Positions 1 to 64,000 of a stretch of DNA of 64,000 bases are shown here, piece by piece; the first letter of the stretch is position 1; the number at the start of each line of letters is the position of its first letter. Origin of the DNA: Acidimicrobiia bacterium (lineage in GTDB: Bacteria; Actinomycetota; Acidimicrobiia; Spongiisociales; UBA11373); contig JBBDMM010000006.1 in assembly GCA_040878325.1 (NCBI GenBank), positions 192,418 through 256,417 on the forward strand, in the 5' to 3' direction. A program made the translations under genes and the position numbers. The notes under the pieces were generated by a model. It was not told where the DNA came from and did not search any database. It saw only the letters and a list, made by a program, of their open reading frames with translations.

Positions 1-53
1 GCTGGCCGCGGCCGAGATCGCGGTACCTTGAGCCGTCGACCACAATCTCGTTC

Positions 54-788
54 ATGGAGCACCGACTAGGGCTCGCCGTTGGGGCCTTGCTGACGGCATC
101 GTTGTTCGCCTGCGGGGACGATGCGACGACGACCCTCGTCACCACTACCACCCGCGCAGCGACGACGACCACGGTCGCTCCGACCACCACTCTGGCGCCA
201 ACCTTCTACTCGGCGGATGCGGTCGCCTACTTCGAGGAGGTGGCGTTCGGGCAAGAGTTCGGTGGCGACGCTCCCGAGATCAGGAAGTGGACCCACGACG
301 TGCGGATGGTCGTCCACGGCGACCCATCCGACGAGGACCTGGTGACTCTGTACGACGTGATCGCCGACCTCAACACGATGATCGGGACGATCGTGATCGA
401 CATCGTCGCCTCCGATGGCAACTTCGACATCCATTTCGCCCCAGAGTCGGAGTTCGCCGCGATCGAACCGAACTACGTGCCTGTGAACATGGGTTTCTTC
501 TGGGTGTGGTGGGACGGCGGGGGGAACATCACCGACGCCCGCGTTCTTATTTCGACTTCCGGCCTCACCCAGCCAGAGCGGAACCACCTCATCCGCGAAG
601 AAGTCACCCAGTCACTGGGGCTGATGCGCGATTCAATCCGGTTCGAGGACAGCATCTTTTATCAGGGGTGGACCGAAACCCAGGAGTATTCGGAGTTCGA
701 CGAGTTGTTGATCGAGATGCTCTACCTTCCGGAGATCGAGCCACAGATGACGGCCGCGGAGGCTCGGGCGGTCATCCCGGGTGGTTGA
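54..788 (+). CDS. DUF2927-like lipoprotein
   Basis: Lipobox LFAC, Thr-rich linker, motif RNHLIREEVTQSLGL..DS...DSIFY. Confidence 0.75.
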   Translation: MEHRLGLAVGALLTASLFACGDDATTTLVTTTTRAATTTTVAPTTTLAPTFYSADAVAYFEEVAFGQEFGGDAPEIRKWTHDVRMVVHGDPSDEDLVTLYDVIADLNTMIGTIVIDIVASDGNFDIHFAPESEFAAIEPNYVPVNMGFFWVWWDGGGNITDARVLISTSGLTQPERNHLIREEVTQSLGLMRDSIRFEDSIFYQGWTETQEYSEFDELLIEMLYLPEIEPQMTAAEARAVIPGG

Positions 789-1520
789 TCAGGTCTCATA
801 CGGTTCGGCGGGCTGGGTGGTGGGCACGTGCGCCACGAACTGCAGGATCGGAATCTTTGCCGTCCCCTCGAGGTGCACCACCTCTCCGGTCCAGGTGGCG
901 TCGACCTTCATCCATTGATCGGTCTCGGGGATGTCCGGCACACCGGTGATGATCACCTGGAGGGCCGATGCGTCCGAGGCGCAACACGCAATCTGGAATC
1001 GAGTGAGCCGGTACGCCCCCGGGATGTCCGTCTCCGGCGCGACAAATCCGATCAGGCGGACCGTGACGTCCTCGACCTGCTCGGGCTCGTAGTACACCCG
1101 GAGAATCAGGTCCCAGAAGGTGGCCTCGACTGCTCCATCTACCTCGGCACCGGGAAGCGGGCCGAGCCCCCTTGCCTGGGTACCGGAGATGAGCTGATTC
1201 TGGCCCCCCCGGCTGGCGGCGAACGAACCCAGGGGAGCCGGGGCGATGAGATACACCGCGATCACCGGTACCAGCAGGATCAGGCCGATCCGGGTGGCGG
1301 CGACGCCGTGACCGTGACCATCGTCGTCTCGATTCGTCCGACCCGAGCGGGCCACTGCGATAGCGCCGATCACGGCCACAAACAACGCGGCTGCCAGTAA
1401 CGGAAACCTCAGCCCGAGCTTCACATATGAGGTATGTCCCCCGTTGAGGGCCAGATTGGCGACCATCACCGCCACCGCCACCAACACCGCGCCCTGGGTC
1501 TCCGGCCTCACAGCAACCAC
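789..1520 (-). CDS. TIGR03943/DUF1980 (YcgQ-like) permease partner
   Basis: N-terminal TMs, His-rich loop, LTRFQIACCASDA motif; coupled to the upstream permease. Confidence 0.8.
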   Translation of the reverse strand: MVAVRPETQGAVLVAVAVMVANLALNGGHTSYVKLGLRFPLLAAALFVAVIGAIAVARSGRTNRDDDGHGHGVAATRIGLILLVPVIAVYLIAPAPLGSFAASRGGQNQLISGTQARGLGPLPGAEVDGAVEATFWDLILRVYYEPEQVEDVTVRLIGFVAPETDIPGAYRLTRFQIACCASDASALQVIITGVPDIPETDQWMKVDATWTGEVVHLEGTAKIPILQFVAHVPTTQPAEPYET

Positions 1521-2491
1521 ATCCCGAACAGCGCCGCCGAGGCGGTGGCAACCACGGCGGTCATTGGGGCGAAGCGCGAGGCGAACCGCGAGCCGAAGAC
1601 TCCCACCTGCATCGATGCCAGCTTCAGGTCGACTGCCGGGCCCACCACCATGAAGGTGAGTTGGGCCGTGGGCGAGACCTGGGTGAAGCTGGCGGCCACG
1701 AAGGCGTCTGCTTCCGAGCAGATCGACAGCACGATGGCGAGGATCGCCATCACCGCGATTGCGAGGAGTTCGACCTCGCCGATTCCGGTGAGCCAGGATC
1801 GCGGCACGAATACTTGGATCGCCGCGGCTGCTGCCGCTCCCAATACGAGGAAGCCGCCGGCCTGGAGAAAATCGTGCCGCGCCGTGCTCGCAAAGGTTTC
1901 CCAGCGGGAGTCACCGATGTGGCTGCGTTTCATTGCCCGCTCGATGAGCCGCTTGGGATCGAAGCGGAGGGCGATCAAGCCCATCACCACGGCGGCGACG
2001 AGAGAGGCGGCGAAGCGAGCAATGACCAATCCGGGCCGGCCGGGGAAAGCGACCGCGGTCGAGACGAGTACCACGGGGTTGATCGCCGGTGCAGCCAGCA
2101 TGAAGGCGAGCGCCGCCCCCGGAAGCGCCCCACCGGAGACCAGACGACCCGATATCGGGACCGCGCCACATTCGCATCCGGGAAGCAAGACACCGGCACA
2201 TCCGCCGGTGACCACTGCGGCCACCCGATTCTTGGGTAGGACCCTGGTGAGGCGCTCGGCGGGCACGAAGGCGGCGATCGCCGCAGCGAACGCCACCCCG
2301 AGCGCGAGGAACGGCGTCGCCTGAAGCATTGTCGATACAAAGAGGGTGGACCATGTCTGGACGACCGGTCCGTCGAACCATGGTGCCAGCAACGGACGCA
2401 ACAGGACCGCCCCCACCACCGTTAGGACGACGATCTCGAATCCGGGGATCCGGCGGCGGGCACGCGGCTCGACCGCGGTACCTGAGGTCAT
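1508..2491 (-). CDS. DUF318 (YcgR-like) permease
   Basis: PGCECGAVP, LAAPAINP and SICSEADAF motifs. Confidence 0.85.
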   Translation of the reverse strand: MTSGTAVEPRARRRIPGFEIVVLTVVGAVLLRPLLAPWFDGPVVQTWSTLFVSTMLQATPFLALGVAFAAAIAAFVPAERLTRVLPKNRVAAVVTGGCAGVLLPGCECGAVPISGRLVSGGALPGAALAFMLAAPAINPVVLVSTAVAFPGRPGLVIARFAASLVAAVVMGLIALRFDPKRLIERAMKRSHIGDSRWETFASTARHDFLQAGGFLVLGAAAAAAIQVFVPRSWLTGIGEVELLAIAVMAILAIVLSICSEADAFVAASFTQVSPTAQLTFMVVGPAVDLKLASMQVGVFGSRFASRFAPMTAVVATASAALFGMWLL

Positions 2492-2598
2492 GGCCAGGAG
2501 GGTACGGCCGAACGGGACCTTTGCCTATGACTCACCGGTCAGGGTCCTTACGAACCAGTCCTCTTCGACCGGGTCGTTCGACCCAATAGGCTGACCCC

Positions 2599-3030
2599 AT
2601 GCAGTCCGAGGTGACCGTCGCGGTCGAAATCCCCCTGGTGGGTGATCACCGGCTCAAGAACTGGGCCAAGGTGGTGACGAATGTCGATCCGGACCAGAAC
2701 GGCGGGTGGGCGTATGACGGTGAGTTCATCGCCGCGGGGGGCGTCCAGGACGTGATGGCCCCATCGGTTCTCCTGGTGTACGGCGAGCGTGGGTCGCGCG
2801 GCGATCCCCGCTCCGAGGCCCACCTGTATTTGGTCAACACCGACGCCACCCTGAGTCTCCATGCGACGGCCTCAGGCCGGGCTTGGGCCCGAACCCTCCG
2901 CGACCCCGTGATCGAGTTGCTCGACCGCGACAAGCCGCTTCCGGTCGCCCGCCCCTGGGACGAGGCCCTGATCGGCTACTCCGACGAGGCGCTGCGACAG
3001 GAACTGGAGCGGCGAGAGGGGTCGGCTTGA
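2599..3030 (+). CDS. hypothetical protein
   Basis: 143-aa ORF with natural-looking composition in an otherwise intergenic space. Confidence 0.65.
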   Translation: MQSEVTVAVEIPLVGDHRLKNWAKVVTNVDPDQNGGWAYDGEFIAAGGVQDVMAPSVLLVYGERGSRGDPRSEAHLYLVNTDATLSLHATASGRAWARTLRDPVIELLDRDKPLPVARPWDEALIGYSDEALRQELERREGSA

Positions 3031-3056
3031 TTCCAGGAGGGTTGCCCGGACGGCTG

Positions 3057-3713
3057 CTACACCAGCACCGTCGTCATGCCGATCCGCGGGTTCAGCGGCT
3101 GTTCGTGGTTGACCACTGTGGTTGCGACATGCCAGGCACCACGAGACCCTTCGGGCACTGAGGCCTTCCGGTAGATCTCGGCGGCAAGCTCCCCCCTCTG
3201 GGTCACCCGTGACAGGTAGTCGGCATCATCACTCGAAGTTCCGGTCAGCTTGTAGATGGTGACGTGCAGATGCGCGTGGTGGTCGTCCAGCGGTGTCGCA
3301 CCGATGATTCCCTCGGCGATCAGCACCTTGAGCGGGTCGTACACGAACTCGCGCCACGCATCGGACTCGGAGTCGGTGTCGAATTCGGCATAGAGGATGT
3401 GCCGGAATCCTCCACCGAGCAACCGACTTCCCTCGTCCGACATCGGTAGTTCAGCCTGGAGGAAGTGCCCGGTCTTTCCGACCGGCGTCCATGACTCGTT
3501 CGCAACGTCATTCATGCTTGGTTCTCCCATCGCTGGATGCTTCTTGGACCGAGAGCCGGGCGGCCAAATGCCGGAGGCGGCGACCAACAGGGCAATGAGC
3601 AACCCGAGAATCGCCGGAATCGAACCCACGGCCCACTTCGTGGCTTGGAGCAGGGCAATGACCGCGGCGAGCACCAGACCGGTGACGATCATCCACTTCC
3701 GTCGGCGGCTCAT
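3057..3713 (-). CDS. hypothetical membrane-anchored protein
   Basis: 218-aa ORF with two N-terminal hydrophobic helices. Confidence 0.6.
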   Translation of the reverse strand: MSRRRKWMIVTGLVLAAVIALLQATKWAVGSIPAILGLLIALLVAASGIWPPGSRSKKHPAMGEPSMNDVANESWTPVGKTGHFLQAELPMSDEGSRLLGGGFRHILYAEFDTDSESDAWREFVYDPLKVLIAEGIIGATPLDDHHAHLHVTIYKLTGTSSDDADYLSRVTQRGELAAEIYRKASVPEGSRGAWHVATTVVNHEQPLNPRIGMTTVLV

Positions 3714-3852
3714 TTTCCCCTCCGCGCTGCGTATCGCCGGTCCATCAAGACCCGTTCCATTCGTCGCGAGCGGCGCTTCGCCCTGCGAAACCTACTCAAC
3801 CATTGTTCCGGTTGCCGGGGGTATGCCCGGATCCGGCCGGTAGATTCCGCTG

Positions 3853-6750
3853 GTGGTCGACTCAACAGATCGTTATGACCGCTTACGAGGACCCGACGGC
3901 GCACCGCGGGCTCGATCCACGCCGCGTCGTCCCACGCCGCCGACGGGCACCGTCACTTTCCTCTTCACCGACCTCGAGGGGTCAACTCGAATGTGGGAGC
4001 GGGACCCCGCCGGCACCGGCGCCGCGATCGCCGGCCACGAGCGGTTGCTACGCGGAGTGGTGGGTGCCAGCTCGGGAGTCGTGGTGAAGGGGACCGGCGA
4101 TGGAGTTCTCGCGGTCTTCTCGTCGGCGAACGACGCCCTGGCCGCCGCGGTCGAGATTCAACTCGAGGTGGGCCGCGTCGGCATGGCGAGATCCCGGGTC
4201 GCCCTTCACACTGGTGAGGCCGAAGCCCGTGACGGCGACTACTACGGCGTTGCACTGAACCGCTGTCAGCGGGTCATGTCGATCGGGCACGGCGGACAGA
4301 TCCTCCTCACCCTGGCCACCGAGGAGGTTCTCACTCGACCCTTGCCTGACGGTGTCGTTCTCATCGAGGTTGGTCGCCACCGTCTCCGGGACGTATCCGA
4401 GCCGATGCTCTTGTTCCAGGTGACCCATCCGGGGCTGCGGTCCGACTTTCCCCCGCTCCGCTCATCGGAGACCTTCGCCCACAATCTTCCGGTCCGGCTC
4501 ACCGACTTCGTGGGGCGACAGCGCGAACTCGCTGAGGGAGCACAGGCAATACGCGACTCTCGCCTGACTACGTTCACAGGAATCGGCGGAGGTGGGAAGA
4601 GCCGCCTCGGCCTGGAGGTGGCCACTGCCGTCCTCGACGAGTTTCCCGGAGGGGTGTGGCTGGTGGAGCTTGCGCCAATCACTGAAGCGGCGTTGGTTCC
4701 CAGAGCCATCGCCCAAGTGCTCGGCGTCCCCGAGGAGCCGGGCCGAAGCCTGTTGGATTCGATTGGCTTTCGGCTGGGGCAGGCACCTGTTCTTGTGGTC
4801 CTCGACAATTGCGAGCATCTCGTTGAGGCGAGCGCCCTTGCTGCTGATCATCTCCTTCGCAGCGTTCCCGGGCTCCGGATACTGGCCACCAGCCGGGAGA
4901 AGCTTGGCGTCCCGGGTGAGAAGATCTACGTCGTTCCTCCGATGTCGGTGCCGGACGAGGACGAGGCCCGCTCGGCGGTCGCGGCGATGGACCATGACGC
5001 GGTTCGGCTGTTCGCCAAGCGGGCGGCGCTGGCGGAACCCGGGTTCATGGTTGTTGACCAGAACAGCGTCGACGTGAGCCGAATCTGCCGCCTGGTCGAC
5101 GGGATCCCGCTTGCGATCGAGCTCGCTGCGGGAAGGGTCGGAAGCCTGACCGTGATTCAAGTCGCCGATCGACTCGAGGGTCGCCTCGAGCTGCTGGGAG
5201 GTGGCAGCAGAACCGGGGAGCACCGCCACCAGACGATGCTGGCCGCTCTGGAGTGGAGCTATGAGTTGCTGTCGGGCGAGGAGCGAGGGCTCCTTGCTCA
5301 GCTCGCAACCTTCCGCGGGAGCTTCGAGCTTGCTCAGGTTGAAGCCATCTGTCGGGTCGAAGGCGACGGCGAAGTCCTCGGGACCGTGATGGCTCTGGTG
5401 GAGAAGTCGTTGCTCACTCACGACCCGGCAACGGGCCGTTACCGGCTCCTCGAACCAGTACGGCGTTATGCCTGGGACAAGCTGGTGGAATCGGGGAAGG
5501 ATCAGGCCCTTGCCCGAAGCCATGCGCTTTTCTTTGCCGACCTCGTTGACGATGCTTCCGATGTCGGGTTAACCGCAAGATTGAATCGACTCGAACAGGA
5601 ACACGACAACGTGCGGGCGGCGTTGCGCTGGTCGCTCGAGACCGCCGATGGGGATCTCGCGTTGCGGATCGGCAGCGCCACCTGGGACTTCTGGAAGCTC
5701 CGGGGCCACCTGGCGGAAGGACTCTCATGGCTGGAGCGGGGACTGGATGCCTCGCACGAGGCGCCGCCGGCGGTGCGGGCGCGGGCGCTGCGGGGTGCCG
5801 GCGATCTGGCCAACGGGCAGGGTGATGTCGCCCGTGCCAGGCGGTACCTCGAGCAGTCTCTTCTTCTGGCTGAGGAGCTTGGTGACGACGCCGGCGCGGC
5901 CGAGAGCCTCACCAGGCTCGCCGCCATTCCTCACCGGGAGGGCAGACTCGTCGAGGCAACCCACTTGTACGAAGAGGCGCTGGCGCGGGAGCGCCGCGGT
6001 GATGACCCGTCCAGGGTGGGGCACATCCTTGCGAGCCTGGCCCTCCTTTCCGAGGATCAGGGCCACTCCGACCAGGCCGAGACGTATGCGGCCGAAGCAC
6101 TACTGACCAGGCGGAAGACCGACGACATTTACGTTGCCGCCGATGCCCAACTCGCCTTGGGGGAGATCAGGATCAATCGCGGGGACCATGAGGCGGCTCG
6201 CGAGGCACTCGACTCAGCGCTGAGCGAGGCCCGTAAAGCCGGTTTTCCGGATGTCATCGGGTGGGCTACCGCATATCTGGGGAAGCTCGCCCTGAGCGAG
6301 GGTCGGATCGAGGATGGCGAACGGCTGCTTTCTGAGAGCCTGGCCATGTTCCAGCGGCTCGGTCTGCCCGTAGCCGCGGCATGGGCGATGCGCCACCTGG
6401 GCCGTGGTGTGCTCGAATTGGGGGATGTGACGCGAGCGGAGGCTCTTCTGCGGGAAGCGTTGCACATCTCACTTGCCCAGGTCAGGCCCGATGTCCCCCT
6501 CGTCCTACAAGCGATCGTCGAGCTCGAAGTGCGCCGGGGAAGTCTGGAGAAGGCGGCCACATTGTCGGGAGCCGCCGAGGCGACCCGGAAACAGATGGGT
6601 TTGAAACTGCCTACGCGGGAGCAGGCCGCCGCCGAAGCAGCGACTGACGAACTTCGGACTCAGCTGGGTGCGGAGCGGTTCGAGTATCTGGCTGAGCGCG
6701 GAGCGGCGATGAGCCTTGAGGAGGCCTGTGCCCACGCTGGAGAGTGGTGA
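3853..6750 (+). CDS. class III adenylate/guanylate cyclase - STAND NTPase - TPR protein
   Basis: VTFLFTDLEGST, GDG, HTGEA..RDGDYYG..LNR; P-loop GIGGGGKS; LVVLDNCEH; GIPLAIELAA; C-terminal helical repeats. Confidence 0.9.
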   Translation: MVDSTDRYDRLRGPDGAPRARSTPRRPTPPTGTVTFLFTDLEGSTRMWERDPAGTGAAIAGHERLLRGVVGASSGVVVKGTGDGVLAVFSSANDALAAAVEIQLEVGRVGMARSRVALHTGEAEARDGDYYGVALNRCQRVMSIGHGGQILLTLATEEVLTRPLPDGVVLIEVGRHRLRDVSEPMLLFQVTHPGLRSDFPPLRSSETFAHNLPVRLTDFVGRQRELAEGAQAIRDSRLTTFTGIGGGGKSRLGLEVATAVLDEFPGGVWLVELAPITEAALVPRAIAQVLGVPEEPGRSLLDSIGFRLGQAPVLVVLDNCEHLVEASALAADHLLRSVPGLRILATSREKLGVPGEKIYVVPPMSVPDEDEARSAVAAMDHDAVRLFAKRAALAEPGFMVVDQNSVDVSRICRLVDGIPLAIELAAGRVGSLTVIQVADRLEGRLELLGGGSRTGEHRHQTMLAALEWSYELLSGEERGLLAQLATFRGSFELAQVEAICRVEGDGEVLGTVMALVEKSLLTHDPATGRYRLLEPVRRYAWDKLVESGKDQALARSHALFFADLVDDASDVGLTARLNRLEQEHDNVRAALRWSLETADGDLALRIGSATWDFWKLRGHLAEGLSWLERGLDASHEAPPAVRARALRGAGDLANGQGDVARARRYLEQSLLLAEELGDDAGAAESLTRLAAIPHREGRLVEATHLYEEALARERRGDDPSRVGHILASLALLSEDQGHSDQAETYAAEALLTRRKTDDIYVAADAQLALGEIRINRGDHEAAREALDSALSEARKAGFPDVIGWATAYLGKLALSEGRIEDGERLLSESLAMFQRLGLPVAAAWAMRHLGRGVLELGDVTRAEALLREALHISLAQVRPDVPLVLQAIVELEVRRGSLEKAATLSGAAEATRKQMGLKLPTREQAAAEAATDELRTQLGAERFEYLAERGAAMSLEEACAHAGEW

Positions 6751-6888
6751 TCGAGAAAGTCGAATCGCAGTTTTATCTCTTCACACCTTTCAATCTTCGG
6801 CCCGCTCTCGCGGGCCTGTCTCATCTAGTACGAAGTAACGACATCAAGTGGATGGGTCGGGTCGGGTGCGGGGTCTACCCTCGCGCTC

Positions 6889-8148
6889 ATGTCCGACCCC
6901 TCCACCTCGACTCCGATCGGACACCAGGGGGCTCCTCCCGCCATTCGCCGCCGCCTCACTGGGGTGCTGTTCGCCGGGGTCGGCATCGGCCGGACCGGCT
7001 ATATCGCCGCGGTCACGGTCACGACTCTGGTGGCCAAGGACCTTCTTGGCTCGGCGACCCTGGCCGGTCTCCCCGGAGCGGTGGCGGTGCTCGGCTCGGC
7101 ACTTGGCGGGTCACGGCTTTCTGCACTTATGGATCGACGGGGCCGCCGACAAGGGATGATCACCGGCTACTCACTGGTGGTGCTCGGCGCCGGAGTTGCC
7201 GCGTTCGCCACCGCCATCGGCTCCTTCCCGCTGCTGGTGGTGGCGCTCGCCGTATTCGGGTTCGGATCCAGCGCCGACAATCTGGCCCGGTACGCCGCTG
7301 CCGACCTCAACCCGCCGCATCGTCAGGGTTCGGCGATCGCGTTCGTGGTGTGGGCGGGCACCATCGGCTCGGTGTTGGGGCCGTCCCTACTGGCACCGAG
7401 TGAAGCCTTTAGTCGGTTGATCCATATCGAGGAGTTGGCCGGTGGCTTCCTCCTCGCCGCGGTTGCCGGAGGGATCGCTCTGCTGGTCGTCGGGAGCATG
7501 TTGCGGCCCGATCCACTGGAGTTCGCCGACCGGGGCGAGCCAAATGCGCCCTCACGGGCCGTGGGGGGCGCCTCGCCCACGGTGCGCATCGCGGTGGCCT
7601 CGCTTGCCGTCGGCCAGGTGGTGATGGTGCTGATAATGGCGATGACCCCGATCCATGTGCGTGACCACGGCCACAGCCTCTCCACCGTGGGCTTGATCAT
7701 CTCTGCCCACACGCTGGGGATGTTCGCGATGTCGCCGTTGACCGGAGCAATGGCCGACCGTATCGGTCGGCTTCCCGTGATCCTCACCGGTCACGGAATC
7801 CTCGCGCTAGCCGCGGTCATGGGCGCAGTCGCCGACGAGCACGCCACCGGGTTGCTGACCGCGGCGCTCTTCTTGCTGGGCCTGGGTTGGAACTTCTCCT
7901 TCGTCGCCGGAAGCGCCCTGCTCACCGAAGGCGCCGCACCGGCCCGACGGGTCCGGCTGCAGGGGGTGGGTGATGCGGTCCTGTGGACCTCGGGAGCGAT
8001 CGCCAGCCTGTCGTCCGGCCTGCTGCTGGCGGCGAGCAGCTTCGCGGTGCTGTGCCTGGTGGGAGCGGCGCTGACGGTCGTTCCGGTCCTGGTGATCCTC
8101 CGCGAGCGATTCGCCGGACGCCGACCGGCACCCGACGCGGTCGTGTAG
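6889..8148 (+). CDS. MFS transporter
   Basis: About 12 TMs; motif A-like MDRRGRR and ADRIGR. Confidence 0.85.
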   Translation: MSDPSTSTPIGHQGAPPAIRRRLTGVLFAGVGIGRTGYIAAVTVTTLVAKDLLGSATLAGLPGAVAVLGSALGGSRLSALMDRRGRRQGMITGYSLVVLGAGVAAFATAIGSFPLLVVALAVFGFGSSADNLARYAAADLNPPHRQGSAIAFVVWAGTIGSVLGPSLLAPSEAFSRLIHIEELAGGFLLAAVAGGIALLVVGSMLRPDPLEFADRGEPNAPSRAVGGASPTVRIAVASLAVGQVVMVLIMAMTPIHVRDHGHSLSTVGLIISAHTLGMFAMSPLTGAMADRIGRLPVILTGHGILALAAVMGAVADEHATGLLTAALFLLGLGWNFSFVAGSALLTEGAAPARRVRLQGVGDAVLWTSGAIASLSSGLLLAASSFAVLCLVGAALTVVPVLVILRERFAGRRPAPDAVV

Positions 8149-8168
8149 GTGCAGAGGGGGGCTGGAAG

Positions 8169-9344
8169 GTGACGGTGGTGGTCGGCTTCCTGCTGGCGGC
8201 AGTGGCCCTGCTCACCGTAGGCCATCGCAAGGTCCGACCCCTGGTGGCGGTCGGGGCGCCGACGGTCGTGGCACTGATTTTCGGCGTAGTCACCACCGAT
8301 GAGGCGAGGGCCTCGATCGACCCGCTGATCGAACCGGTGCTCTTTCTTGTCTTTGCCGTTCCGCTGGCCATCCAACTCGATCGAGTTGGCTTCTTCGATG
8401 CGGCTGCGGGACGGGTGGCGGCGGGTCATCGATTGAGGCCATCGCTGTGGGTGTTCGCGGCGGCGGTGACCACTGTGTTCAACCTCGACGCCGCGATCGT
8501 GCTCCTCACGCCGCTGTACGTACGGATTGCCTACCGCCACGGACTCGATCCTCTGCTGACGGCGTTTCAGCCCGTTCTTCTGGCGGCGCTGGCATCCAGC
8601 GCTCTGCCGGTCTCGAACCTGACCAACCTCATCGTCGCCGCGGAGACCGGTGCGTCGTTCGGAGAGTTCCTGCTGTACCTCGGACTCCCATCCCTGGTGG
8701 CCACGGTGGTTGGGTGGATGATGTTTCGCCGCAGCCAACTCTCCGCGACGATTCCAGTGGTGCTCGAGGCCGAGCGCGGAGATCCGCGGCCCCTCCGAAT
8801 CGGCGGCTCGGTCGTCGTGTGGCTTCTCGTGGGATTCACTGCGGGCGACGTCCTGGGGATTCCCGCGTGGATGGTGGTTGCTTCGGCTCTGGTGCTGCTC
8901 TCGGTGGGGACGAGAACGCTGCCCGTCCGTGGAATCCCTATCGATGCCATCGGCGTCGTGCTCGGGTTGGGAGTACTCGCCGGCGCCGCTCCGGCGCACC
9001 TGGGGCTGGGGATTCTGCTCGGCGGCGAAGGTGCGATCGCTGAGGCCCGAGCGCTCGCGGTGGGGATCGTGGGGTCCGACATCGTCAACAACCTGCCGAT
9101 GCTCATCGCCGGGCTGCCTCACGTCGAAGGGGGCACCGCCTGGGCCCTCTTGCTCGGCACCAATCTGGGTCCGGTGTTGTGGCTGAGCGGCTCGTTGGCG
9201 GGCCTGCTCTGGCTCGACATCGTTCGCCGCCTCGGTCTGCAGGTGACCCCGCTCCAGTACGCCCGGGTGGGATGGAGGGTGGGGCTCCCGGCGATCGCCG
9301 CCGCAACCCCGGTGCTGCTGGTCATCTCGAGGCTGGCGGGTTGA
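8169..9344 (+). CDS. ArsB/NhaD-family (SLC13) permease
   Basis: NLDAAIVLLTP, LPVSNLTNL, VNNLP and GSLAGLLW motifs; GTG start at 8169 inferred. Confidence 0.8.
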   Translation: MTVVVGFLLAAVALLTVGHRKVRPLVAVGAPTVVALIFGVVTTDEARASIDPLIEPVLFLVFAVPLAIQLDRVGFFDAAAGRVAAGHRLRPSLWVFAAAVTTVFNLDAAIVLLTPLYVRIAYRHGLDPLLTAFQPVLLAALASSALPVSNLTNLIVAAETGASFGEFLLYLGLPSLVATVVGWMMFRRSQLSATIPVVLEAERGDPRPLRIGGSVVVWLLVGFTAGDVLGIPAWMVVASALVLLSVGTRTLPVRGIPIDAIGVVLGLGVLAGAAPAHLGLGILLGGEGAIAEARALAVGIVGSDIVNNLPMLIAGLPHVEGGTAWALLLGTNLGPVLWLSGSLAGLLWLDIVRRLGLQVTPLQYARVGWRVGLPAIAAATPVLLVISRLAG

Positions 9345-9352
9345 GCCGCGGC

Positions 9353-10336
9353 TCACGCGCCGGGCTGTCCGAGTGACAAGACGACCTTCCCCTGGGGATG
9401 GCCCTCACCCAGGTATCGGAACGCCCCCTCGAACTCGTCGAAGCGAAAGGTGCGATCGATCACCGGACGGACCCGACCGTCGGCGAGCATGTCGCGCAGT
9501 GTCTCCATGTCGGGCTTGTTGAACTTGGCGATGAAGAACTTCGCCTGGCGCCTGCTGAACATGCCGCGGAGTTTGATCCGAAGCACGTGACCGAGCGGGC
9601 CGATCACCCCGCCCATGCGACCACCCACCACTATCACCCGAGCCCTCGGGGTGAGAACCCGGCGCAACTGCCGCCATGACCGGTTGCCGGCGATGTCGAT
9701 CACCAGGTCGAACTTCATGTCGAGCCGGGTGGAGTCCTCGCTCGAGTAGTCCACGACGCGATCCGCTCCACCGGCCCGAGCCGCCTCCAGCCCGCGGGGA
9801 CCGCATACCGCGGTCACATCAGCACCAAAGGCCTTGGCGATCTGGACAGCGAAGGAACCCACCCCGCCCGAGGCGCCGTTGATGAGAACCCGCTCACCGG
9901 GTTGCACCCCACCGTGATCGCGCAGCGCCTGCAGCGCGGTGATCGCCGCCACCGGGATGGCTGCCGCCTGCTCGTGGGTGATCCCGGCCGGCTTTCGCAC
10001 TACGGCCCGGTCGTGGCGCGGAGTGATGTACTCCGCCAGTGCGCCATCGCGGCCGCCGAACACTTCGTCGTCGACCTGGAAACCGGAGACGTTCTTGCCG
10101 ACCTCTTCCACCACGCCGGAGTAGTCGGTGCCGAGGCGCTCGCTCTTCGGGCGCCGCCACCCCATCGACGGCCGCCCCACCAAAGGCCGGCCGACCATGG
10201 CGTACCAATCAGCCCGATTGAGCGAGGTGGCTGCGACCCGGACGAGCAATTGGTCGTCGTTCGGGACGGGGAGGGGCAACTCGGCGAACTCGAGCACGCT
10301 TGGTCCCCCGAAGCGCTTGCGGATGATCGCCCTCAT
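9353..10336 (-). CDS. NAD(P)-dependent MDR-family oxidoreductase (alcohol dehydrogenase/quinone reductase-like)
   Basis: VLINGASGGVGSFAVQIAK, GKVVL; ATG at 10336. Confidence 0.85.
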   Translation of the reverse strand: MRAIIRKRFGGPSVLEFAELPLPVPNDDQLLVRVAATSLNRADWYAMVGRPLVGRPSMGWRRPKSERLGTDYSGVVEEVGKNVSGFQVDDEVFGGRDGALAEYITPRHDRAVVRKPAGITHEQAAAIPVAAITALQALRDHGGVQPGERVLINGASGGVGSFAVQIAKAFGADVTAVCGPRGLEAARAGGADRVVDYSSEDSTRLDMKFDLVIDIAGNRSWRQLRRVLTPRARVIVVGGRMGGVIGPLGHVLRIKLRGMFSRRQAKFFIAKFNKPDMETLRDMLADGRVRPVIDRTFRFDEFEGAFRYLGEGHPQGKVVLSLGQPGA

Positions 10337-10346
10337 CAGTAACTTC

Positions 10347-10393
10347 CTTACTATGTAAGTCTGTGTCCGAGCAAGGTACACGTACATCGTAAG
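10347..10393. promoter_or_regulatory. two probable TetR operators in a divergent promoter
   Basis: Palindrome CTTAC-TAT-GTAAG (10347-10359) and near-copy CGTAC-ATC-GTAAG (10381-10393), both followed by TCTGT. Confidence 0.7.
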
Positions 10394-10410
10394 TCTGTCA
10401 AGGTGGTGGG

Positions 10411-11058
10411 ATGCGTCGGGAACCGTTGAGCCGGGAGCAGGTGGTCTCCGCGGCGCTGGCGATCGCCGACCAACACGGCGTCGAACTCCTGACCATGCGG
10501 CGGCTTGGTAAGTCGCTCGGCGTCGAGGCGATGTCCCTCTACAACCACGTTGCCAACAAGGCAGATCTGATCGCGGCGATGCTCGATACGGTGGTCGGGG
10601 AGTACCGATTGCCTTCGCCTCAGGAGGATTGGAAGGCCACGCTGCGGGCGGCGGCCGCTTCCGCCAACAAGGCGCTGTTGCATCACCCGTGGGCGCCGAC
10701 GCTCCTTCTCAGCTTCGGCGCAATGCCCGGGCCGAACTGGATGCAGTGGTCGGAGTCACTGCTGGCCACGGCCCGCCGGGCCGGGTTCTCCGTAGAGATG
10801 GCCCACCATGCGTTCCACGCCCTCGAGGGACACATTGGCGGCCAGTCGATGCGCCAGGTCAACTTCCGTCCCGCACCGGGGGAGTTGGAAGGACTCGCGG
10901 CCGACTTCCTGTCCGGGGTCGACACGGAGCAGTACCCATTCCTGATCGAACACATCCAGGGCCACCTGCACAACGACTACTCGGCCACGACCAGCTTCGA
11001 GTTCGGGCTGGACCTGATCCTCGACGGCTTGGAGCGGATCCTGGCGTCCGGCCGATAG
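10411..11058 (+). CDS. TetR/AcrR family regulator (TetR_C type)
   Basis: HTH LTMRRLGKSLGVEAMSLYNHV; C-terminal FEFGLDLILDG. Confidence 0.9.
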   Translation: MRREPLSREQVVSAALAIADQHGVELLTMRRLGKSLGVEAMSLYNHVANKADLIAAMLDTVVGEYRLPSPQEDWKATLRAAAASANKALLHHPWAPTLLLSFGAMPGPNWMQWSESLLATARRAGFSVEMAHHAFHALEGHIGGQSMRQVNFRPAPGELEGLAADFLSGVDTEQYPFLIEHIQGHLHNDYSATTSFEFGLDLILDGLERILASGR

Positions 11059-11112
11059 GCGGCCACCTGTCGAACGGGGAACCCAGCCAACCCTCCAAAG
11101 GGACCGCAACGC

Positions 11113-11586
11113 TCAGCTGATCATCGAGCGATGAGCCCTGGACACCGAGTAGACCAATCCGAGCGAAATGAAGATGCCTGACAGTAGGAACTGCCAGCTG
11201 TAAGCGGTGGTCAGCATGAACACACCCCTGGATATCCCACAGAGCATCAGCCCGGTAGCGCCGTCGGAGCACTCGACCATCCGAGAGGCCTCAATCCCCG
11301 TTGTCGTACGCATTAGCGAGGCTGCGTAGCCGGCGGAATACACGATCAGTGCCACGAGTCCGAGGCGAAGGGGACCCGAATACTCGCGGAGCACCCACAC
11401 GATCAACGGAACCGCAACGACCACCGGAGCCGTGAGAAAGGCGATAGCCGCGAGAAACGCCAAACCGCTTGAACTCAATCCCTGGCTTTCGAGAGCATCC
11501 GTGAGGGCCTCTCTACCGACCCCCAGGAGAATGGCACACACCAAGAAGATCGCCAGCCAGATGACATTCAGCGGGACCTTGTTCAT
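11113..11586 (-). CDS. hypothetical membrane protein
   Basis: 157 aa with about 4 hydrophobic segments. Confidence 0.55.
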   Translation of the reverse strand: MNKVPLNVIWLAIFLVCAILLGVGREALTDALESQGLSSSGLAFLAAIAFLTAPVVVAVPLIVWVLREYSGPLRLGLVALIVYSAGYAASLMRTTTGIEASRMVECSDGATGLMLCGISRGVFMLTTAYSWQFLLSGIFISLGLVYSVSRAHRSMIS

Positions 11587-11668
11587 GCCTCTCCGTGTTT
11601 CTCCACGGAGTGTACGAGCGGGGACCCTGACTGCGACCGAGTTTGCAGAAGCCGAACGACGGACGGCG

Positions 11669-11743
11669 TGGGCCCGGGTGGACTCGAACCACCGACCTCA
11701 TCCTTATCAGGGATGCGCTCTAACCGGGCTGAGCTACGGGCCC
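11669..11743 (-). tRNA. tRNA-Ile(GAT)
   Basis: GGGCCCGTAGCTCAG...CATCC-CT-GAT-AA-GGATG...GTTCGAGTCC...CGGGCCCA cloverleaf. Confidence 0.95.
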
Positions 11744-11843
11744 TAGGGGACGGCGAGTGTATCAAAGGGGTGTTCGTGCTCGGCCCGGCGCGGAGTGCTG
11801 TGGGCCCACGAATCTGTCACTGGCTCCCCATACCATAGAACAC

Positions 11844-13091
11844 ATGTTCGATAGAGAACGCCAGCCGATTCCTCCGGGGCTCGACCAGATGCGGCCGGGT
11901 CCGGCACTCGCCGGATTCCTCGCCACCATCGATGTCAACGAGGTGTCCGGCCACGACAGGGTGGTCGTGCTGCGGGCCCAGCAACGGATGGCTTCTCACT
12001 TTCAGGGCCAGGTCTATGCGGCCATGGTCTCGGTCGCCGAGCATATGGAGGAAGAGCCTTTTGCTGACGATCCGAAGTTGGCCTGGGAGGCATCGGCAAC
12101 AGAGATTCGGTGCGCGCTCCGCCTCACCCGTCGGGCGGCCGAGACGGCGCTCGAACTTGCCCTCGGCATCAAACGCCTTCCGGCGGTCCGGGCGGCCCTG
12201 GTCGCCGGGGACATCGACCCGCGGAGGGCAGGGGCGATCGTCCACGGCACCTCCCATCTCGACGAAACTTCCGCCCGGCGAGTCGTAGCCGCGGTAATCG
12301 GTGACGCCCCGGGGCTGACCACCGGCGAGCTAGCGGCGCGGATCCGTCGTCTGGCCATCGAGGTGGACCCTGATACCGCCCGGGAGCACTACGAGGAGTC
12401 GATCGCCGAGCGCCGGGTCGTCACTGAAGGTTCGACCGACGGCACCGCGCACCTCCTGGGACTCGACCTGCCGCCGGACCGGGTCGCCGCTATCGCCCGC
12501 CGCATCGACCGGATCGCCAGGAGCCTGAACCGGCAGGGCGACGAACGCAGCATGGACCAACTGCGGGCCGATGTCTTCCTCGACCTTCTCTCCGGTCTCA
12601 AGCGCGACCAGCGGGGTGGATCCGTCGATCTCCATGTCGATCTCGAGACCCTTGCTCGCCTCGCCGAGACGCCGGGCGACCTCGCCGGATTCGGCCCGGT
12701 GATAGCCGACATCGCCCGCCAGGTGGCGGAGGCCCAGTCGGGCGGCGAGTGGCGTTTCACCCTCTCCGATCCGAGTACCGGCCTCCCGATTCACAATGGC
12801 ACCACCCGCCGCCGCCCCTCCACTGCGCAGCGTCGGACGGTCGAGGCCCGCGATCGCACCTGCATCTTTCCGGGATGCCGCATGCCGGCCACCCGGTGCG
12901 ACCTCGACCACCGCGTCCCGTGGGCGGAGGAGAAGCGAACCTCGGTCGGCGGGCTCGACGCGGGGTGCAGGCACGACCACGTGACCAACCGCCACCGGGT
13001 CGGGTGGAGGCACGTGCCCCTACCCGGCGGCGATCACCTCTGGATCAGCCCGCTCGGGCACCGGTACACCAAGAGCGGGAAGCCGCCCTAA
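11844..13091 (+). CDS. DUF222 / HNH endonuclease (13E12-repeat-like)
   Basis: QLRADVFLDLL; RDRTCIFPGC...CDLDHRVPW...CRHDH HNH signature. Confidence 0.85.
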   Translation: MFDRERQPIPPGLDQMRPGPALAGFLATIDVNEVSGHDRVVVLRAQQRMASHFQGQVYAAMVSVAEHMEEEPFADDPKLAWEASATEIRCALRLTRRAAETALELALGIKRLPAVRAALVAGDIDPRRAGAIVHGTSHLDETSARRVVAAVIGDAPGLTTGELAARIRRLAIEVDPDTAREHYEESIAERRVVTEGSTDGTAHLLGLDLPPDRVAAIARRIDRIARSLNRQGDERSMDQLRADVFLDLLSGLKRDQRGGSVDLHVDLETLARLAETPGDLAGFGPVIADIARQVAEAQSGGEWRFTLSDPSTGLPIHNGTTRRRPSTAQRRTVEARDRTCIFPGCRMPATRCDLDHRVPWAEEKRTSVGGLDAGCRHDHVTNRHRVGWRHVPLPGGDHLWISPLGHRYTKSGKPP

Positions 13092-13168
13092 CCGCGGCCG
13101 ACCCCGCCTCATCAGACAGAACGGTGGCGGCCGACCTCCGACGTAGGTTCGATAGGGTCTGACCAATC

Positions 13169-14218
13169 GTGAACGAAATGATCGGACGCCCGACGGGAGT
13201 GCTATTGCTGCAGTTGGGGACGCCGGCGTCGCCGTCGACCTCGGATGTTCGCCGCTATCTCCGCGAGTTCCTTTCGGACCGCCGGGTTCTCGACATGTCA
13301 GCCCCTGCCCGAGCCCTCCTCTTGAATGCAGTGATCCTGCCGTTCCGGCCGCGGCGCTCGGCAGAGGCCTACCGCAAGATCTGGACCGATCAGGGGTCAC
13401 CGCTCACCATCCACACCGAGGCACTGTCCGCCGCGGTTCAGGACTTGCTCGGCGAGCGCTACCGGGTGGAGTTCGGGATGAGGTACCAGAGTCCGTCGAT
13501 CGAGTCGGCAGTGGACTCGCTCACCGCGAGCGGGTGTGACCGGATCGTCATCCTCCCGCTCTTTCCACAGTACGCCTCGGCGTCCGGTGGCTCGGCAGTC
13601 GAGAAGGCAATGGAGGTGATCGGTGCCCGGTGGAACCTCCCGGAGGTGACCGCCCTCGGAGCCTTCTACGACGAGCCGGGCTATCTGACCGCGGTCGCCG
13701 AGGTGGCGAAGCCACTACTTGACGACTTCGCGCCGGATCATGTCCTCTTCAGCTACCACGGGCTCCCGGAGAAGCAGATCCGCAAGAGCGATGCGTCTTC
13801 CTCCTGGTGCCTGGCGTCGTCGTCGTGCTGTGATCAGATGCTCGATGCCAACCGGTTCTGTTACCGGGCCCAGTGCTACGCCACCACGCGGGGCCTTGTT
13901 GCCGCACTCGGAATCGGGGACGGCGCGTTCTCGACCGCGTTCCAGTCGCGGCTCGCCGGACAGAAATGGATCGAGCCCTACACCGACAAGGTGCTGCCGG
14001 CGCTGTACGAGGGGGGCGTCCGCAGGCTTGCCGTGCTCACTCCGTCGTTCACCGCCGACTGCCTCGAGACGATCGAGGAGATCGGCATCCGTGGCCGCAG
14101 TCAGTGGGGAAGCCTCGGTCACGGCGACTTCCTGCTGGTCCCGTGCGTCAACGCCTCGCCGGCCTGGGCCGCGACGGTGGCCGGGATGGTTCGCCGGGCG
14201 GCTCAGTTCCCGCGTTGA
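13169..14218 (+). CDS. hemH: ferrochelatase
   Basis: GVLLLQLGTP, LFPQYAS, FSYHGLP, FQSR, SFTADCLETIEEI. Confidence 0.95.
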   Translation: MNEMIGRPTGVLLLQLGTPASPSTSDVRRYLREFLSDRRVLDMSAPARALLLNAVILPFRPRRSAEAYRKIWTDQGSPLTIHTEALSAAVQDLLGERYRVEFGMRYQSPSIESAVDSLTASGCDRIVILPLFPQYASASGGSAVEKAMEVIGARWNLPEVTALGAFYDEPGYLTAVAEVAKPLLDDFAPDHVLFSYHGLPEKQIRKSDASSSWCLASSSCCDQMLDANRFCYRAQCYATTRGLVAALGIGDGAFSTAFQSRLAGQKWIEPYTDKVLPALYEGGVRRLAVLTPSFTADCLETIEEIGIRGRSQWGSLGHGDFLLVPCVNASPAWAATVAGMVRRAAQFPR

Positions 14219-14258
14219 GGCGGGAGTCCCCGACAGTGATTCATGCCACCATGAAGCC

Positions 14259-15155
14259 ATGCCATCGATAGCCGGGGGGCGCGCCTCGATCGAGTCGTGG
14301 TACCGCGGGTTCCAGATTCGCTTCGCCGAAGGCATCGAGGCTCTCGACGGTTCAGCCGCTTTCATATCGGATCCCTGGGTTCGTCCCGAGGGAGGAGGAG
14401 GCGACACCCGGGTTCTCGACGGGGGGCGCCACATCGAGAAGGCGGCAGTCAACTTCTCGGCGGTATTCGGCCCGACCCCCGCCTCACTCACCGAGCGGCT
14501 TGCCGCCACCGGCTCCGAGTTCTACGCCACCGGGGTGTCGATCATCGTGCATCCCCGCAACCCCCACGCTCCCACCTTCCACGCCAACATCCGATACTTC
14601 GAGTCCGACACCGGGACCGCCTGGTTCGGCGGTGGCGCCGATCTGACGCCGTACTACCTGTATGACGAGGATGCGGTCCACTTCCATAACGTCCTTCGCT
14701 TTGTCTGCGACCGACACCCGGTGTCGGATCACCGGGCGTGGAAGCAAGCCTGCGACGAGTACTTCTTCCTGCCGCACCGTCATGAGGCTCGGGGAATCGG
14801 CGGCCTCTTCTTCGACCACCTCACCGATCGCCTCGACGAAGTGTGGGCCTTCCAGCAGGACCTCGCCGACCACCTGCTCGAGGCGTACCTCCCGATCCTG
14901 GAGCGCCGGGTCGACACACCGGTCGGCGACCATCAGCGCCGCTGGCATGAGATCCGGCGGGCTCGCTATGTCGAGTTCAACCTGATCTGGGATCGCGGCA
15001 CGAGATTCGGCCTCGAGACCGGGGGACGGGCCGAGTCGATCCTCGGATCGATGCCGCCGATCGCGAGATGGCAGTACGACCACCATCCCGAGCCAGGCTC
15101 CGCCGAGGCGGCGCTGGTGGAGTTGCTGCGCTCGTCGCCGCGTGATTGGGTCTAG
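14259..15155 (+). CDS. hemF: oxygen-dependent coproporphyrinogen III oxidase
   Basis: HPRNPHAPTFHANIRYF, WFGGGADLTP, RGIGGLFFD, YVEFNLIWDRGTRFGL. Confidence 0.95.
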   Translation: MPSIAGGRASIESWYRGFQIRFAEGIEALDGSAAFISDPWVRPEGGGGDTRVLDGGRHIEKAAVNFSAVFGPTPASLTERLAATGSEFYATGVSIIVHPRNPHAPTFHANIRYFESDTGTAWFGGGADLTPYYLYDEDAVHFHNVLRFVCDRHPVSDHRAWKQACDEYFFLPHRHEARGIGGLFFDHLTDRLDEVWAFQQDLADHLLEAYLPILERRVDTPVGDHQRRWHEIRRARYVEFNLIWDRGTRFGLETGGRAESILGSMPPIARWQYDHHPEPGSAEAALVELLRSSPRDWV

Positions 15156-15199
15156 AGGCTGGCTCATCACGAGTCGCCGATATGCGGTACGTTCGCCGG

Positions 15200-16831
15200 A
15201 TGCCGCAGGGATCGTCGAGCCGAGGAATCTCCCTCTTTGCAGCCTCCACGGGATCGATCAGCCTCTCCGTCATCGTCGGCCTCGTCCGCGCTCTGCTCGG
15301 CGCCGCCGCCGCGTTGTTGGTCGGCAGCATCGTGCGCGCCCTGTCGCAAGAAGGCGCGACCGCGGACCCGCTCGCAGGGTTGGCTCTGGTTCTCACCTGT
15401 CGAGCCCTGCTGGCGCCGATCACCCCAATCGCCGCCGCCCGCACTGCCGGTCGGGTGGAGCGCGACCTACGGCGGCGCGTGCTCGAGGCGGTTCTCACGG
15501 TTGGTCCGCGGGAAGGCCACCGCACGGGTGAACTGGTAGGCAAGGCCACCGAAGGGATCGGAGCGATCGGAGCCCTCGGCGCCACCTTTCTTCCCCAGTT
15601 GATCGGGGGGATGGTGATCCCCCTGGCTCTGATCGTCGTAGTCGCCTTCGTGGACTGGCCGGTCGCGCTCGTGCTCCTGGTCGTCATTCCGCTGGTGCCG
15701 GTGATGCTGCGGCTGCTCGAGCGGCGATTCGCCTCGGTGAGTACCCGGTACCGGGAGACCGCCGACGAGTTGGCGGCTCGGTTCCTCGACGGCGTACAAG
15801 GTCTGCGAACCCTCAAGGCCCTCGACCGTGCGAGCGACTACGGCGACTCGCTCGCCCATGAATCGGAGCGTCTGCGAGCCGAGACCATGCGACTACTGCG
15901 AGTGAACCAACTGGCGCTGCTCGCCGTCGACTCGCTGTTCACGCTGGGAACCGTGGTGGCCGCGGCCTCCATGGCCGGTGTGAGGCTCGCGTCGGGGGCC
16001 ATCGACGTGGGGGACGCGGCCGCTCTCGTACTTCTCGGCGTAATGCTCATCGAGCCGCTCACCGCCATCGGCCGGTTCTTCTATGTGGGGGCGATTGGAC
16101 GGGCCGCGGCCACCCAGGTGAGGGAGCTACTCGCTCTGACCGAGGGGACCCCGCAGTCGCACCGGGAGGGCGATCGGGTGGAGCGGGGAGTAGTGAAGTT
16201 TGACGGGGTTCGGTTCACCTATCCCGACGGAACCCGGGCGATCGACGGGGTCTCGTTTCGGGTGGCGCCAGGAGAGCGGGTGGCTCTGATTGGTGCGTCC
16301 GGTGCAGGGAAGACAACGGTGGCGAACCTGGTGCTCGGACTCCTCGATCCCGATGAAGGCGTTGTCGCTGTTGGTGGCCGTGCCGTTCTGGTGGCACAAC
16401 GCCCCTTCCTCTTCCATGGCACCCTGGCCGACAATCTTCGCTTCGCCCGTTCCGGAGCTACCGACGAGGAGATGCGGGCGGCCCTCAGCGCCGCCGGCCT
16501 CGGAGAACTCGTCACCGCACGCGACGACAGCCTCGAGATTCCGGTGGGTGAGCGCGGCCTGAGTCTCAGCGGAGGGGAGGTCCAGCGGGTAGCCATCGCC
16601 AGGGCCCTGCTGGTCGATGCCGAGGTGGTGGTGCTCGATGAGCCGACGTCGAGCGTCGACCTGGCGACAGAAGCGCGGATCAAAGACGCGCTCGATCGTC
16701 TCATGGCGGGGCGGACCGTCATCGTCATCGCCCACCGGCGCTCGACCATCGCAGGGGTCGACCGCGTGATCGTCTTGGCCGGCGGGCGGGTCGTTGTTGG
16801 TGAGGGCCAGGGACCGGGGATGCGATCGTGA
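15200..16831 (+). CDS. ABC exporter, fused TMD+ATPase (CydD-like)
   Basis: FLDGVQGLRTLKAL, Walker A GASGAGKT, LSGGEVQR, VLDEPTS; start uncertain (15182 or 15200). Confidence 0.8.
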   Translation: MPQGSSSRGISLFAASTGSISLSVIVGLVRALLGAAAALLVGSIVRALSQEGATADPLAGLALVLTCRALLAPITPIAAARTAGRVERDLRRRVLEAVLTVGPREGHRTGELVGKATEGIGAIGALGATFLPQLIGGMVIPLALIVVVAFVDWPVALVLLVVIPLVPVMLRLLERRFASVSTRYRETADELAARFLDGVQGLRTLKALDRASDYGDSLAHESERLRAETMRLLRVNQLALLAVDSLFTLGTVVAAASMAGVRLASGAIDVGDAAALVLLGVMLIEPLTAIGRFFYVGAIGRAAATQVRELLALTEGTPQSHREGDRVERGVVKFDGVRFTYPDGTRAIDGVSFRVAPGERVALIGASGAGKTTVANLVLGLLDPDEGVVAVGGRAVLVAQRPFLFHGTLADNLRFARSGATDEEMRAALSAAGLGELVTARDDSLEIPVGERGLSLSGGEVQRVAIARALLVDAEVVVLDEPTSSVDLATEARIKDALDRLMAGRTVIVIAHRRSTIAGVDRVIVLAGGRVVVGEGQGPGMRS

Positions 16832-18555
16832 ACCGCCTCGCCACCGCCCGGCGCCTGCTCGGACTGCTGCGGCCGCTGGCCCCCCTGATGGTCATATCGA
16901 GCGCCTGCCGGGTGATCAATCAGACTTTCGGGATAGTGATCCCCGCTCTGGCCGCGGCGATGATCATGGACCTTGCCGACGGCGACTCGGTGGCGGGCAT
17001 GGTGGGGACTCTGGCGATCCTGGCAATCGTCAAGGGTCTCTTTAGGTACCTCGAGCAGTTCACCGGGCACGCCGTCGCCTTCCGGTTGCTGTCCGAATTG
17101 CGCGTCGACGTATACCGCCACCTCGTGCCGCTCGCCCCTGCCGGACTTGAAACCGAGAGAAGCGGCGATCTGGTGGCACGGATCGTCGGTGACGTCGATC
17201 GAGTCGAACCGTTTTACGCCCACACCATCGCACCACTGGTTTCAGCGCTGGTGGTTCCGCTGCTGGCCTCAGCAGCATTGGCGATAGGGGTCGATCCGCT
17301 TGTCGCCCTGGTCTTTCTGCCGTTCCCGTTGGCGATGGTTCTGGGGCCGCCGTGGATCAGATCGCGGCGGGTCGCCGACCTGTCTTCCGAGACACGCGTC
17401 CTCACCGGGGAGGCGGGTGCCGTCTTGACTGACGCCGTGCAGGGGAGCCAGGAGATCGCGGTCCTCGGTGCCGGGGCGCAGATCGCCGAACGGATCGGTC
17501 TTGTCTCTGCCGCGGCCGATGAGGTGCGCGGTGATCTCGCCCGCATCAGTGCGGTCCGCGCCGTCCTGATAGATCTTCTCGCCGGCGGCGCGGTGGTGGC
17601 GGTTGCGGCGGCGGCCATCTACAGGTTCGGCGGCGGAGCGATCAACCTGGCGGCAGTGGCTGCGGCCGTCGTCGTTGCCTGGGTTGGCACTGCGCCCGCA
17701 CGGGCGCTCGAGGAAATCGTTCCGGACGTGGAGCAGGCTCTGGCTGCGGCCGGTCGACTGTTCGAGTTGGCTGACCGCCCCCCTCCAGTGCAGCCGGCAC
17801 CGGCACCGCCGCTGACCGGGGTTGATGGCAGCGTGGACTTCGAGGCCGTCTCCGTCGTCATCGGATCGCAGACCGTGCTCGATTCGATCGACTGCAGGGT
17901 CGACGACGGCTCGATGGTGGCTGTGGTCGGGCCGTCAGGTTCGGGCAAATCGACGCTGGTCGAGCTTCTGGTGCGGTTCCGGGATCCTGACCGCGGCCGG
18001 GTGCTGGTCGGCGGCGTCGATCTTCGCTTGACCGGCGAATCCGATCTCCGCCAGGCGGTGGCTCTCGTGCCGCAGCGGCCCGACATCTTCTTCGGGACGA
18101 TCGCCGACAATCTGCGCCTTGCGCGGCCCGGGGCCACCGACGACGAGCTGTGGCACGCACTGGAGCGAGCCGCGCTGTCGGAATGGGTCCGGAGTCTCGG
18201 GGCAGGGCTGGACACCCCGATCGGTGAGAGCGGGGAGTCCATGAGCGGAGGGCAGCGTCAACGGTTGTCGATTGGCCGGGCCTTGCTACGCGATCCGCGG
18301 GTCTTGATCCTCGATGAGGCGACTTCCGAGCTGGATTCGGCGACGGCGCAGCACATATCAGAGACTCTCGGGGACGAACGGGGGCGGCGGACCGTGATCG
18401 TGGTTGCCCACCGGCTGGAAACCGTTCAGTACGCCGACGAAGTCCTGGTGATGGATGGCGGGCGGCTGGTCGAGCGGGGCACTCATGAGGCGCTGCTGCG
18501 TGCCAATAGCGTGTACGCGGGCCTCTGGAGTAGGCACGAGGACGTCCTCGGCTGA
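16828..18555 (+). CDS. ABC exporter, fused TMD+ATPase (CydC-like)
   Basis: RYLEQFTGHAVAFRLL, SGDLVAR, GPSGSGKS, MSGGQRQR. Confidence 0.8.
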   Translation: MNRLATARRLLGLLRPLAPLMVISSACRVINQTFGIVIPALAAAMIMDLADGDSVAGMVGTLAILAIVKGLFRYLEQFTGHAVAFRLLSELRVDVYRHLVPLAPAGLETERSGDLVARIVGDVDRVEPFYAHTIAPLVSALVVPLLASAALAIGVDPLVALVFLPFPLAMVLGPPWIRSRRVADLSSETRVLTGEAGAVLTDAVQGSQEIAVLGAGAQIAERIGLVSAAADEVRGDLARISAVRAVLIDLLAGGAVVAVAAAAIYRFGGGAINLAAVAAAVVVAWVGTAPARALEEIVPDVEQALAAAGRLFELADRPPPVQPAPAPPLTGVDGSVDFEAVSVVIGSQTVLDSIDCRVDDGSMVAVVGPSGSGKSTLVELLVRFRDPDRGRVLVGGVDLRLTGESDLRQAVALVPQRPDIFFGTIADNLRLARPGATDDELWHALERAALSEWVRSLGAGLDTPIGESGESMSGGQRQRLSIGRALLRDPRVLILDEATSELDSATAQHISETLGDERGRRTVIVVAHRLETVQYADEVLVMDGGRLVERGTHEALLRANSVYAGLWSRHEDVLG

Positions 18556-18621
18556 TCGCGTCCCGACTCGCTGTCGGGACTCGAAGCGATACCGTCCTCC
18601 CCTCCGTCGACGCAGGTCACC

Positions 18622-19770
18622 ATGCTCGTTTCGTCGATCACTTTCTCGTACCCGGCCGTCGATGGGTCGGTTCGGGCGGAACTGGCGCGGCGCCTCATCG
18701 GCGCACCGCAGTTGGACGACGTCTTCGTTCTGTCCACATGTCTTCGAATCGAGGTCGTCGCCGTAGGCGACGAGACGAGATTCGAGGATGTGCTCACCAG
18801 CCTCTTTGATGGTGTCGATACCTCCGTGGGAAATACGCGGAGGGGAGAGGAAGCGGTACACCACCTCTTCCGGGTGGCCGCCGGCCTCGAATCGCCGATC
18901 CTCGGGGAGAGGGAAATCCTCAGCCAGTTTCGGCAGTCTGTGGTTGCCAGCGGGCAAGCGGACCGCGTCGCCGGGTTGTTCACCAAGCTTCTCGAGACAG
19001 CGGTTTCCGTCGGTCGTCAGGCGCGCGAACTTCTTCCGGGCTCGCCGCACGCCTCGATGGCCGCAGTGGCCGCCCAGGTAGTAGGGGGGCACCGTCGGGT
19101 GGCGATCATCGGGTCGGGCCTCATGTCGACCGCGGTGGTCACCGGCCTCCAGGGGCTTCCGGCACCGCCCGAGATCGTCGTTGTCAGCCGGAATCCCGAG
19201 AAGGTGTCCCTCGGAGGGGTGGAGGTCTGGCCGTTCGAGCGCGCGGTTGAGGCGTTGGCAACCTTTCCAGCGGTCGTGTCGGCTACTTCCGCAAAGTACC
19301 GCCCGTTGGCCGATGAGGAATTCGAGCGGGCAGTACGATCTCGCACCGACCGGCTGCTGCTGCTGGACATGGCAATGCCTCCCGACTTTGCTCCACCGGC
19401 CTCGACGCCCGTCGACTACGTGGACATCGACATGCTCGCCCGCATGGCAGATCGGCGGCCTCGGAGCCGGGACGCCGACGCCATGGTCGCGGCTTCCGCC
19501 GCTGATGCTTTCAGGGGGATCACGGATCACCACACTCTTGGCCCGGTGATAGGAGGGCTCACCCGGACGGCCGACGATCTCGTCGACCGGGTGGTCGATC
19601 GATTCTCCGGAAGACTTGCCGCGGAGGGCGACCGTGATGTTCTGCGTCAAGCAGTCCATACCGCCGCCCGGACTCTGCTGGCCGGCCCCATCGCCTACAT
19701 CCGCTCCAGCGACCGACCGGAGGAGGCCATCGATGTCATCGCAGAGGCCTTCGGTGTCGAGGATGCATGA
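18622..19770 (+). CDS. hemA: glutamyl-tRNA reductase
   Basis: LSTCLRIE, HLFRVAAGLES.ILGEREIL, GSGLM; first gene of the coupled hem run. Confidence 0.85.
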   Translation: MLVSSITFSYPAVDGSVRAELARRLIGAPQLDDVFVLSTCLRIEVVAVGDETRFEDVLTSLFDGVDTSVGNTRRGEEAVHHLFRVAAGLESPILGEREILSQFRQSVVASGQADRVAGLFTKLLETAVSVGRQARELLPGSPHASMAAVAAQVVGGHRRVAIIGSGLMSTAVVTGLQGLPAPPEIVVVSRNPEKVSLGGVEVWPFERAVEALATFPAVVSATSAKYRPLADEEFERAVRSRTDRLLLLDMAMPPDFAPPASTPVDYVDIDMLARMADRRPRSRDADAMVAASAADAFRGITDHHTLGPVIGGLTRTADDLVDRVVDRFSGRLAAEGDRDVLRQAVHTAARTLLAGPIAYIRSSDRPEEAIDVIAEAFGVEDA

Positions 19771-20623
19771 GTTGAGGATTGCAACGCGGCGCTCCCGACT
19801 CGCCCTTGCACAGGCGAGATGGGTGGCGGAGCGACTCGCTTCTGCTCATCCCGGCCTCGAGATTCGTCTGGTAGAGATCACGACCACCGGTGACACCGAC
19901 CGCACGACCCCGGTCTTCGAGTTGACCGAGGTGGGGGCTTTCGTGCGAGCGGTGCAGCGAGCCGTGCTCGAGGACCGTGCTGATGTCGCGGTGCACTCGT
20001 GCAAGGACCTGCCGGTGATTGGTCCCGAGTCGTTGCGGTCTGCTTACCCGCGACGCGAGGTGCCGTGGGATCTGTTGTGTGGAACCACGCTCGCCGAACT
20101 CCCGGAGGGGGCCCGGGTGGGCACCGGTAGCCCGCGGAGATCTGCACAGTTGCTGGAATTGCGTCCCGATGTCGAGGTGCGCGGCATCCGGGGGAATGTC
20201 GAGACCCGGCTCGGGATGGTCGAGTCGGGTGAAGTCGACGCGGTGGTCCTCGCCGAGGCGGGGCTACGGAGGCTGGGAATCGATGGTGGCATCTCGCAGC
20301 GATTCACCCTCGAGCAGATGGTGCCGGCTGCCGGCCAGGCTGCGCTTGCGGTGGAGGGGGTCGCCGACAGTGACGCGATGCGGCTGGTAGATGCAATCGC
20401 GGATCCGGAGACGACGGAAGCCGTTCACGCAGAGCGAACCGTCTTGGCCCGGACCGGAGCGGGCTGTCGTGCCGCATTGGGGGTGCTCGCTCATCGAATC
20501 GGTGGTGAGATGGCTCTCGTCGGATTCGTCCACGACCAGCGCGGTGCCCGTCGTGCGACCGCACGTGCTGAGAACGCCGTCGCGGCAGTGGAATCACTGG
20601 TTGCCTCACTGGAGGTCGCATGA
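19763..20623 (+). CDS. hemC: hydroxymethylbilane synthase
   Basis: IATRRSRLALAQ, AVHSCKDLP, GTGSPRR, IRGNVETR. Confidence 0.95.
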   Translation: MHELRIATRRSRLALAQARWVAERLASAHPGLEIRLVEITTTGDTDRTTPVFELTEVGAFVRAVQRAVLEDRADVAVHSCKDLPVIGPESLRSAYPRREVPWDLLCGTTLAELPEGARVGTGSPRRSAQLLELRPDVEVRGIRGNVETRLGMVESGEVDAVVLAEAGLRRLGIDGGISQRFTLEQMVPAAGQAALAVEGVADSDAMRLVDAIADPETTEAVHAERTVLARTGAGCRAALGVLAHRIGGEMALVGFVHDQRGARRATARAENAVAAVESLVASLEVA

Positions 20624-21327
20624 CCGTCAGGGTCGCCGTCACCACGACCGCCGGCCGGGCCGCCGATCGGATCATTGCCCTCTCGGAGGGGTGCGGACTC
20701 GTCCCGGTTCTACTGCCATGCATACGTGTTGAGCCGGCAGCCGACGGGGTGCTCGATGAGTTGCGGGCGGCGGCCGAGTCGGCGGACTGGATCGTCGTGA
20801 CGTCACCGCGCGCCGTGGAGATCGTGTGGCCCGAGGCCGCCATGCCATCTCGACCGGCGACCGCGGCGGTGGGGGCAACCACTGCCGACGCGGTTCGGCG
20901 GGCCGGGGGAGCGGTGGCGCTCTCCGGCAGTGGTGGCGCTGCCTCGTTGCGTGAACTTCTCGACGGGCGGGTCGGCGGCACCGCGGCCGTTTTTCCCCAC
21001 GCCCGGGGTGCCGACGGCACCATGGCGAGGTGGCTGGCGCAGCACTGCTCCCACCTTGTGGCTGCGGCGGTCTATGCGACGGAGTCGCTTGCTCCTGCAG
21101 GTGATCCCGTCGACGCGGTGATCTTTGGATCGCCTTCAGCGGTGGCAGGATGGCGGAAGTCACGGGGTCTTTCCGGGATCGTCGTGGCTGCGATGGGACC
21201 GACCACCGCCGCGTATCTCGAGTCAGTGGGCCGCCCGCCGGACGTGGTGCCGGGGTCCCCGGGTGCGGCGGCGATCGTCGAGGCAGTCGCCGCGCATGTC
21301 GCCAGTAATGAAAGGCACGCATCATGA
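20620..21327 (+). CDS. hemD: uroporphyrinogen-III synthase
   Basis: [29 protein letters not shown]; operon position. Confidence 0.85.
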
Positions 21328-22304
21328 CCACTTTCCCGACCGCCAGGGGGAGACGCCTGCGAGTGAGCGCTGCGATGCGGCGGCAGGTCGCCGAGACCCG
21401 CCTCGATAGTGCGATGTTCGTCTTGCCCCTCTTTGTGGTGGAGGGGGCCGGCGTGGAGCAACCGATCGGGTCGATGCCCGGGCACGCCCAACTCTCCGTG
21501 GACCGATTGGTTCCTGTTGTCGAGGAAGCCGCTGCAACCGGCGTGGGTGGTGTGATCCTCTTCGGGATTCCGGGGTCGAAGGACGGAGCGGGGTCTGGAG
21601 CGTGGGATCCCGCCGGCCCGGTCCCCGCCGCAATCCGGGCCATCAAGGATCGCGGCCTCGACCTCACCGTATGGGCCGACCTGTGCCTCTGCGAGTACAC
21701 CAGCCACGGCCACTGCGGTGTGGTGGTGGACGAGCGAGTCGACAACGACGCGACGCTGCCGCTGCTGGCGCGGTCAGCCGTGGTGTACGCCGATGCCGGG
21801 GCGGACGTGATCGCCCCTTCGGACATGATGGACGGCCGGGTGGCGGCTGTGCGGGCGTCGCTCGACAAGGCCGGTCACGCCGAATTGGCCATCTGCTCGT
21901 ATTCGGTCAAGTACGCCAGCGCTTATTACGGCCCGTTCCGGGAGGCGGCCCAATCGGCGCCCGCATTCGGCGACCGGCGGACCCATCAGATGGATCCGCC
22001 CAATGTCCGCGAGGCGTTGCGCGAGGTGGCCCAGGATCTCGCTGAAGGGGCCGACATGGTGATGGTCAAGCCTGCCGGGCCGTACCTCGATGTCGTGGCA
22101 GCGGTGCGGGCGGCTGTCGATGTTCCGGTCGCCGCTTATCAGGTGTCAGGCGAGTTTGCGATGATCGAATCGGCCGCAGCCAATGGGTGGATCGATGGAG
22201 ACCGCATCATGATGGAGTCGCTGACCGGGATCGCCCGGGCCGGCGCCGACATCATCCTCACGTACTTCGCAACCCGTGCCGCCCGCCTCCTGGAGGTCCG
22301 ATGA
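21324..22304 (+). CDS. hemB: porphobilinogen synthase
   Basis: [29 protein letters not shown]. Confidence 0.97.
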
Positions 22305-23572
22305 ACTCCGTCGACTGGTACCACCGTGCCACTGCCGTCATGCCTGGCGGGGTCAACTCGCCGGTGCGTGCCCTCAAGGGGGTCGGTGGCACTCCGCCCT
22401 TTGTGGTATCCGCCGCCGGGGCTCATATCGAGACCGCTGATGGTGATCGCCTCATCGACTTCGTGGCCTCATGGGGGGCACTGATCTTGGGGCATGCCCG
22501 TCCCGAAATCGTGGGTGCATTGCACGAGGCGGCCAGCCGCGGCACCTCCTACGGGATTCCGAGCACCGTCGAGGTGGACCTCGCCGAACTGATCGTCGAT
22601 CTGGTGCCGAGCATCGAAATCGTGCGGATGGTCAACTCGGGTACCGAGGCGACAGCATCATCCATTCGAGTGGCTCGGGCGGCCACCGGCCGAGCGGGGA
22701 TCATCAAGTTCGAGGGGTGCTACCACGGCCACGCCGACCCGTTCCTGGTGGCCGCCGGCAGCGGTCCGGCAACCCTGGGCCAGCCCGACAGCCCCGGAGT
22801 GCCCCCGGCGACAGTGGCCGATACCCGGTCCGCGACGTTCAACGACCTGGTCTCGGTCGAGGTGGCCTTCTCATCCGGGGACATTGCGGCGGTGATCGTC
22901 GAACCCGTTGCGGGCAACATGGGCGTCGTCCCTCCCGCTCCTGGCTTTCTGCAGGGTTTGCGTGACCTGTGTGATCGCCACGGCGCCCTCCTGGTGTTCG
23001 ACGAGGTGATGACCGGCTTCCGGGTCGGCCTCGGCGGAGCCCAGGAACGATTCGGCATCACCCCCGATCTCACCTGCCTGGGCAAAGTGGTTGCCGGCGG
23101 CGCCCCGGCAGCCGCCTACGGGGGCCGCGCCGATCTGATGCGCATGGTGGCGCCAGACGGTCCGGTGTACCAGGCCGGAACCCTTGCGGGTAACCCGCTT
23201 GCGGTCGCCGCCGGTCTCGCCTGCCTGCGCTACCTGCGGGATCATCCCGGCCTCTACGACGATCTGGAGACGATGGGGGCCCGCATGGAGCAGCGTCTCA
23301 CATCTGCCCTGGCGGATCACGAGGTGCCGGGGTGCGTGCAGCGGGTCGGAGCGATGCTCACGGTGTTCTTCGGACCGGCGAAGGTGCGGTCCTGGGAAGA
23401 TGCCAAGAACATCGATCGAGCCCTGTTTGCTCGCTTCTATCACGAAGCATTTCGCACCGGGGTAGTGCTGCCACCGTCTGCCTTCGAGGCTCTGTTCCTG
23501 ATGGAGGACCACGGGCCGGTACTCGACGAGGCCATCGAGATCCTGGCCACCGCCATCGGGGCGATCGCGTGA
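22301..23572 (+). CDS. hemL: glutamate-1-semialdehyde 2,1-aminomutase
   Basis: [36 protein letters not shown]. Confidence 0.97.
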
Positions 23573-24558
23573 GCCGCCCTCTCGTCGACGCCCTCCTTCA
23601 GAGAGCCGTCGACCGCCCACCGGTGTGGATCATGCGTCAGGCGGGCCGATATCTCCCCGAGTACCGGGAACTGCGGTCGGGGAAGACCTTTCAAGAGTGT
23701 GTGTCCGATCCGGCTATCGCCGCCGAGGTGAGTCTGCAGCCGATACGCCGGTTCGACATGGACGGGGCGGTGATCTTCGCCGACATCATGACTCCGCTCG
23801 AGGCGATGGGAGTCGATGTGGAGTTCGACCCGGGACCGAAGCTGCGGCCCCACGAACTCGCCGAGATCGCTGCCCTCAAGATATTCGACCCGGAGCGGGT
23901 CGGTTTCGTGGCGGAGACGATCAAGCGGGTGCGCGCCTCGGTTCCCGACACCACGGCAGTGATCGGTTTCGCCGGCGCGCCGTTGACCCTCCTCGCCTAT
24001 CTGGTCGAGGGCGGGGGTTCGAAGGAGTTCATGATGCTTCGGGCGGCTCTCCGTCGAGACCCCGCCGGGGCGAGCGCCGCACTCGATGTGCTCGGTAGGG
24101 CGATGAACTCATACCTCCGGATGCAGGTGGACGCCGGTGCCGATGTGATTCAGCTCTTCGACAGTTGGGCCGGTGTCCTCGATCGGGAGCGATTCCAGGA
24201 GCTGGCGGTCCCGGGGGCCAGGACGGCACTCGACGGACTCGAAGTACCCCGCATCTACTTCGCCCCCGGAGCCGGCCACACCCTCGACCTGCAGCCGACG
24301 ATCGCAGCAGACGCCTACAGCGTGGATTGGCGCCTCCCCATCGACGAAGCGTGGGATCGGCTGGGCGATGTCGCCATCCAGGGAAACATCGACCCCGCGG
24401 TCCTCTTGACCGACCCCGATACGATCCGACGGGCCGTTACCGATCTGCTCGCTCGGGTCGGCGGACGCGCCGGCCACGTCGTCAATCTCGGGCATGGGAT
24501 CGACCGCCAGACACCACCCGAGCACGTTGCCGCCCTCGTGAGAGCCGTTCGCTCGTGA
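23569..24558 (+). CDS. hemE: uroporphyrinogen decarboxylase
   Basis: PVWIMRQAGRYLPEYR, QLFDSW, QGNIDP, NLGHGI. Confidence 0.97.
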   Translation: MSRPLVDALLQRAVDRPPVWIMRQAGRYLPEYRELRSGKTFQECVSDPAIAAEVSLQPIRRFDMDGAVIFADIMTPLEAMGVDVEFDPGPKLRPHELAEIAALKIFDPERVGFVAETIKRVRASVPDTTAVIGFAGAPLTLLAYLVEGGGSKEFMMLRAALRRDPAGASAALDVLGRAMNSYLRMQVDAGADVIQLFDSWAGVLDRERFQELAVPGARTALDGLEVPRIYFAPGAGHTLDLQPTIAADAYSVDWRLPIDEAWDRLGDVAIQGNIDPAVLLTDPDTIRRAVTDLLARVGGRAGHVVNLGHGIDRQTPPEHVAALVRAVRS

Positions 24559-24592
24559 GAGCCGTTCGCTCGTGAGAGCCGTTCGCTCGTGA
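24535..24592 (+). repeat. 17-bp tandem repeat (CTCGTGAGAGCCGTTCG) x3.4 at the hemE/hemN junction
   Basis: Exact copies at 24535, 24552 and 24569, plus a partial copy at 24586. Confidence 0.95.
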
Positions 24593-25974
24593 TAGAAGTC
24601 TCTGCGGAGCTGCTTGCCCGGCATGACCGTCCCGGGCCGCGTTACACGTCCTATCCCACCGCGGTCGAGTTCGGCGAGGGCGTGGGACCCGACGAGTATG
24701 CCGACCGGCTGGCGGCGGCGGGCAGCAGGCAGAACGATCCGCTGTCGCTCTATGTGCACCTTCCCTTTTGCGAGGCGCGCTGCTCGTTCTGTGCATGCCA
24801 TGTAGTCGTCGCTCGCCGGCCGGAAGTCGCCGAGCCGTACATCGACCGCGTTGTGGCAGAGGCGGCTCTCGTCGCCGCACACCTGGGTGCGAGACGGAGC
24901 GTGGTCCAATACCACTGGGGCGGGGGCACGCCGACTCATCATCCTCCGGCGGTGCTCCAGGCGCTTCATGAGAGGCTTCTCGACCACTTCGAGCTCGACC
25001 CCGTTGCTGAAGTTGCTGTCGAAGTCGACCCGCGGGTCACCAGCGACGCCCATCTCGACACCCTCCGCGAACTCGGTTTCAATCGTCTCTCGCTGGGGGT
25101 GCAGGACCTGGACCCGGGTGTGCAGGATTTGATCGGAAGGGGCCAGACGCTCGAGCAAACCGAGCACCTGTATCGGGAGGCACGAAGGCTTGGATTCCCT
25201 TCGATCAACTTCGATCTCATCTACGGGCTTCCCGGCCAGTCGGAAGAGACCTTTACACGGACCCTGGCAGCCGTCGTCGAGATGCGTCCTGATCGACTTG
25301 CCGTCTACTCGTTCGCATTCGTCCCCTGGATGCGGCCACATCAGAAACGCATCGACGAGGGCCTGCTTCCCGACACGCCCACCAAGTTCGCCTTATTGGC
25401 CACAGTGGTGGCGACGCTGGCCGCGGCCGGATATCGGCAGATCGGCATGGACCACTTCGCGCTGCCCGGTGACGAACTGGTCACTGCAGCGGACAACGGC
25501 ACGCTGACCCGTACGTTCATGGGGTACACCACCAAGCGGGACACCGATACGGTGGCGCTCGGCACCTCGGGCATCTCCGATGTCGACGGCCTTTACGCGC
25601 AGAATCATCGCCGTCTCGCCTCCTACTACGAGTCCGTGGACGCCGGGCGGCTGCCGGTCGAGCGGGGGTATCGACTCGACGCCGACGATCTTGTGCGCCG
25701 GTTCGTGATCACCGAGTTGATGTGCAATGGCCTGGTCGACCTCGCCGCCGCCGGAGACCGCTTCGGAGTAGATGGAGTCGACTACTTCGCCGCCGAGGTG
25801 GGCGCGCTGTGCGCCCCGGGGGGTCTGGTCGAGGAGGGGATGGCCCGGGTGGACGGGGCGACGGTAGTGGCCACCGAACTCGGAGCCCTCTTCGTGCGGC
25901 GTCTGGCGACGGTGTTCGACGTTCACACGGCCCGGCGTTCAGGCGACAAGCCGATGTTCTCGAGGACGGTGTGA
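24589..25974 (+). CDS. hemN: oxygen-independent coproporphyrinogen III oxidase (radical SAM)
   Basis: GPRYTSYPTA, HLPFCEARCSFCAC, WGGGTP, IGMDHFA, RTFMGYTT. Confidence 0.93.
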   Translation: MIEVSAELLARHDRPGPRYTSYPTAVEFGEGVGPDEYADRLAAAGSRQNDPLSLYVHLPFCEARCSFCACHVVVARRPEVAEPYIDRVVAEAALVAAHLGARRSVVQYHWGGGTPTHHPPAVLQALHERLLDHFELDPVAEVAVEVDPRVTSDAHLDTLRELGFNRLSLGVQDLDPGVQDLIGRGQTLEQTEHLYREARRLGFPSINFDLIYGLPGQSEETFTRTLAAVVEMRPDRLAVYSFAFVPWMRPHQKRIDEGLLPDTPTKFALLATVVATLAAAGYRQIGMDHFALPGDELVTAADNGTLTRTFMGYTTKRDTDTVALGTSGISDVDGLYAQNHRRLASYYESVDAGRLPVERGYRLDADDLVRRFVITELMCNGLVDLAAAGDRFGVDGVDYFAAEVGALCAPGGLVEEGMARVDGATVVATELGALFVRRLATVFDVHTARRSGDKPMFSRTV

Positions 25975-27293
25975 CCTCGATGCCCCGGGTCGTCATCGTC
26001 GGCGGTGGGCTGGCAGGGCTATTCACGGCCTCGGAACTGATGGCGGCGGGGGTCGACGACGTCGTGGTGCTCGACCGGGGCCGTGAGCCAGGGGGCATGA
26101 CCAGGACGATCCAACGGGACGGCTTTTCGCTCGAACCGGCGGCGGGGACCCTCCTCTTGCCTCATCCCCATCTGACACCGGTCCTCGCTCGCCTTGGAGC
26201 CGGGGTCGCGGCGGCGGTGGATGGCGGTCTGCGATATGTCTTCACAAGGGGCCGGTTGGTTGCCCTGCCGTCGTCACCGAAGGCTGCCTTCGCCCCACTT
26301 GTCCCGTGGTCGGCGAAGTTGCGAGCCGCCGCCGAGCCCTTGATTAAGGGCCGGCAAGTAGAAGAGGAGAGCCTCGATGCTTTCCTGCGCCGCCGGCTCG
26401 GTGGCGGTCTCGGCGGGATGATTGCCTGGGTCGCGGCGGCGGGGGTGTTTGCCGGCGACCCCGCCAGGCTGTCGGCGCGTTCAGCCTTTCCTGCAATCAC
26501 CGGTCTCGAGGATGAGGCGGGATCGATCGTGCGGGGGGGAGTCCGAAGGCTCCGCAAACGACCGAAGGGTGCGCCGCGGCCCACCAGCCATGTGCCGCTG
26601 GGTGGTATGACCGGCCTCGCAGTGGCCGCTGCGGCTCGGCTGGGCGATCGTCTTCGCCCCGGCTGGGAGGTCGAATCGATCCGACGGCAGGGCGGCTTCT
26701 GGGAGATCGCGGCTACCGACCGGCTGCAGGCGGATCACTTGGTCCTGGCTTGTCGGCCCAGCGCGGCGGCGAGACTCGTTGGCGGCGAACTCGCCGCGGT
26801 GCTGAGAAATGCCGTGAGTGCTCCGGTGGTCGTCATGGGCCTGGGTGCCGCCGCCTCAATGCTTCCGCTCCCGCCGGGCTTCGGCGCCGTCGTGGGGCCT
26901 GATGCTCGCACCGCCACTCTTGGTGTCCTGTTCGAATCCTCGTACGCCCCCCATCGGGCACCCGAAGGGGCCTCGCTGGCCAAGATCATCGCCGGAGGGG
27001 CGACCCGGCCAGATGTCGTCGATTGGGACGATGACCGGCTATTGAGCGAGGTCTCGAGGGAGGTGGCCCGGATCCTCGGAAGCGACATCACGCCTTCCTT
27101 TATCGAGATCGTCCGTCATCGGGAGGGGATCCCCCAATACGACTTGGGTCACCGCGACTGGTTGCGCAATATCGACGAGTTGGTTGCCGTCACCCCCGGG
27201 CTCCATCTCACCGGATGGGGCTACCGCGGCGTGGGTGTGGCTCACCTGGCGACCGACGCCACCCGCCTTGCGGCGAGGATCGCCGGAGGGTGA
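25971..27293 (+). CDS. hemY: HemY-type FAD-dependent proto/coproporphyrinogen oxidase
   Basis: VVIVGGGLAGL, GVFAGDPARLS, GIPQY..GH; start 25971 (GTG) or 25980 (ATG). Confidence 0.9.
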   Translation: MTSMPRVVIVGGGLAGLFTASELMAAGVDDVVVLDRGREPGGMTRTIQRDGFSLEPAAGTLLLPHPHLTPVLARLGAGVAAAVDGGLRYVFTRGRLVALPSSPKAAFAPLVPWSAKLRAAAEPLIKGRQVEEESLDAFLRRRLGGGLGGMIAWVAAAGVFAGDPARLSARSAFPAITGLEDEAGSIVRGGVRRLRKRPKGAPRPTSHVPLGGMTGLAVAAAARLGDRLRPGWEVESIRRQGGFWEIAATDRLQADHLVLACRPSAAARLVGGELAAVLRNAVSAPVVVMGLGAAASMLPLPPGFGAVVGPDARTATLGVLFESSYAPHRAPEGASLAKIIAGGATRPDVVDWDDDRLLSEVSREVARILGSDITPSFIEIVRHREGIPQYDLGHRDWLRNIDELVAVTPGLHLTGWGYRGVGVAHLATDATRLAARIAGG

Positions 27294-27299
27294 GGCCTG

Positions 27300-27662
27300 C
27301 TAACCCGTCACGCCGGCGAGGCTGCCGAGATCGATCGAAATGAGCACCGCCAGGAACACGATTATCAAGGCGTGGACAACGAGCACCGGACGGCGCCATG
27401 GGTGATTGGACTTCCAGAATCGGCGGAAACTCCAGGCATTGGCGGCGATCGCTACCGCGCCGATCAGCAGTCCGAGCGCGGGTCCGACGCCCGGGGCGAA
27501 ACCGAGCACGGGAAGCAGGAAGGGCAGCACGACATAGCTCAGCGTGCATCGCACCCCCGAGACGAGAACCGAGACGTTGAATCCGCGGGTGAGGTCGGAG
27601 GCGTTGGGGGCAGGGCAGGAGAGGCCGGAGGTCGTCGGTTCGCCTGCGTGGAGGGTGTCCAT
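27300..27662 (-). CDS. small membrane protein of unknown function
   Basis: About 120 aa, 3 TMs, SGVRCTLSYVVLPF segment; convergent on the hem operon. Confidence 0.65.
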   Translation of the reverse strand: MDTLHAGEPTTSGLSCPAPNASDLTRGFNVSVLVSGVRCTLSYVVLPFLLPVLGFAPGVGPALGLLIGAVAIAANAWSFRRFWKSNHPWRRPVLVVHALIIVFLAVLISIDLGSLAGVTG

Positions 27663-27778
27663 CGGGTGGCCTGGGTCGGGTGCCGCAGGATACCGGACTA
27701 CCGATCCTCGACAGAGGCCAAGAGCGACGGCACCGGAACGGCAATAGCCCGCCTGGGGTTTCGTATCATGGTGTCCAC

Positions 27779-27852
27779 GGGGATGTAGCTCAGCCCGGCA
27801 GAGCACCTGGTTTGCATCCAGGGGGTCAGGGGTTCGAATCCCCTCATCTCCA
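27779..27852 (+). tRNA. tRNA-Ala(TGC)
   Basis: GGGGATGTAGCTCAG...CCTGG-TT-TGC-AT-CCAGG...GTTCGAATCC. Confidence 0.95.
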
Positions 27853-27909
27853 CAGTCTGTGGCTTCGATGGCCGCAGAGGGTCGCCGACGAGACGACGGA
27901 GGATTCGAT

Positions 27910-29058
27910 ATGCGCAACGCGGTGATCGTCGATGCGGTTCGTACCCCCAGCGGTAAGCGCAACGGCGCCTTCAAGGACATCCATCCCGCCGATCTCGCTG
28001 CCCTCTCGCTGCAGGCGCTGATCGAGCGGAACGAACTCGATCCCGGTCGCATCGATGACGTGATCCTCGGCTGCGTGATGCAGACAGGGGAGCAGGGTGT
28101 CAACATCGCCCGCAATGCGGTGTTGGCCGCCGGGTTCCCCGAGGAGGTTCCCGGGACGACCGTCGACCGCCAGTGCGGTTCCGGACAGCAGGCCGCCCAC
28201 TTCGCCGCCCAGGGAGTGATCGCCGGCGCCTACGACATCGTGATCGCCGGCGGTGTCGAATCCATGACCCGGGTGCCGATGGGCATCACCGCCTCGCAAG
28301 GGCCGGGGTTCCCATTCGGGCCGAAGATGCTCGAGCGGTACAGCCACGGACTGGTCCCACAGGGGATGTCGGCGGAAATGATCGCCGAGAAGTGGGCGGC
28401 GTCGCGCGAGCGCCTCGACTCGATTGCGTTCGACTCCCATTCGCGGGCTGCGGCGGCGACGGCGGAGGGTCATTTCGAGACGCAGATCATCCCGGTCGAG
28501 GTTGACGGCGAGATGGTCACCCGCGACCAGGGGATCCGTGATGACACTTCGATGGAGGCCCTGGGGGCTCTGAAGCCGGCCTTCAAGGCCGACGGCAAGA
28601 TCACTGCCGGCAACTCGTCGCAGATCTCCGACGGTGCAGCCGCGATGTTGATCATGCTCGAGGACAAGGCAGAGGAGTTGGGGTTCACCCCGATCGCCCG
28701 CTTTCATCAGTTCGCCCTCGCCGGCACCGATCCGGTGATGATGCTGACGGGCCCGATTCCGGCCACCGAGAAGATCCTTGCCAAGGCGGGCCTCACCATC
28801 GGTGACATCGACCTGTTCGAGGTCAACGAGGCTTTTGCCTCGGTGATCGCCGCCTGGCTCGACGAGACCGGGGCCGACTGGAGCAAGGTCAACGTGAACG
28901 GTGGGGCGATCGCCCTCGGCCATCCGCTGGGATGCTCGGGGGCGCGGCTGATGACCACCCTGGTCCACGAAATGCGCCGCCGCAAGGCGAAGTGGGGCCT
29001 GCAGGCGATGTGCGAGGGCGGTGGCATGGCCAACGCCACCCTGCTCGAGCTCGTCTGA
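27910..29058 (+). CDS. thiolase (acetyl-CoA C-acyltransferase)
   Basis: DRQCGSGQQA, NEAFA, GHPLG, CEGGG. Confidence 0.95.
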   Translation: MRNAVIVDAVRTPSGKRNGAFKDIHPADLAALSLQALIERNELDPGRIDDVILGCVMQTGEQGVNIARNAVLAAGFPEEVPGTTVDRQCGSGQQAAHFAAQGVIAGAYDIVIAGGVESMTRVPMGITASQGPGFPFGPKMLERYSHGLVPQGMSAEMIAEKWAASRERLDSIAFDSHSRAAAATAEGHFETQIIPVEVDGEMVTRDQGIRDDTSMEALGALKPAFKADGKITAGNSSQISDGAAAMLIMLEDKAEELGFTPIARFHQFALAGTDPVMMLTGPIPATEKILAKAGLTIGDIDLFEVNEAFASVIAAWLDETGADWSKVNVNGGAIALGHPLGCSGARLMTTLVHEMRRRKAKWGLQAMCEGGGMANATLLELV

Positions 29059-29060
29059 GC

Positions 29061-29300
29061 GTGGACGTCGTCCAGGTCGTCATCGCTCTCGCCATCGGTG
29101 CTGCCGTGATGGGGCTCGGTGTATGGGGAGTCCGATTTCTGGCGACGCCGGCGCCACCCGAACCCGATCCGAACGACATCGTCGACATCGAGCAGGCGTT
29201 CCGCTGCGCGGTTTGCGGGATGCGACTCACCATCACCCACGCCCAAGGAGACGACGTCGCCGCCCCCCGTCACTGCCGAGAGGAGATGGAGCCCGCCTGA
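29061..29300 (+). CDS. small membrane-anchored zinc-ribbon-like protein
   Basis: N-terminal TM, FRCAVCG...PRHCREEM; GTG start at 29061. Confidence 0.7.
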   Translation: MDVVQVVIALAIGAAVMGLGVWGVRFLATPAPPEPDPNDIVDIEQAFRCAVCGMRLTITHAQGDDVAAPRHCREEMEPA

Positions 29301-29354
29301 AGCAGGCCGCCCCCGCTCCGGCCACGGCTCCGGCCCGAAGTCAGCCCTCGGACG

Positions 29355-29385
29355 ATGTCCACAGGTGTTGATAAGCCGTGGATAA
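29355..29385. promoter_or_regulatory. cluster of three DnaA-box-like 9-mers
   Basis: ATGTCCACA, TGTTGATAA and CGTGGATAA, each one mismatch from TT(A/G)TCCACA, spaced 2 bp apart. Confidence 0.7.
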
Positions 29386-29445
29386 CAACAAAGGTGTGAT
29401 TCGGATCTGGCTGGAGCCGGAGCGGGAGCCGGGGCTGGCTCGGGG

Positions 29446-29688
29446 TCAGTGCAGATTCAGCGTCATCATGAATCCGATGCCGATGGCCCCGAGGCCGCTG
29501 TAGAGGTAGATGCTCCGCTGGCCGCCGGGGAACAACCCGATGTAGTTGAGGATGATCATCAGCACCCCGCCCGCCATGAGGGCGAACATCAGGGTGACAT
29601 ACCACCGCGGGGAGACCTTGGTCTCCTTGTGCACGGGTGGCGGAGTGACGGTGCGGTGAGGCTTGCGGCGGCCTTTGGACTTCGGCAT
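29446..29688 (-). CDS. crgA: cell division protein CrgA
   Basis: MPKSKGRRK...SPRWY, two TMs; downstream of pknB. Confidence 0.9.
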   Translation of the reverse strand: MPKSKGRRKPHRTVTPPPVHKETKVSPRWYVTLMFALMAGGVLMIILNYIGLFPGGQRSIYLYSGLGAIGIGFMMTLNLH

Positions 29689-29779
29689 GCGGCCAGGGTA
29701 GCGGGCCGCCCCCGAGGCACCGCGGGGGCTCGTCGCGGCTACCGGAACCTCGGGAGTCAGACCCTCGCCGCGGCAAGGA

Positions 29780-32416
29780 TCAGGGCGGTGGGCCGTCGTA
29801 CGGTGGGCAGGGGTTGCCTCCGCCGAGGACCGGATCGGCCACCCAATAGGTGATGAGGTACTGGTTCGATTGGAACGGGATCGGGTCTTCCGGTTCCGGG
29901 TCGATCATCCTGATGTTCCCCTGGTAGGCCGCGTTCGGGTCGTTGCAGAAGCCGCCGAAGTCGTCCGACTGCTCGAAGGTGAACACCGGGAATTGGTTGT
30001 TAGCGTTGGTGGGCGGCGGCCCGTCGGGCCGCATCTCGTAGATCTCGTAGTCGAGCGGGGCGAAGACCGGGTCGAACACGACCGTCACCGAGGATCCGGC
30101 CGCGACGATCTCGCCCGGCGGGGGTGTCTGCTGCACGGCCCGGCCCTCGCACGCGTGGTTGCCGAAGGTGTACGAGTACTCGTCGTCGCTGGCAGTCTGC
30201 GCGTTCAAGACGAGGCCCGCATCGGAGAGCCGCTGCTCGGCCTGCTGACGGGTCACCGCGTTAGGGCACCCGCCACCACCACTGGTGAACATATTGGGGA
30301 CTTCTGCGCCTGCGACCCCGAAGGACACGGTGACGGTGGTGCCGACCTGCTGGGTCGTCCCCGGGCCGGGGTTCTGGCTGACGGCACGATCGACATCGGA
30401 GCTGCCTTGGGCCACCAACACGTCTTCCCCGCGCTGGAAGACCAGGCCTTCACCTTCGATGGCATTGCGGGCGGCGTTCTCGGTCATGTTGTCGACATTG
30501 GGCACTGTCACCTCGGTGGAGGCTTCGCCGAGGCGGATCGTGACGCTCGAGCCGAATTCGTGTGTCTCGCCGGGTGACGGATCCTGCTCGGCCACGCGGC
30601 CGTCGTTCGGGTCGTCCCACTCGAGGACGAGATTCGGGCCGACGCTGACCACGAACCCGAACTCTTCGAGGCGGTTGATGGCGGCGTTCTCGGTCATTCC
30701 GATGACATTGGGGACCACCGAAGGGACCGCGCCCTCGGACACGATGAGGAGAAGCGTCCCGCCCGACGGCAGCAGTTCGCCGGCGGGAGGCTCGGTCGCG
30801 ATGACGAATCCCTCGAGGACCTCGGCGTGGGGGCGTCGTTCGATGATGATCTGGGCGAGATCGAACCCTTCTTGCTGCAGGGCGAACAGGGCATTGGCCT
30901 CTGATTGATTGACGACGTCGGGCACCGTCAGGGCATCGACGCCGGCCGAGACGGTCAGGTTGACCAGGGTGCCCTCGTCCACGATCTGACCCGGTGGCGG
31001 GCTCTGAGCAATCACGACGTCCTCGTCCACCACCGGTGAAGCCTCGAAGACCACCGTACCCACCTCGAGGCCGGCGGCCTCGATCAAGGCCTCGGCATCG
31101 GCCCTGAGCCGATTGACCACATCCGGCACCTCGGCCGTGCCTGGCGCGCCGGAAACGAGCAAGGTGACGGTGGACCCTATTTCAACCTCTTGCCCGGCCG
31201 CCGGATCGGTTCCTGCGACCCGGCCGGTCTCGATGTCGTCGTCGGCGACGATCTGCTGCTCTACGACGAGGCCGCGGCCCTCGAGGCGCTCCGTGGCTGC
31301 TTCGACGGTCTGGCCCCGAAGGTTCGGAATCGAAACCGTGGTGCCCCCGGATGGCCCCAAGAGCCGGACCAGCAGGATGAGTCCGAGGCCCACGAGGGCG
31401 GCGGCGGCGAGGATACCGATCGTGATCGTGGTGCGGTCGACCCGTCCCGGCTCCTGATACGCCGGTTCGACATATGTCCTCTGGCCGTCGAAGGGATCGT
31501 CGGCATCGGCGAACACGCCACCCGCGCCGACGGCTCCCACTGCCGCCATGACCCGGGTGGGGGCTTCGTTCTCGGGCGCAGCCAGCGGAACCTGGCCGGC
31601 GAGCACCCGGCGCAGGTCCGCCGCCATGTCCTCGGCTGTCTGGTAGCGGTCGTCGGGATGCTTCGCCATGGCGGCCAGCACCACCGCTTCGAGGCCCCGG
31701 GGGATGTTGGGGTTGAGGTCGGAGGGCAGCTCCGGCTCCTCCCGAACATGCTGATAGGCCACCGCCACCGGGCTCTCGCCGTGGAACGGGGGCTGGCCGG
31801 TGAGCAGCTCATACAGGACGACCCCCAGCGAGTAGATGTCGCTACGGGAATCTGCGGTAAAACCCTGCGCCTGCTCGGGGCTGAAATAGGTGGCGGTGCC
31901 GATCACTGCGCCGGTGCGGGTGAGCTGCTCCTGATCGTCGAAGGCCCGGGCGATCCCGAAGTCGGCGACCTTCACCTTGCCGTCAGGCATCAAGAGGATG
32001 TTGGCCGGCTTGATGTCGCGGTGGACCAGTCCCTGGGCATGAGCTGCCGAAAGCGCCGACGCTACGTCCACGCCGATCTCAGCTACACGTCGGGGGAGGA
32101 GGGCACCCTCGGAGCGCACCACCTCGCGCAGGTTCCGGCCCTGCACCAACTCCATGACCATGAAGTAGGTGCCGTCGTCCTGGCCCCAATCGTGGACGGC
32201 GACCACCCCGGGGTGGGTGAGGTTGGCGGCGGCCTGAGCCTCGCGGCGAAAGCGCTCGATGAACGCCTCGCTGCGGGCGTACTCGCTGTGGAGGATCTTG
32301 ACCGCGACCTGCCGCCCGAGGCGACGGTCCTCGGCCACATATACGTCAGCCATCCCGCCGCGGGCGAGATGGGAGACGAGGGCGTACCGGTCTGACAAGA
32401 CCTGTTGCGAATCCAC
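29780..32416 (-). CDS. pknB: PASTA-domain Ser/Thr kinase
   Basis: GGMADVY, HRDIKPANIL, DFGIAR, TM, six PASTA-like repeats; GTG start inferred. Confidence 0.93.
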   Translation of the reverse strand: MDSQQVLSDRYALVSHLARGGMADVYVAEDRRLGRQVAVKILHSEYARSEAFIERFRREAQAAANLTHPGVVAVHDWGQDDGTYFMVMELVQGRNLREVVRSEGALLPRRVAEIGVDVASALSAAHAQGLVHRDIKPANILLMPDGKVKVADFGIARAFDDQEQLTRTGAVIGTATYFSPEQAQGFTADSRSDIYSLGVVLYELLTGQPPFHGESPVAVAYQHVREEPELPSDLNPNIPRGLEAVVLAAMAKHPDDRYQTAEDMAADLRRVLAGQVPLAAPENEAPTRVMAAVGAVGAGGVFADADDPFDGQRTYVEPAYQEPGRVDRTTITIGILAAAALVGLGLILLVRLLGPSGGTTVSIPNLRGQTVEAATERLEGRGLVVEQQIVADDDIETGRVAGTDPAAGQEVEIGSTVTLLVSGAPGTAEVPDVVNRLRADAEALIEAAGLEVGTVVFEASPVVDEDVVIAQSPPPGQIVDEGTLVNLTVSAGVDALTVPDVVNQSEANALFALQQEGFDLAQIIIERRPHAEVLEGFVIATEPPAGELLPSGGTLLLIVSEGAVPSVVPNVIGMTENAAINRLEEFGFVVSVGPNLVLEWDDPNDGRVAEQDPSPGETHEFGSSVTIRLGEASTEVTVPNVDNMTENAARNAIEGEGLVFQRGEDVLVAQGSSDVDRAVSQNPGPGTTQQVGTTVTVSFGVAGAEVPNMFTSGGGGCPNAVTRQQAEQRLSDAGLVLNAQTASDDEYSYTFGNHACEGRAVQQTPPPGEIVAAGSSVTVVFDPVFAPLDYEIYEMRPDGPPPTNANNQFPVFTFEQSDDFGGFCNDPNAAYQGNIRMIDPEPEDPIPFQSNQYLITYWVADPVLGGGNPCPPYDGPPP

Positions 32417-32439
32417 GAATGCAGATGGTAACCGGGGGC

Positions 32440-33837
32440 CTATCTTCTGAACTCGATCCATGCTGCGATCACTTCCGCCGCAATCGGGCCCGCTACCCGC
32501 CCTCCGCTTCCCCCGCCCTCGACCACGACCGCCACGGCGATGGTCGGATTGTCGGTGGGACCGAAAGCGATGATCCATGCGTGGGGACCGCCGGAGCCCT
32601 CGGCGGTCCCGGTCTTGGCGGCCACCTCGATACCGGCGACGGCGGCAGGGCTCCCGGTGCCGCTCTCGACGACGGCGATCATCATCTCGGTCAGGGCAGC
32701 AGCCGCCTGCCGGGGGACCAGGCGGTGGAGCATCCGCGGATCTGTGGACTCGAGTACCTCGCCGTCCGGGGCGACCACCGAGTCGACTACGTAGGGGGCC
32801 ATCGCCGCGCCGTCGTTGGCGATCGCCGCGGCGATGAGGGCCATCAACAGTGGGGTGACTCTGACGTCACGTTCGCCGATCCCGGTCTGGGCGAGGGCCG
32901 GCGGATCGGCCTGGAGTTCCACGCCCGTGGGAATCGACGAGACCACCGCCCCGGTCTCCCACGGAATCGCCCCATTGAACCCGGCTGCCTCCGCCGCTGC
33001 CACCACGTAGTCGCCGCCGAGTTCGACGGCGAGGCGGGCAAAGGCCGTGTTGCAGGAGACCACCAGTGCCCGGGTGAGGGAGATCGGGTCGCCGCCGCAT
33101 CCCTCGTCGCCGGCGTTGCGGATGGGCATGCCGCCACCGGGTGGGGTGTACGACGACCCGGCCACGACATCGCTGTCGGGGTTCAACCCCGCCCTGATGG
33201 CGGCGGCGGCGACGAGCACCTTGAAGGTCGATCCCGGCGGCAACACATGATCGGCGACGCGGTCGAGCAGTGCCGCGGCCGCGCCCTCGTTGGTGGGACT
33301 GAGGTCGCCGGACACCACGTCGTTCGGGTCGAACGACGGCGAAGACACGTACGCGAGCACCGCCCCGGTGCGTGGGTCGATCGCGACCACCGCCCCGGTG
33401 CGGTTGCCGAGTGCCGCCACCGCCGCCTGCTGCACCTCGTCGACGATCGTGAGGCGAACGTCGGGCGGTCCGAGGTCGGCTCCGAGCAGCCCGAGGAGCC
33501 AGGCGGTGAGCGACCCATCGTGGCGCGACGCCAAGGCGGCGAATCGGGTGCGCTCCACGCCGCTCTGCGCCTCGGAGCTGTCGAACCCCACGATGTGGGC
33601 GTAGGCGCGGCCCTCGGGGTACTGCCTGGTGCCGTCGTCGTCCTCGGCCACCACCACGTCGTCGAAGGTGATGATTCGGCCGCGGCTGGGGCCGGCGGGC
33701 GCCTCGAACGCCCTGACATTGCGCGGATCGTCGCGGTACTGGGCGCCGGCCCGGGTCTGCACCCAGGTCAACCACACGACCGAGAACGCCATCAGCCCGA
33801 GCATGGTGAAGGCAACACTGCGGATCGCGCCCTTCAT
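32440..33837 (-). CDS. pbpA: class B penicillin-binding protein
   Basis: PGSTFK, SCN and KTG motifs; position in cluster. Confidence 0.9.
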   Translation of the reverse strand: MKGAIRSVAFTMLGLMAFSVVWLTWVQTRAGAQYRDDPRNVRAFEAPAGPSRGRIITFDDVVVAEDDDGTRQYPEGRAYAHIVGFDSSEAQSGVERTRFAALASRHDGSLTAWLLGLLGADLGPPDVRLTIVDEVQQAAVAALGNRTGAVVAIDPRTGAVLAYVSSPSFDPNDVVSGDLSPTNEGAAAALLDRVADHVLPPGSTFKVLVAAAAIRAGLNPDSDVVAGSSYTPPGGGMPIRNAGDEGCGGDPISLTRALVVSCNTAFARLAVELGGDYVVAAAEAAGFNGAIPWETGAVVSSIPTGVELQADPPALAQTGIGERDVRVTPLLMALIAAAIANDGAAMAPYVVDSVVAPDGEVLESTDPRMLHRLVPRQAAAALTEMMIAVVESGTGSPAAVAGIEVAAKTGTAEGSGGPHAWIIAFGPTDNPTIAVAVVVEGGGSGGRVAGPIAAEVIAAWIEFRR

Positions 33838-35123
33838 GACCGTTCCTCGTGGGAGATGCGGGCGAACAGGGCAACGATCACCAGGTTCGACAGGAGAGCC
33901 GAGCCCCCATAGGAAGCAAAGGGCAGGGTGATCCCCGTGAGCGGCAAGATCCGCAGCACCCCGGCAACGATCAGCAGGGTCTGCACGGCAAGGGTGATCG
34001 CCAGTCCTGCCGCGAGCAGGGAGCGAAACCGGTCGGTAGCCCGCAGGGCGATTCCGAAGCCGACCGCGATCAGGATGGCGTAGGCGGCCAGCGTCGCCAT
34101 CCCCCCGGCGAGGCCCATCTCTTCGGTGATCGCCACGAAGACGTAGTCGGTCGCGGCCGCCGGCACCAGGTAGGGGGCGCCGTTGCCGATGCCCGCTCCG
34201 AAGATGCCCGCGTCAGCGAGGGCGAAGATGCTCTGGGCCACCTGGTAGCCGCCCCCGGCGAAGTCATCGAAGGGCCGCAGCCAGGCATCGACGCGGACGG
34301 CGACATGCTCGAACGCGGCCGCAGCGGCGAAAGCGCCGCCCACCGCAAGGACCCCGCCCGCGACCAGATACGTGAGACGGTCCGTGGCGACGAACAACAG
34401 CAGCACGAACGTCAGGAAGAGCAGCAGGGATGCGCCGAGGTCCTTCTGGTAGGCCAGGACCGCCAGCGACACCCCGAACGCGATCAAGACAGGCAGCAAC
34501 TGCCGGGGCTCCGGCAACCTGATCGGCCCCACCGAGCGAGGCATCGCCGCGAGCGCCTGCCATCGGTCGGCCAGAAACGAGGCGAGAAAGACGACAAGGA
34601 GGACCTTCGCTGCCTCGCCGGGCTGGAACGACAGGGTGCGGTCCCCGAGGTTGAGCCTGACCCACAGTCTCGATCCGTTGACGGTTGCCCCGCCCAGCGG
34701 CCAGGTCGATGGCGTCAGGGGCAGCACGAGCAGACCCAATGCGGCGGCGAGGAAGAGGTAGCGGAACCTCCGCAGCAGCTCGACGCCGGGTTTACGCAGC
34801 ACGAGGAGCGCCCCGGTGGCGATCACCGCGGCGAGCAGCAGCCACCAACGCTGAATTCGACCCAGGTCGCGATCTATCCGGAACACCTCGATCGAGCCCA
34901 GAGCGGTGACGAACGCGACCGGCGGCAGCAGGAGCCGGCTCGCGGCAGGTGCCCACGCCCGAAAGGCCAGCAAGAGCCCGCCGAACGCGGCGAGGTGGGT
35001 CGCCGCGGCGGCGACGGTGTCGATCGTGATCCGATCGTCTACGGTGAGGGTGACCAGGGCCGTGCCGGCGGCGACGATGGCCGCGGCAAACCCGATGAGG
35101 GCGACTTCGGCCCTCTTGCTCAC
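33834..35123 (-). CDS. rodA: SEDS-family protein RodA
   Basis: SFQPGEAAK, QKDLG, PLTGITLPFASYGGS. Confidence 0.92.
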   Translation of the reverse strand: MSKRAEVALIGFAAAIVAAGTALVTLTVDDRITIDTVAAAATHLAAFGGLLLAFRAWAPAASRLLLPPVAFVTALGSIEVFRIDRDLGRIQRWWLLLAAVIATGALLVLRKPGVELLRRFRYLFLAAALGLLVLPLTPSTWPLGGATVNGSRLWVRLNLGDRTLSFQPGEAAKVLLVVFLASFLADRWQALAAMPRSVGPIRLPEPRQLLPVLIAFGVSLAVLAYQKDLGASLLLFLTFVLLLFVATDRLTYLVAGGVLAVGGAFAAAAAFEHVAVRVDAWLRPFDDFAGGGYQVAQSIFALADAGIFGAGIGNGAPYLVPAAATDYVFVAITEEMGLAGGMATLAAYAILIAVGFGIALRATDRFRSLLAAGLAITLAVQTLLIVAGVLRILPLTGITLPFASYGGSALLSNLVIVALFARISHEERS

Positions 35124-35833
35124 TCGTCGACCGTGTCCACGATGACCACGCTGATGTTGTCGTCCCCACCCGCTCGATTGGCCGCTTCGACCAGGCCCCG
35201 GGCGGCCGCTGCAGGGTCGCTTTCCTTCAGCACGCCAGCGATCGCCGCGTCATCGATCAGCGACGAGAGGCCATCAGAGCAGATGAGCAGTCGGTCGCCC
35301 GGCGTCAGTTCGAGCTCGAAAGTGTCGACATCGACCGCAGGCTCGAGCCCGATCGCCCGGGTGACCACGCTCCGGTACGGGTGCACGGCGGCCTCCTCAG
35401 GCGTGAGGCGGCCGGCCGCCATCATCTCGCTGACGTAGGAGTGATCGGTGGTCACCCTTTTCAGAGCGCCGGCACGAAAGAGGTAGGCGCGGCTGTCGCC
35501 GACGTGTCCGAGGTCGACCCGGCCGTCGGGCTCGATCACCGCGAGGGTGAGGGTGGTCCCCATCCCGGCCAGCCGCGGCTGGTGGTTGGCATCGTCGAGA
35601 ACCGCCAGGTTGGCCGCCTGAATCCGGAGGGCCGCGGTGCCGCCGACGCCGACGGCCGTATCGATGGCGGTCCTGCTGGCGATCTCGCCGCCGGCATGCC
35701 CCCCCATGCCGTCGGCCACCGCGACCAGGAGCGGGCCGATGCTCTCGCCCGACCCCGGTTCTGGCCAGATCGCGTCCTCGTTGTGGTCCCGTACCCGGCC
35801 GTCATCGGTCAGCGCTGCCCAGAGGAACCTCAT
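35120..35833 (-). CDS. pstP: PP2C-family Ser/Thr phosphatase (soluble domain only)
   Basis: GRVRDHNED, VADGMGG, HVGDSRAY, CSDGL, GGDDNIS. Confidence 0.92.
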   Translation of the reverse strand: MRFLWAALTDDGRVRDHNEDAIWPEPGSGESIGPLLVAVADGMGGHAGGEIASRTAIDTAVGVGGTAALRIQAANLAVLDDANHQPRLAGMGTTLTLAVIEPDGRVDLGHVGDSRAYLFRAGALKRVTTDHSYVSEMMAAGRLTPEEAAVHPYRSVVTRAIGLEPAVDVDTFELELTPGDRLLICSDGLSSLIDDAAIAGVLKESDPAAAARGLVEAANRAGGDDNISVVIVDTVDE

Positions 35834-36258
35834 CGCACCTCCATGATGGTGGCCCCGATTCGGATCGTGTCTCCTCTCGCGAGGACCCTCCGTTCGGTCA
35901 CTCGCTCGCCGTTGAGTGTGGTGCCGTTGGTGGAGCCGAGATCCTGGACGTACAGGCGCCCCCCGGCGGTGTCGAAGCGGGCATGTTGGTCCGACGCAAA
36001 TGCGTCCTCGATAGTGACGTCGGCCTGGGCGCTCCGGCCGACCACCAGGGGCTTGCGGACATCGATCGTACGCGGCTCGGTACCAGGAGCGGTCACCACC
36101 AGCACCGGCAGCGGCAGCGGTTCGGCCGCCTCGGGCCGGCGCCCCCGGGGGCTGTCGCTTGCGACGTGCCCCCGCACCGCCCGCGCCACATAGAAAAGAA
36201 ACAGATAGAGCAACGCGACGAACGCCACCTTGGACACGTTGACGATCGTGTCGCTCAT
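35830..36258 (-). CDS. fhaB: FHA domain protein
   Basis: N-terminal TM; GR, SDQHA and GSTNGT motifs. Confidence 0.88.
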   Translation of the reverse strand: MSDTIVNVSKVAFVALLYLFLFYVARAVRGHVASDSPRGRRPEAAEPLPLPVLVVTAPGTEPRTIDVRKPLVVGRSAQADVTIEDAFASDQHARFDTAGGRLYVQDLGSTNGTTLNGERVTERRVLARGDTIRIGATIMEVR

Positions 36259-36917
36259 TCAGGCGGCCTGACGAAGTACTCGGCGCCGCCGAACGACACG
36301 ATGTCACCGTCGACGATCGGAGTGGATTCGAGCACCCGTTTGCCATTCACATGGCTGCCGTTCGACGAGCCGAGGTCGGCCAACCACGCCGAGCCCGACT
36401 CCTGCCAGATGAGGGCATGGATTCGGGACACGTCGTCGCGGGGGACATGGATATCGGCACCGGACGACCTGCCGACCACCGCCCGGTTCACGCCGATGGG
36501 AATCCAGGGCCCACCGGCAATCGGCTCGAGCCGTGCCCATGGAGGCCTCGGTCCCGGCTCGACCCAGCATTCGATGCCGACCTCGGATGGTCGGGCGTCA
36601 GGGTCGATCTCGACATCGACCCGGGCGAGTCCGTCGAGGCGCCATCCGCGGTCGGCGGCGGCGTCTTCGACGAATTGGGCGAGTTCGGCCCGCACCGCAG
36701 TCAACACCTCTGGTTCGACCTCGTCCTCGCCGCCCATCGTCACTCGGAAGGCATTGGGTGCTCCAGGACCGCCCGGTGTATCGAACTGGGCGAGATCGGC
36801 CTCGCGAACGAGCCTGCTTCCCAACTCGACGGGGTGAACCCGACCCTTGAACAGCCGCGCGGCAAGGCCGTCGACCATCCGCTCCAACCGGCGCTCAAGG
36901 CCGCGTGCCAGTCCCAT
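36255..36917 (-). CDS. fhaA: DUF3662 + FHA domain protein
   Basis: LERRLERMVDG...VHPVEL; VGRS, SRIHA, GSSNGS. Confidence 0.9.
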   Translation of the reverse strand: MGLARGLERRLERMVDGLAARLFKGRVHPVELGSRLVREADLAQFDTPGGPGAPNAFRVTMGGEDEVEPEVLTAVRAELAQFVEDAAADRGWRLDGLARVDVEIDPDARPSEVGIECWVEPGPRPPWARLEPIAGGPWIPIGVNRAVVGRSSGADIHVPRDDVSRIHALIWQESGSAWLADLGSSNGSHVNGKRVLESTPIVDGDIVSFGGAEYFVRPPE

Positions 36918-36956
36918 TGGCGAAAGGGTACCGGGGGGGACCGCGGAGGGGACCGA

Positions 36957-37841
36957 CTACCGACCCGAGTCGTCTTCCTTGAGTAGCAGGAGATTCACGG
37001 TCTTCGAACCGAGGTCTGGTGTCGACCAGTCCACGTCTCGGATTTCGCCACTCGCCTCATCGATGGACACGACGGGGACGAAGCCCAGAGAAGCCAACTG
37101 GTGGTGGAGTTCCTCGGTCGACCGGTTGCTCACTCTTTGCTGCCACGGGTCATGTTCGATCAGGAGATGCACATGAGGGCTCGTTCGGACCAGTCGCCGC
37201 ATCCCGTCGAGCGCCTCGATCTCCCCGCCGTCGATGTCCAACTTGACCACATCGACGGTGTCGCCCGGTTCGAAGTAATCGTCGAGGCGCACGGTGTCGA
37301 GCCGCGTGAGGGGAGCGGCTGCGTTGAGGCGATGCACCTGGTTGGCGGTGGTATTGCCGATGGCATAGGGGAGTAGGGCGACGTTCGTGGCCTGGTTCGC
37401 TTCGATGTTCTTCGCGAGGAGGGCGCGGCTCCGGCGATCAGGCTCGAAGGCGTGCACTCTTCCATCGTTTCCTACCGCCTTCGATGCCATGATCGTGAAG
37501 TATCCGAGGTGTGCTCCGATGTCGACGACGGTGTCTCCGGGGTGGACGATCGACTTGAATACCTTGGTCGATGCTGCCTCCCAGATTCGGTCGCGGATCA
37601 GGCCCCGACCCACTGAAAGATCCAGCGCGCTGACCAGTAGAGTCATCTCACCGACGTCGACTCTCCTCTGAAAGACCTTCATCGCGGCGGCGGCCGCCAA
37701 TAGCGGTGACACGGCGCGGGCGAACGAGGCCAAAAACGAGAGTTTCCGCCACCGAGAACCCCGCTTGCGGGGCGGTTGGGCAGAGGGCGCTGGAATGGAA
37801 CCCTCAGGTTCCGACTCACCAATCGAAGAGATCTCTGGCAT
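36957..37841 (-). CDS. FkbM-family methyltransferase
   Basis: VVDIGAHLGYFT, AFEPD, VKLDIDGGE. Confidence 0.85.
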   Translation of the reverse strand: MPEISSIGESEPEGSIPAPSAQPPRKRGSRWRKLSFLASFARAVSPLLAAAAAMKVFQRRVDVGEMTLLVSALDLSVGRGLIRDRIWEAASTKVFKSIVHPGDTVVDIGAHLGYFTIMASKAVGNDGRVHAFEPDRRSRALLAKNIEANQATNVALLPYAIGNTTANQVHRLNAAAPLTRLDTVRLDDYFEPGDTVDVVKLDIDGGEIEALDGMRRLVRTSPHVHLLIEHDPWQQRVSNRSTEELHHQLASLGFVPVVSIDEASGEIRDVDWSTPDLGSKTVNLLLLKEDDSGR

Positions 37842-37847
37842 TGTCCG

Positions 37848-38060
37848 TCAGACGCCTACCGGGATCTCAGTCAACTCGGTCCAGAGATCGCGGACCTCGC
37901 GGAATCGCTGATCCGGGAGTGAGTCGAGGATCGACAGAACCTCAGATCGAGCCCTGGCGTCGCGGGCCGCTGTGACGATCTCGGATCTTTTGGGCGCCGT
38001 CCCATGGAAAGCCGCCCGCACCGCTTGGGCGACCTCCATCCTCGTTACCGGTCCAATCAT
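37848..38060 (-). CDS. small protein (DUF2795-like)
   Basis: 70 aa, VTRMEVA...ARSEVL..L..LPDQRF..VRDLW; divergent from merR. Confidence 0.6.
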   Translation of the reverse strand: MIGPVTRMEVAQAVRAAFHGTAPKRSEIVTAARDARARSEVLSILDSLPDQRFREVRDLWTELTEIPVGV

Positions 38061-38107
38061 TTGGTGCCCTTCCGTCTCATACTCTTACGTAACGGTAGAT
38101 TAGGCAC

Positions 38108-38488
38108 ATGATCGAGACTCATGACCCGGGGGACGACTCGCTCTTCTTCCAGATCGGCGAAGTGGCTGAACGCGTCGGCCTGTCGCTGCGGACAATCCGG
38201 TACTACGAGGAGATCGGTTTGGTGGTGCCCTCGGGACGTACGGACGGGGGCTTCCGGTTGTATCGGGTCGATGACATACGGAGACTCGAGCTGGTCAAGG
38301 TGCTCAAACCGACCGGTATGGCCCTCGAGCACCTCGTCGAGCTCTTGGCCATCGATTCGATGGAAGCGCCGTCGGCCGCCGATCTGCGGCGGCTGAACGA
38401 TCTTGTTGCACACACCCAGGCGAAGATCGCCAAGCTCCGCCTCAAGCTGGACATAGCAACCGACGCTCTCGAAGCGTTGGGGCCGTAG
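38108..38488 (+). CDS. MerR-family regulator
   Basis: FQIGEVAERVGLSLRTIRYYEEIGL..RTDGGFRLY; imperfect palindrome TCTTACGT-A-ACGGTAGA just upstream. Confidence 0.92.
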   Translation: MIETHDPGDDSLFFQIGEVAERVGLSLRTIRYYEEIGLVVPSGRTDGGFRLYRVDDIRRLELVKVLKPTGMALEHLVELLAIDSMEAPSAADLRRLNDLVAHTQAKIAKLRLKLDIATDALEALGP

Positions 38489-38532
38489 CCACCGAAGGGC
38501 AGCCCGGAATCTGCGGAGCAGGCCTCGCACTG

Positions 38533-38551
38533 TTCGGCCCGAAGGGCCGAA
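38533..38551. terminator. hairpin between convergent merR and tRNA-Leu
   Basis: TTCGGCCC-GAA-GGGCCGAA perfect 8-bp stem. Confidence 0.5.
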
Positions 38552-38573
38552 GTCGGCCCGGGAATGAACACAG

Positions 38574-38657
38574 TGGGCGAGGGGGGAGTCGAACCCCCAC
38601 GAGTGTTACCCCACAGGCTTCTGAGGCCTGCGCGTCTGCCAATTCCGCCACTCGCCC
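38574..38657 (-). tRNA. tRNA-Leu(CAG)
   Basis: GGGCGAGTGGCGGAATTGGCAGACGCG-CAGGC-CT-CAG-AA-GCCTG, long variable arm. Confidence 0.95.
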
Positions 38658-38822
38658 AGAGGGCGGGAATCGTACCACCGGTGTCTGGCGGCCCTTCTGG
38701 GCCCGATTTTTCGGCGATTCGGCTGCATTCGTGCCCAGATGGGGCATCCTATTGAGCGTCCCGGTACCGTCTCGGGTTGCTCCGGCGGGGAGACTCCGCC
38801 GCGCCACTGGACAGGATGCGTT

Positions 38823-39821
38823 GTGACATACACCCCGGCCATTCGTCGCAGACGACGCCGCCGAACGATTCTGATCATTTCGATCGTCGGCATCGTCAGT
38901 GCCGTGGCGTACGGCGTGACGCGCGCCCAGGGCGAGGCAGAGGTGACCCGGGGGTACCTGGACGCCATTTACGAGGTGGCGACGGGCCAGGCTTCGGCGG
39001 CGGCTTCATTTAGCGAGATGATCACGGGGATCGAGGGCTTCACCCGCCCCCGCATGCTGCAGACACTCGAAGACCTCGAGGGGCGTTCCGACGAACTGGT
39101 CACGTTGCTCGCGTCCGCCAATCCTCCGGAGGGTCTCGAGCGAGCGGACCTCTGGCTCCAGATGGCGACGACCTCGTGGAGGAACGGTCTCAGTCACGCC
39201 CGGGCGGGACTGGTCGCCCTGGCATCCGACCCGGTGGACACCGACGGCACCGGAGCCACCTCGCTCGCCCGCGGTGTGGTGGATCTGCGGGTGGGTGACC
39301 GCGCCTACCAGGGGTTCATGTCCGAGGTGGCCGACGTGGACACCACGCTGCTCGGTGGAGCATTCCCATCGGTGACTTTCGTGCCCGCCGAGTCGGATCC
39401 CCTCTTCGAACCGGTGTCGCTGGCGCGGCGGATGTTTCTCACCCCGGGGCTCACGGAGGTTGACGATCTCGCGGTGGCCGATTTGCGGCTCGACCCTGCA
39501 CCGGTCGGGGAGAGCGGGGGGATCCCCGAGGTGCCGATCGCGGCCAGCCAGTCGATCGAGGCCACCATCGTCAACCGTGGCAACGCCGACCGCGTGGAGA
39601 TCGTCGTGAGCCTGCAGCTGGTCTCGAGCGACGGCGAGGAGTACACCGCGAGCATTGAGATCGACAGCATCGCGGGTGGCGCCGCGCGGACCGTATTGTT
39701 CAGCGAACTCCCGGTGAAACCCGACACCTTCTATCAGGTGCTGGTCTTCATTCCCCCGGGCGATGACGATGACGAGAACGACTCGATCACATTCCGTTTC
39801 GCGGTGAACGAGGAATCCTGA
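38823..39821 (+). CDS. membrane-anchored protein with C-terminal CARDB-like Ig domain
   Basis: Arg-rich N-terminus plus TM; DLAVADL...ATIVNRG...DDDDENDS pattern. Confidence 0.65.
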   Translation: MTYTPAIRRRRRRRTILIISIVGIVSAVAYGVTRAQGEAEVTRGYLDAIYEVATGQASAAASFSEMITGIEGFTRPRMLQTLEDLEGRSDELVTLLASANPPEGLERADLWLQMATTSWRNGLSHARAGLVALASDPVDTDGTGATSLARGVVDLRVGDRAYQGFMSEVADVDTTLLGGAFPSVTFVPAESDPLFEPVSLARRMFLTPGLTEVDDLAVADLRLDPAPVGESGGIPEVPIAASQSIEATIVNRGNADRVEIVVSLQLVSSDGEEYTASIEIDSIAGGAARTVLFSELPVKPDTFYQVLVFIPPGDDDDENDSITFRFAVNEES

Positions 39822-40270
39822 TGGACGTCCTTGGATTGGGGATCGCGCTGGTAGCCCTGGCGCTCGCCGTTGTTGCGCTCGTCTCGCTGGGTAAGGAGCG
39901 GCGGCGTTACGCGTCGATCCCCCGTGATGGAAACCTCCTCGAATCGATCCGCGGATTCGACGAGGATCTGGCGAATGTCGAGGCCGCTGTCGCCCGCCTT
40001 GGGCCGCTGGTGAAGTCGTTGGCCGAGCGGATGCCGGGTGCGCTCCGGTACGCCGCGGTGGTCACCTTCGATGCCCAGGACGAGCGCACCGGTCACCTGT
40101 CACGGTCGATCGCCCTCCTCAACGAGCGGCGCGACGGCCTGGTCATCACCTTGCTCCATGGGCCCCGCCAGACCCTCTTCTTCACCAAGATGATCAGCGA
40201 CGGCCAGGGCACCGAGCCCTTGTCGCCTGAGGAGCAGGCAGCGGTAGAGCGAGCCCTGGGGGGGCAGTAG
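39821..40270 (+). CDS. DUF4446-like protein
   Basis: N-terminal TM; FDA...GHLSRSIALL...DGLVIT...LSPEEQAA. Confidence 0.75.
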   Translation: MDVLGLGIALVALALAVVALVSLGKERRRYASIPRDGNLLESIRGFDEDLANVEAAVARLGPLVKSLAERMPGALRYAAVVTFDAQDERTGHLSRSIALLNERRDGLVITLLHGPRQTLFFTKMISDGQGTEPLSPEEQAAVERALGGQ

Positions 40271-40395
40271 GCCGAGCTTCGCTCGGCCCTGCGATTGGCG
40301 ATTGGCGATTGGCAAGAACGCAGAGCGACTTTTCTGGGTCTTCTCTTTTCTTGCGGGAGACGGGAGGTGGAGGCGGTCGCTCTACCATCTGACGC

Positions 40396-41682
40396 ATGCT
40401 TGATGTCGCCCTGCTTCGCAATGATCCCGAGGGGTTGGCCGAGTCGTTTCGGCGTCGCGGACTGACGATCGACGTGACGGCGCTGGTCGTTCTCGATCAG
40501 GAACGACGAGCGGCACGGGTCCACGCCGAGGAACTGCGGGCCGAACAGAACCGAGCCGGCAAGGAAATCGCGGGCCTGTCCGGACCCGACAAGCAGAAGG
40601 CGATCGACGCGGTGGCGGTGCTCGCCGAGAACTACAAGGCCGCCCTGGGCACCGCCGACGAGCTCGATGCACGGTTCGAGGGGCTGTGGACACCCCTTCC
40701 GAATCCGCCCCATGAGTCGGCTCCCATCGGTGCCGGCGAGGAAGACAACGTCGAGATCAGCAGGTGGGGCGAGGCTCCATCGTTCGGGTTCGAGCCGAAG
40801 GACCATGTCGATCTCGGTGAGGCGCTGGGTATCATCGATATCGAGCGCGCCGTCAAGGTGTCCGGTTCGCGGTTCGCGTACCTCAAGGGCGCCGCGGTCC
40901 TGCTGGAGTTCGGCCTGGTGCAGTGGGCGATGGGGCGTCTCATCGCCGAGGGCTTCGTACCGGTGATCCCCCCGGTGCTTGTGCGCGACACCGCGCTGTT
41001 CGGCACGGGGTTCTTTCCGGGCGCTCGCGACCAGGTGTACGCGGTGGGGGCGAGCGGTCCGGACGGGCAGTTGACCGAGAGCGACGACCTCTACCTCGTT
41101 GGCACCTCGGAGGTCCCTCTGGCCGGCATGCACTACGACGAGATTTTCGAGTCCGCCGATCTGCCCATCAGGTACGCCGGCTTCTCCACGTGCTTCCGCC
41201 GCGAGGCGGGCACGTACGGCAAGGACACTCGGGGGATGTTCCGGGTGCATCAGTTCGACAAGGTCGAGATGTTCTCGTTCGTTCACCCCGACGACTCTTG
41301 GGCCGAGCACGAACGGATCCTCGGCATCGAGGAGTCGCTGGTACGCGAACTGGGCATCCCCTACCGGGTGGTGAATGTCTCGACCGGCGACCTCGGCGAC
41401 TCGGCTGCCAAGAAGTACGACCTCGAAGCCTGGTTCCCCGGCCAGGGGGCGTACCGCGAGATCACCTCGTGCTCGAACACCACCGATTACCAGGCGAGGC
41501 GGCTGAAGATCCGATACCGGTCTGGTTCCGGTACCGATTTCGTCCACACCCTCAACGGGACCGCAGTGGCCGTCGGTCGCATGCTGATCGCCATTCTCGA
41601 GAACTTCCAGCAGGAGGACGGATCGGTGATCGTTCCGGAGGTGCTTCGCCCCGCGCTGGGCACCGACCGGCTCGCGCCGTGA
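40396..41682 (+). CDS. serS: serine--tRNA ligase
   Basis: GTSEVPL, CFRREAG, RVHQFDKVE, EITSCSN, HTLNGT. Confidence 0.97.
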   Translation: MLDVALLRNDPEGLAESFRRRGLTIDVTALVVLDQERRAARVHAEELRAEQNRAGKEIAGLSGPDKQKAIDAVAVLAENYKAALGTADELDARFEGLWTPLPNPPHESAPIGAGEEDNVEISRWGEAPSFGFEPKDHVDLGEALGIIDIERAVKVSGSRFAYLKGAAVLLEFGLVQWAMGRLIAEGFVPVIPPVLVRDTALFGTGFFPGARDQVYAVGASGPDGQLTESDDLYLVGTSEVPLAGMHYDEIFESADLPIRYAGFSTCFRREAGTYGKDTRGMFRVHQFDKVEMFSFVHPDDSWAEHERILGIEESLVRELGIPYRVVNVSTGDLGDSAAKKYDLEAWFPGQGAYREITSCSNTTDYQARRLKIRYRSGSGTDFVHTLNGTAVAVGRMLIAILENFQQEDGSVIVPEVLRPALGTDRLAP

Positions 41683-42308
41683 GCAGCCGGGAGATCTTTT
41701 CTCGAATTGCACGCCGCTACGACCGCCTCAACCGCGTGCTTTCGCTCGGCAAGGACGACGATTGGCGGCGCACCGCGATCGCTCACCTGCCACCGGGGCG
41801 GGTGCTCGACCTGGGCGCCGGCACCGGTGCCGCCAACCCCGACCTGCGTGACCGCCAGATAATCGCCCTCGACCCGGCACCGGAGATGCTCGGCCTCAAC
41901 CCGACGGAGTTGCGGGTGGTCGGCAAGGGGGAGGCGCTGCCGTTTCCCGACGGGTCGTTCGACGGGGTGTTCTCGGCGTACGTGTTCCGCAACCTCGACT
42001 CGGTGCCGGCGACCCTCGAGGAGATCGCCCGGGTGCTCCGCCCCGGCGGCGTGGCCGCCATCGTCGATCTGGGGAGGCCCGAAGGACGGGTGAAGCGAGC
42101 GCTCCACACGATGGGCACCGCCGTGGTTCTGCCCGTCGCCGGAGCCGCCGTCGGCGCGGTCGGCGAGTACCGCTACCTGCACCGGAGCCTGGGGAGCCTC
42201 CCTCAACCCGAGGTGCTCTACGCCGACGCACCACTGACGCTGGAGAAGGTGTGGAGGATGGGCCCGATGGGGTTCGTCTACGGAGTGGTGCTGAAGAAGC
42301 CTCATTGA
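41679..42308 (+). CDS. UbiE/MenG-like SAM-dependent methyltransferase
   Basis: FSRIARRYDRLNRVLSLG, VLDLGAGTG, LPFPDGSFD, RVLRPGG. Confidence 0.85.
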   Translation: MSSREIFSRIARRYDRLNRVLSLGKDDDWRRTAIAHLPPGRVLDLGAGTGAANPDLRDRQIIALDPAPEMLGLNPTELRVVGKGEALPFPDGSFDGVFSAYVFRNLDSVPATLEEIARVLRPGGVAAIVDLGRPEGRVKRALHTMGTAVVLPVAGAAVGAVGEYRYLHRSLGSLPQPEVLYADAPLTLEKVWRMGPMGFVYGVVLKKPH

Positions 42309-42429
42309 CGCTCGGCTGCGAAAGGCGAAGAGCGAGAGGCGAAACCCGTAGGTCGGCGGTCGGGGCTTGCACGTCGCAATGGCTGCCGCGAGGAATCCTC
42401 AACTCTCGCGCGTCAGTTAGCCTCGGATC

Positions 42430-42700
42430 GATCGTGCTAGGCGGGGCGCTAGGGGTGCCTTGAACCCGAAATCCTCTTTACGCGGGGCCGAATCCCCGCC
42501 TGAGGGTGCTCGATGGTTGGGTCAGCGCCGGATACGTGGTGTTGAAGGCCGGGTCCTACGCGGCGGGAAACTGGTGAATCGGGTCAGATCCGGAAGGAAG
42601 CAGCCCTAAGCGGGTGACCCGGGTGCCGTAGGGCAGCCTGGCTGGAGCCGGCGACCCGGAACGCGCCGGTTGTCGACACTCGAAGGCGGGGCGCACGATC
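42430..42700 (+). ncRNA. ffs: signal recognition particle RNA, large (Alu-containing) type
   Basis: Helix-8 motif GGTCAGATCCGGAAGGAAGCAGCC; terminal stem GATCGTGC/GCACGATC spanning about 270 nt. Confidence 0.9.
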
Positions 42701-42722
42701 ATCGCGGCTGCAGCCGGAGGAA

Positions 42723-43394
42723 TCAGCCGGAGAGGTCCTTGTCCTCCATCTCCCACGCGTGATCCATGACGTGATACGCGCTGTGGCGGATCAAGAACGG
42801 TAGGTTCCAACTGCGCATCCTTCTGCCCTCGCCTGCGTTGTACGCATGCATCGCCTCGACGTAGTTGGTCCGGTGGTTGCGCAGCCCGGCGGGGGTGAGG
42901 GCCGCCTCTTCCGGTATTCGCAACCCCACCTGCTTGGCGAAGCTCTCACTCTCGTTGCGCACCGTGTGACGGATGATCCGGTCGCGATCACGGCCACCGC
43001 CGCGCGGGCCCTTCTGCAATTCCGCAGACACGGTCGCCGCCAACTTGTCGAAGTACGCCCAGCAGGCCTGCACCAACTTGATCTTGCGGTCCATCTCCCT
43101 GGCAGTCATCGGCTCGGTTTCGGTGGCGGAGGGGGAGAAGGAGATACCCCAGAAGTCGGTCGAGGGGGTGCCGATCTTGTCCTCGATCACCTCGAGGCGA
43201 GCGCCCTCCCGGGTGAACCGGTTCCCCATGCCGGCGGCCACGGCGACCGGGCGATAGCGCTCGCGGTAGGACGCGAGGAACTCGACCGCCATCTCGGGCG
43301 TCTTCGCCCCCCGGCTCCATCCCGGCCAATCGACGGCGAAGGCAACCGCCTTCTTGCCCTTGGGCCCACGCTCGAGAAAGATCCGGACCGGCAT
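42723..43394 (-). CDS. conserved hypothetical protein (DinB-like C-terminus)
   Basis: DWPGWSR, KGPRGGGRDRDRIIRH, HSAYHVMDHAWEMED. Confidence 0.75.
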   Translation of the reverse strand: MPVRIFLERGPKGKKAVAFAVDWPGWSRGAKTPEMAVEFLASYRERYRPVAVAAGMGNRFTREGARLEVIEDKIGTPSTDFWGISFSPSATETEPMTAREMDRKIKLVQACWAYFDKLAATVSAELQKGPRGGGRDRDRIIRHTVRNESESFAKQVGLRIPEEAALTPAGLRNHRTNYVEAMHAYNAGEGRRMRSWNLPFLIRHSAYHVMDHAWEMEDKDLSG

Positions 43395-43905
43395 GGGATC
43401 GATGATCGGGTCGGTCCGCGGCAGTTGTCAACCGTCGACCCCGCGAGGTTGCGTGCGTGCCAGCGAACCTGGAGGAAGGACTTCGACTTCCTGTTCGAGA
43501 GACCCTCCGAGCACTCGAGCCGTTGAGGACATCGCTGTCCCCTCCGCCAGCGTTCGTAAATGTCACCCGAGGCTTCAGGGCACAACGCAGGGCCTCGGCC
43601 AGCGTACGTAAATGTCACTAGAGCTTGAGACACACCGGTCGAGGCGAAGGGCTCCCGGGGAGGGGGGCGCTCAGGTTGGGTGGTCACTAGAAGCCTGGAC
43701 CCAGGGGCCACTCTCCAAGAACGCTACCCGGTCTGAGCGCCTCCCTCCGTCCATCTCCCCCTCCGGGTGAGGAAACAAGACCCTCGGCCAGTGTCGCGAG
43801 AGCACATGGGAGTCGACCTGGGCAGATGCCTGTAACTTGGAATGACACGCATGAAATCCAAGTTTCAGCACTGGAACTACCAATAACTGAGCTAGAGTCC
43901 AAGTT

Positions 43906-45096
43906 GTGTACGACCTGAGTAGTTCACCCATTGGGCGGACGGTACGCATCCGGGGTCACGACCATCGGTTTGACGAGGACTATGACCTCGACGCATACCT
44001 GCCCGACCCCCTGCCGGAGCGGGTGCCGATCGGCACCCAAACCTGGGTGGCGATCAGCGATGCAATGGCGGAGCTGGGCCGACTTGACGCGGCGTCTCCG
44101 CAAGTCCCAAACCCGACGCTCGTGTCGAAATTCACCACACGTCTCGAAGCCGTGGGAACATCAGCTCTTGAAGGTACGTACGCCGACCTCTCTGAGGTGT
44201 TTGCAGCGGAGGCGGCTGAGACCGAGATTCGCCCTGATGTGGTCCCGCAGCGTGTCCGAGAGGTGCTGAATTACGCGCGGGCCGCCGAGTTGGGCCATGC
44301 CGCTGTCCACGAGCAGCCAATCAGCCGGGGCCTCCTCTCCAATCTCCAGGCTGTCATCGTGCGAGGTACTGACTCGGACGGGACGGAAGCCGGAGCCATC
44401 AGAACGTCGCAGGTATTCATCGGCCCCCGGAATCGGCCGATCACCGAAGCCCGGTTCATCCCACCACCGCCTGGCGATCAGCTTGAGGCTCTCGTTGACG
44501 ACTGGATCTCGTGGATCGAAGGAGACAGGAGCGCATTGGTCCAAGTGCTGGCACGTGTGGCCGTAGCACATTACCAATTCGAGACAATCCACCCTTATCA
44601 CGACGGGAACGGCCGTGTCGGACGCCTCGCAGCGGCCCTCCAACTGCGCCGGTCGGGAGTGATCGGGACACCCGTCCTCGCAATCTCGCCGTGGCTCAAG
44701 GACCACGAGGATGCCTACAAGGACGGACTCCTCGCCGTGAGTGTGACTGGCGACTGGGAGCCGTGGGTCGCCTTCTTCGCCCAGGCGCTGATCGCTGCCA
44801 GTAGCCAAGCCCGAGCACGCATCGACCGCCTTGTCGAACTGAGAAAACAACTGTCCGAGACCGCCCGGACGCGGATTCCGCGGGGCCGACTTGCCGTGGA
44901 CATTGCCGACGACTTAATCGAGTACCCGATCCTTTCAGTAGCCGACGCGGAGGCGAGATACCAGAAGACCAATCAGGCCGCGCGCAACGCGATCGCCAAG
45001 CTCGTTGAGGTGGGGCTGCTTGAGGAGTACGGCAACGCGTCGTACGGCCGCCTGTATTGGAATCCGCGCGTGTTCAGCTCGGTGGGATCAACCTAG
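43906..45096 (+). CDS. Fic family protein (cassette)
   Basis: HYQFETIHPYHDGNGRVGR Fic motif; TSALEG inhibitory-type motif; C-terminal HTH-like segment. Confidence 0.92.
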   Translation: MYDLSSSPIGRTVRIRGHDHRFDEDYDLDAYLPDPLPERVPIGTQTWVAISDAMAELGRLDAASPQVPNPTLVSKFTTRLEAVGTSALEGTYADLSEVFAAEAAETEIRPDVVPQRVREVLNYARAAELGHAAVHEQPISRGLLSNLQAVIVRGTDSDGTEAGAIRTSQVFIGPRNRPITEARFIPPPPGDQLEALVDDWISWIEGDRSALVQVLARVAVAHYQFETIHPYHDGNGRVGRLAAALQLRRSGVIGTPVLAISPWLKDHEDAYKDGLLAVSVTGDWEPWVAFFAQALIAASSQARARIDRLVELRKQLSETARTRIPRGRLAVDIADDLIEYPILSVADAEARYQKTNQAARNAIAKLVEVGLLEEYGNASYGRLYWNPRVFSSVGST

Positions 45097-45171
45097 GGGT
45101 GTGATCCCACGCCCTCGGCCAGCGTACGTAAATGTCACCCGAGGTATGGGAGCCATGGCAAGGGGGCCCCT

Positions 45172-45891
45172 TCAGGGACGTATCTCAACCATCAGGTCAT
45201 GGGGAGCCACCTGGAAGGTGTCGTCGAGTCTGATGGCGATTGCCTCGGCTAGCTCGGAGGCGGTAGTGAACGACGATCCGGGGTAATCAACGACGAGGAG
45301 TTCGAGACGTTGCGTTCCGGGTTCGATGCTGAGGGTCAGCTGGGAGTATCCCAGTTCCTTCACGGTGTCGACCACAGCTCGTTTCAGAGTCTTCAAGTCC
45401 TCGTTGGAATACCTCATCCCCCCCTGCAGCTGAATACCGGAAACACCAGCACTACCCACCAACGAGACCACCTCAGGGGGCACTTCACCCTTGAAGTAGA
45501 TCGTGGCCGTGCCAGGATTGAACCGGTCCAGCGCCGCACCCGCGAATTGGGACAGCACGATGTCCTCGGGAATGCGATTGAGGAGATCGCCGAAGGCGAT
45601 CTGGTAATCCAGCTGCTGACGAACAACGTCAAACGGCATACCGAACTGCTTGGCAATTTGAGCGGCGTCATGGTCGAGAGCCTCGGACTCAGTCAGAGAC
45701 GGTTCGTCCTCGATGGGCGAGGGTCGAGTGACGGGTCCCGCATGGCCGGCGACAGGAGTCGTTGTCGGCGCGGGGAGCGTCGTCACAGCTTCTCGGGATG
45801 TGGTGGTGGTCGGTCCCGTAACTGGTGAGCTGCAGGCGCTGGCTAGAGCGATCACAGAGGCGACTAGAGCCCAGCGCGGAGACATCACCAA
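45172..45891 (-). CDS. putative lipoprotein (cassette)
   Basis: Lipobox LASAC followed by a Thr/Pro linker. Confidence 0.7.
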   Translation of the reverse strand: MVMSPRWALVASVIALASACSSPVTGPTTTTSREAVTTLPAPTTTPVAGHAGPVTRPSPIEDEPSLTESEALDHDAAQIAKQFGMPFDVVRQQLDYQIAFGDLLNRIPEDIVLSQFAGAALDRFNPGTATIYFKGEVPPEVVSLVGSAGVSGIQLQGGMRYSNEDLKTLKRAVVDTVKELGYSQLTLSIEPGTQRLELLVVDYPGSSFTTASELAEAIAIRLDDTFQVAPHDLMVEIRP

Positions 45892-46144
45892 ATCCTACAA
45901 GGCCGGTCGATCAACGAGCACGTGCGCTCCGAGCGCGGGGGTGGTTGTGGCCTCTTCCGCCGGACGGGCCACTCAAGTTCTTCGCGGCCTGGCCGGCGCA
46001 CGGGATCGTCGAGACCAGCGCCGAGATCGACGGGGCTGAGCTACGCCAACGTGCAGCCCAGGCCGAGGTCGTCTGGGGGCGCTGACCGTCCCTTCAGCCA
46101 GCGTCCGTAAATGTCACCCGAGGAGCTGGACAGCAGTCTCCCGA

Positions 46145-46366
46145 CTACCGCCAAAAACGATGGACCGCGAAGAACCCGAGCCACACCACGAACGCGGTCG
46201 CGATCGCGGAGGCGGGCGCGAACCCCCCTCCGCACGGGACGACGTAACCGAGGATCGAGTAGCACTCGGGCGGGAACGGGTCGATCCCCGACCATGGCAA
46301 CAGGAGCACCAGCACGACGAGCCCTGCTACAAGTGGAAAGATGATGCGGACCCTTTTCCCGGACAT
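46145..46366 (-). CDS. small two-TM protein (cassette)
   Basis: 73 aa, two TMs around a loop with two Cys; GGAGG RBS upstream; fills a 279-bp inter-repeat unit. Confidence 0.7.
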   Translation of the reverse strand: MSGKRVRIIFPLVAGLVVLVLLLPWSGIDPFPPECYSILGYVVPCGGGFAPASAIATAFVVWLGFFAVHRFWR

Positions 46367-46435
46367 CTGACACCTCCGCCGCACCTCACGGTAGGGGCGC
46401 CCCCTCGGCCAGCGTACGTAAATGTCATCAGAGGA

Positions 46436-46807
46436 CTAGGGCTGAACGAAGTATGCCAGTCCCACATCATGCCCACACCAGTCCCACAGGGTCTCCATGA
46501 GATCGGCGCTGGACCACGAGGAACCCTGACCCGCCAGTGATGCGTCGAGTTCCGCGATGACCGCGTCCAGCTTGGGCGCAACCGTGGCGCGGTCGCTTTC
46601 AATGAGACTCTCCGCCAGTGTCCCTACCTCGATCAGCATGGCGCGATACTTGGCCACCCCTGCGTCCCGAGTCAGATCGAGACCCTCCGCTGGCCGGAGA
46701 GCCGCCTGCGTATCAGCACAGAGGGAGCCTCGGGCCGTGTCTCCACCGCAGGCGTGAGCGCTGATTGCGATCCCCAAGAGCAGGACCCGGAGCTTCATGG
46801 CGGACAT
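46436..46807 (-). CDS. putative lipoprotein (cassette)
   Basis: Signal peptide ending SAHAC; stop codon 1 bp from the repeat. Confidence 0.65.
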   Translation of the reverse strand: MSAMKLRVLLLGIAISAHACGGDTARGSLCADTQAALRPAEGLDLTRDAGVAKYRAMLIEVGTLAESLIESDRATVAPKLDAVIAELDASLAGQGSSWSSADLMETLWDWCGHDVGLAYFVQP

Positions 46808-46909
46808 TGTGGTCCGACCTAGGAGCACTCCAACAGCACAGCGGATCTCCTCGCCTACAGGACCGCGATCAGATGTGCCTTCTCCACTGTCGGCCAGCGT
46901 TCGTAAATG

Positions 46910-48067
46910 TCATCCGAGCGGTGGTCGCACGATGGTCGTCACCCCGGGGATGGGGACCCTCTCGATGGCGTCGTTAGCGAGATCGATAACCATCGCTGGC
47001 AGGTGGACAGACCTGTCCCCAAACAGACGAACCAGGTTGACGACTATCTGGGTGTCCGATGCATGGATCTGCCTGACGTAGATCGGCTCCTCGGCAACCA
47101 GTAGTCGTCGCCGTTCTTTTCGGTTCTCGGTGTCGTAGATCACGAGCTCGGTCACCGTGTGTCGTGAGTCGGACTCGGTGTAGGCGATCAGGGGTGTTCC
47201 GGGGAGAGTGGTCACGGTGCCGAGGCAATTGCTCAGCCGTGGGTCGTCCCGACAGGGCGTACCTCGGGGAACTGGGTTCACCAAGAAGAACGGGTCGAGG
47301 AACCCGAATCCGGCATCCCAACCTTCAAGCCAGGCTTCCGCATCGTTTTCGATCGCCACTATGAACCGTCCGGGTCCCGGCGGCTCCTGCCACCCCACGC
47401 CGGTGATGTTCTCCTCGTTGGGGGGAGCGGGTCTCGGCCAGGGGAAGACATGTCCAAGCGGTGTAATCCAAAGCTCATCGGAGCCGGCAACGGGGTCCAC
47501 AACCAGCATGGGTGTGACCCCGAAACCAGGGTCCTCGGTGGCTGCGCCCCTCATCACCTCCACCGCGTAGAGAGTGAGGGTGCCCTCGGGCCCTTCGAGG
47601 CTGTCCCCGCCTGAGTCGAGCATCACGACCAGGGTTCCATCCGGCTGGAGCCGCCACATGGTGCCTCCGCCACCGCTCTGGCGGTCGGGCCACCGGTCCG
47701 GGAATAGATCCGGGTGGGGCGTCACGAAGACAATGGCCCCTGACTCGTCGGCGAAGGCGATCTCCACGGGAGAGGAGACAGGGCGGGAGACGACAGCCCC
47801 CTCCCGTACCACCCGAACACCGTGGATGCTGGAGACCAGGAAATCCCCGGGTTGAAGCGACCAGCCCTCCGACACCAGGGGGGTCTCGGGAAGCGATGAA
47901 GGTGGCGGCAGAGTGGCCGGCGGAACCGTCGTCGTGGCCGGCGGGTAGGTCGTCGCTCCGGCAGTCGTCGAGCTGACCAAAGGACCGGTGGTCGCCGATG
48001 GCCCCGAGGTGCACGCGCCGACCAGAACGACGGCGACGAACGTGGCGGCCATGCCTGAGCGCACCAT
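46910..48067 (-). CDS. putative lipoprotein (cassette)
   Basis: Lipobox LVGAC, Thr/Pro linker, beta-rich body; TGA stop lies inside the repeat. Confidence 0.75.
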   Translation of the reverse strand: MVRSGMAATFVAVVLVGACTSGPSATTGPLVSSTTAGATTYPPATTTVPPATLPPPSSLPETPLVSEGWSLQPGDFLVSSIHGVRVVREGAVVSRPVSSPVEIAFADESGAIVFVTPHPDLFPDRWPDRQSGGGGTMWRLQPDGTLVVMLDSGGDSLEGPEGTLTLYAVEVMRGAATEDPGFGVTPMLVVDPVAGSDELWITPLGHVFPWPRPAPPNEENITGVGWQEPPGPGRFIVAIENDAEAWLEGWDAGFGFLDPFFLVNPVPRGTPCRDDPRLSNCLGTVTTLPGTPLIAYTESDSRHTVTELVIYDTENRKERRRLLVAEEPIYVRQIHASDTQIVVNLVRLFGDRSVHLPAMVIDLANDAIERVPIPGVTTIVRPPLG

Positions 48068-48170
48068 CGAATCGTACGGCCGCTAGCGCGGCTCGTGGGC
48101 CGGCGACCAGGTAATAGAGACGCCCCCTCGGCCAGCGTGCGGGAATGTCATCCGAGGCGGCGAACTCACC

Positions 48171-48512
48171 TCAGTGAAGGTCGTTGAACCAGGTGCTCGG
48201 TGACGAGGAGTGATGTCCGATGAATCCGCTGGACGTCGGAACCGGTCCGCCCATCAAGTAGCCGGTCGAGGTCACCGTGAGTGCATAGAGGTTGTAGTTG
48301 AAGACCCGCGGGGCATCCTTCGGATCGATCCGCTCCGCAACGAGCGCACCTTGGTTGGGGTCGAAAGCCATCCGGGGGAAGAGCGACGTGTTCCTGGCCC
48401 ACGGCGGTCGACACGTCGTGGGAACGAGCATCGCCGCCGTCGAGGTGGGGATAGCCATTTCGGTGGATGTGTAGTTCGTCATCGTCCCGCTACGTCTGTG
48501 GGGCATGCCCAC
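48171..48512 (-). CDS. hypothetical protein (cassette)
   Basis: 113-aa ORF filling a 398-bp inter-repeat unit. Confidence 0.5.
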   Translation of the reverse strand: MGMPHRRSGTMTNYTSTEMAIPTSTAAMLVPTTCRPPWARNTSLFPRMAFDPNQGALVAERIDPKDAPRVFNYNLYALTVTSTGYLMGGPVPTSSGFIGHHSSSPSTWFNDLH

Positions 48513-48765
48513 TGTACGGCATGGTCGGCGCGCTGGTCATGGTGTCGATCGCCGCCCTCGGCCAGCGTACGTAAATGTCATCCGAGGCTTCAGGGCACAA
48601 CGCAGGGCCTCGGCCAGCGTCCGTAAATGTCACCCGACAAGATCAGGGCACTGGGCACACCCTCCGTCAGCGTTCGTTAGTGACACCTGACTTCGGGACA
48701 CGCCGCGGGCGTACCATGGTTGTTGCCCGTTGCGCCGACCCCTCGAAGGAGGCAGGCTGGCGGCC

Positions 48766-49335
48766 ATGATTGAAGAGGCGTTCTGCGCACTGATCCGCAA
48801 CCGATCCATCGAGAATCAGACGGCGATGGGTCGCGTGGGTCATGCGCCGGTAGCTCTGAGCCCCACGTTCTCGATCATTCGTCAAGAGCTGGACTCGATG
48901 ATTCGAGTCATCTACTTGCTCAATGTCGAAGACTTGGAGGTGCGGCGAGACCTAATGCGGATGACCGTTGAGGGGGAGACGTGGAGCGTGAGGACGACAC
49001 GGGGGCGGGCGCGGAGAGTCACAGATCGCGACATGGTGGCACTTGCCGACCGCCTGCAAGGGTGGAGTGAAATCGTTTACAGGTTCGGCTGCGCGTTCGT
49101 GCATCTGTCCAACCTTCACGGATTGGACCCCGACGATCCCCTGGATCAGCTTCCCCCAACAGAGCGAGGCGACGTGCTCCGCTATCTGCGGAACTACCAC
49201 GGCGGACCTCAGCGCGACACGCCTGACCTGGAGGAGCTGGGGCGTTACCTCCCGCTCGTACTCTCGAAGATCAGCAGCAACCTGATGCACTATGTTCGCG
49301 ATCTTGAGGCTTCGAGCGTGTGGATCGATGAGTGA
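48766..49335 (+). CDS. hypothetical protein (cassette)
   Basis: AAGGAGG upstream; RQELDSMIRVIYLL...YRFGCAFVHLS; ends 7 bp before a repeat. Confidence 0.75.
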   Translation: MIEEAFCALIRNRSIENQTAMGRVGHAPVALSPTFSIIRQELDSMIRVIYLLNVEDLEVRRDLMRMTVEGETWSVRTTRGRARRVTDRDMVALADRLQGWSEIVYRFGCAFVHLSNLHGLDPDDPLDQLPPTERGDVLRYLRNYHGGPQRDTPDLEELGRYLPLVLSKISSNLMHYVRDLEASSVWIDE

Positions 49336-49401
49336 ACTCCTGCCTGGGCCAGCGTTCGAAATGTCACCCGAGAGAAATCGGTCTAGGTGGCGACTGGTCC
49401 G

Positions 49402-49860
49402 TCAATTCCCGTCGCGCGCACTGATGGTGGGATCGCCGGGAGCAGGGGGGAGTTTGTATTCGATGCTGGACCAGAATCGGCGGGTCGCCGCAAGATTTTC
49501 GTACTCCAACCTCACCTCCGCGGTGCATCCGACCTCGACTCCGAGGCGGAAGCTGGTCGTCTCTTTCTCGGCTGGGTAAATGACATCCACGCTGGTTTCA
49601 CCGCCGCTTGATATGCGAGTCTCATTTGGGAGGCCGACGACGTTGTGCTGTCCGGTGATCCGACCAGGGGCCGGTCCTGAATTGGTGATGAAGACTTGCA
49701 TCACCGCCGTGGTTCCCGACCAGACGATGCTGTTGGCTGTAATCGCTATGTACGGGCGGTAGGAAGCGGTTGCGTTGGATGCGGACCGGCGCGACGCGAG
49801 AGCCGAGACAATGGCCGCCAGGGCCGAGAGACCAGCGAACGAGGCGAGAATCCAATCCAA
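49402..49860 (-). CDS. hypothetical N-terminally anchored protein
   Basis: TM followed by YRPYI and a beta-rich domain. Confidence 0.55.
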   Translation of the reverse strand: MDWILASFAGLSALAAIVSALASRRSASNATASYRPYIAITANSIVWSGTTAVMQVFITNSGPAPGRITGQHNVVGLPNETRISSGGETSVDVIYPAEKETTSFRLGVEVGCTAEVRLEYENLAATRRFWSSIEYKLPPAPGDPTISARDGN

Positions 49861-49952
49861 GAGAAGAAGGATACAGCGAATGACGATCCCGGCATCGGAA
49901 ACGTGAAGGCGGCAGCGGTAGGATTCGCCTACAACGAGACGGAGGACCGTGC

Positions 49953-50204
49953 GTGTTGAAGGGCGTGATGCGAAAGGGCCTCTTCAACCGGTTGCTGGCT
50001 CAGGGTCGGGTCTCTAATCCGATGATCGCGCTAGCCATCGCGGAAGCCGTGTATCCATCACGCCGAGACATGTTCAAGGACACGATAGTTTCGCCCGCTG
50101 TCGCAGGCCAGGTCGTTGAAGGTTTCCTCGATCTTGGGGCTTTCACATTTGAGGAAATGATGACGAGGTTGTGGGGACCTGGCGTGAGTCCTCTGGAGCT
50201 GTAA
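49953..50204 (+). CDS. hypothetical protein
   Basis: 83 aa; GGAGG upstream; TAATG overlap with the next ORF. Confidence 0.45.
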   Translation: MLKGVMRKGLFNRLLAQGRVSNPMIALAIAEAVYPSRRDMFKDTIVSPAVAGQVVEGFLDLGAFTFEEMMTRLWGPGVSPLEL

Positions 50205-50467
50205 TGCGTTTCATGGGTGCCGGCATTCAGTGGTGGATCGGAGTGATCCTGGCGGGCCTGGCGGCTTGGCAGTTCAAGGCACGGGAACTCGACGCGTGGA
50301 TGTGGGTGTCTGTCGCGGTAGCGGTCGTAGGCTTCTGGTCGGCTGGGATCGCCTCGAACTACGCCCTAAGAGGGAACCCGTTGGATGTCCCGAACGGGAC
50401 CACTCGCCTAAACATCGGGAGCGCTCTGGCTGGTGCAGCATTGCTCATCGGAGCCGTCGTCGCCTGA
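50204..50467 (+). CDS. small three-TM membrane protein
   Basis: 87-aa hydrophobic ORF. Confidence 0.55.
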   Translation: MRFMGAGIQWWIGVILAGLAAWQFKARELDAWMWVSVAVAVVGFWSAGIASNYALRGNPLDVPNGTTRLNIGSALAGAALLIGAVVA

Positions 50468-50743
50468 ATCGGTCATCGGGTCCACTTGCCCTTCTTGACT
50501 TGAGTATGCAACGAAACTCGTCACGGCGTTGTCGTGGGTTTGGTGCCCCGGTTCGCCCCTCGGGTGACCGCGTTCGGAGGTTAGGGAGGAACGGAGGCGG
50601 TGGCCGAGGCTTCTTGAATGACAACTGTGTGTTTCTAGGTTTGGGTGGGGGCTATGCTTCGCGGGCCGGTATGTGATGTCCGCGGCAAAGACCGCCAATG
50701 TTGAGACCGCCGGTTTCCCAGGTGTCTTCGTGGGGGCGGTCTT

Positions 50744-51466
50744 ATGGCAGCCGGTTGGTTCCTATCTTTGTATCCCGATGCTGGTGAGGCTGGCGGGTCG
50801 TTCCGCGGGCTGAACAGACGCCGCCCCGGGTCCGGTGGCGGGTGGGCCACGGAGCCGGATGAGGGTCGGGCGGTGGAGGAAGCGGCTCGTCGGGCGCGGG
50901 GGAAGGTCCGCCGCTATTGCGCGGCGAATGGTCTGAATCGGTTTGGGACGCTGACCTATGCGGGTGAGGGTGAGCATGACCCCCGGGCGGTGCGGGCCGA
51001 TATCTCCCGGTTCTTTCGTTCGCTCCGTCGTGGTCTCGATGAGGCGTTTCCGTATCTGTGGGTGCCGGAGTTGCACAAGTCGGGGCATGGCTGGCATGTG
51101 CATTTCGCGGTAGGACGGTTCGTTGCCCGCGGTCTGATCGAGTCCTCGTGGGGCCGGGGGTTCGTCTTCATCAAGTTGATCCAAGGTGTCCCGGTGGGGT
51201 CGGGGGTGCGGGGCGAGGCCCGGGTGGCGGCCCGGTATCTGTCGAAGTATCTGGGCAAGGAGATGGGGTCGGGGGCGGGTGGCCTGAATAGGTATGACGT
51301 GGCGCAGGGGTTCCAACCCCAGGTTGAGCAGATTTGGGCGCCGACAGTGGAGGAGGCGATCGGGGCGGCGTCGGATCGGATGGGTGGGCCACCGGACTAC
51401 ATCTGGCGGTCGGAGGGCACCGAGGGGTGGCGGGGCCCTTCGGCGGTGTGGTTGCAATGGCGCTGA
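50744..51466 (+). CDS. HUH-superfamily rolling-circle replication initiator (Rep)
   Basis: Motif I GTLTY, motif II WHVHFAV, motif III YLSKYLGK. Confidence 0.85.
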   Translation: MAAGWFLSLYPDAGEAGGSFRGLNRRRPGSGGGWATEPDEGRAVEEAARRARGKVRRYCAANGLNRFGTLTYAGEGEHDPRAVRADISRFFRSLRRGLDEAFPYLWVPELHKSGHGWHVHFAVGRFVARGLIESSWGRGFVFIKLIQGVPVGSGVRGEARVAARYLSKYLGKEMGSGAGGLNRYDVAQGFQPQVEQIWAPTVEEAIGAASDRMGGPPDYIWRSEGTEGWRGPSAVWLQWR

Positions 51467-51592
51467 GCCACGATCCCGAGGTGGTGGCTTGGGTGGTTGA
51501 GTCCACGGCGGCTCAGGGTGTTCCGGTGAGGGTGGAGGAGCCGGCGGCGGTGGAGCGGGTGGTGACGTTGCTGGGGGAGGGCCGGGAGCCTG

Positions 51593-53031
<1,439 letters not shown>

Positions 53032-53100
53032 CAGGGCACATTAACGCACCGTCCCCTCGGCCACGGCGATCACATCAGGGTGGAGTTGCTCGATAATCGG

Positions 53101-53190
53101 CGGAGAGGGAGGGATTTGAACCCTCGAAGGGGTTTAACACCCCTTACTCGCTTAGCAGGCGAGCGCCTTCGACCACTCGGCCACCTCTCC
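53101..53190 (-). tRNA. tRNA-Ser(GCT)
   Basis: CTCGC-CT-GCT-AA-GCGAG, long variable arm. Confidence 0.95.
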
Positions 53191-53232
53191 ATGCTCGGGA
53201 AGTCCCGAGCCGTGACATTGTGACACCTCGCG

Positions 53233-53319
53233 CGGAGGGGGTGGGATTCGAACCCACGGAGCCCCGGAGGGCTCAGCAGTTTTCAAGACTGCCGCCTTCG
53301 TCCGCTCGGCCACCCCTCC
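53233..53319 (-). tRNA. tRNA-Ser(TGA)
   Basis: GCAGT-CT-TGA-AA-ACTGC, long variable arm. Confidence 0.93.
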
Positions 53320-53387
53320 AGATCAGCTCCGGCTCCGGCCCCAGCCCCTGCCAGAGGGAACAAGGACCAGCCGTGCGAACCAATGAG

Positions 53388-53476
53388 CGGAGGGGGTGGG
53401 ATTTGAACCCACGGGACCGGAAACCCGGCCCAACAGTTTTCGAGACTGCCGCCTTCGTCCGCTCGGCCACCCCTCC
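53388..53476 (-). tRNA. tRNA-Ser(CGA)
   Basis: GCAGT-CT-CGA-AA-ACTGT, long variable arm. Confidence 0.93.
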
Positions 53477-53497
53477 AGATCAGCTCCGGCTCCGGCC

Positions 53498-53597
53498 NNN
53501 NNNNNNNNNNNNNNNNNNNNNNNNNNNNNNNNNNNNNNNNNNNNNNNNNNNNNNNNNNNNNNNNNNNNNNNNNNNNNNNNNNNNNNNNNNNNNNNNN
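53498..53597. other. assembly gap (100 N)
   Basis: Run of N. Confidence 1.
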
Positions 53598-53685
53598 CCA
53601 GCCCCTGCCAGAGGGAACAAGGACCAGCCGTGCGACTCCAACTGTCGGTTGCAATTGTGGCATCTACCGAGGGGGTAATCGCCAC

Positions 53686-54144
53686 TCACCGTCGTGAACT
53701 GAAGAACTCCTCCAGGAGTGCCGCCGAATCCTCGCCCAGGACGCCGGCGACGAGTTCGACCCGGTGATTGAGGCGGGCGTCCTGGGGGATGTTGTACAGG
53801 CTCCAGGCACCGCCGGCCCGCAGGTCGGCTGCCCCGTAGACGATCCGCTCCACCCGCGCCCACACCGCCGCCATGGCGCACATCGGGCAGGGTTCGAGGG
53901 TCACCACCAGCGTGTGCCCGGTGAGTCGCCAGTCGCCGGCGGCCCGCGACGCCGCCGAAAGAACCAGCATCTCGGCGTGGGCGGAGGCATCACCCAACTC
54001 CTCCCGACGATTGTGATCGGCAGCCACCACCGCCCCGGAGCCTTCGAGCAGCACCGCCCCGATGGGGACATCTCCGTGCTGTAAAGCGAGCCGCGCTTCC
54101 CCGAGTGCATGGCGCATGGGGGTGGAATAGTTGGGCAGTGTCAT
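53686..54144 (-). CDS. tadA: tRNA adenosine(34) deaminase
   Basis: DVPIGAV, AHAEM, TLEPCPMCA. Confidence 0.9.
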   Translation of the reverse strand: MTLPNYSTPMRHALGEARLALQHGDVPIGAVLLEGSGAVVAADHNRREELGDASAHAEMLVLSAASRAAGDWRLTGHTLVVTLEPCPMCAMAAVWARVERIVYGAADLRAGGAWSLYNIPQDARLNHRVELVAGVLGEDSAALLEEFFSSRR

Positions 54145-54390
54145 TGCCCAGGCTCCAAGGAGAGGGTCTCCTCTGAGCGCCCCCTCCGTCTCGGCCTGCG
54201 GCCGATCCACCTCCCCCTTCGGGGGAGGACGCGGAGGGAGAGGGATTTGAACCCTTCTCCGCGGTGTCGAGAGGGTCGGGGATCCTCGTTCGCCAGGTCC
54301 ATGCGGAGCCGGGGAGTGTAGGAGGCGACGCGAGAAGGGGCCGGTTTCGCCGCCGGTAAGGCGGCGAAGACCGGGGAGCGGTGGTTTTCG

Positions 54391-54481
54391 CGGAGGGAGA
54401 GGGATTTGAACCCTCGTGGCGGCTTTCGCCGCCAACACGCTTTCCAGGCGTGCGCACTCGGCCGGACTATGCGATCCCTCC
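54391..54481 (-). tRNA. tRNA-Ser(GGA)
   Basis: CACGC-CT-GGA-AA-GCGTG, long variable arm. Confidence 0.95.
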
Positions 54482-54512
54482 TGGTGGCCTGGGAGTGTAG
54501 GTCGGCCCCGGG

Positions 54513-56180
54513 TCAGGCCCCGATCCACTCTCCGACGAGGTCAGCGAGAAGGTCGAGGGGAACGGGACCGTTCTCCAGCACCGTGTCGTGATAGTCCTTG
54601 ATGTCGAACCGACTGCCCATCGCCTGCTTCGCGTGTTCCCGGAGGCGGAACAACTCGCGCTGGCCGACCTTGTATGCCAGCGCCTGCCCGACGTACCCGA
54701 TGTACCGATCCACCTCGTTGACGATGTTGTTGGGCGCTTGGGGGGAGTTCTTCATGAAGTAGTCGATCGCCTGCTGGCGGCTCCACCCAAGGGCGTGGAG
54801 TCCGGTGTCTGCCACCAAGCGCCCCGCCCGCCAGGAATCGAACGACAGGATGCCCATCCGCTCCAGGTCACCCGAGTACAGGCCCATCTCGTCGGAGAGC
54901 CGCTCGGTATACAGACCCCAGCCCTCGGTGTAGACGGTCACGTTGCCGTTGCGCCGGAAGGTGGGCACCCCTTCGAGTTCCTGGGCGATGGCGATCTGGA
55001 GGTGGTGTCCGGGGATGCTCTCGTGGAATGCGAGCGCCTCGGACTCGAACCGGGTGCGCGTCGTCGGCTCGGTGAGATTGATGAAGAAGATCCCCGGGCG
55101 GCTCTGGTCGTCGGCGGGAGGGAAGTAGTACGCCAGCGTGGCGTCGGCCGCCCCGATGTCGGGGATCGGCTGCACCATGCATGGCGCTTCGGGCAGGCGG
55201 CCGAACCACTGAGGGATTGCTTCGCGGGCGCGGGCCAGGGCGTCTTCGGCGGCCTGGTGCACCTGGTCCGCCGTTTTGAAACGGAGGGCGGGGTCGCTAC
55301 GCAGTCGGTCATAGATGGTCGGTACGTCGGTGGTGCCGAGGACGGGACCGCCGAGCGCCCGATACTCGTCCTCGAGTGAGGCGACCTCGTCCAATCCGAT
55401 CTGGTGCAGGTCGCGCGGGTCGAGTTCGAGAGTGGTGTAGCGCTTGACGGCCCGTCGATAGATCTCTTCGCCGTCGGGCAGCCAGCAAACGCCCGACTTC
55501 TCCGGCGGCCGGCCGTGGGGGAGGATGTCGGCGGCGATGCCATCGCGGTATCGGGCGAAGGCGGGTCTGACCACCTCGCGCACCTGTTCGATCATCTCGA
55601 CGCGCCAGTCGTCGGCGTCCATCTCTTCGGGGAGGGAGATCTGCATGAAGGCATCGGCGGTGAGCGGCGACTCCAGGTACGCGTCGATCTGCTTCAGCAC
55701 CTTCTCGATCGCCACCTGCGGTGGGGTCCGTCCGTTGGCTACACCCTCGCGGTGCCGCTGCAGGGCCTGGTCGAATAGGAGGCCGGTCTTCGATGCCTTC
55801 CCCAGGAAGGCATTCGCCTGCTCGGCGTTGTTGGCCCGAAGTTGCGACACGCCCTGGATCACATCCATATGGACTCCGAGCATCGGGTCGACCATGAACT
55901 CGGGCATCCGGGAACGCAGTCCGTCGGCCTGGGAGGCCGCTTCCGACAGCAGGACGTGCCGGGTGATCCGATCGTTCTTGTCGAGCCCGGTTGGGTCGAC
56001 CGCCTTGGCCTGAATGACGATCGAGTCGAGATCGGCGGTGAGCGCCTCCTCGGCGCCGCGGGAGAGGTTCTCCACCTGGTCGTCGAAGCGATGATCGCCG
56101 AGCAGCGAGGCCCACAGGGGGCTGGCCTCCATGACCCGATCCCAGTAGCGGTCGGCCAGTTGCGAGAGCTGCTCGTTCAT
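54513..56180 (-). CDS. DUF885 family protein
   Basis: FHESIPGHHLQ, YTEGWGLYTE, EVDRY...GQALAYKVG. Confidence 0.9.
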   Translation of the reverse strand: MNEQLSQLADRYWDRVMEASPLWASLLGDHRFDDQVENLSRGAEEALTADLDSIVIQAKAVDPTGLDKNDRITRHVLLSEAASQADGLRSRMPEFMVDPMLGVHMDVIQGVSQLRANNAEQANAFLGKASKTGLLFDQALQRHREGVANGRTPPQVAIEKVLKQIDAYLESPLTADAFMQISLPEEMDADDWRVEMIEQVREVVRPAFARYRDGIAADILPHGRPPEKSGVCWLPDGEEIYRRAVKRYTTLELDPRDLHQIGLDEVASLEDEYRALGGPVLGTTDVPTIYDRLRSDPALRFKTADQVHQAAEDALARAREAIPQWFGRLPEAPCMVQPIPDIGAADATLAYYFPPADDQSRPGIFFINLTEPTTRTRFESEALAFHESIPGHHLQIAIAQELEGVPTFRRNGNVTVYTEGWGLYTERLSDEMGLYSGDLERMGILSFDSWRAGRLVADTGLHALGWSRQQAIDYFMKNSPQAPNNIVNEVDRYIGYVGQALAYKVGQRELFRLREHAKQAMGSRFDIKDYHDTVLENGPVPLDLLADLVGEWIGA

Positions 56181-56425
56181 GCTTCCCCGTTCGTAGGCCC
56201 GCCGAACGATAGGGGGGTGAAGACGAGCCACTGCCGCCGGACCCGGGGATTCCGCCGGACCGGCCAGCGGCCAGCACGCCAGACCCTTCGCCCTCCCGTC
56301 ACTGGCTGGGCCGTGGCGTGATGGAGAATCTCATCGGGGGGATTTCTTGGAAACGACTGCCAAACGGCTAACGATGTCCGCCAAAAATGCCGATCTACTT
56401 GGGGTAGTAGTCCTCTAGCTAGAAG

Positions 56426-57463
56426 GTGCTCATCACGCGAGTTTTCAACGGCTCTACGAGAGTCAACCGAGACAGGCCCAAGGTCGGGCTGGTCGCGGTC
56501 GCAGCAATGACGATTGCCCTGCTCATGGTCCCCTTCATGGCGTGGGCGGCGGAGCCCGTCGGCCTTGGCGTAGCGAACAGCTTCGCCGTTCTCGCCGGCA
56601 CCACCATCACCAACACCGGGGGCACGACCATCAACGGTGATGTCGGCCTCCATGATGGAACCGAGACTCCCGGATTCGACGAGGTCACGTTGAACGGCGA
56701 ACTCTTTGTGGCCGACGACGAAGCTTTGGCAGCGAAGAACGCGCTCACCTCGGCCTACCTCGACGCCGCGGGACGGACACCTGACAATGCCACCCTCGGT
56801 TCGGAACTCGGTGCAACCACGGTCTTCGGCGGGGTGTACGCGTCCGGCAGCGGAGCATTCGAGATCAATGGGGCCGTGACGCTCGACGCGCAAGGTGACC
56901 CAGACACCGTGTGGATATTCCAGATGGCCTCGTCGCTCACGACAGGCGCGGGCAGTTCGGTGGTTCTCACCAATGGTGCTCAGGCGTGCAACGTCTACTG
57001 GCAGGTCGGGAGCTCGGCAGATCTGTTCTCCAACACGACCTTCCGCGGGACCATCCTTGCTCTCACCTCCATCAACCTGCAGAACGGTGTGTCGATCTCA
57101 GGAAGGGCGCTGGCGCGTAACGGCGCGGTGACGATGGACACCAACACGATCACCCAGGTTGGCTGTGCTGCTCCTGTTGAAGCCACTACTACGACGACGA
57201 CGGTGGCCGCCACCACGACGACCACCGCGGCTCCGGCCGCCACGACCAGCACCACCGTGGCACCTGTGACGACCTCGACTACGTCGGGCATCGATGTGTT
57301 GGTGACTCCGACGATCCCGTTCCCAGAAGGCGGGGCGCAGACGGGTGGGAGCCCGACATCGGGCACCCCGGACATGACGCTCGTTGTGGTCGGAGCCGTA
57401 TTGCTCGCCTCCGCGGCCGGCGTATTCGGCTGGCGCATGCACTCGATCCGACGCAACTCGTAG
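56426..57463 (+). CDS. DUF3494 ice-binding-like protein with Thr-rich stalk and sorting signal
   Basis: FAVLAGTTITNTG, TLDAQGDPDTVWIFQ, CNVYWQVGSSA, GRALARNGAVTMD; C-terminal PEGGAQTGG + TM + RR. Confidence 0.9.
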   Translation: MLITRVFNGSTRVNRDRPKVGLVAVAAMTIALLMVPFMAWAAEPVGLGVANSFAVLAGTTITNTGGTTINGDVGLHDGTETPGFDEVTLNGELFVADDEALAAKNALTSAYLDAAGRTPDNATLGSELGATTVFGGVYASGSGAFEINGAVTLDAQGDPDTVWIFQMASSLTTGAGSSVVLTNGAQACNVYWQVGSSADLFSNTTFRGTILALTSINLQNGVSISGRALARNGAVTMDTNTITQVGCAAPVEATTTTTTVAATTTTTAAPAATTSTTVAPVTTSTTSGIDVLVTPTIPFPEGGAQTGGSPTSGTPDMTLVVVGAVLLASAAGVFGWRMHSIRRNS

Positions 57464-57475
57464 ACCGAGCCTCAG

Positions 57476-58219
57476 TTGAAGTCCACCTCGATCGGCTCCA
57501 GCCGCCGCCAGACCTTCATGGCGGCGGCTGCTGCCGTGATGGCTGTGACCGGGGTGATCGCGATCGTGTTGGCGATGCAGACCTCGGAGCACCAGGCCCC
57601 ACAACCTCCGGATGACGCGTTCGGAGTCGTCGGGTCGTGGCGGGAGGTCCCGGCGCAGGTTGGGGCGGTCACGACCCCCGATCCGACTTCGGTCACCAGC
57701 ACCCCGGTCGTCGCTGAGCCCTATGAGATCCCGTCGTCGCCACCGATCGCTATCGAGATTCCGGCGATCGAGGCCCACTCCACCCTTCAATACCTCGGCT
57801 TGACTCCCGACGGCGCCCTCGAGGTCCCGAAGTCACCGCGGTACCACGAGGCCGCTTGGTACAAGTATTCGTCGGAGCCGGGTTCGCCCGGCCCGGCGGT
57901 GATCCTGGGCCACGTCGACTCGGTCTCGGACGGCCGCTCGATCTTCTACCACCTGGGCGCCGTGCGTCCGGGCGACGAGATCCTCATCACTCGAAGCGAC
58001 GGGCTGATAGCGGTCTTCGTCGTCGATGGTGTCCGCAGCTACCCGAAGGACCACTTCCCGACCTTCCTCGTCTACGGCCCCACCGAAGGATCGACGCTGC
58101 GGGTGATCACCTGTGGCGGCCGGTGGGACCGCTACGCGAACAGTTTCGAGGAGAACATCGTGGTGTTCGCCTCATTGACCGGCTTTCGGGAGACCCCGCT
58201 CCACTCCATCGTCAGCTGA
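57476..58219 (+). CDS. class F sortase
   Basis: AVILGHVD, LRVITCGG, NIVVFA. Confidence 0.9.
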   Translation: MKSTSIGSSRRQTFMAAAAAVMAVTGVIAIVLAMQTSEHQAPQPPDDAFGVVGSWREVPAQVGAVTTPDPTSVTSTPVVAEPYEIPSSPPIAIEIPAIEAHSTLQYLGLTPDGALEVPKSPRYHEAAWYKYSSEPGSPGPAVILGHVDSVSDGRSIFYHLGAVRPGDEILITRSDGLIAVFVVDGVRSYPKDHFPTFLVYGPTEGSTLRVITCGGRWDRYANSFEENIVVFASLTGFRETPLHSIVS

Positions 58220-58247
58220 GGGGCGGCTTCCACTCACCCCGAACTGG

Positions 58248-58580
58248 TCATTGAGCGTCGGTCGGCAGATCATCCGGAAACAGCGGCCGCGGCCGCCCCC
58301 GGTGCCACCGGTCGGTCGTTTCGCTGTCGCACGCCGGACAAAGGTGAACCGTTCGGATTCCCACGATCGACAGTTGGGTGCCGCGCGATTTCTCGACGAT
58401 CGCCAGAGGCACCGGCTGGAGGTCTCCGCCTCCGCACCGCGAGCAGCGGGGATCGGTCGAACGCTCCCAGGTGATCCCGCAAGTACCCCAGGTGACGGCG
58501 ATCGAATCCCCCAAAGGCACACCCTTCAGGTCACTCGTCTCGCCGCATGACGGACATTCGATGTCGATAGCCAAGGGCAC
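58248..58580 (-). CDS. small multi-CxxC zinc-binding protein
   Basis: CPSC, CSRC and CPAC motifs; start uncertain. Confidence 0.65.
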   Translation of the reverse strand: MPLAIDIECPSCGETSDLKGVPLGDSIAVTWGTCGITWERSTDPRCSRCGGGDLQPVPLAIVEKSRGTQLSIVGIRTVHLCPACDSETTDRWHRGRPRPLFPDDLPTDAQ

Positions 58581-58685
58581 CCCGCGCTTGGGCCACTGAG
58601 ACTGCCGGTAACCGTAGCCCGCCACTGATCGGTGATCCGTCTCGATCGGGTTACACGGGCAACGGTGGTGGCGGGCAACCGCTCC

Positions 58686-60257
58686 TCAGAGCCCAATGAT
58701 CGAGTCGAGCACGATGTCCGGATGGTCGCGTCGGGTCACGTTGAGCATATTTTCGCTCGGGAAGAGAGCCAGGAGCGTGCCGTCACGCCTCTCAGCGACC
58801 TCGACCCCCCTCTGGGCCGAGGCCGCCGCCCGTCCCGCTTCATTGGTGCGGCGAGCCAGCCGGTAGGGCACGGGGTCCAACCTCACCTTCGCTCCGAACT
58901 CTGCCTCCAAGCGAAACACCGCCACCTCGAACTGCATCTCGCCCACCGCGCCGAGTATCGGTTCTCGTTCCCCGCGGTCCCGGGTGTGCAGCGCCTGGAT
59001 CACTCCCTCATCGTCGAGTTGGGCGATTCCCCGACGGAACTGCTTGTAGCGGGAAGTGTCGAGGTTGCGGGCGAGCCGGAAATGCTCGGGGGCGAAGGTG
59101 GGCAAGGTCCTGAATTGCGCCTTTCCGTCGATGCTGAGACTGTCGCCGATCGTGAGGTCGGAGGCGTTTACCAGTCCGACGATGTCACCGGGATATGCGA
59201 TGTCCACGGTGTCGCGCTCGCGGCCGAACATCTGATGGGCGTACTTGGTGGTCGTGCTGCGACCGGTTCGATGATTGATGAGCGCGCCGCCTCGTTCAAA
59301 GCGTCCCGAGCACACCCTCATGAATGCAATGCGATCTCGATGGCGCGTGTCGAGGTTCGCCTGGATCTTGAAGATGAATCCGGCAAGGGGGGCGTCGAGC
59401 GAGCGGGCGCGTCCGTCTCGCTCGATCTGAGGCGTCGGTGTCGGGGCCATTTCCGCAATGGCATCGAGCAGCAGGCGCACGCCAAAGTTCCACAGGGCGG
59501 ATCCGAAGAACACGGGCGTCGAAACACCGCTGAGGAATCTCTCCCGGTCGTGGTCCGCGCCGACTCCGGCGAGTACCGCCAACTCCTGCTCGGCCTCGTG
59601 CCGGTGCGGCGATCCAGCGATCGCCTCGAGGGTGGTTTGCTCCTCGGCGCCGATGTGAGCACCGCGGGCAGTGCGCTCGAACTGCCAGAACGAACCGTCA
59701 CGGCGGTCGACCACGCCCTCGAAATCGGTGCCGTTGCCGACCGGCCAAGTCACCGGCGTCGCCGCCATCCGCAGCTGTCTCTCGATGTCGTCGATCAACT
59801 CGAGAGGAGCCATCCCAAATCGATCGACCTTGTTGATGAAGGTGATCAGCGGAATTCCCCTCGCTTGAGCCACCTGGAACAGCTTCAGGGTCTGGGACTC
59901 GACGCCTTTGGCGGCGTCGAGGACAATCACCGCTGCGTCAACGGCGGAGACCACCCGATAGGTGTCCTCCGAGAAGTCCCGGTGGCCGGGGGTGTCGAGG
60001 AGGTTGAACAGCACCCCGTCGTGCTCGAATCGCAACACGGTGGAGCTGATCGAGATACCTCGCTGCCTCTCGAGTTCCATCCAATCGGACGAGACATCAC
60101 GTTGGACCCCGGCGCGTGCTCGAACCGCGCCCGCCTCCACGATCGCCCCGGAGTAGAGGAGCAGTTTCTCGGTCAGCGTGGTCTTGCCGGCGTCGGGGTG
60201 GGAGATGATGGCGAAGGTGCGCCGCCGCGCCGCTTCGGAAGCGATGGCGTCGGTCAT
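58686..60257 (-). CDS. prfC: peptide chain release factor 3
   Basis: RRTFAIISHPDAGKTTLTEKLLL, DTPGHRDFSEDTYR. Confidence 0.96.
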   Translation of the reverse strand: MTDAIASEAARRRTFAIISHPDAGKTTLTEKLLLYSGAIVEAGAVRARAGVQRDVSSDWMELERQRGISISSTVLRFEHDGVLFNLLDTPGHRDFSEDTYRVVSAVDAAVIVLDAAKGVESQTLKLFQVAQARGIPLITFINKVDRFGMAPLELIDDIERQLRMAATPVTWPVGNGTDFEGVVDRRDGSFWQFERTARGAHIGAEEQTTLEAIAGSPHRHEAEQELAVLAGVGADHDRERFLSGVSTPVFFGSALWNFGVRLLLDAIAEMAPTPTPQIERDGRARSLDAPLAGFIFKIQANLDTRHRDRIAFMRVCSGRFERGGALINHRTGRSTTTKYAHQMFGRERDTVDIAYPGDIVGLVNASDLTIGDSLSIDGKAQFRTLPTFAPEHFRLARNLDTSRYKQFRRGIAQLDDEGVIQALHTRDRGEREPILGAVGEMQFEVAVFRLEAEFGAKVRLDPVPYRLARRTNEAGRAAASAQRGVEVAERRDGTLLALFPSENMLNVTRRDHPDIVLDSIIGL

Positions 60258-60396
60258 GGCCGCCGTCCGATGGGGCAGTGACACACGACGGGGGAGGGGT
60301 GGGGAAGCGCGATGATCTCGGTCCTGTCTCGAGCGGACCGCTTGGCGGCCGTCAGCCGAATCTACTGCGGTCCGATGGGTTGCCGAACTCGGCCCC

Positions 60397-62574
60397 TCAA
60401 TGGGTGGCGTTCGGATTCACGCCACGCCCCTCGAGCCACTGGGTGAGTGCTGGCAGAGCCGCCTCGTAGCCTCGCTGGGAGACGCTGATTGGATCCTCGA
60501 AATCGAGCATCGAGACTCCACTGATGTCGAGCTCGAGGTAGAAGTCGGCAAGGCCCGAAGCGAGCTGGCGGTTCCGCTCCCGCATCGACGCGGTGATCAT
60601 CGAGCGCATCAGCACCGCCGAGATCCGGGGATAGCCGGGACTCTTCTTGCGCAGCTTGGAGCGGAGCGCCGACCAACCCGACACCGAGAGCCCGTAGTCA
60701 TGGCGGGCCCTGGGCCCTGCCGGCGGAGCCACGTCGGCCGCGATCACCAGACCCCCCGGTGACATCTCGCGGGCGATGTCGATCGGCATGTTGTTCAGCA
60801 CGCCGCCATCGATCAATAGCTGGTCTTCGAACGGGACCGGGGGCATCACCCCGGGAATGGCGGTGGTGGCTCGAATCGCCAACACCACCGATCCACGGCG
60901 GTGGAGGTGGATGCGCGACGCAGTCAGGTTCGTCGACACGCAGAAGTACGTGAGCCACAGGTCCTCGATCTCGCGGTCCCTCCAGGTGTTCTCGGCTTCG
61001 CCGGCAATCCGCTTTCCCTTGACGAGGGATACGAAGGGCAGCGTGTAGTCGAGGACGCGCATGAAGCTCTTGCGAGCCCATTCGGTGGCTTCGTCGGCTG
61101 TGAACCCTTCGGCCACTGTGGCCGCGATCACTCCGCCGATCGAGGTACCGCCCACGATGTCGATGGGGATGCCGAGTTCGTTCATCGCGCGGACCACACC
61201 CAGGTGAGCAAACCCCCGGCCACCGCCGCCGCCGAAGACCAGTGCGTTCGCCTTGCCGACAGCGACCCGGGCGACACGAGCGAGATCCTGATCGGACCCG
61301 TCTTCGACATTGATGACCTGGTCGCCCGAGAACAGGTCGCGGATCTTTGCCGAACCCGTCGGTGGTGAGGCTCGGGACGGCCGCATGACCACGACCGTGC
61401 GATCGAGGCCGGGTCGGCAGCCCGCGAGCAATCGTTCGAGATGCTCCACCTCGGCCGCCGTGGGGTCGTCGGGGGTGATGACGAGCAACCGATCGGCCAT
61501 TCCCAGTGCCCGGCGCGACCAGGGGCCGGGCTCGGGGCCCAGTTCGAGGACCAGGTGATCGGTCTCGAGCTCGAAGTCCTGCACCAACCGGGAGACCCGG
61601 ATTCCACCGATCTCCCCGCGCGCCGAGTCGAAGATTCCGGGAGTGTCGAGGAGGGCGTCGACACGTTGTGGCCAGAGGCGATAGGTACGGCCGTGACGGT
61701 CGAGTTCGTGCTTGATGACCTTGACCACAGCTTCGGCGTCGAGCCGTGGCGAGATAGCGAGGGCGAGAACGGTGCTGGGCGGGGCGTCACGGGCAACGTC
61801 CTCGGCCCGGGCGACAGCGCGGAGACAGAGCTCGAACATCATCCGCGGCTGGCTGGTGACCAGTTGGTTGAACGCCTTTTCGTCCATCCGCGCCACCACG
61901 GTGTCGCGCGCCGCGGTCAAGGTCGCCCCACGGGGGGTTTGCCCCATGAGGCCGAGTTCCCCGACGAATTCCCCCCGGCCCGCCTCGCCGATGCGAACCT
62001 CGTTGGGTGCGGTTCCTCTTGTCGCCGTGAGGCGACCTCGTACCACCACGTAGACCGCGTCCGACGCGTCGCCCTCTTTGAAGAGCACTGTTCCCTGCTC
62101 GAGCTTGAGCCATTGGACCGACTGGCAGGTCGACATCAGGGCCTCGTCGTCGTCGATCGCGAAATGGTCTGCGAGGAGCGACGCCAGTTCGGCGTACTCG
62201 GCACGCTGCACCGCCAGTTCGGCGAGGTGGTGGGAGAGGTCGGGGTTCGCGTCCAGGATCTGCTGGAAGGCGGAGGTCGGGTAGGCGATCAGCTCGGCGC
62301 GGGTTCGGGCGGACACGGTGACCGACCTCACTCCGCCGCCAAAGTGGGCCATCTCGCCGACAACTGCTCCTGGCTCGTCCACGATCGCGAGGAGAGACCG
62401 GTCGGCGGTCATGGTGCGCGAGACGGTGAGCGACCCTTCGACCAGCACAAACACCGTGTCGGCCGTGTCTCCCCGCCGCATCAGGATCTCACCGGGCTCG
62501 AGGGAGAGGCGAGAGGTGTTGGTGCCCTCCACCTGGGCACCGTCGATCAACACTCGGAGAGAAGGGTTCACCAC
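60397..62574 (-). CDS. two cNMP-binding domains + patatin-like phospholipase (NTE-like)
   Basis: GEM/GEL cNMP motifs; GGGGRG, GTSIG and DGG patatin motifs. Confidence 0.9.
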   Translation of the reverse strand: MVNPSLRVLIDGAQVEGTNTSRLSLEPGEILMRRGDTADTVFVLVEGSLTVSRTMTADRSLLAIVDEPGAVVGEMAHFGGGVRSVTVSARTRAELIAYPTSAFQQILDANPDLSHHLAELAVQRAEYAELASLLADHFAIDDDEALMSTCQSVQWLKLEQGTVLFKEGDASDAVYVVVRGRLTATRGTAPNEVRIGEAGRGEFVGELGLMGQTPRGATLTAARDTVVARMDEKAFNQLVTSQPRMMFELCLRAVARAEDVARDAPPSTVLALAISPRLDAEAVVKVIKHELDRHGRTYRLWPQRVDALLDTPGIFDSARGEIGGIRVSRLVQDFELETDHLVLELGPEPGPWSRRALGMADRLLVITPDDPTAAEVEHLERLLAGCRPGLDRTVVVMRPSRASPPTGSAKIRDLFSGDQVINVEDGSDQDLARVARVAVGKANALVFGGGGGRGFAHLGVVRAMNELGIPIDIVGGTSIGGVIAATVAEGFTADEATEWARKSFMRVLDYTLPFVSLVKGKRIAGEAENTWRDREIEDLWLTYFCVSTNLTASRIHLHRRGSVVLAIRATTAIPGVMPPVPFEDQLLIDGGVLNNMPIDIAREMSPGGLVIAADVAPPAGPRARHDYGLSVSGWSALRSKLRKKSPGYPRISAVLMRSMITASMRERNRQLASGLADFYLELDISGVSMLDFEDPISVSQRGYEAALPALTQWLEGRGVNPNATH

Positions 62575-62826
62575 GCCCGGCAACCTAGCCGAATAGACGG
62601 TCCATGGTCCATGGCCAGAGCGACGACGGCGGGGGCGGCCCGCCGCTTCCTGCCGGTAGCGGGCAGCGGGAAGCGGGTAGCGTCTCGGTTGCACGCCCGG
62701 AGGGACTCGAACCCCCAACCAGTCATTGGGGTGCGGAGCGCTGTGGAGTGGGGTTTCGAGCCCGGTTAGGGGTCGAAACGCTGCGACGGTCGGCCCTTGG
62801 GCCGACTGGTGGCCGCGGGGACGTTG

Positions 62827-62900
62827 CACGCCCGGAGGGACTCGAACCCCCAACCTCCTGGTCCGTAGCCAGACGCTCTATCCAATTGAGCTACGGGCGC
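62827..62900 (-). tRNA. tRNA-Arg(ACG)
   Basis: GCGCCCGTAGCTCAATTGGATAGAGCG-TCTGG-CT-ACG-GA-CCAGG. Confidence 0.95.
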
Positions 62901-63113
62901 ATTCACTCACTTCCAACCGGCCGCCCACTGGGGACCTTCCGGGGCATCGCGAGCAGTCGGCATCGTAGCCGCGGGAGGAGTTCGCATCGGTGGTGAGTTT
63001 GTCGCTCAGGGCGGGTACGGGGCTACGCCGTTCACTCGGTGCGATCGCGGTGGACGCCCCACCCGCGGCGGTCGCGCGCCGGGTAACTTCCCGGCAACAG
63101 GAGGACATGACCA

Positions 63114-64000
63114 GTGTCGTTCGATGTTCACGACCAGGCTGCTTACGACGCGCTGCAGAAGAAGCTGATCCCGCTCTGGAAGTCGCTCCAGAGCATCAAC
63201 ACCGACCCGCAGACCATCGTGGTGGTTCCCTCCGCCGAGTTCGACCTAGAGCTCTCGCCCACCGAACTACAGGCGATCGAGGAGCGGTACCTGTTCTTCC
63301 TGCTGCTGCTCCGCCAGCCTCGAGCCCGGCTGATCTACGTGACCGGCCAGTCGATCCACCCCGACATCGTCGACTACTACCTCGACCTGATGCCTGGAGT
63401 GGTTTCGAGCCACGCCCGTAAGCGGCTGTACATGGTCTCCCCGATGGAGGCCACCCCCCGTCCACTCACCGACAAGATCCTCTCCCGGCCCCGGCTGATC
63501 GAGAGGATCCGCTCGTTGATCATCGACCCGGACCGCGCCCACCTCGTGCCCTACTGGGCGACCTGGAAGGACCGCGAGCTGGCGATGCGGCTGGGCATCC
63601 CCATGTACGGAGCCGACCCCAAGGACTCCCACCTCGGTACCAAGACCTCGAGCCGGAGGCTGTTCGCGGAATCCGGGGTCAACCATCCCATTGGCCACCA
63701 GGACCTGCCCGACCGGGAAGCAGTCGCCGATGCGCTGGTTCGGATGCGCCAGGCGAAGCCCGGCATGCGCGCGGTGGTGATCAAGCACAACGAGGGGGTG
63801 TCGGGCTACGGCAACTCGATCCTTGGGCTCGACGGGCTTCCCCCGGCCGGCGACTCTGATGAGGCCCCGGCCATCCATGATCTGCTCGATCGGATCCCGG
63901 TCGAGGCACCAGGTACACCCGAGAAGTACTGGTCGATGTTCGCCCGCGAGGGCGGGATCGTCGAGGAGATGGTCAGCGGAGCCGAGGTGCGCAGCCCCAG
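63114..64000 (+). CDS. PGM1-related ATP-grasp peptide ligase (runs off window; absent from the ORF track)
   Basis: GGAGGA RBS plus GTG; translates to ...LQKKLIPLW...IVVVPS...EERYLFFLLLLRQPRARLIYVT...VIKHNEGVSGYGN. Confidence 0.8.
   Translation, partial: MSFDVHDQAAYDALQKKLIPLWKSLQSINTDPQTIVVVPSAEFDLELSPTELQAIEERYLFFLLLLRQPRARLIYVTGQSIHPDIVDYYLDLMPGVVSSHARKRLYMVSPMEATPRPLTDKILSRPRLIERIRSLIIDPDRAHLVPYWATWKDRELAMRLGIPMYGADPKDSHLGTKTSSRRLFAESGVNHPIGHQDLPDREAVADALVRMRQAKPGMRAVVIKHNEGVSGYGNSILGLDGLPPAGDSDEAPAIHDLLDRIPVEAPGTPEKYWSMFAREGGIVEEMVSGAEVRSP

Follow-up and report, generated by a model that had tools for sequence, protein, structure and literature searches.

The start codon of a large serine recombinase (LSR) gene in an Acidimicrobiia bacterium lies within a short string that recurs kilobases away, in an array of small gene units, and this raises the question of what the shared string is: a promoter, a repeat of the host chromosome, or one arm of a recombination site at which a mobile element ends. 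We addressed it in a window of 64,000 nt (NCBI GenBank assembly GCA_040878325.1, contig JBBDMM010000006.1, positions 192,418 to 256,417 of the forward strand), whose coordinates are used below unless another contig is named. The genome, here G000, comprises 2.2 Mb in 18 contigs with 66% G+C, and the window lies in contig C6.

The string that a preliminary description of this DNA had flagged, 39 nt long, sits at exactly 53025–53063 by sequence check and spans the recombinase ATG as described there: CAT at 53029–53031, read on the other strand, is the ATG with which the minus-strand recombinase ORF begins. The likeness to the array is real, with the matching strings found at 43569–43601 and 48584–48616, and the flank said to be shared with the array copy at 46092, ACCGTCCCTTCAGCCA, was recovered at 46086–46101. 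In the whole 2.2-Mb genome, GAGGCWTCAGGGCACA has five copies, three in units without genes that we call mini-cassettes and two at recombinase gene starts. Allowing up to one mismatch, GAGGCTTCAGGGCACA also has five matches genome-wide on both strands (two mini-cassettes of this array, one in the array on contig C10 and two recombinase starts), and at two mismatches only one more, unrelated place in the whole genome is added. The match between the recombinase start and the mini-cassettes is beyond chance.

The array itself consists of direct repeats. A repeat search found 11 direct copies of the approximately 32-nt repeat CCCTCGGCCAGCGTNCGTAAATGTCACCCGAGG between 43541 and 49375, with CCCCTCGGCC as the site core, and the core has nine matches in the window where 0.02 would be expected. 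Ten direct repeats on the plus strand (43541–48692; repeat search, flanks and nhmmer) stand between cassettes that for the most part carry a single gene; there is a degenerate copy near 43783–43814, and the array-type site nearest the recombinase, also on the plus strand, occupies 49343–49374, with its centre TG at 49345–49346 and a right arm 1 nt short. The cassette units measure 0.05–1.5 kb and mostly hold one ORF, the longest, high-GC3 ORFs lying on both strands; a Fic-domain protein (43906–45096, Pfam) is among the cargo. Four more clusters of the repeat bring the genome to five arrays in total, each in one orientation, and the 32-mer has 24 matches genome-wide at up to 8 substitutions.

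The island that holds this array has sharp edges. On the left, the 3′ part of an SRP RNA gene lies on the plus strand at 42500–42698 (Rfam RF01854, 97 bits, truncated where the stretch searched begins); homology with the congener G001 ends at 42753 and variable DNA begins at 42754, 55 nt past the SRP RNA gene, with this genome, G001 and contigs of two other sequencing runs all diverging at 42753. The string TCCATCTCC occurs at the divergence point (42745–42753) and again about 1 kb on (about 43750), flanking DNA that is absent from G001. On the right, the island ends beside a tRNA-Ser(GCT) gene (53099–53190, minus strand; ARAGORN and Rfam RF00005) that is intact and has no overlap with the site described below. 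This is the first of four tRNA-Ser genes in a row (GCT, TGA, CGA and GGA; 53099–54481), a row in which a stretch of 71 nt is also duplicated (96% identical) and 38 nt recur without change at 53341–53378 and 53598–53635.

Between the last array repeat (49343) and the recombinase, the DNA is filled by unnamed ORFs and a gene for a rolling-circle-type replication initiator on the plus strand (Rep; 50744–51466; Pfam PF23343 REP_ORF2-G2P, E 8.7e-17). The LSR gene occupies 51593–53031 on the minus strand, with Pfam Resolvase and Recombinase matches, and its frame is broken by a run of about 60 G (minus strand) at 52198–52259. Contigs of the probable source run end on either side of this run and none bridges 52198–52259, so the poly-G run is probably an assembly or sequencing artefact. 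The genome holds an intact counterpart on contig C10, P0001, of 468 aa, in which PF00239, PF07508 and PF13408 (Resolvase, Recombinase and Zn_ribbon_recom) all score above their cut-offs; it stands behind an array cluster in the same geometry as the window copy, and its element holds the same Rep gene (PF23343). P0001 shares 31–33% identity with actinobacterial phage serine integrases, and its best solved relative is entry 9iu2, annotated 'Integrase'. The window and C10 (136520–137923) recombinases are mosaic, with 96% identity over the first 261 residues and 59% over the zinc-ribbon and coiled-coil remainder.

With the array-type site at 49343–49374 as its probable left end, the Rep-plus-recombinase element would measure about 3.7 kb (about 49347–53056). 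Profile searches with Pfam and NCBIfam recognized no directionality factor among its unnamed ORFs and no FtsK-like or Tra-like transfer gene among the ORFs of 49.3–53.1 kb. Tyrosine recombinases were absent from the 22 ORFs of 40–53 kb searched with Pfam and the 14 ORFs searched with NCBIfam; the only recombinase among the scanned ORFs is the serine recombinase. Within the element, the stretch 50491–50650, 160 nt upstream of the Rep gene, is 98% identical to DNA beside a recombinase gene of another genus (G005, contig C20), far above the 60% identity of the two recombinase proteins, and a 35-nt block with TTGACT upstream of Rep is common to the C10 copy too; possible roles for the stretch include an origin of replication and a promoter, or it may be a module that was exchanged recently.

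Where the element ends on the right can be read from three independent contexts. The C6 and C10 copies are homologous over window positions 50652–53083: identity is 100% from GCAGCC to CCCCTCGGC, the next 20 nt contain five differences and the DNA beyond is unrelated, the C10 flank being the 3′ flank of an M3 peptidase gene. (Within that peptidase ORF, at 8355–8441 of locus L009 on C10, ARAGORN calls an 87-nt tRNA-Arg(GCG), probably a false positive.) In G001, which has no recombinase match and carries different cassettes, homology with the window returns at 53053, reading CCCTCGGCCGCGGCGATCACCTCAGGG and then the tRNA. Finally, the recombinase start and its arm recur on the metagenome contig L080, where GGCCACGGCGACTACACC and a third, unrelated flank follow. 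Together these three contexts place the junction between element and target inside CCCCTCGGC(C), at 53053–53062, and outside the tRNA; a boundary within the tRNA, the finding that would have spoken against the preliminary reading, was not seen in G001, the relative that has no recombinase.

The preliminary description had read this end as a hybrid attL/attR-type junction, and the three contexts, together with the typing of the half-sites set out below, support that interpretation and suggest the attR type. It had also let the similarity stop abruptly after CCTCGGCCA. This is so for the likeness to the array repeats, whereas the site continues: positions 53064–53080 are conserved in the C10 paralogue, in G001 and in one metagenome contig, and form a second, shorter kind of arm rather than flanking DNA past the end of the site. 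The distance to the tRNA, given earlier as 37 bp, needs correction, as 35 nt lie between 53063 and the ARAGORN tRNA end at 53099. Counted from the end of the shorter arm at 53080, the tRNA-Ser(GCT) is 18 nt away, with the arm downstream of the tRNA. This arm is kept in G001 without a recombinase and partly kept in C10 and L080; the target-side arm beside the recombinase is of the short type in four contexts.

The two arms of the site can be typed by a spacing rule. According to the passages on half-sites in Rutherford et al. 2013 (PMC3783163), the motif bound by the zinc-ribbon domain lies 5 bp nearer the centre in attB than in attP half-sites, a minimal attB is about 10 bp shorter than an attP, and attL and attR, the hybrid sites, do not react unless a directionality factor is present. 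At the recombinase, dyad symmetry predicts a crossover dinucleotide TC at 53057–53058 (plus strand), which falls within the 9–10 nt CCCCTCGGC(C) common to every context compared. To its left lies an element-side (P-type) arm (53029–53056, minus strand), 100% identical in the C10 copy, that covers the recombinase start codon (53031–53029) and a likely −10 box, TAATGT (53043–53038); to its right lies the target-side, chromosomal (B′-type) arm GGCCACGGCGATCACATCAGGG (53059–53080, plus strand), with GATCACA at +10 to +16. Read outward from the TC centre, the array right arm is GGCCA-GCGTACGT-AAATGTCAC and the recombinase-side arm, on the complementary strand, is GGGGA-CGGTGCGT-TAATGTGCC; 15 of 22 positions are identical by eye, and in both, counting from TC, five core nucleotides lead into an 8-nt block, after which WAATGT begins at +15. 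In both copies (C6 and C10), positions +15 to +21 of the recombinase-side arm read AATGTGC, and AATGTCA stands at +15 in 35 of 38 array right arms, a count that is partly by construction, the sites having been found with a model of that arm. The tRNA-side arm, with GATCACA at +10, is of the B type.

The left arms of the array sites offered a separate test, run without the tRNA-side arm on sites from this genome and the loci of five relatives (nhmmer: 48 site matches at E ≤1, of which the 38 with E ≤0.02 were used and 10 weaker ones dropped). Over the 38 distinct left arms, the fit to AATGTCA peaks at +10 only, with a mean of 2.34 of 7 positions against a null of 1.50 (sd 0.18, z 4.8); in 2000 random sets of 38 genomic 40-mers, the maximum over offsets never went above 2.29. 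At least four of the seven positions agree at +10 in 11 of 38 left arms, compared with 4, 2, 0, 2 and 2 of 38 at +8, +9, +11, +12 and +15, respectively. The signal at +10 is modest, carried by about 11 of 38 left arms in sites that come from related genomes, and we take it as good support, not proof. By the rule of PMC3783163, the array repeats would be attL-type sites, with a B-type left arm and a P′-type right arm, and the P-type arm (+15) and the B-type tRNA-side arm (+10) would make the site at the recombinase a hybrid of the attR type.

The same geometry recurs around another core. One recombinase subfamily of the relative G034 has a different, nearly perfect core, CACCC-TG-GGGTG, with the motif block at the same distance. 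Placing the centre of the window site at GG/CC or GAGG/CTTC was tried and rejected, as it gave unequal arm spacing and 12 of 26 symmetric positions versus 16 of 26 with TC (by eye); the exact crossover is accordingly given here as a predicted one, at TC 53057–53058. The sites have the format of LSR attachment sites: about 40–50 bp, imperfect dyad symmetry around a central non-palindromic dinucleotide, and a distal motif 5 bp nearer the centre in the B-type than in the P-type arms. A matched attL/attR pair of an LSR is expected to share its central dinucleotide. Both ends of the C10 element read TC; in the window element, the left site reads TG (49345–49346) and the right site TC (53057–53058), and because these differ the window pair may be mutated or not a pair.

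The position of the P-type arm bears on expression of the recombinase. TAATGT ends 6 nt ahead of the recombinase ATG and would fit the −10 box of a leaderless transcript; scanning this region for promoter consensus sequences gave none of the sigma-70 type on the minus strand. Recombination would change the sequence upstream of the gene, as the preliminary description proposed, because the −35 position lies at or beyond the predicted crossover, and the gene may be regulated through binding to the arm or through this exchange of upstream DNA.

The strings that first drew attention to the array belong to its smallest units. Twice in the array, two repeats stand 52 nt apart, with a 20-nt spacer and flanks that resemble the recombinase start. 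Mini-cassette 1 (43569–43601, plus strand) comprises the right-arm end of one site, a copy of the recombinase P arm that is 5 nt shorter, and the core of the next site; mini-cassette 2 (48584–48616, plus strand) is 95% identical to it over 79 nt. The alignment with the recombinase arm has gaps of 2 and 3 nt, hence the 5-nt-shorter arm, and the GTTGTGC block stands at +9, not +15, which is B-type spacing. It is more likely that the mini-cassettes derive from the recombinase arm than the reverse.

Relatives show how widely the sites are spread and how their contents change. The site motif occurs in 39 of 41 genomes of the family, with two matches in all for a reversed control. Recombinase matches at E ≤1e-20 were found in 18 of the 61 relatives searched, this genome included, and within the family in 14 of 36 genomes, a count that takes in the unpublished genome G040, on which nothing stated here at the level of sequence depends. 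Most array-bearing family genomes carry no detectable recombinase. Many recombinase matches lie at contig ends, and gaps in metagenome-assembled genomes may account for part of the missing ones. G034 has 14 recombinase matches and thus at least 14 copies, full or partial, in two subfamilies with different site cores; most of them are 140–540 nt away from the end of a contig, which is how copies would lie if assembly stopped at attachment sites.

The layout at the recombinase start is equally recurrent. Upstream of 14 of 18 related recombinase genes, a GTGA-containing outer arm is followed by the core, a (G/C)TAATGT-like block and, after a further 5–9 nt, the start codon. The upstream region is different in the remaining four genes, which are members of a subfamily with about 45% identity to P0001. 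The arm layout recurs in several genera at 56–76% recombinase protein identity. At eight of nine loci, both of this genome included, the nearest array site lies 2–3.6 kb past the 3′ end of the recombinase gene in the opposite orientation, the exception being G005 C20, where the sites have the other orientation.

Between G000 and G001, cassettes at the same locus have been exchanged within conserved surroundings: the flanks are 90–95% identical, and the island shares the mini-cassette only. The G001 cassettes encode a methyltransferase, a Gp49/HigB-like protein with an HTH partner (a toxin–antitoxin-like pair; locus L045, 10667–11427) and a Ser/Thr-rich protein. Cassettes also differ in their location. 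The end of one cassette with its site (45941–46123) is 98% identical to G001 contig C8, where the cassette has a complete ORF and stands behind a flank orthologous to that of the C16 array of this genome; the same cassette therefore occupies different arrays in the two congeners, and its 5′ part has been replaced in this genome. Two further candidates for cassette movement were rejected. Alignment did not confirm that a 190-nt difference between G000 (43597–43787) and G001 is bounded by site cores, and a paralogue of 45159–45712 on C11 is not bounded by sites. The latter pair (C11:1194–1747) is 90% identical, and the contig depth of the source run is about doubled there.

We also looked for products of recombination. 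Neither the contigs of four runs, which break at repeats, nor one scan of JGI metagenome contigs yielded an excised circle, an empty site or any other product of recombination. Over 42500–53400, the joints between sites in the four-run contigs have at most 36 nt on the shorter side, and several joints come from other arrays of the genome (the loose end at 46401, for example, is the C16 flank), so that these contigs are uninformative on circles and empty sites. The exact scan of JGI contigs with 28 nt of the recombinase arm returned one locus, in the integrated form and with the short target arm, and no junction of P arm with P′ arm. When free attB-like sites were sought with a loose regular expression, the 63 matches were consistent with chance, and a core search within both elements (C6 and C10) found no convincing internal attB; one candidate, an inverted core with AATGACA at +10 (about 50585–50625), is not conserved in the C10 copy.

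We consider it likely that 53029–53080 is the right-hand, attR-type junction of an approximately 3.7-kb element with Rep and LSR genes, and that the array is a series of attL-type sites left by earlier insertions. On this account, the flagged 39 nt would be the element's own P-type arm plus the site core, the array repeats would be attL-type junctions from earlier insertions with the same site family, and the island from the SRP RNA gene to tRNA-Ser would be a cassette stack built by serine-recombinase chemistry. The 52-bp mini-cassettes would be relics of recombinase-bearing elements of which two arms are left, the left arm 5 nt shorter and thus with B-type spacing. The Rep-plus-recombinase unit would excise as a circle whose attP consists of the recombinase arm and the P′ arm, replicate by rolling circle and integrate at sites resembling attB, of which the one next to tRNA-Ser is an example. 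Where a single attR follows a series of attL sites, excision could proceed via any attL and remove a variable set of cassettes, and insertions at a regenerated attB would lengthen the array. A recombinase bound to its own arm would cover the promoter and start codon of its gene, and each recombination would alter the DNA at the −35 position. The architecture and boundaries of the sites, their distribution over the family and the turnover of cassettes between relatives are observed; that this recombinase cuts these sites, and the order in which the insertions would have taken place, are inferred.

Canonical LSRs do not integrate into attR or attL, so that many attL-type sites in a row beside only one attR imply additional steps, for which nested insertion and excision or relaxed site choice are candidates. 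Cassette ends of the B type could arise by nested insertion followed by excision, by relaxed partner choice or by conversion of a P into a B arm through loss of 5 bp. PMC3783163 reports relaxed partner choice for CcrAB and A118. The mismatch of TG on the left with TC on the right of the window element, and the fact that no recombination product was seen, count against the simple story. A broader possibility, which we hold tentatively and regard as rather doubtful, is that the system is a family-wide serine-recombinase counterpart of the integron, in which single-gene cassettes with P′ and B arms move one by one among several arrays of the chromosome, the Rep–recombinase unit is the autonomous cassette, a 5-bp loss from the P arm restores an attB and the promoter is rebuilt at each event. 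The shortened P arm would then turn a dead attR into a usable attB, and the array would grow at its tRNA-Ser side.

Three other explanations start from the same repeats. The array repeats could be intergenic repeats of the host with another role, such as protein binding or signalling a transcript end, which the element merely targets. Their presence in 39 of 41 family genomes, with the recombinase in only 14 of 36, and the three of five arrays of this genome that have no recombinase nearby speak for such host repeats, but we think this unlikely. In both element copies, a strongly conserved right arm lies on the element side of the left junction, and that arm is therefore element-borne rather than target-borne; the target-side arm next to the recombinase is of the short type in four contexts; and the repeats bound units that differ between congeners. 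Six stretches covering sites, folded as DNA, do no better than shuffled versions of themselves, with z between −0.41 and +0.61, and the sites match no Rfam family.

A role in transcription alone, with the shared sequence a promoter or operator module (a copied leaderless recombinase promoter, or promoters of the array) and no recombination arm, strikes us as quite improbable. The mini-cassette copy is without 2 nt of the TTAA block and without the start codon (CTT for CAT), and would therefore be a poor copy of a promoter; the block keeps exactly the P-type spacing to the core in two subfamilies whose cores differ; and the scan for sigma-70-type promoters was negative on this strand. These observations outweigh, in our reading, the placement of TAATGT 6 nt ahead of the ATG, with a TAAT-like block so placed at 14 of 18 related loci, and a precedent in that parts of the integron literature describe gene-less promoter cassettes. 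We give very little credence to the view that ordinary homologous recombination or duplication, acting on two copies of a decaying element, produced the likeness incidentally, with no present function and a meaningless site structure. The recombinase copies are indeed mosaic (96% over the first 261 residues and 59% over the rest), and one cassette has, for part of its length, a paralogue with 90% identity elsewhere, without sites at its ends. Duplication alone, however, would not lead one to expect the statistic for the 5-bp offset or the same placement of the motif in the G034 subfamily with the core CACCC-TG-GGGTG, and the layout recurs in several genera at 56–76% protein identity.

The closest likeness is to the serine integrases of phages and other elements (of the A118/LI, Bxb1 and phiC31 type), with a three-domain LSR and an attachment site that abuts the 5′ end of the recombinase gene. 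For an integrase gene to abut its own attachment site is ordinary. Here too the arms are imperfect inverted repeats with the motif 5 bp nearer the centre in the B type, as described in PMC3783163, and at the level of sequence the locus would qualify as a serine-integrase element. Unlike those systems, it is a 3.7-kb Rep-plus-recombinase unit rather than a phage, its P arm overlaps the start codon, and it ends an array of attL-type sites with single-gene cassettes, an arrangement that a canonical integrase, being strictly directional, would not leave behind after integrating once.

Composite SCC and SCCmec islands of staphylococci (CcrAB, CcrC) provide a precedent for such stacking: a serine recombinase, tandem elements between direct repeats derived from attachment sites, some of them without a recombinase, and a single chromosomal insertion site that is still usable after insertion. 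CcrAB recombines non-canonical pairs, attP with attP, according to the part of PMC3783163 that treats it. The recombinase here is nonetheless not of the Ccr type, scoring 38.6, 30.9 and 20.2 bits with the NCBIfam CcrB, CcrA and CcrC models against cut-offs of 900, 700 and 900, respectively. Its targets lie beside tRNA-Ser and an M3 peptidase gene rather than at the rlmH 3′ end, its units measure 0.05–1.5 kb and are mostly single genes where SCC elements reach tens of kilobases, and five arrays share one 2.2-Mb genome, with arrays across the whole family.

Integrons and CALINs resemble the locus in having mostly single-gene cassettes between repeats of one family, arrays without a recombinase, a distinct terminal site beside the recombinase and contents that vary between close relatives; as in chromosomal integrons, the cargo includes toxin–antitoxin-like and Fic genes. 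Their recombinase, IntI, which acts with attI, is a tyrosine recombinase, unlike the serine recombinase here. The sites here have no single-strand fold of the attC kind; ORFs lie on both strands, whereas integron cassettes are co-oriented, mostly promoterless and served by one promoter; and the recombinase gene here is part of the last cassette and points away from the array. Actinomycete integrative elements (AICEs) of the pSAM2 type are similar as small integrative elements of high-GC Gram-positive bacteria, with a rolling-circle Rep (here PF23343), a recombinase and a place beside a tRNA gene. pSAM2 uses a tyrosine integrase. The element described here further differs in that no FtsK-like transfer gene was recognized and its site lies outside the tRNA.

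Serine integrases are regarded as strictly one-site, one-way enzymes of phages and large elements, and the stacking of gene cassettes as a speciality of the tyrosine recombinases of integrons. A literature search at the level of titles and abstracts found no description of serine-recombinase cassette arrays. Here, a family of sites of the serine-recombinase type punctuates arrays of small cassettes at several loci of this genome and across nearly all genomes of an uncultured Acidimicrobiia family of sediment and soil, with a grammar of P-type and B-type half-sites that can be read straight from the sequence. The interest lies in this grammar, which links the recombinase to the family-wide arrays, in the relic arms that are 5 nt shorter, and in how a directional enzyme would build such a stack. 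If the enzyme acts on these sites, they would form a natural attP/attB/attL/attR series, including a 5-bp conversion of P into B, on which to study partner choice by serine integrases, in a set of sites and enzyme small enough to be ready for a laboratory host; and the arrays would represent a second, independent route to integron-like gene banks.
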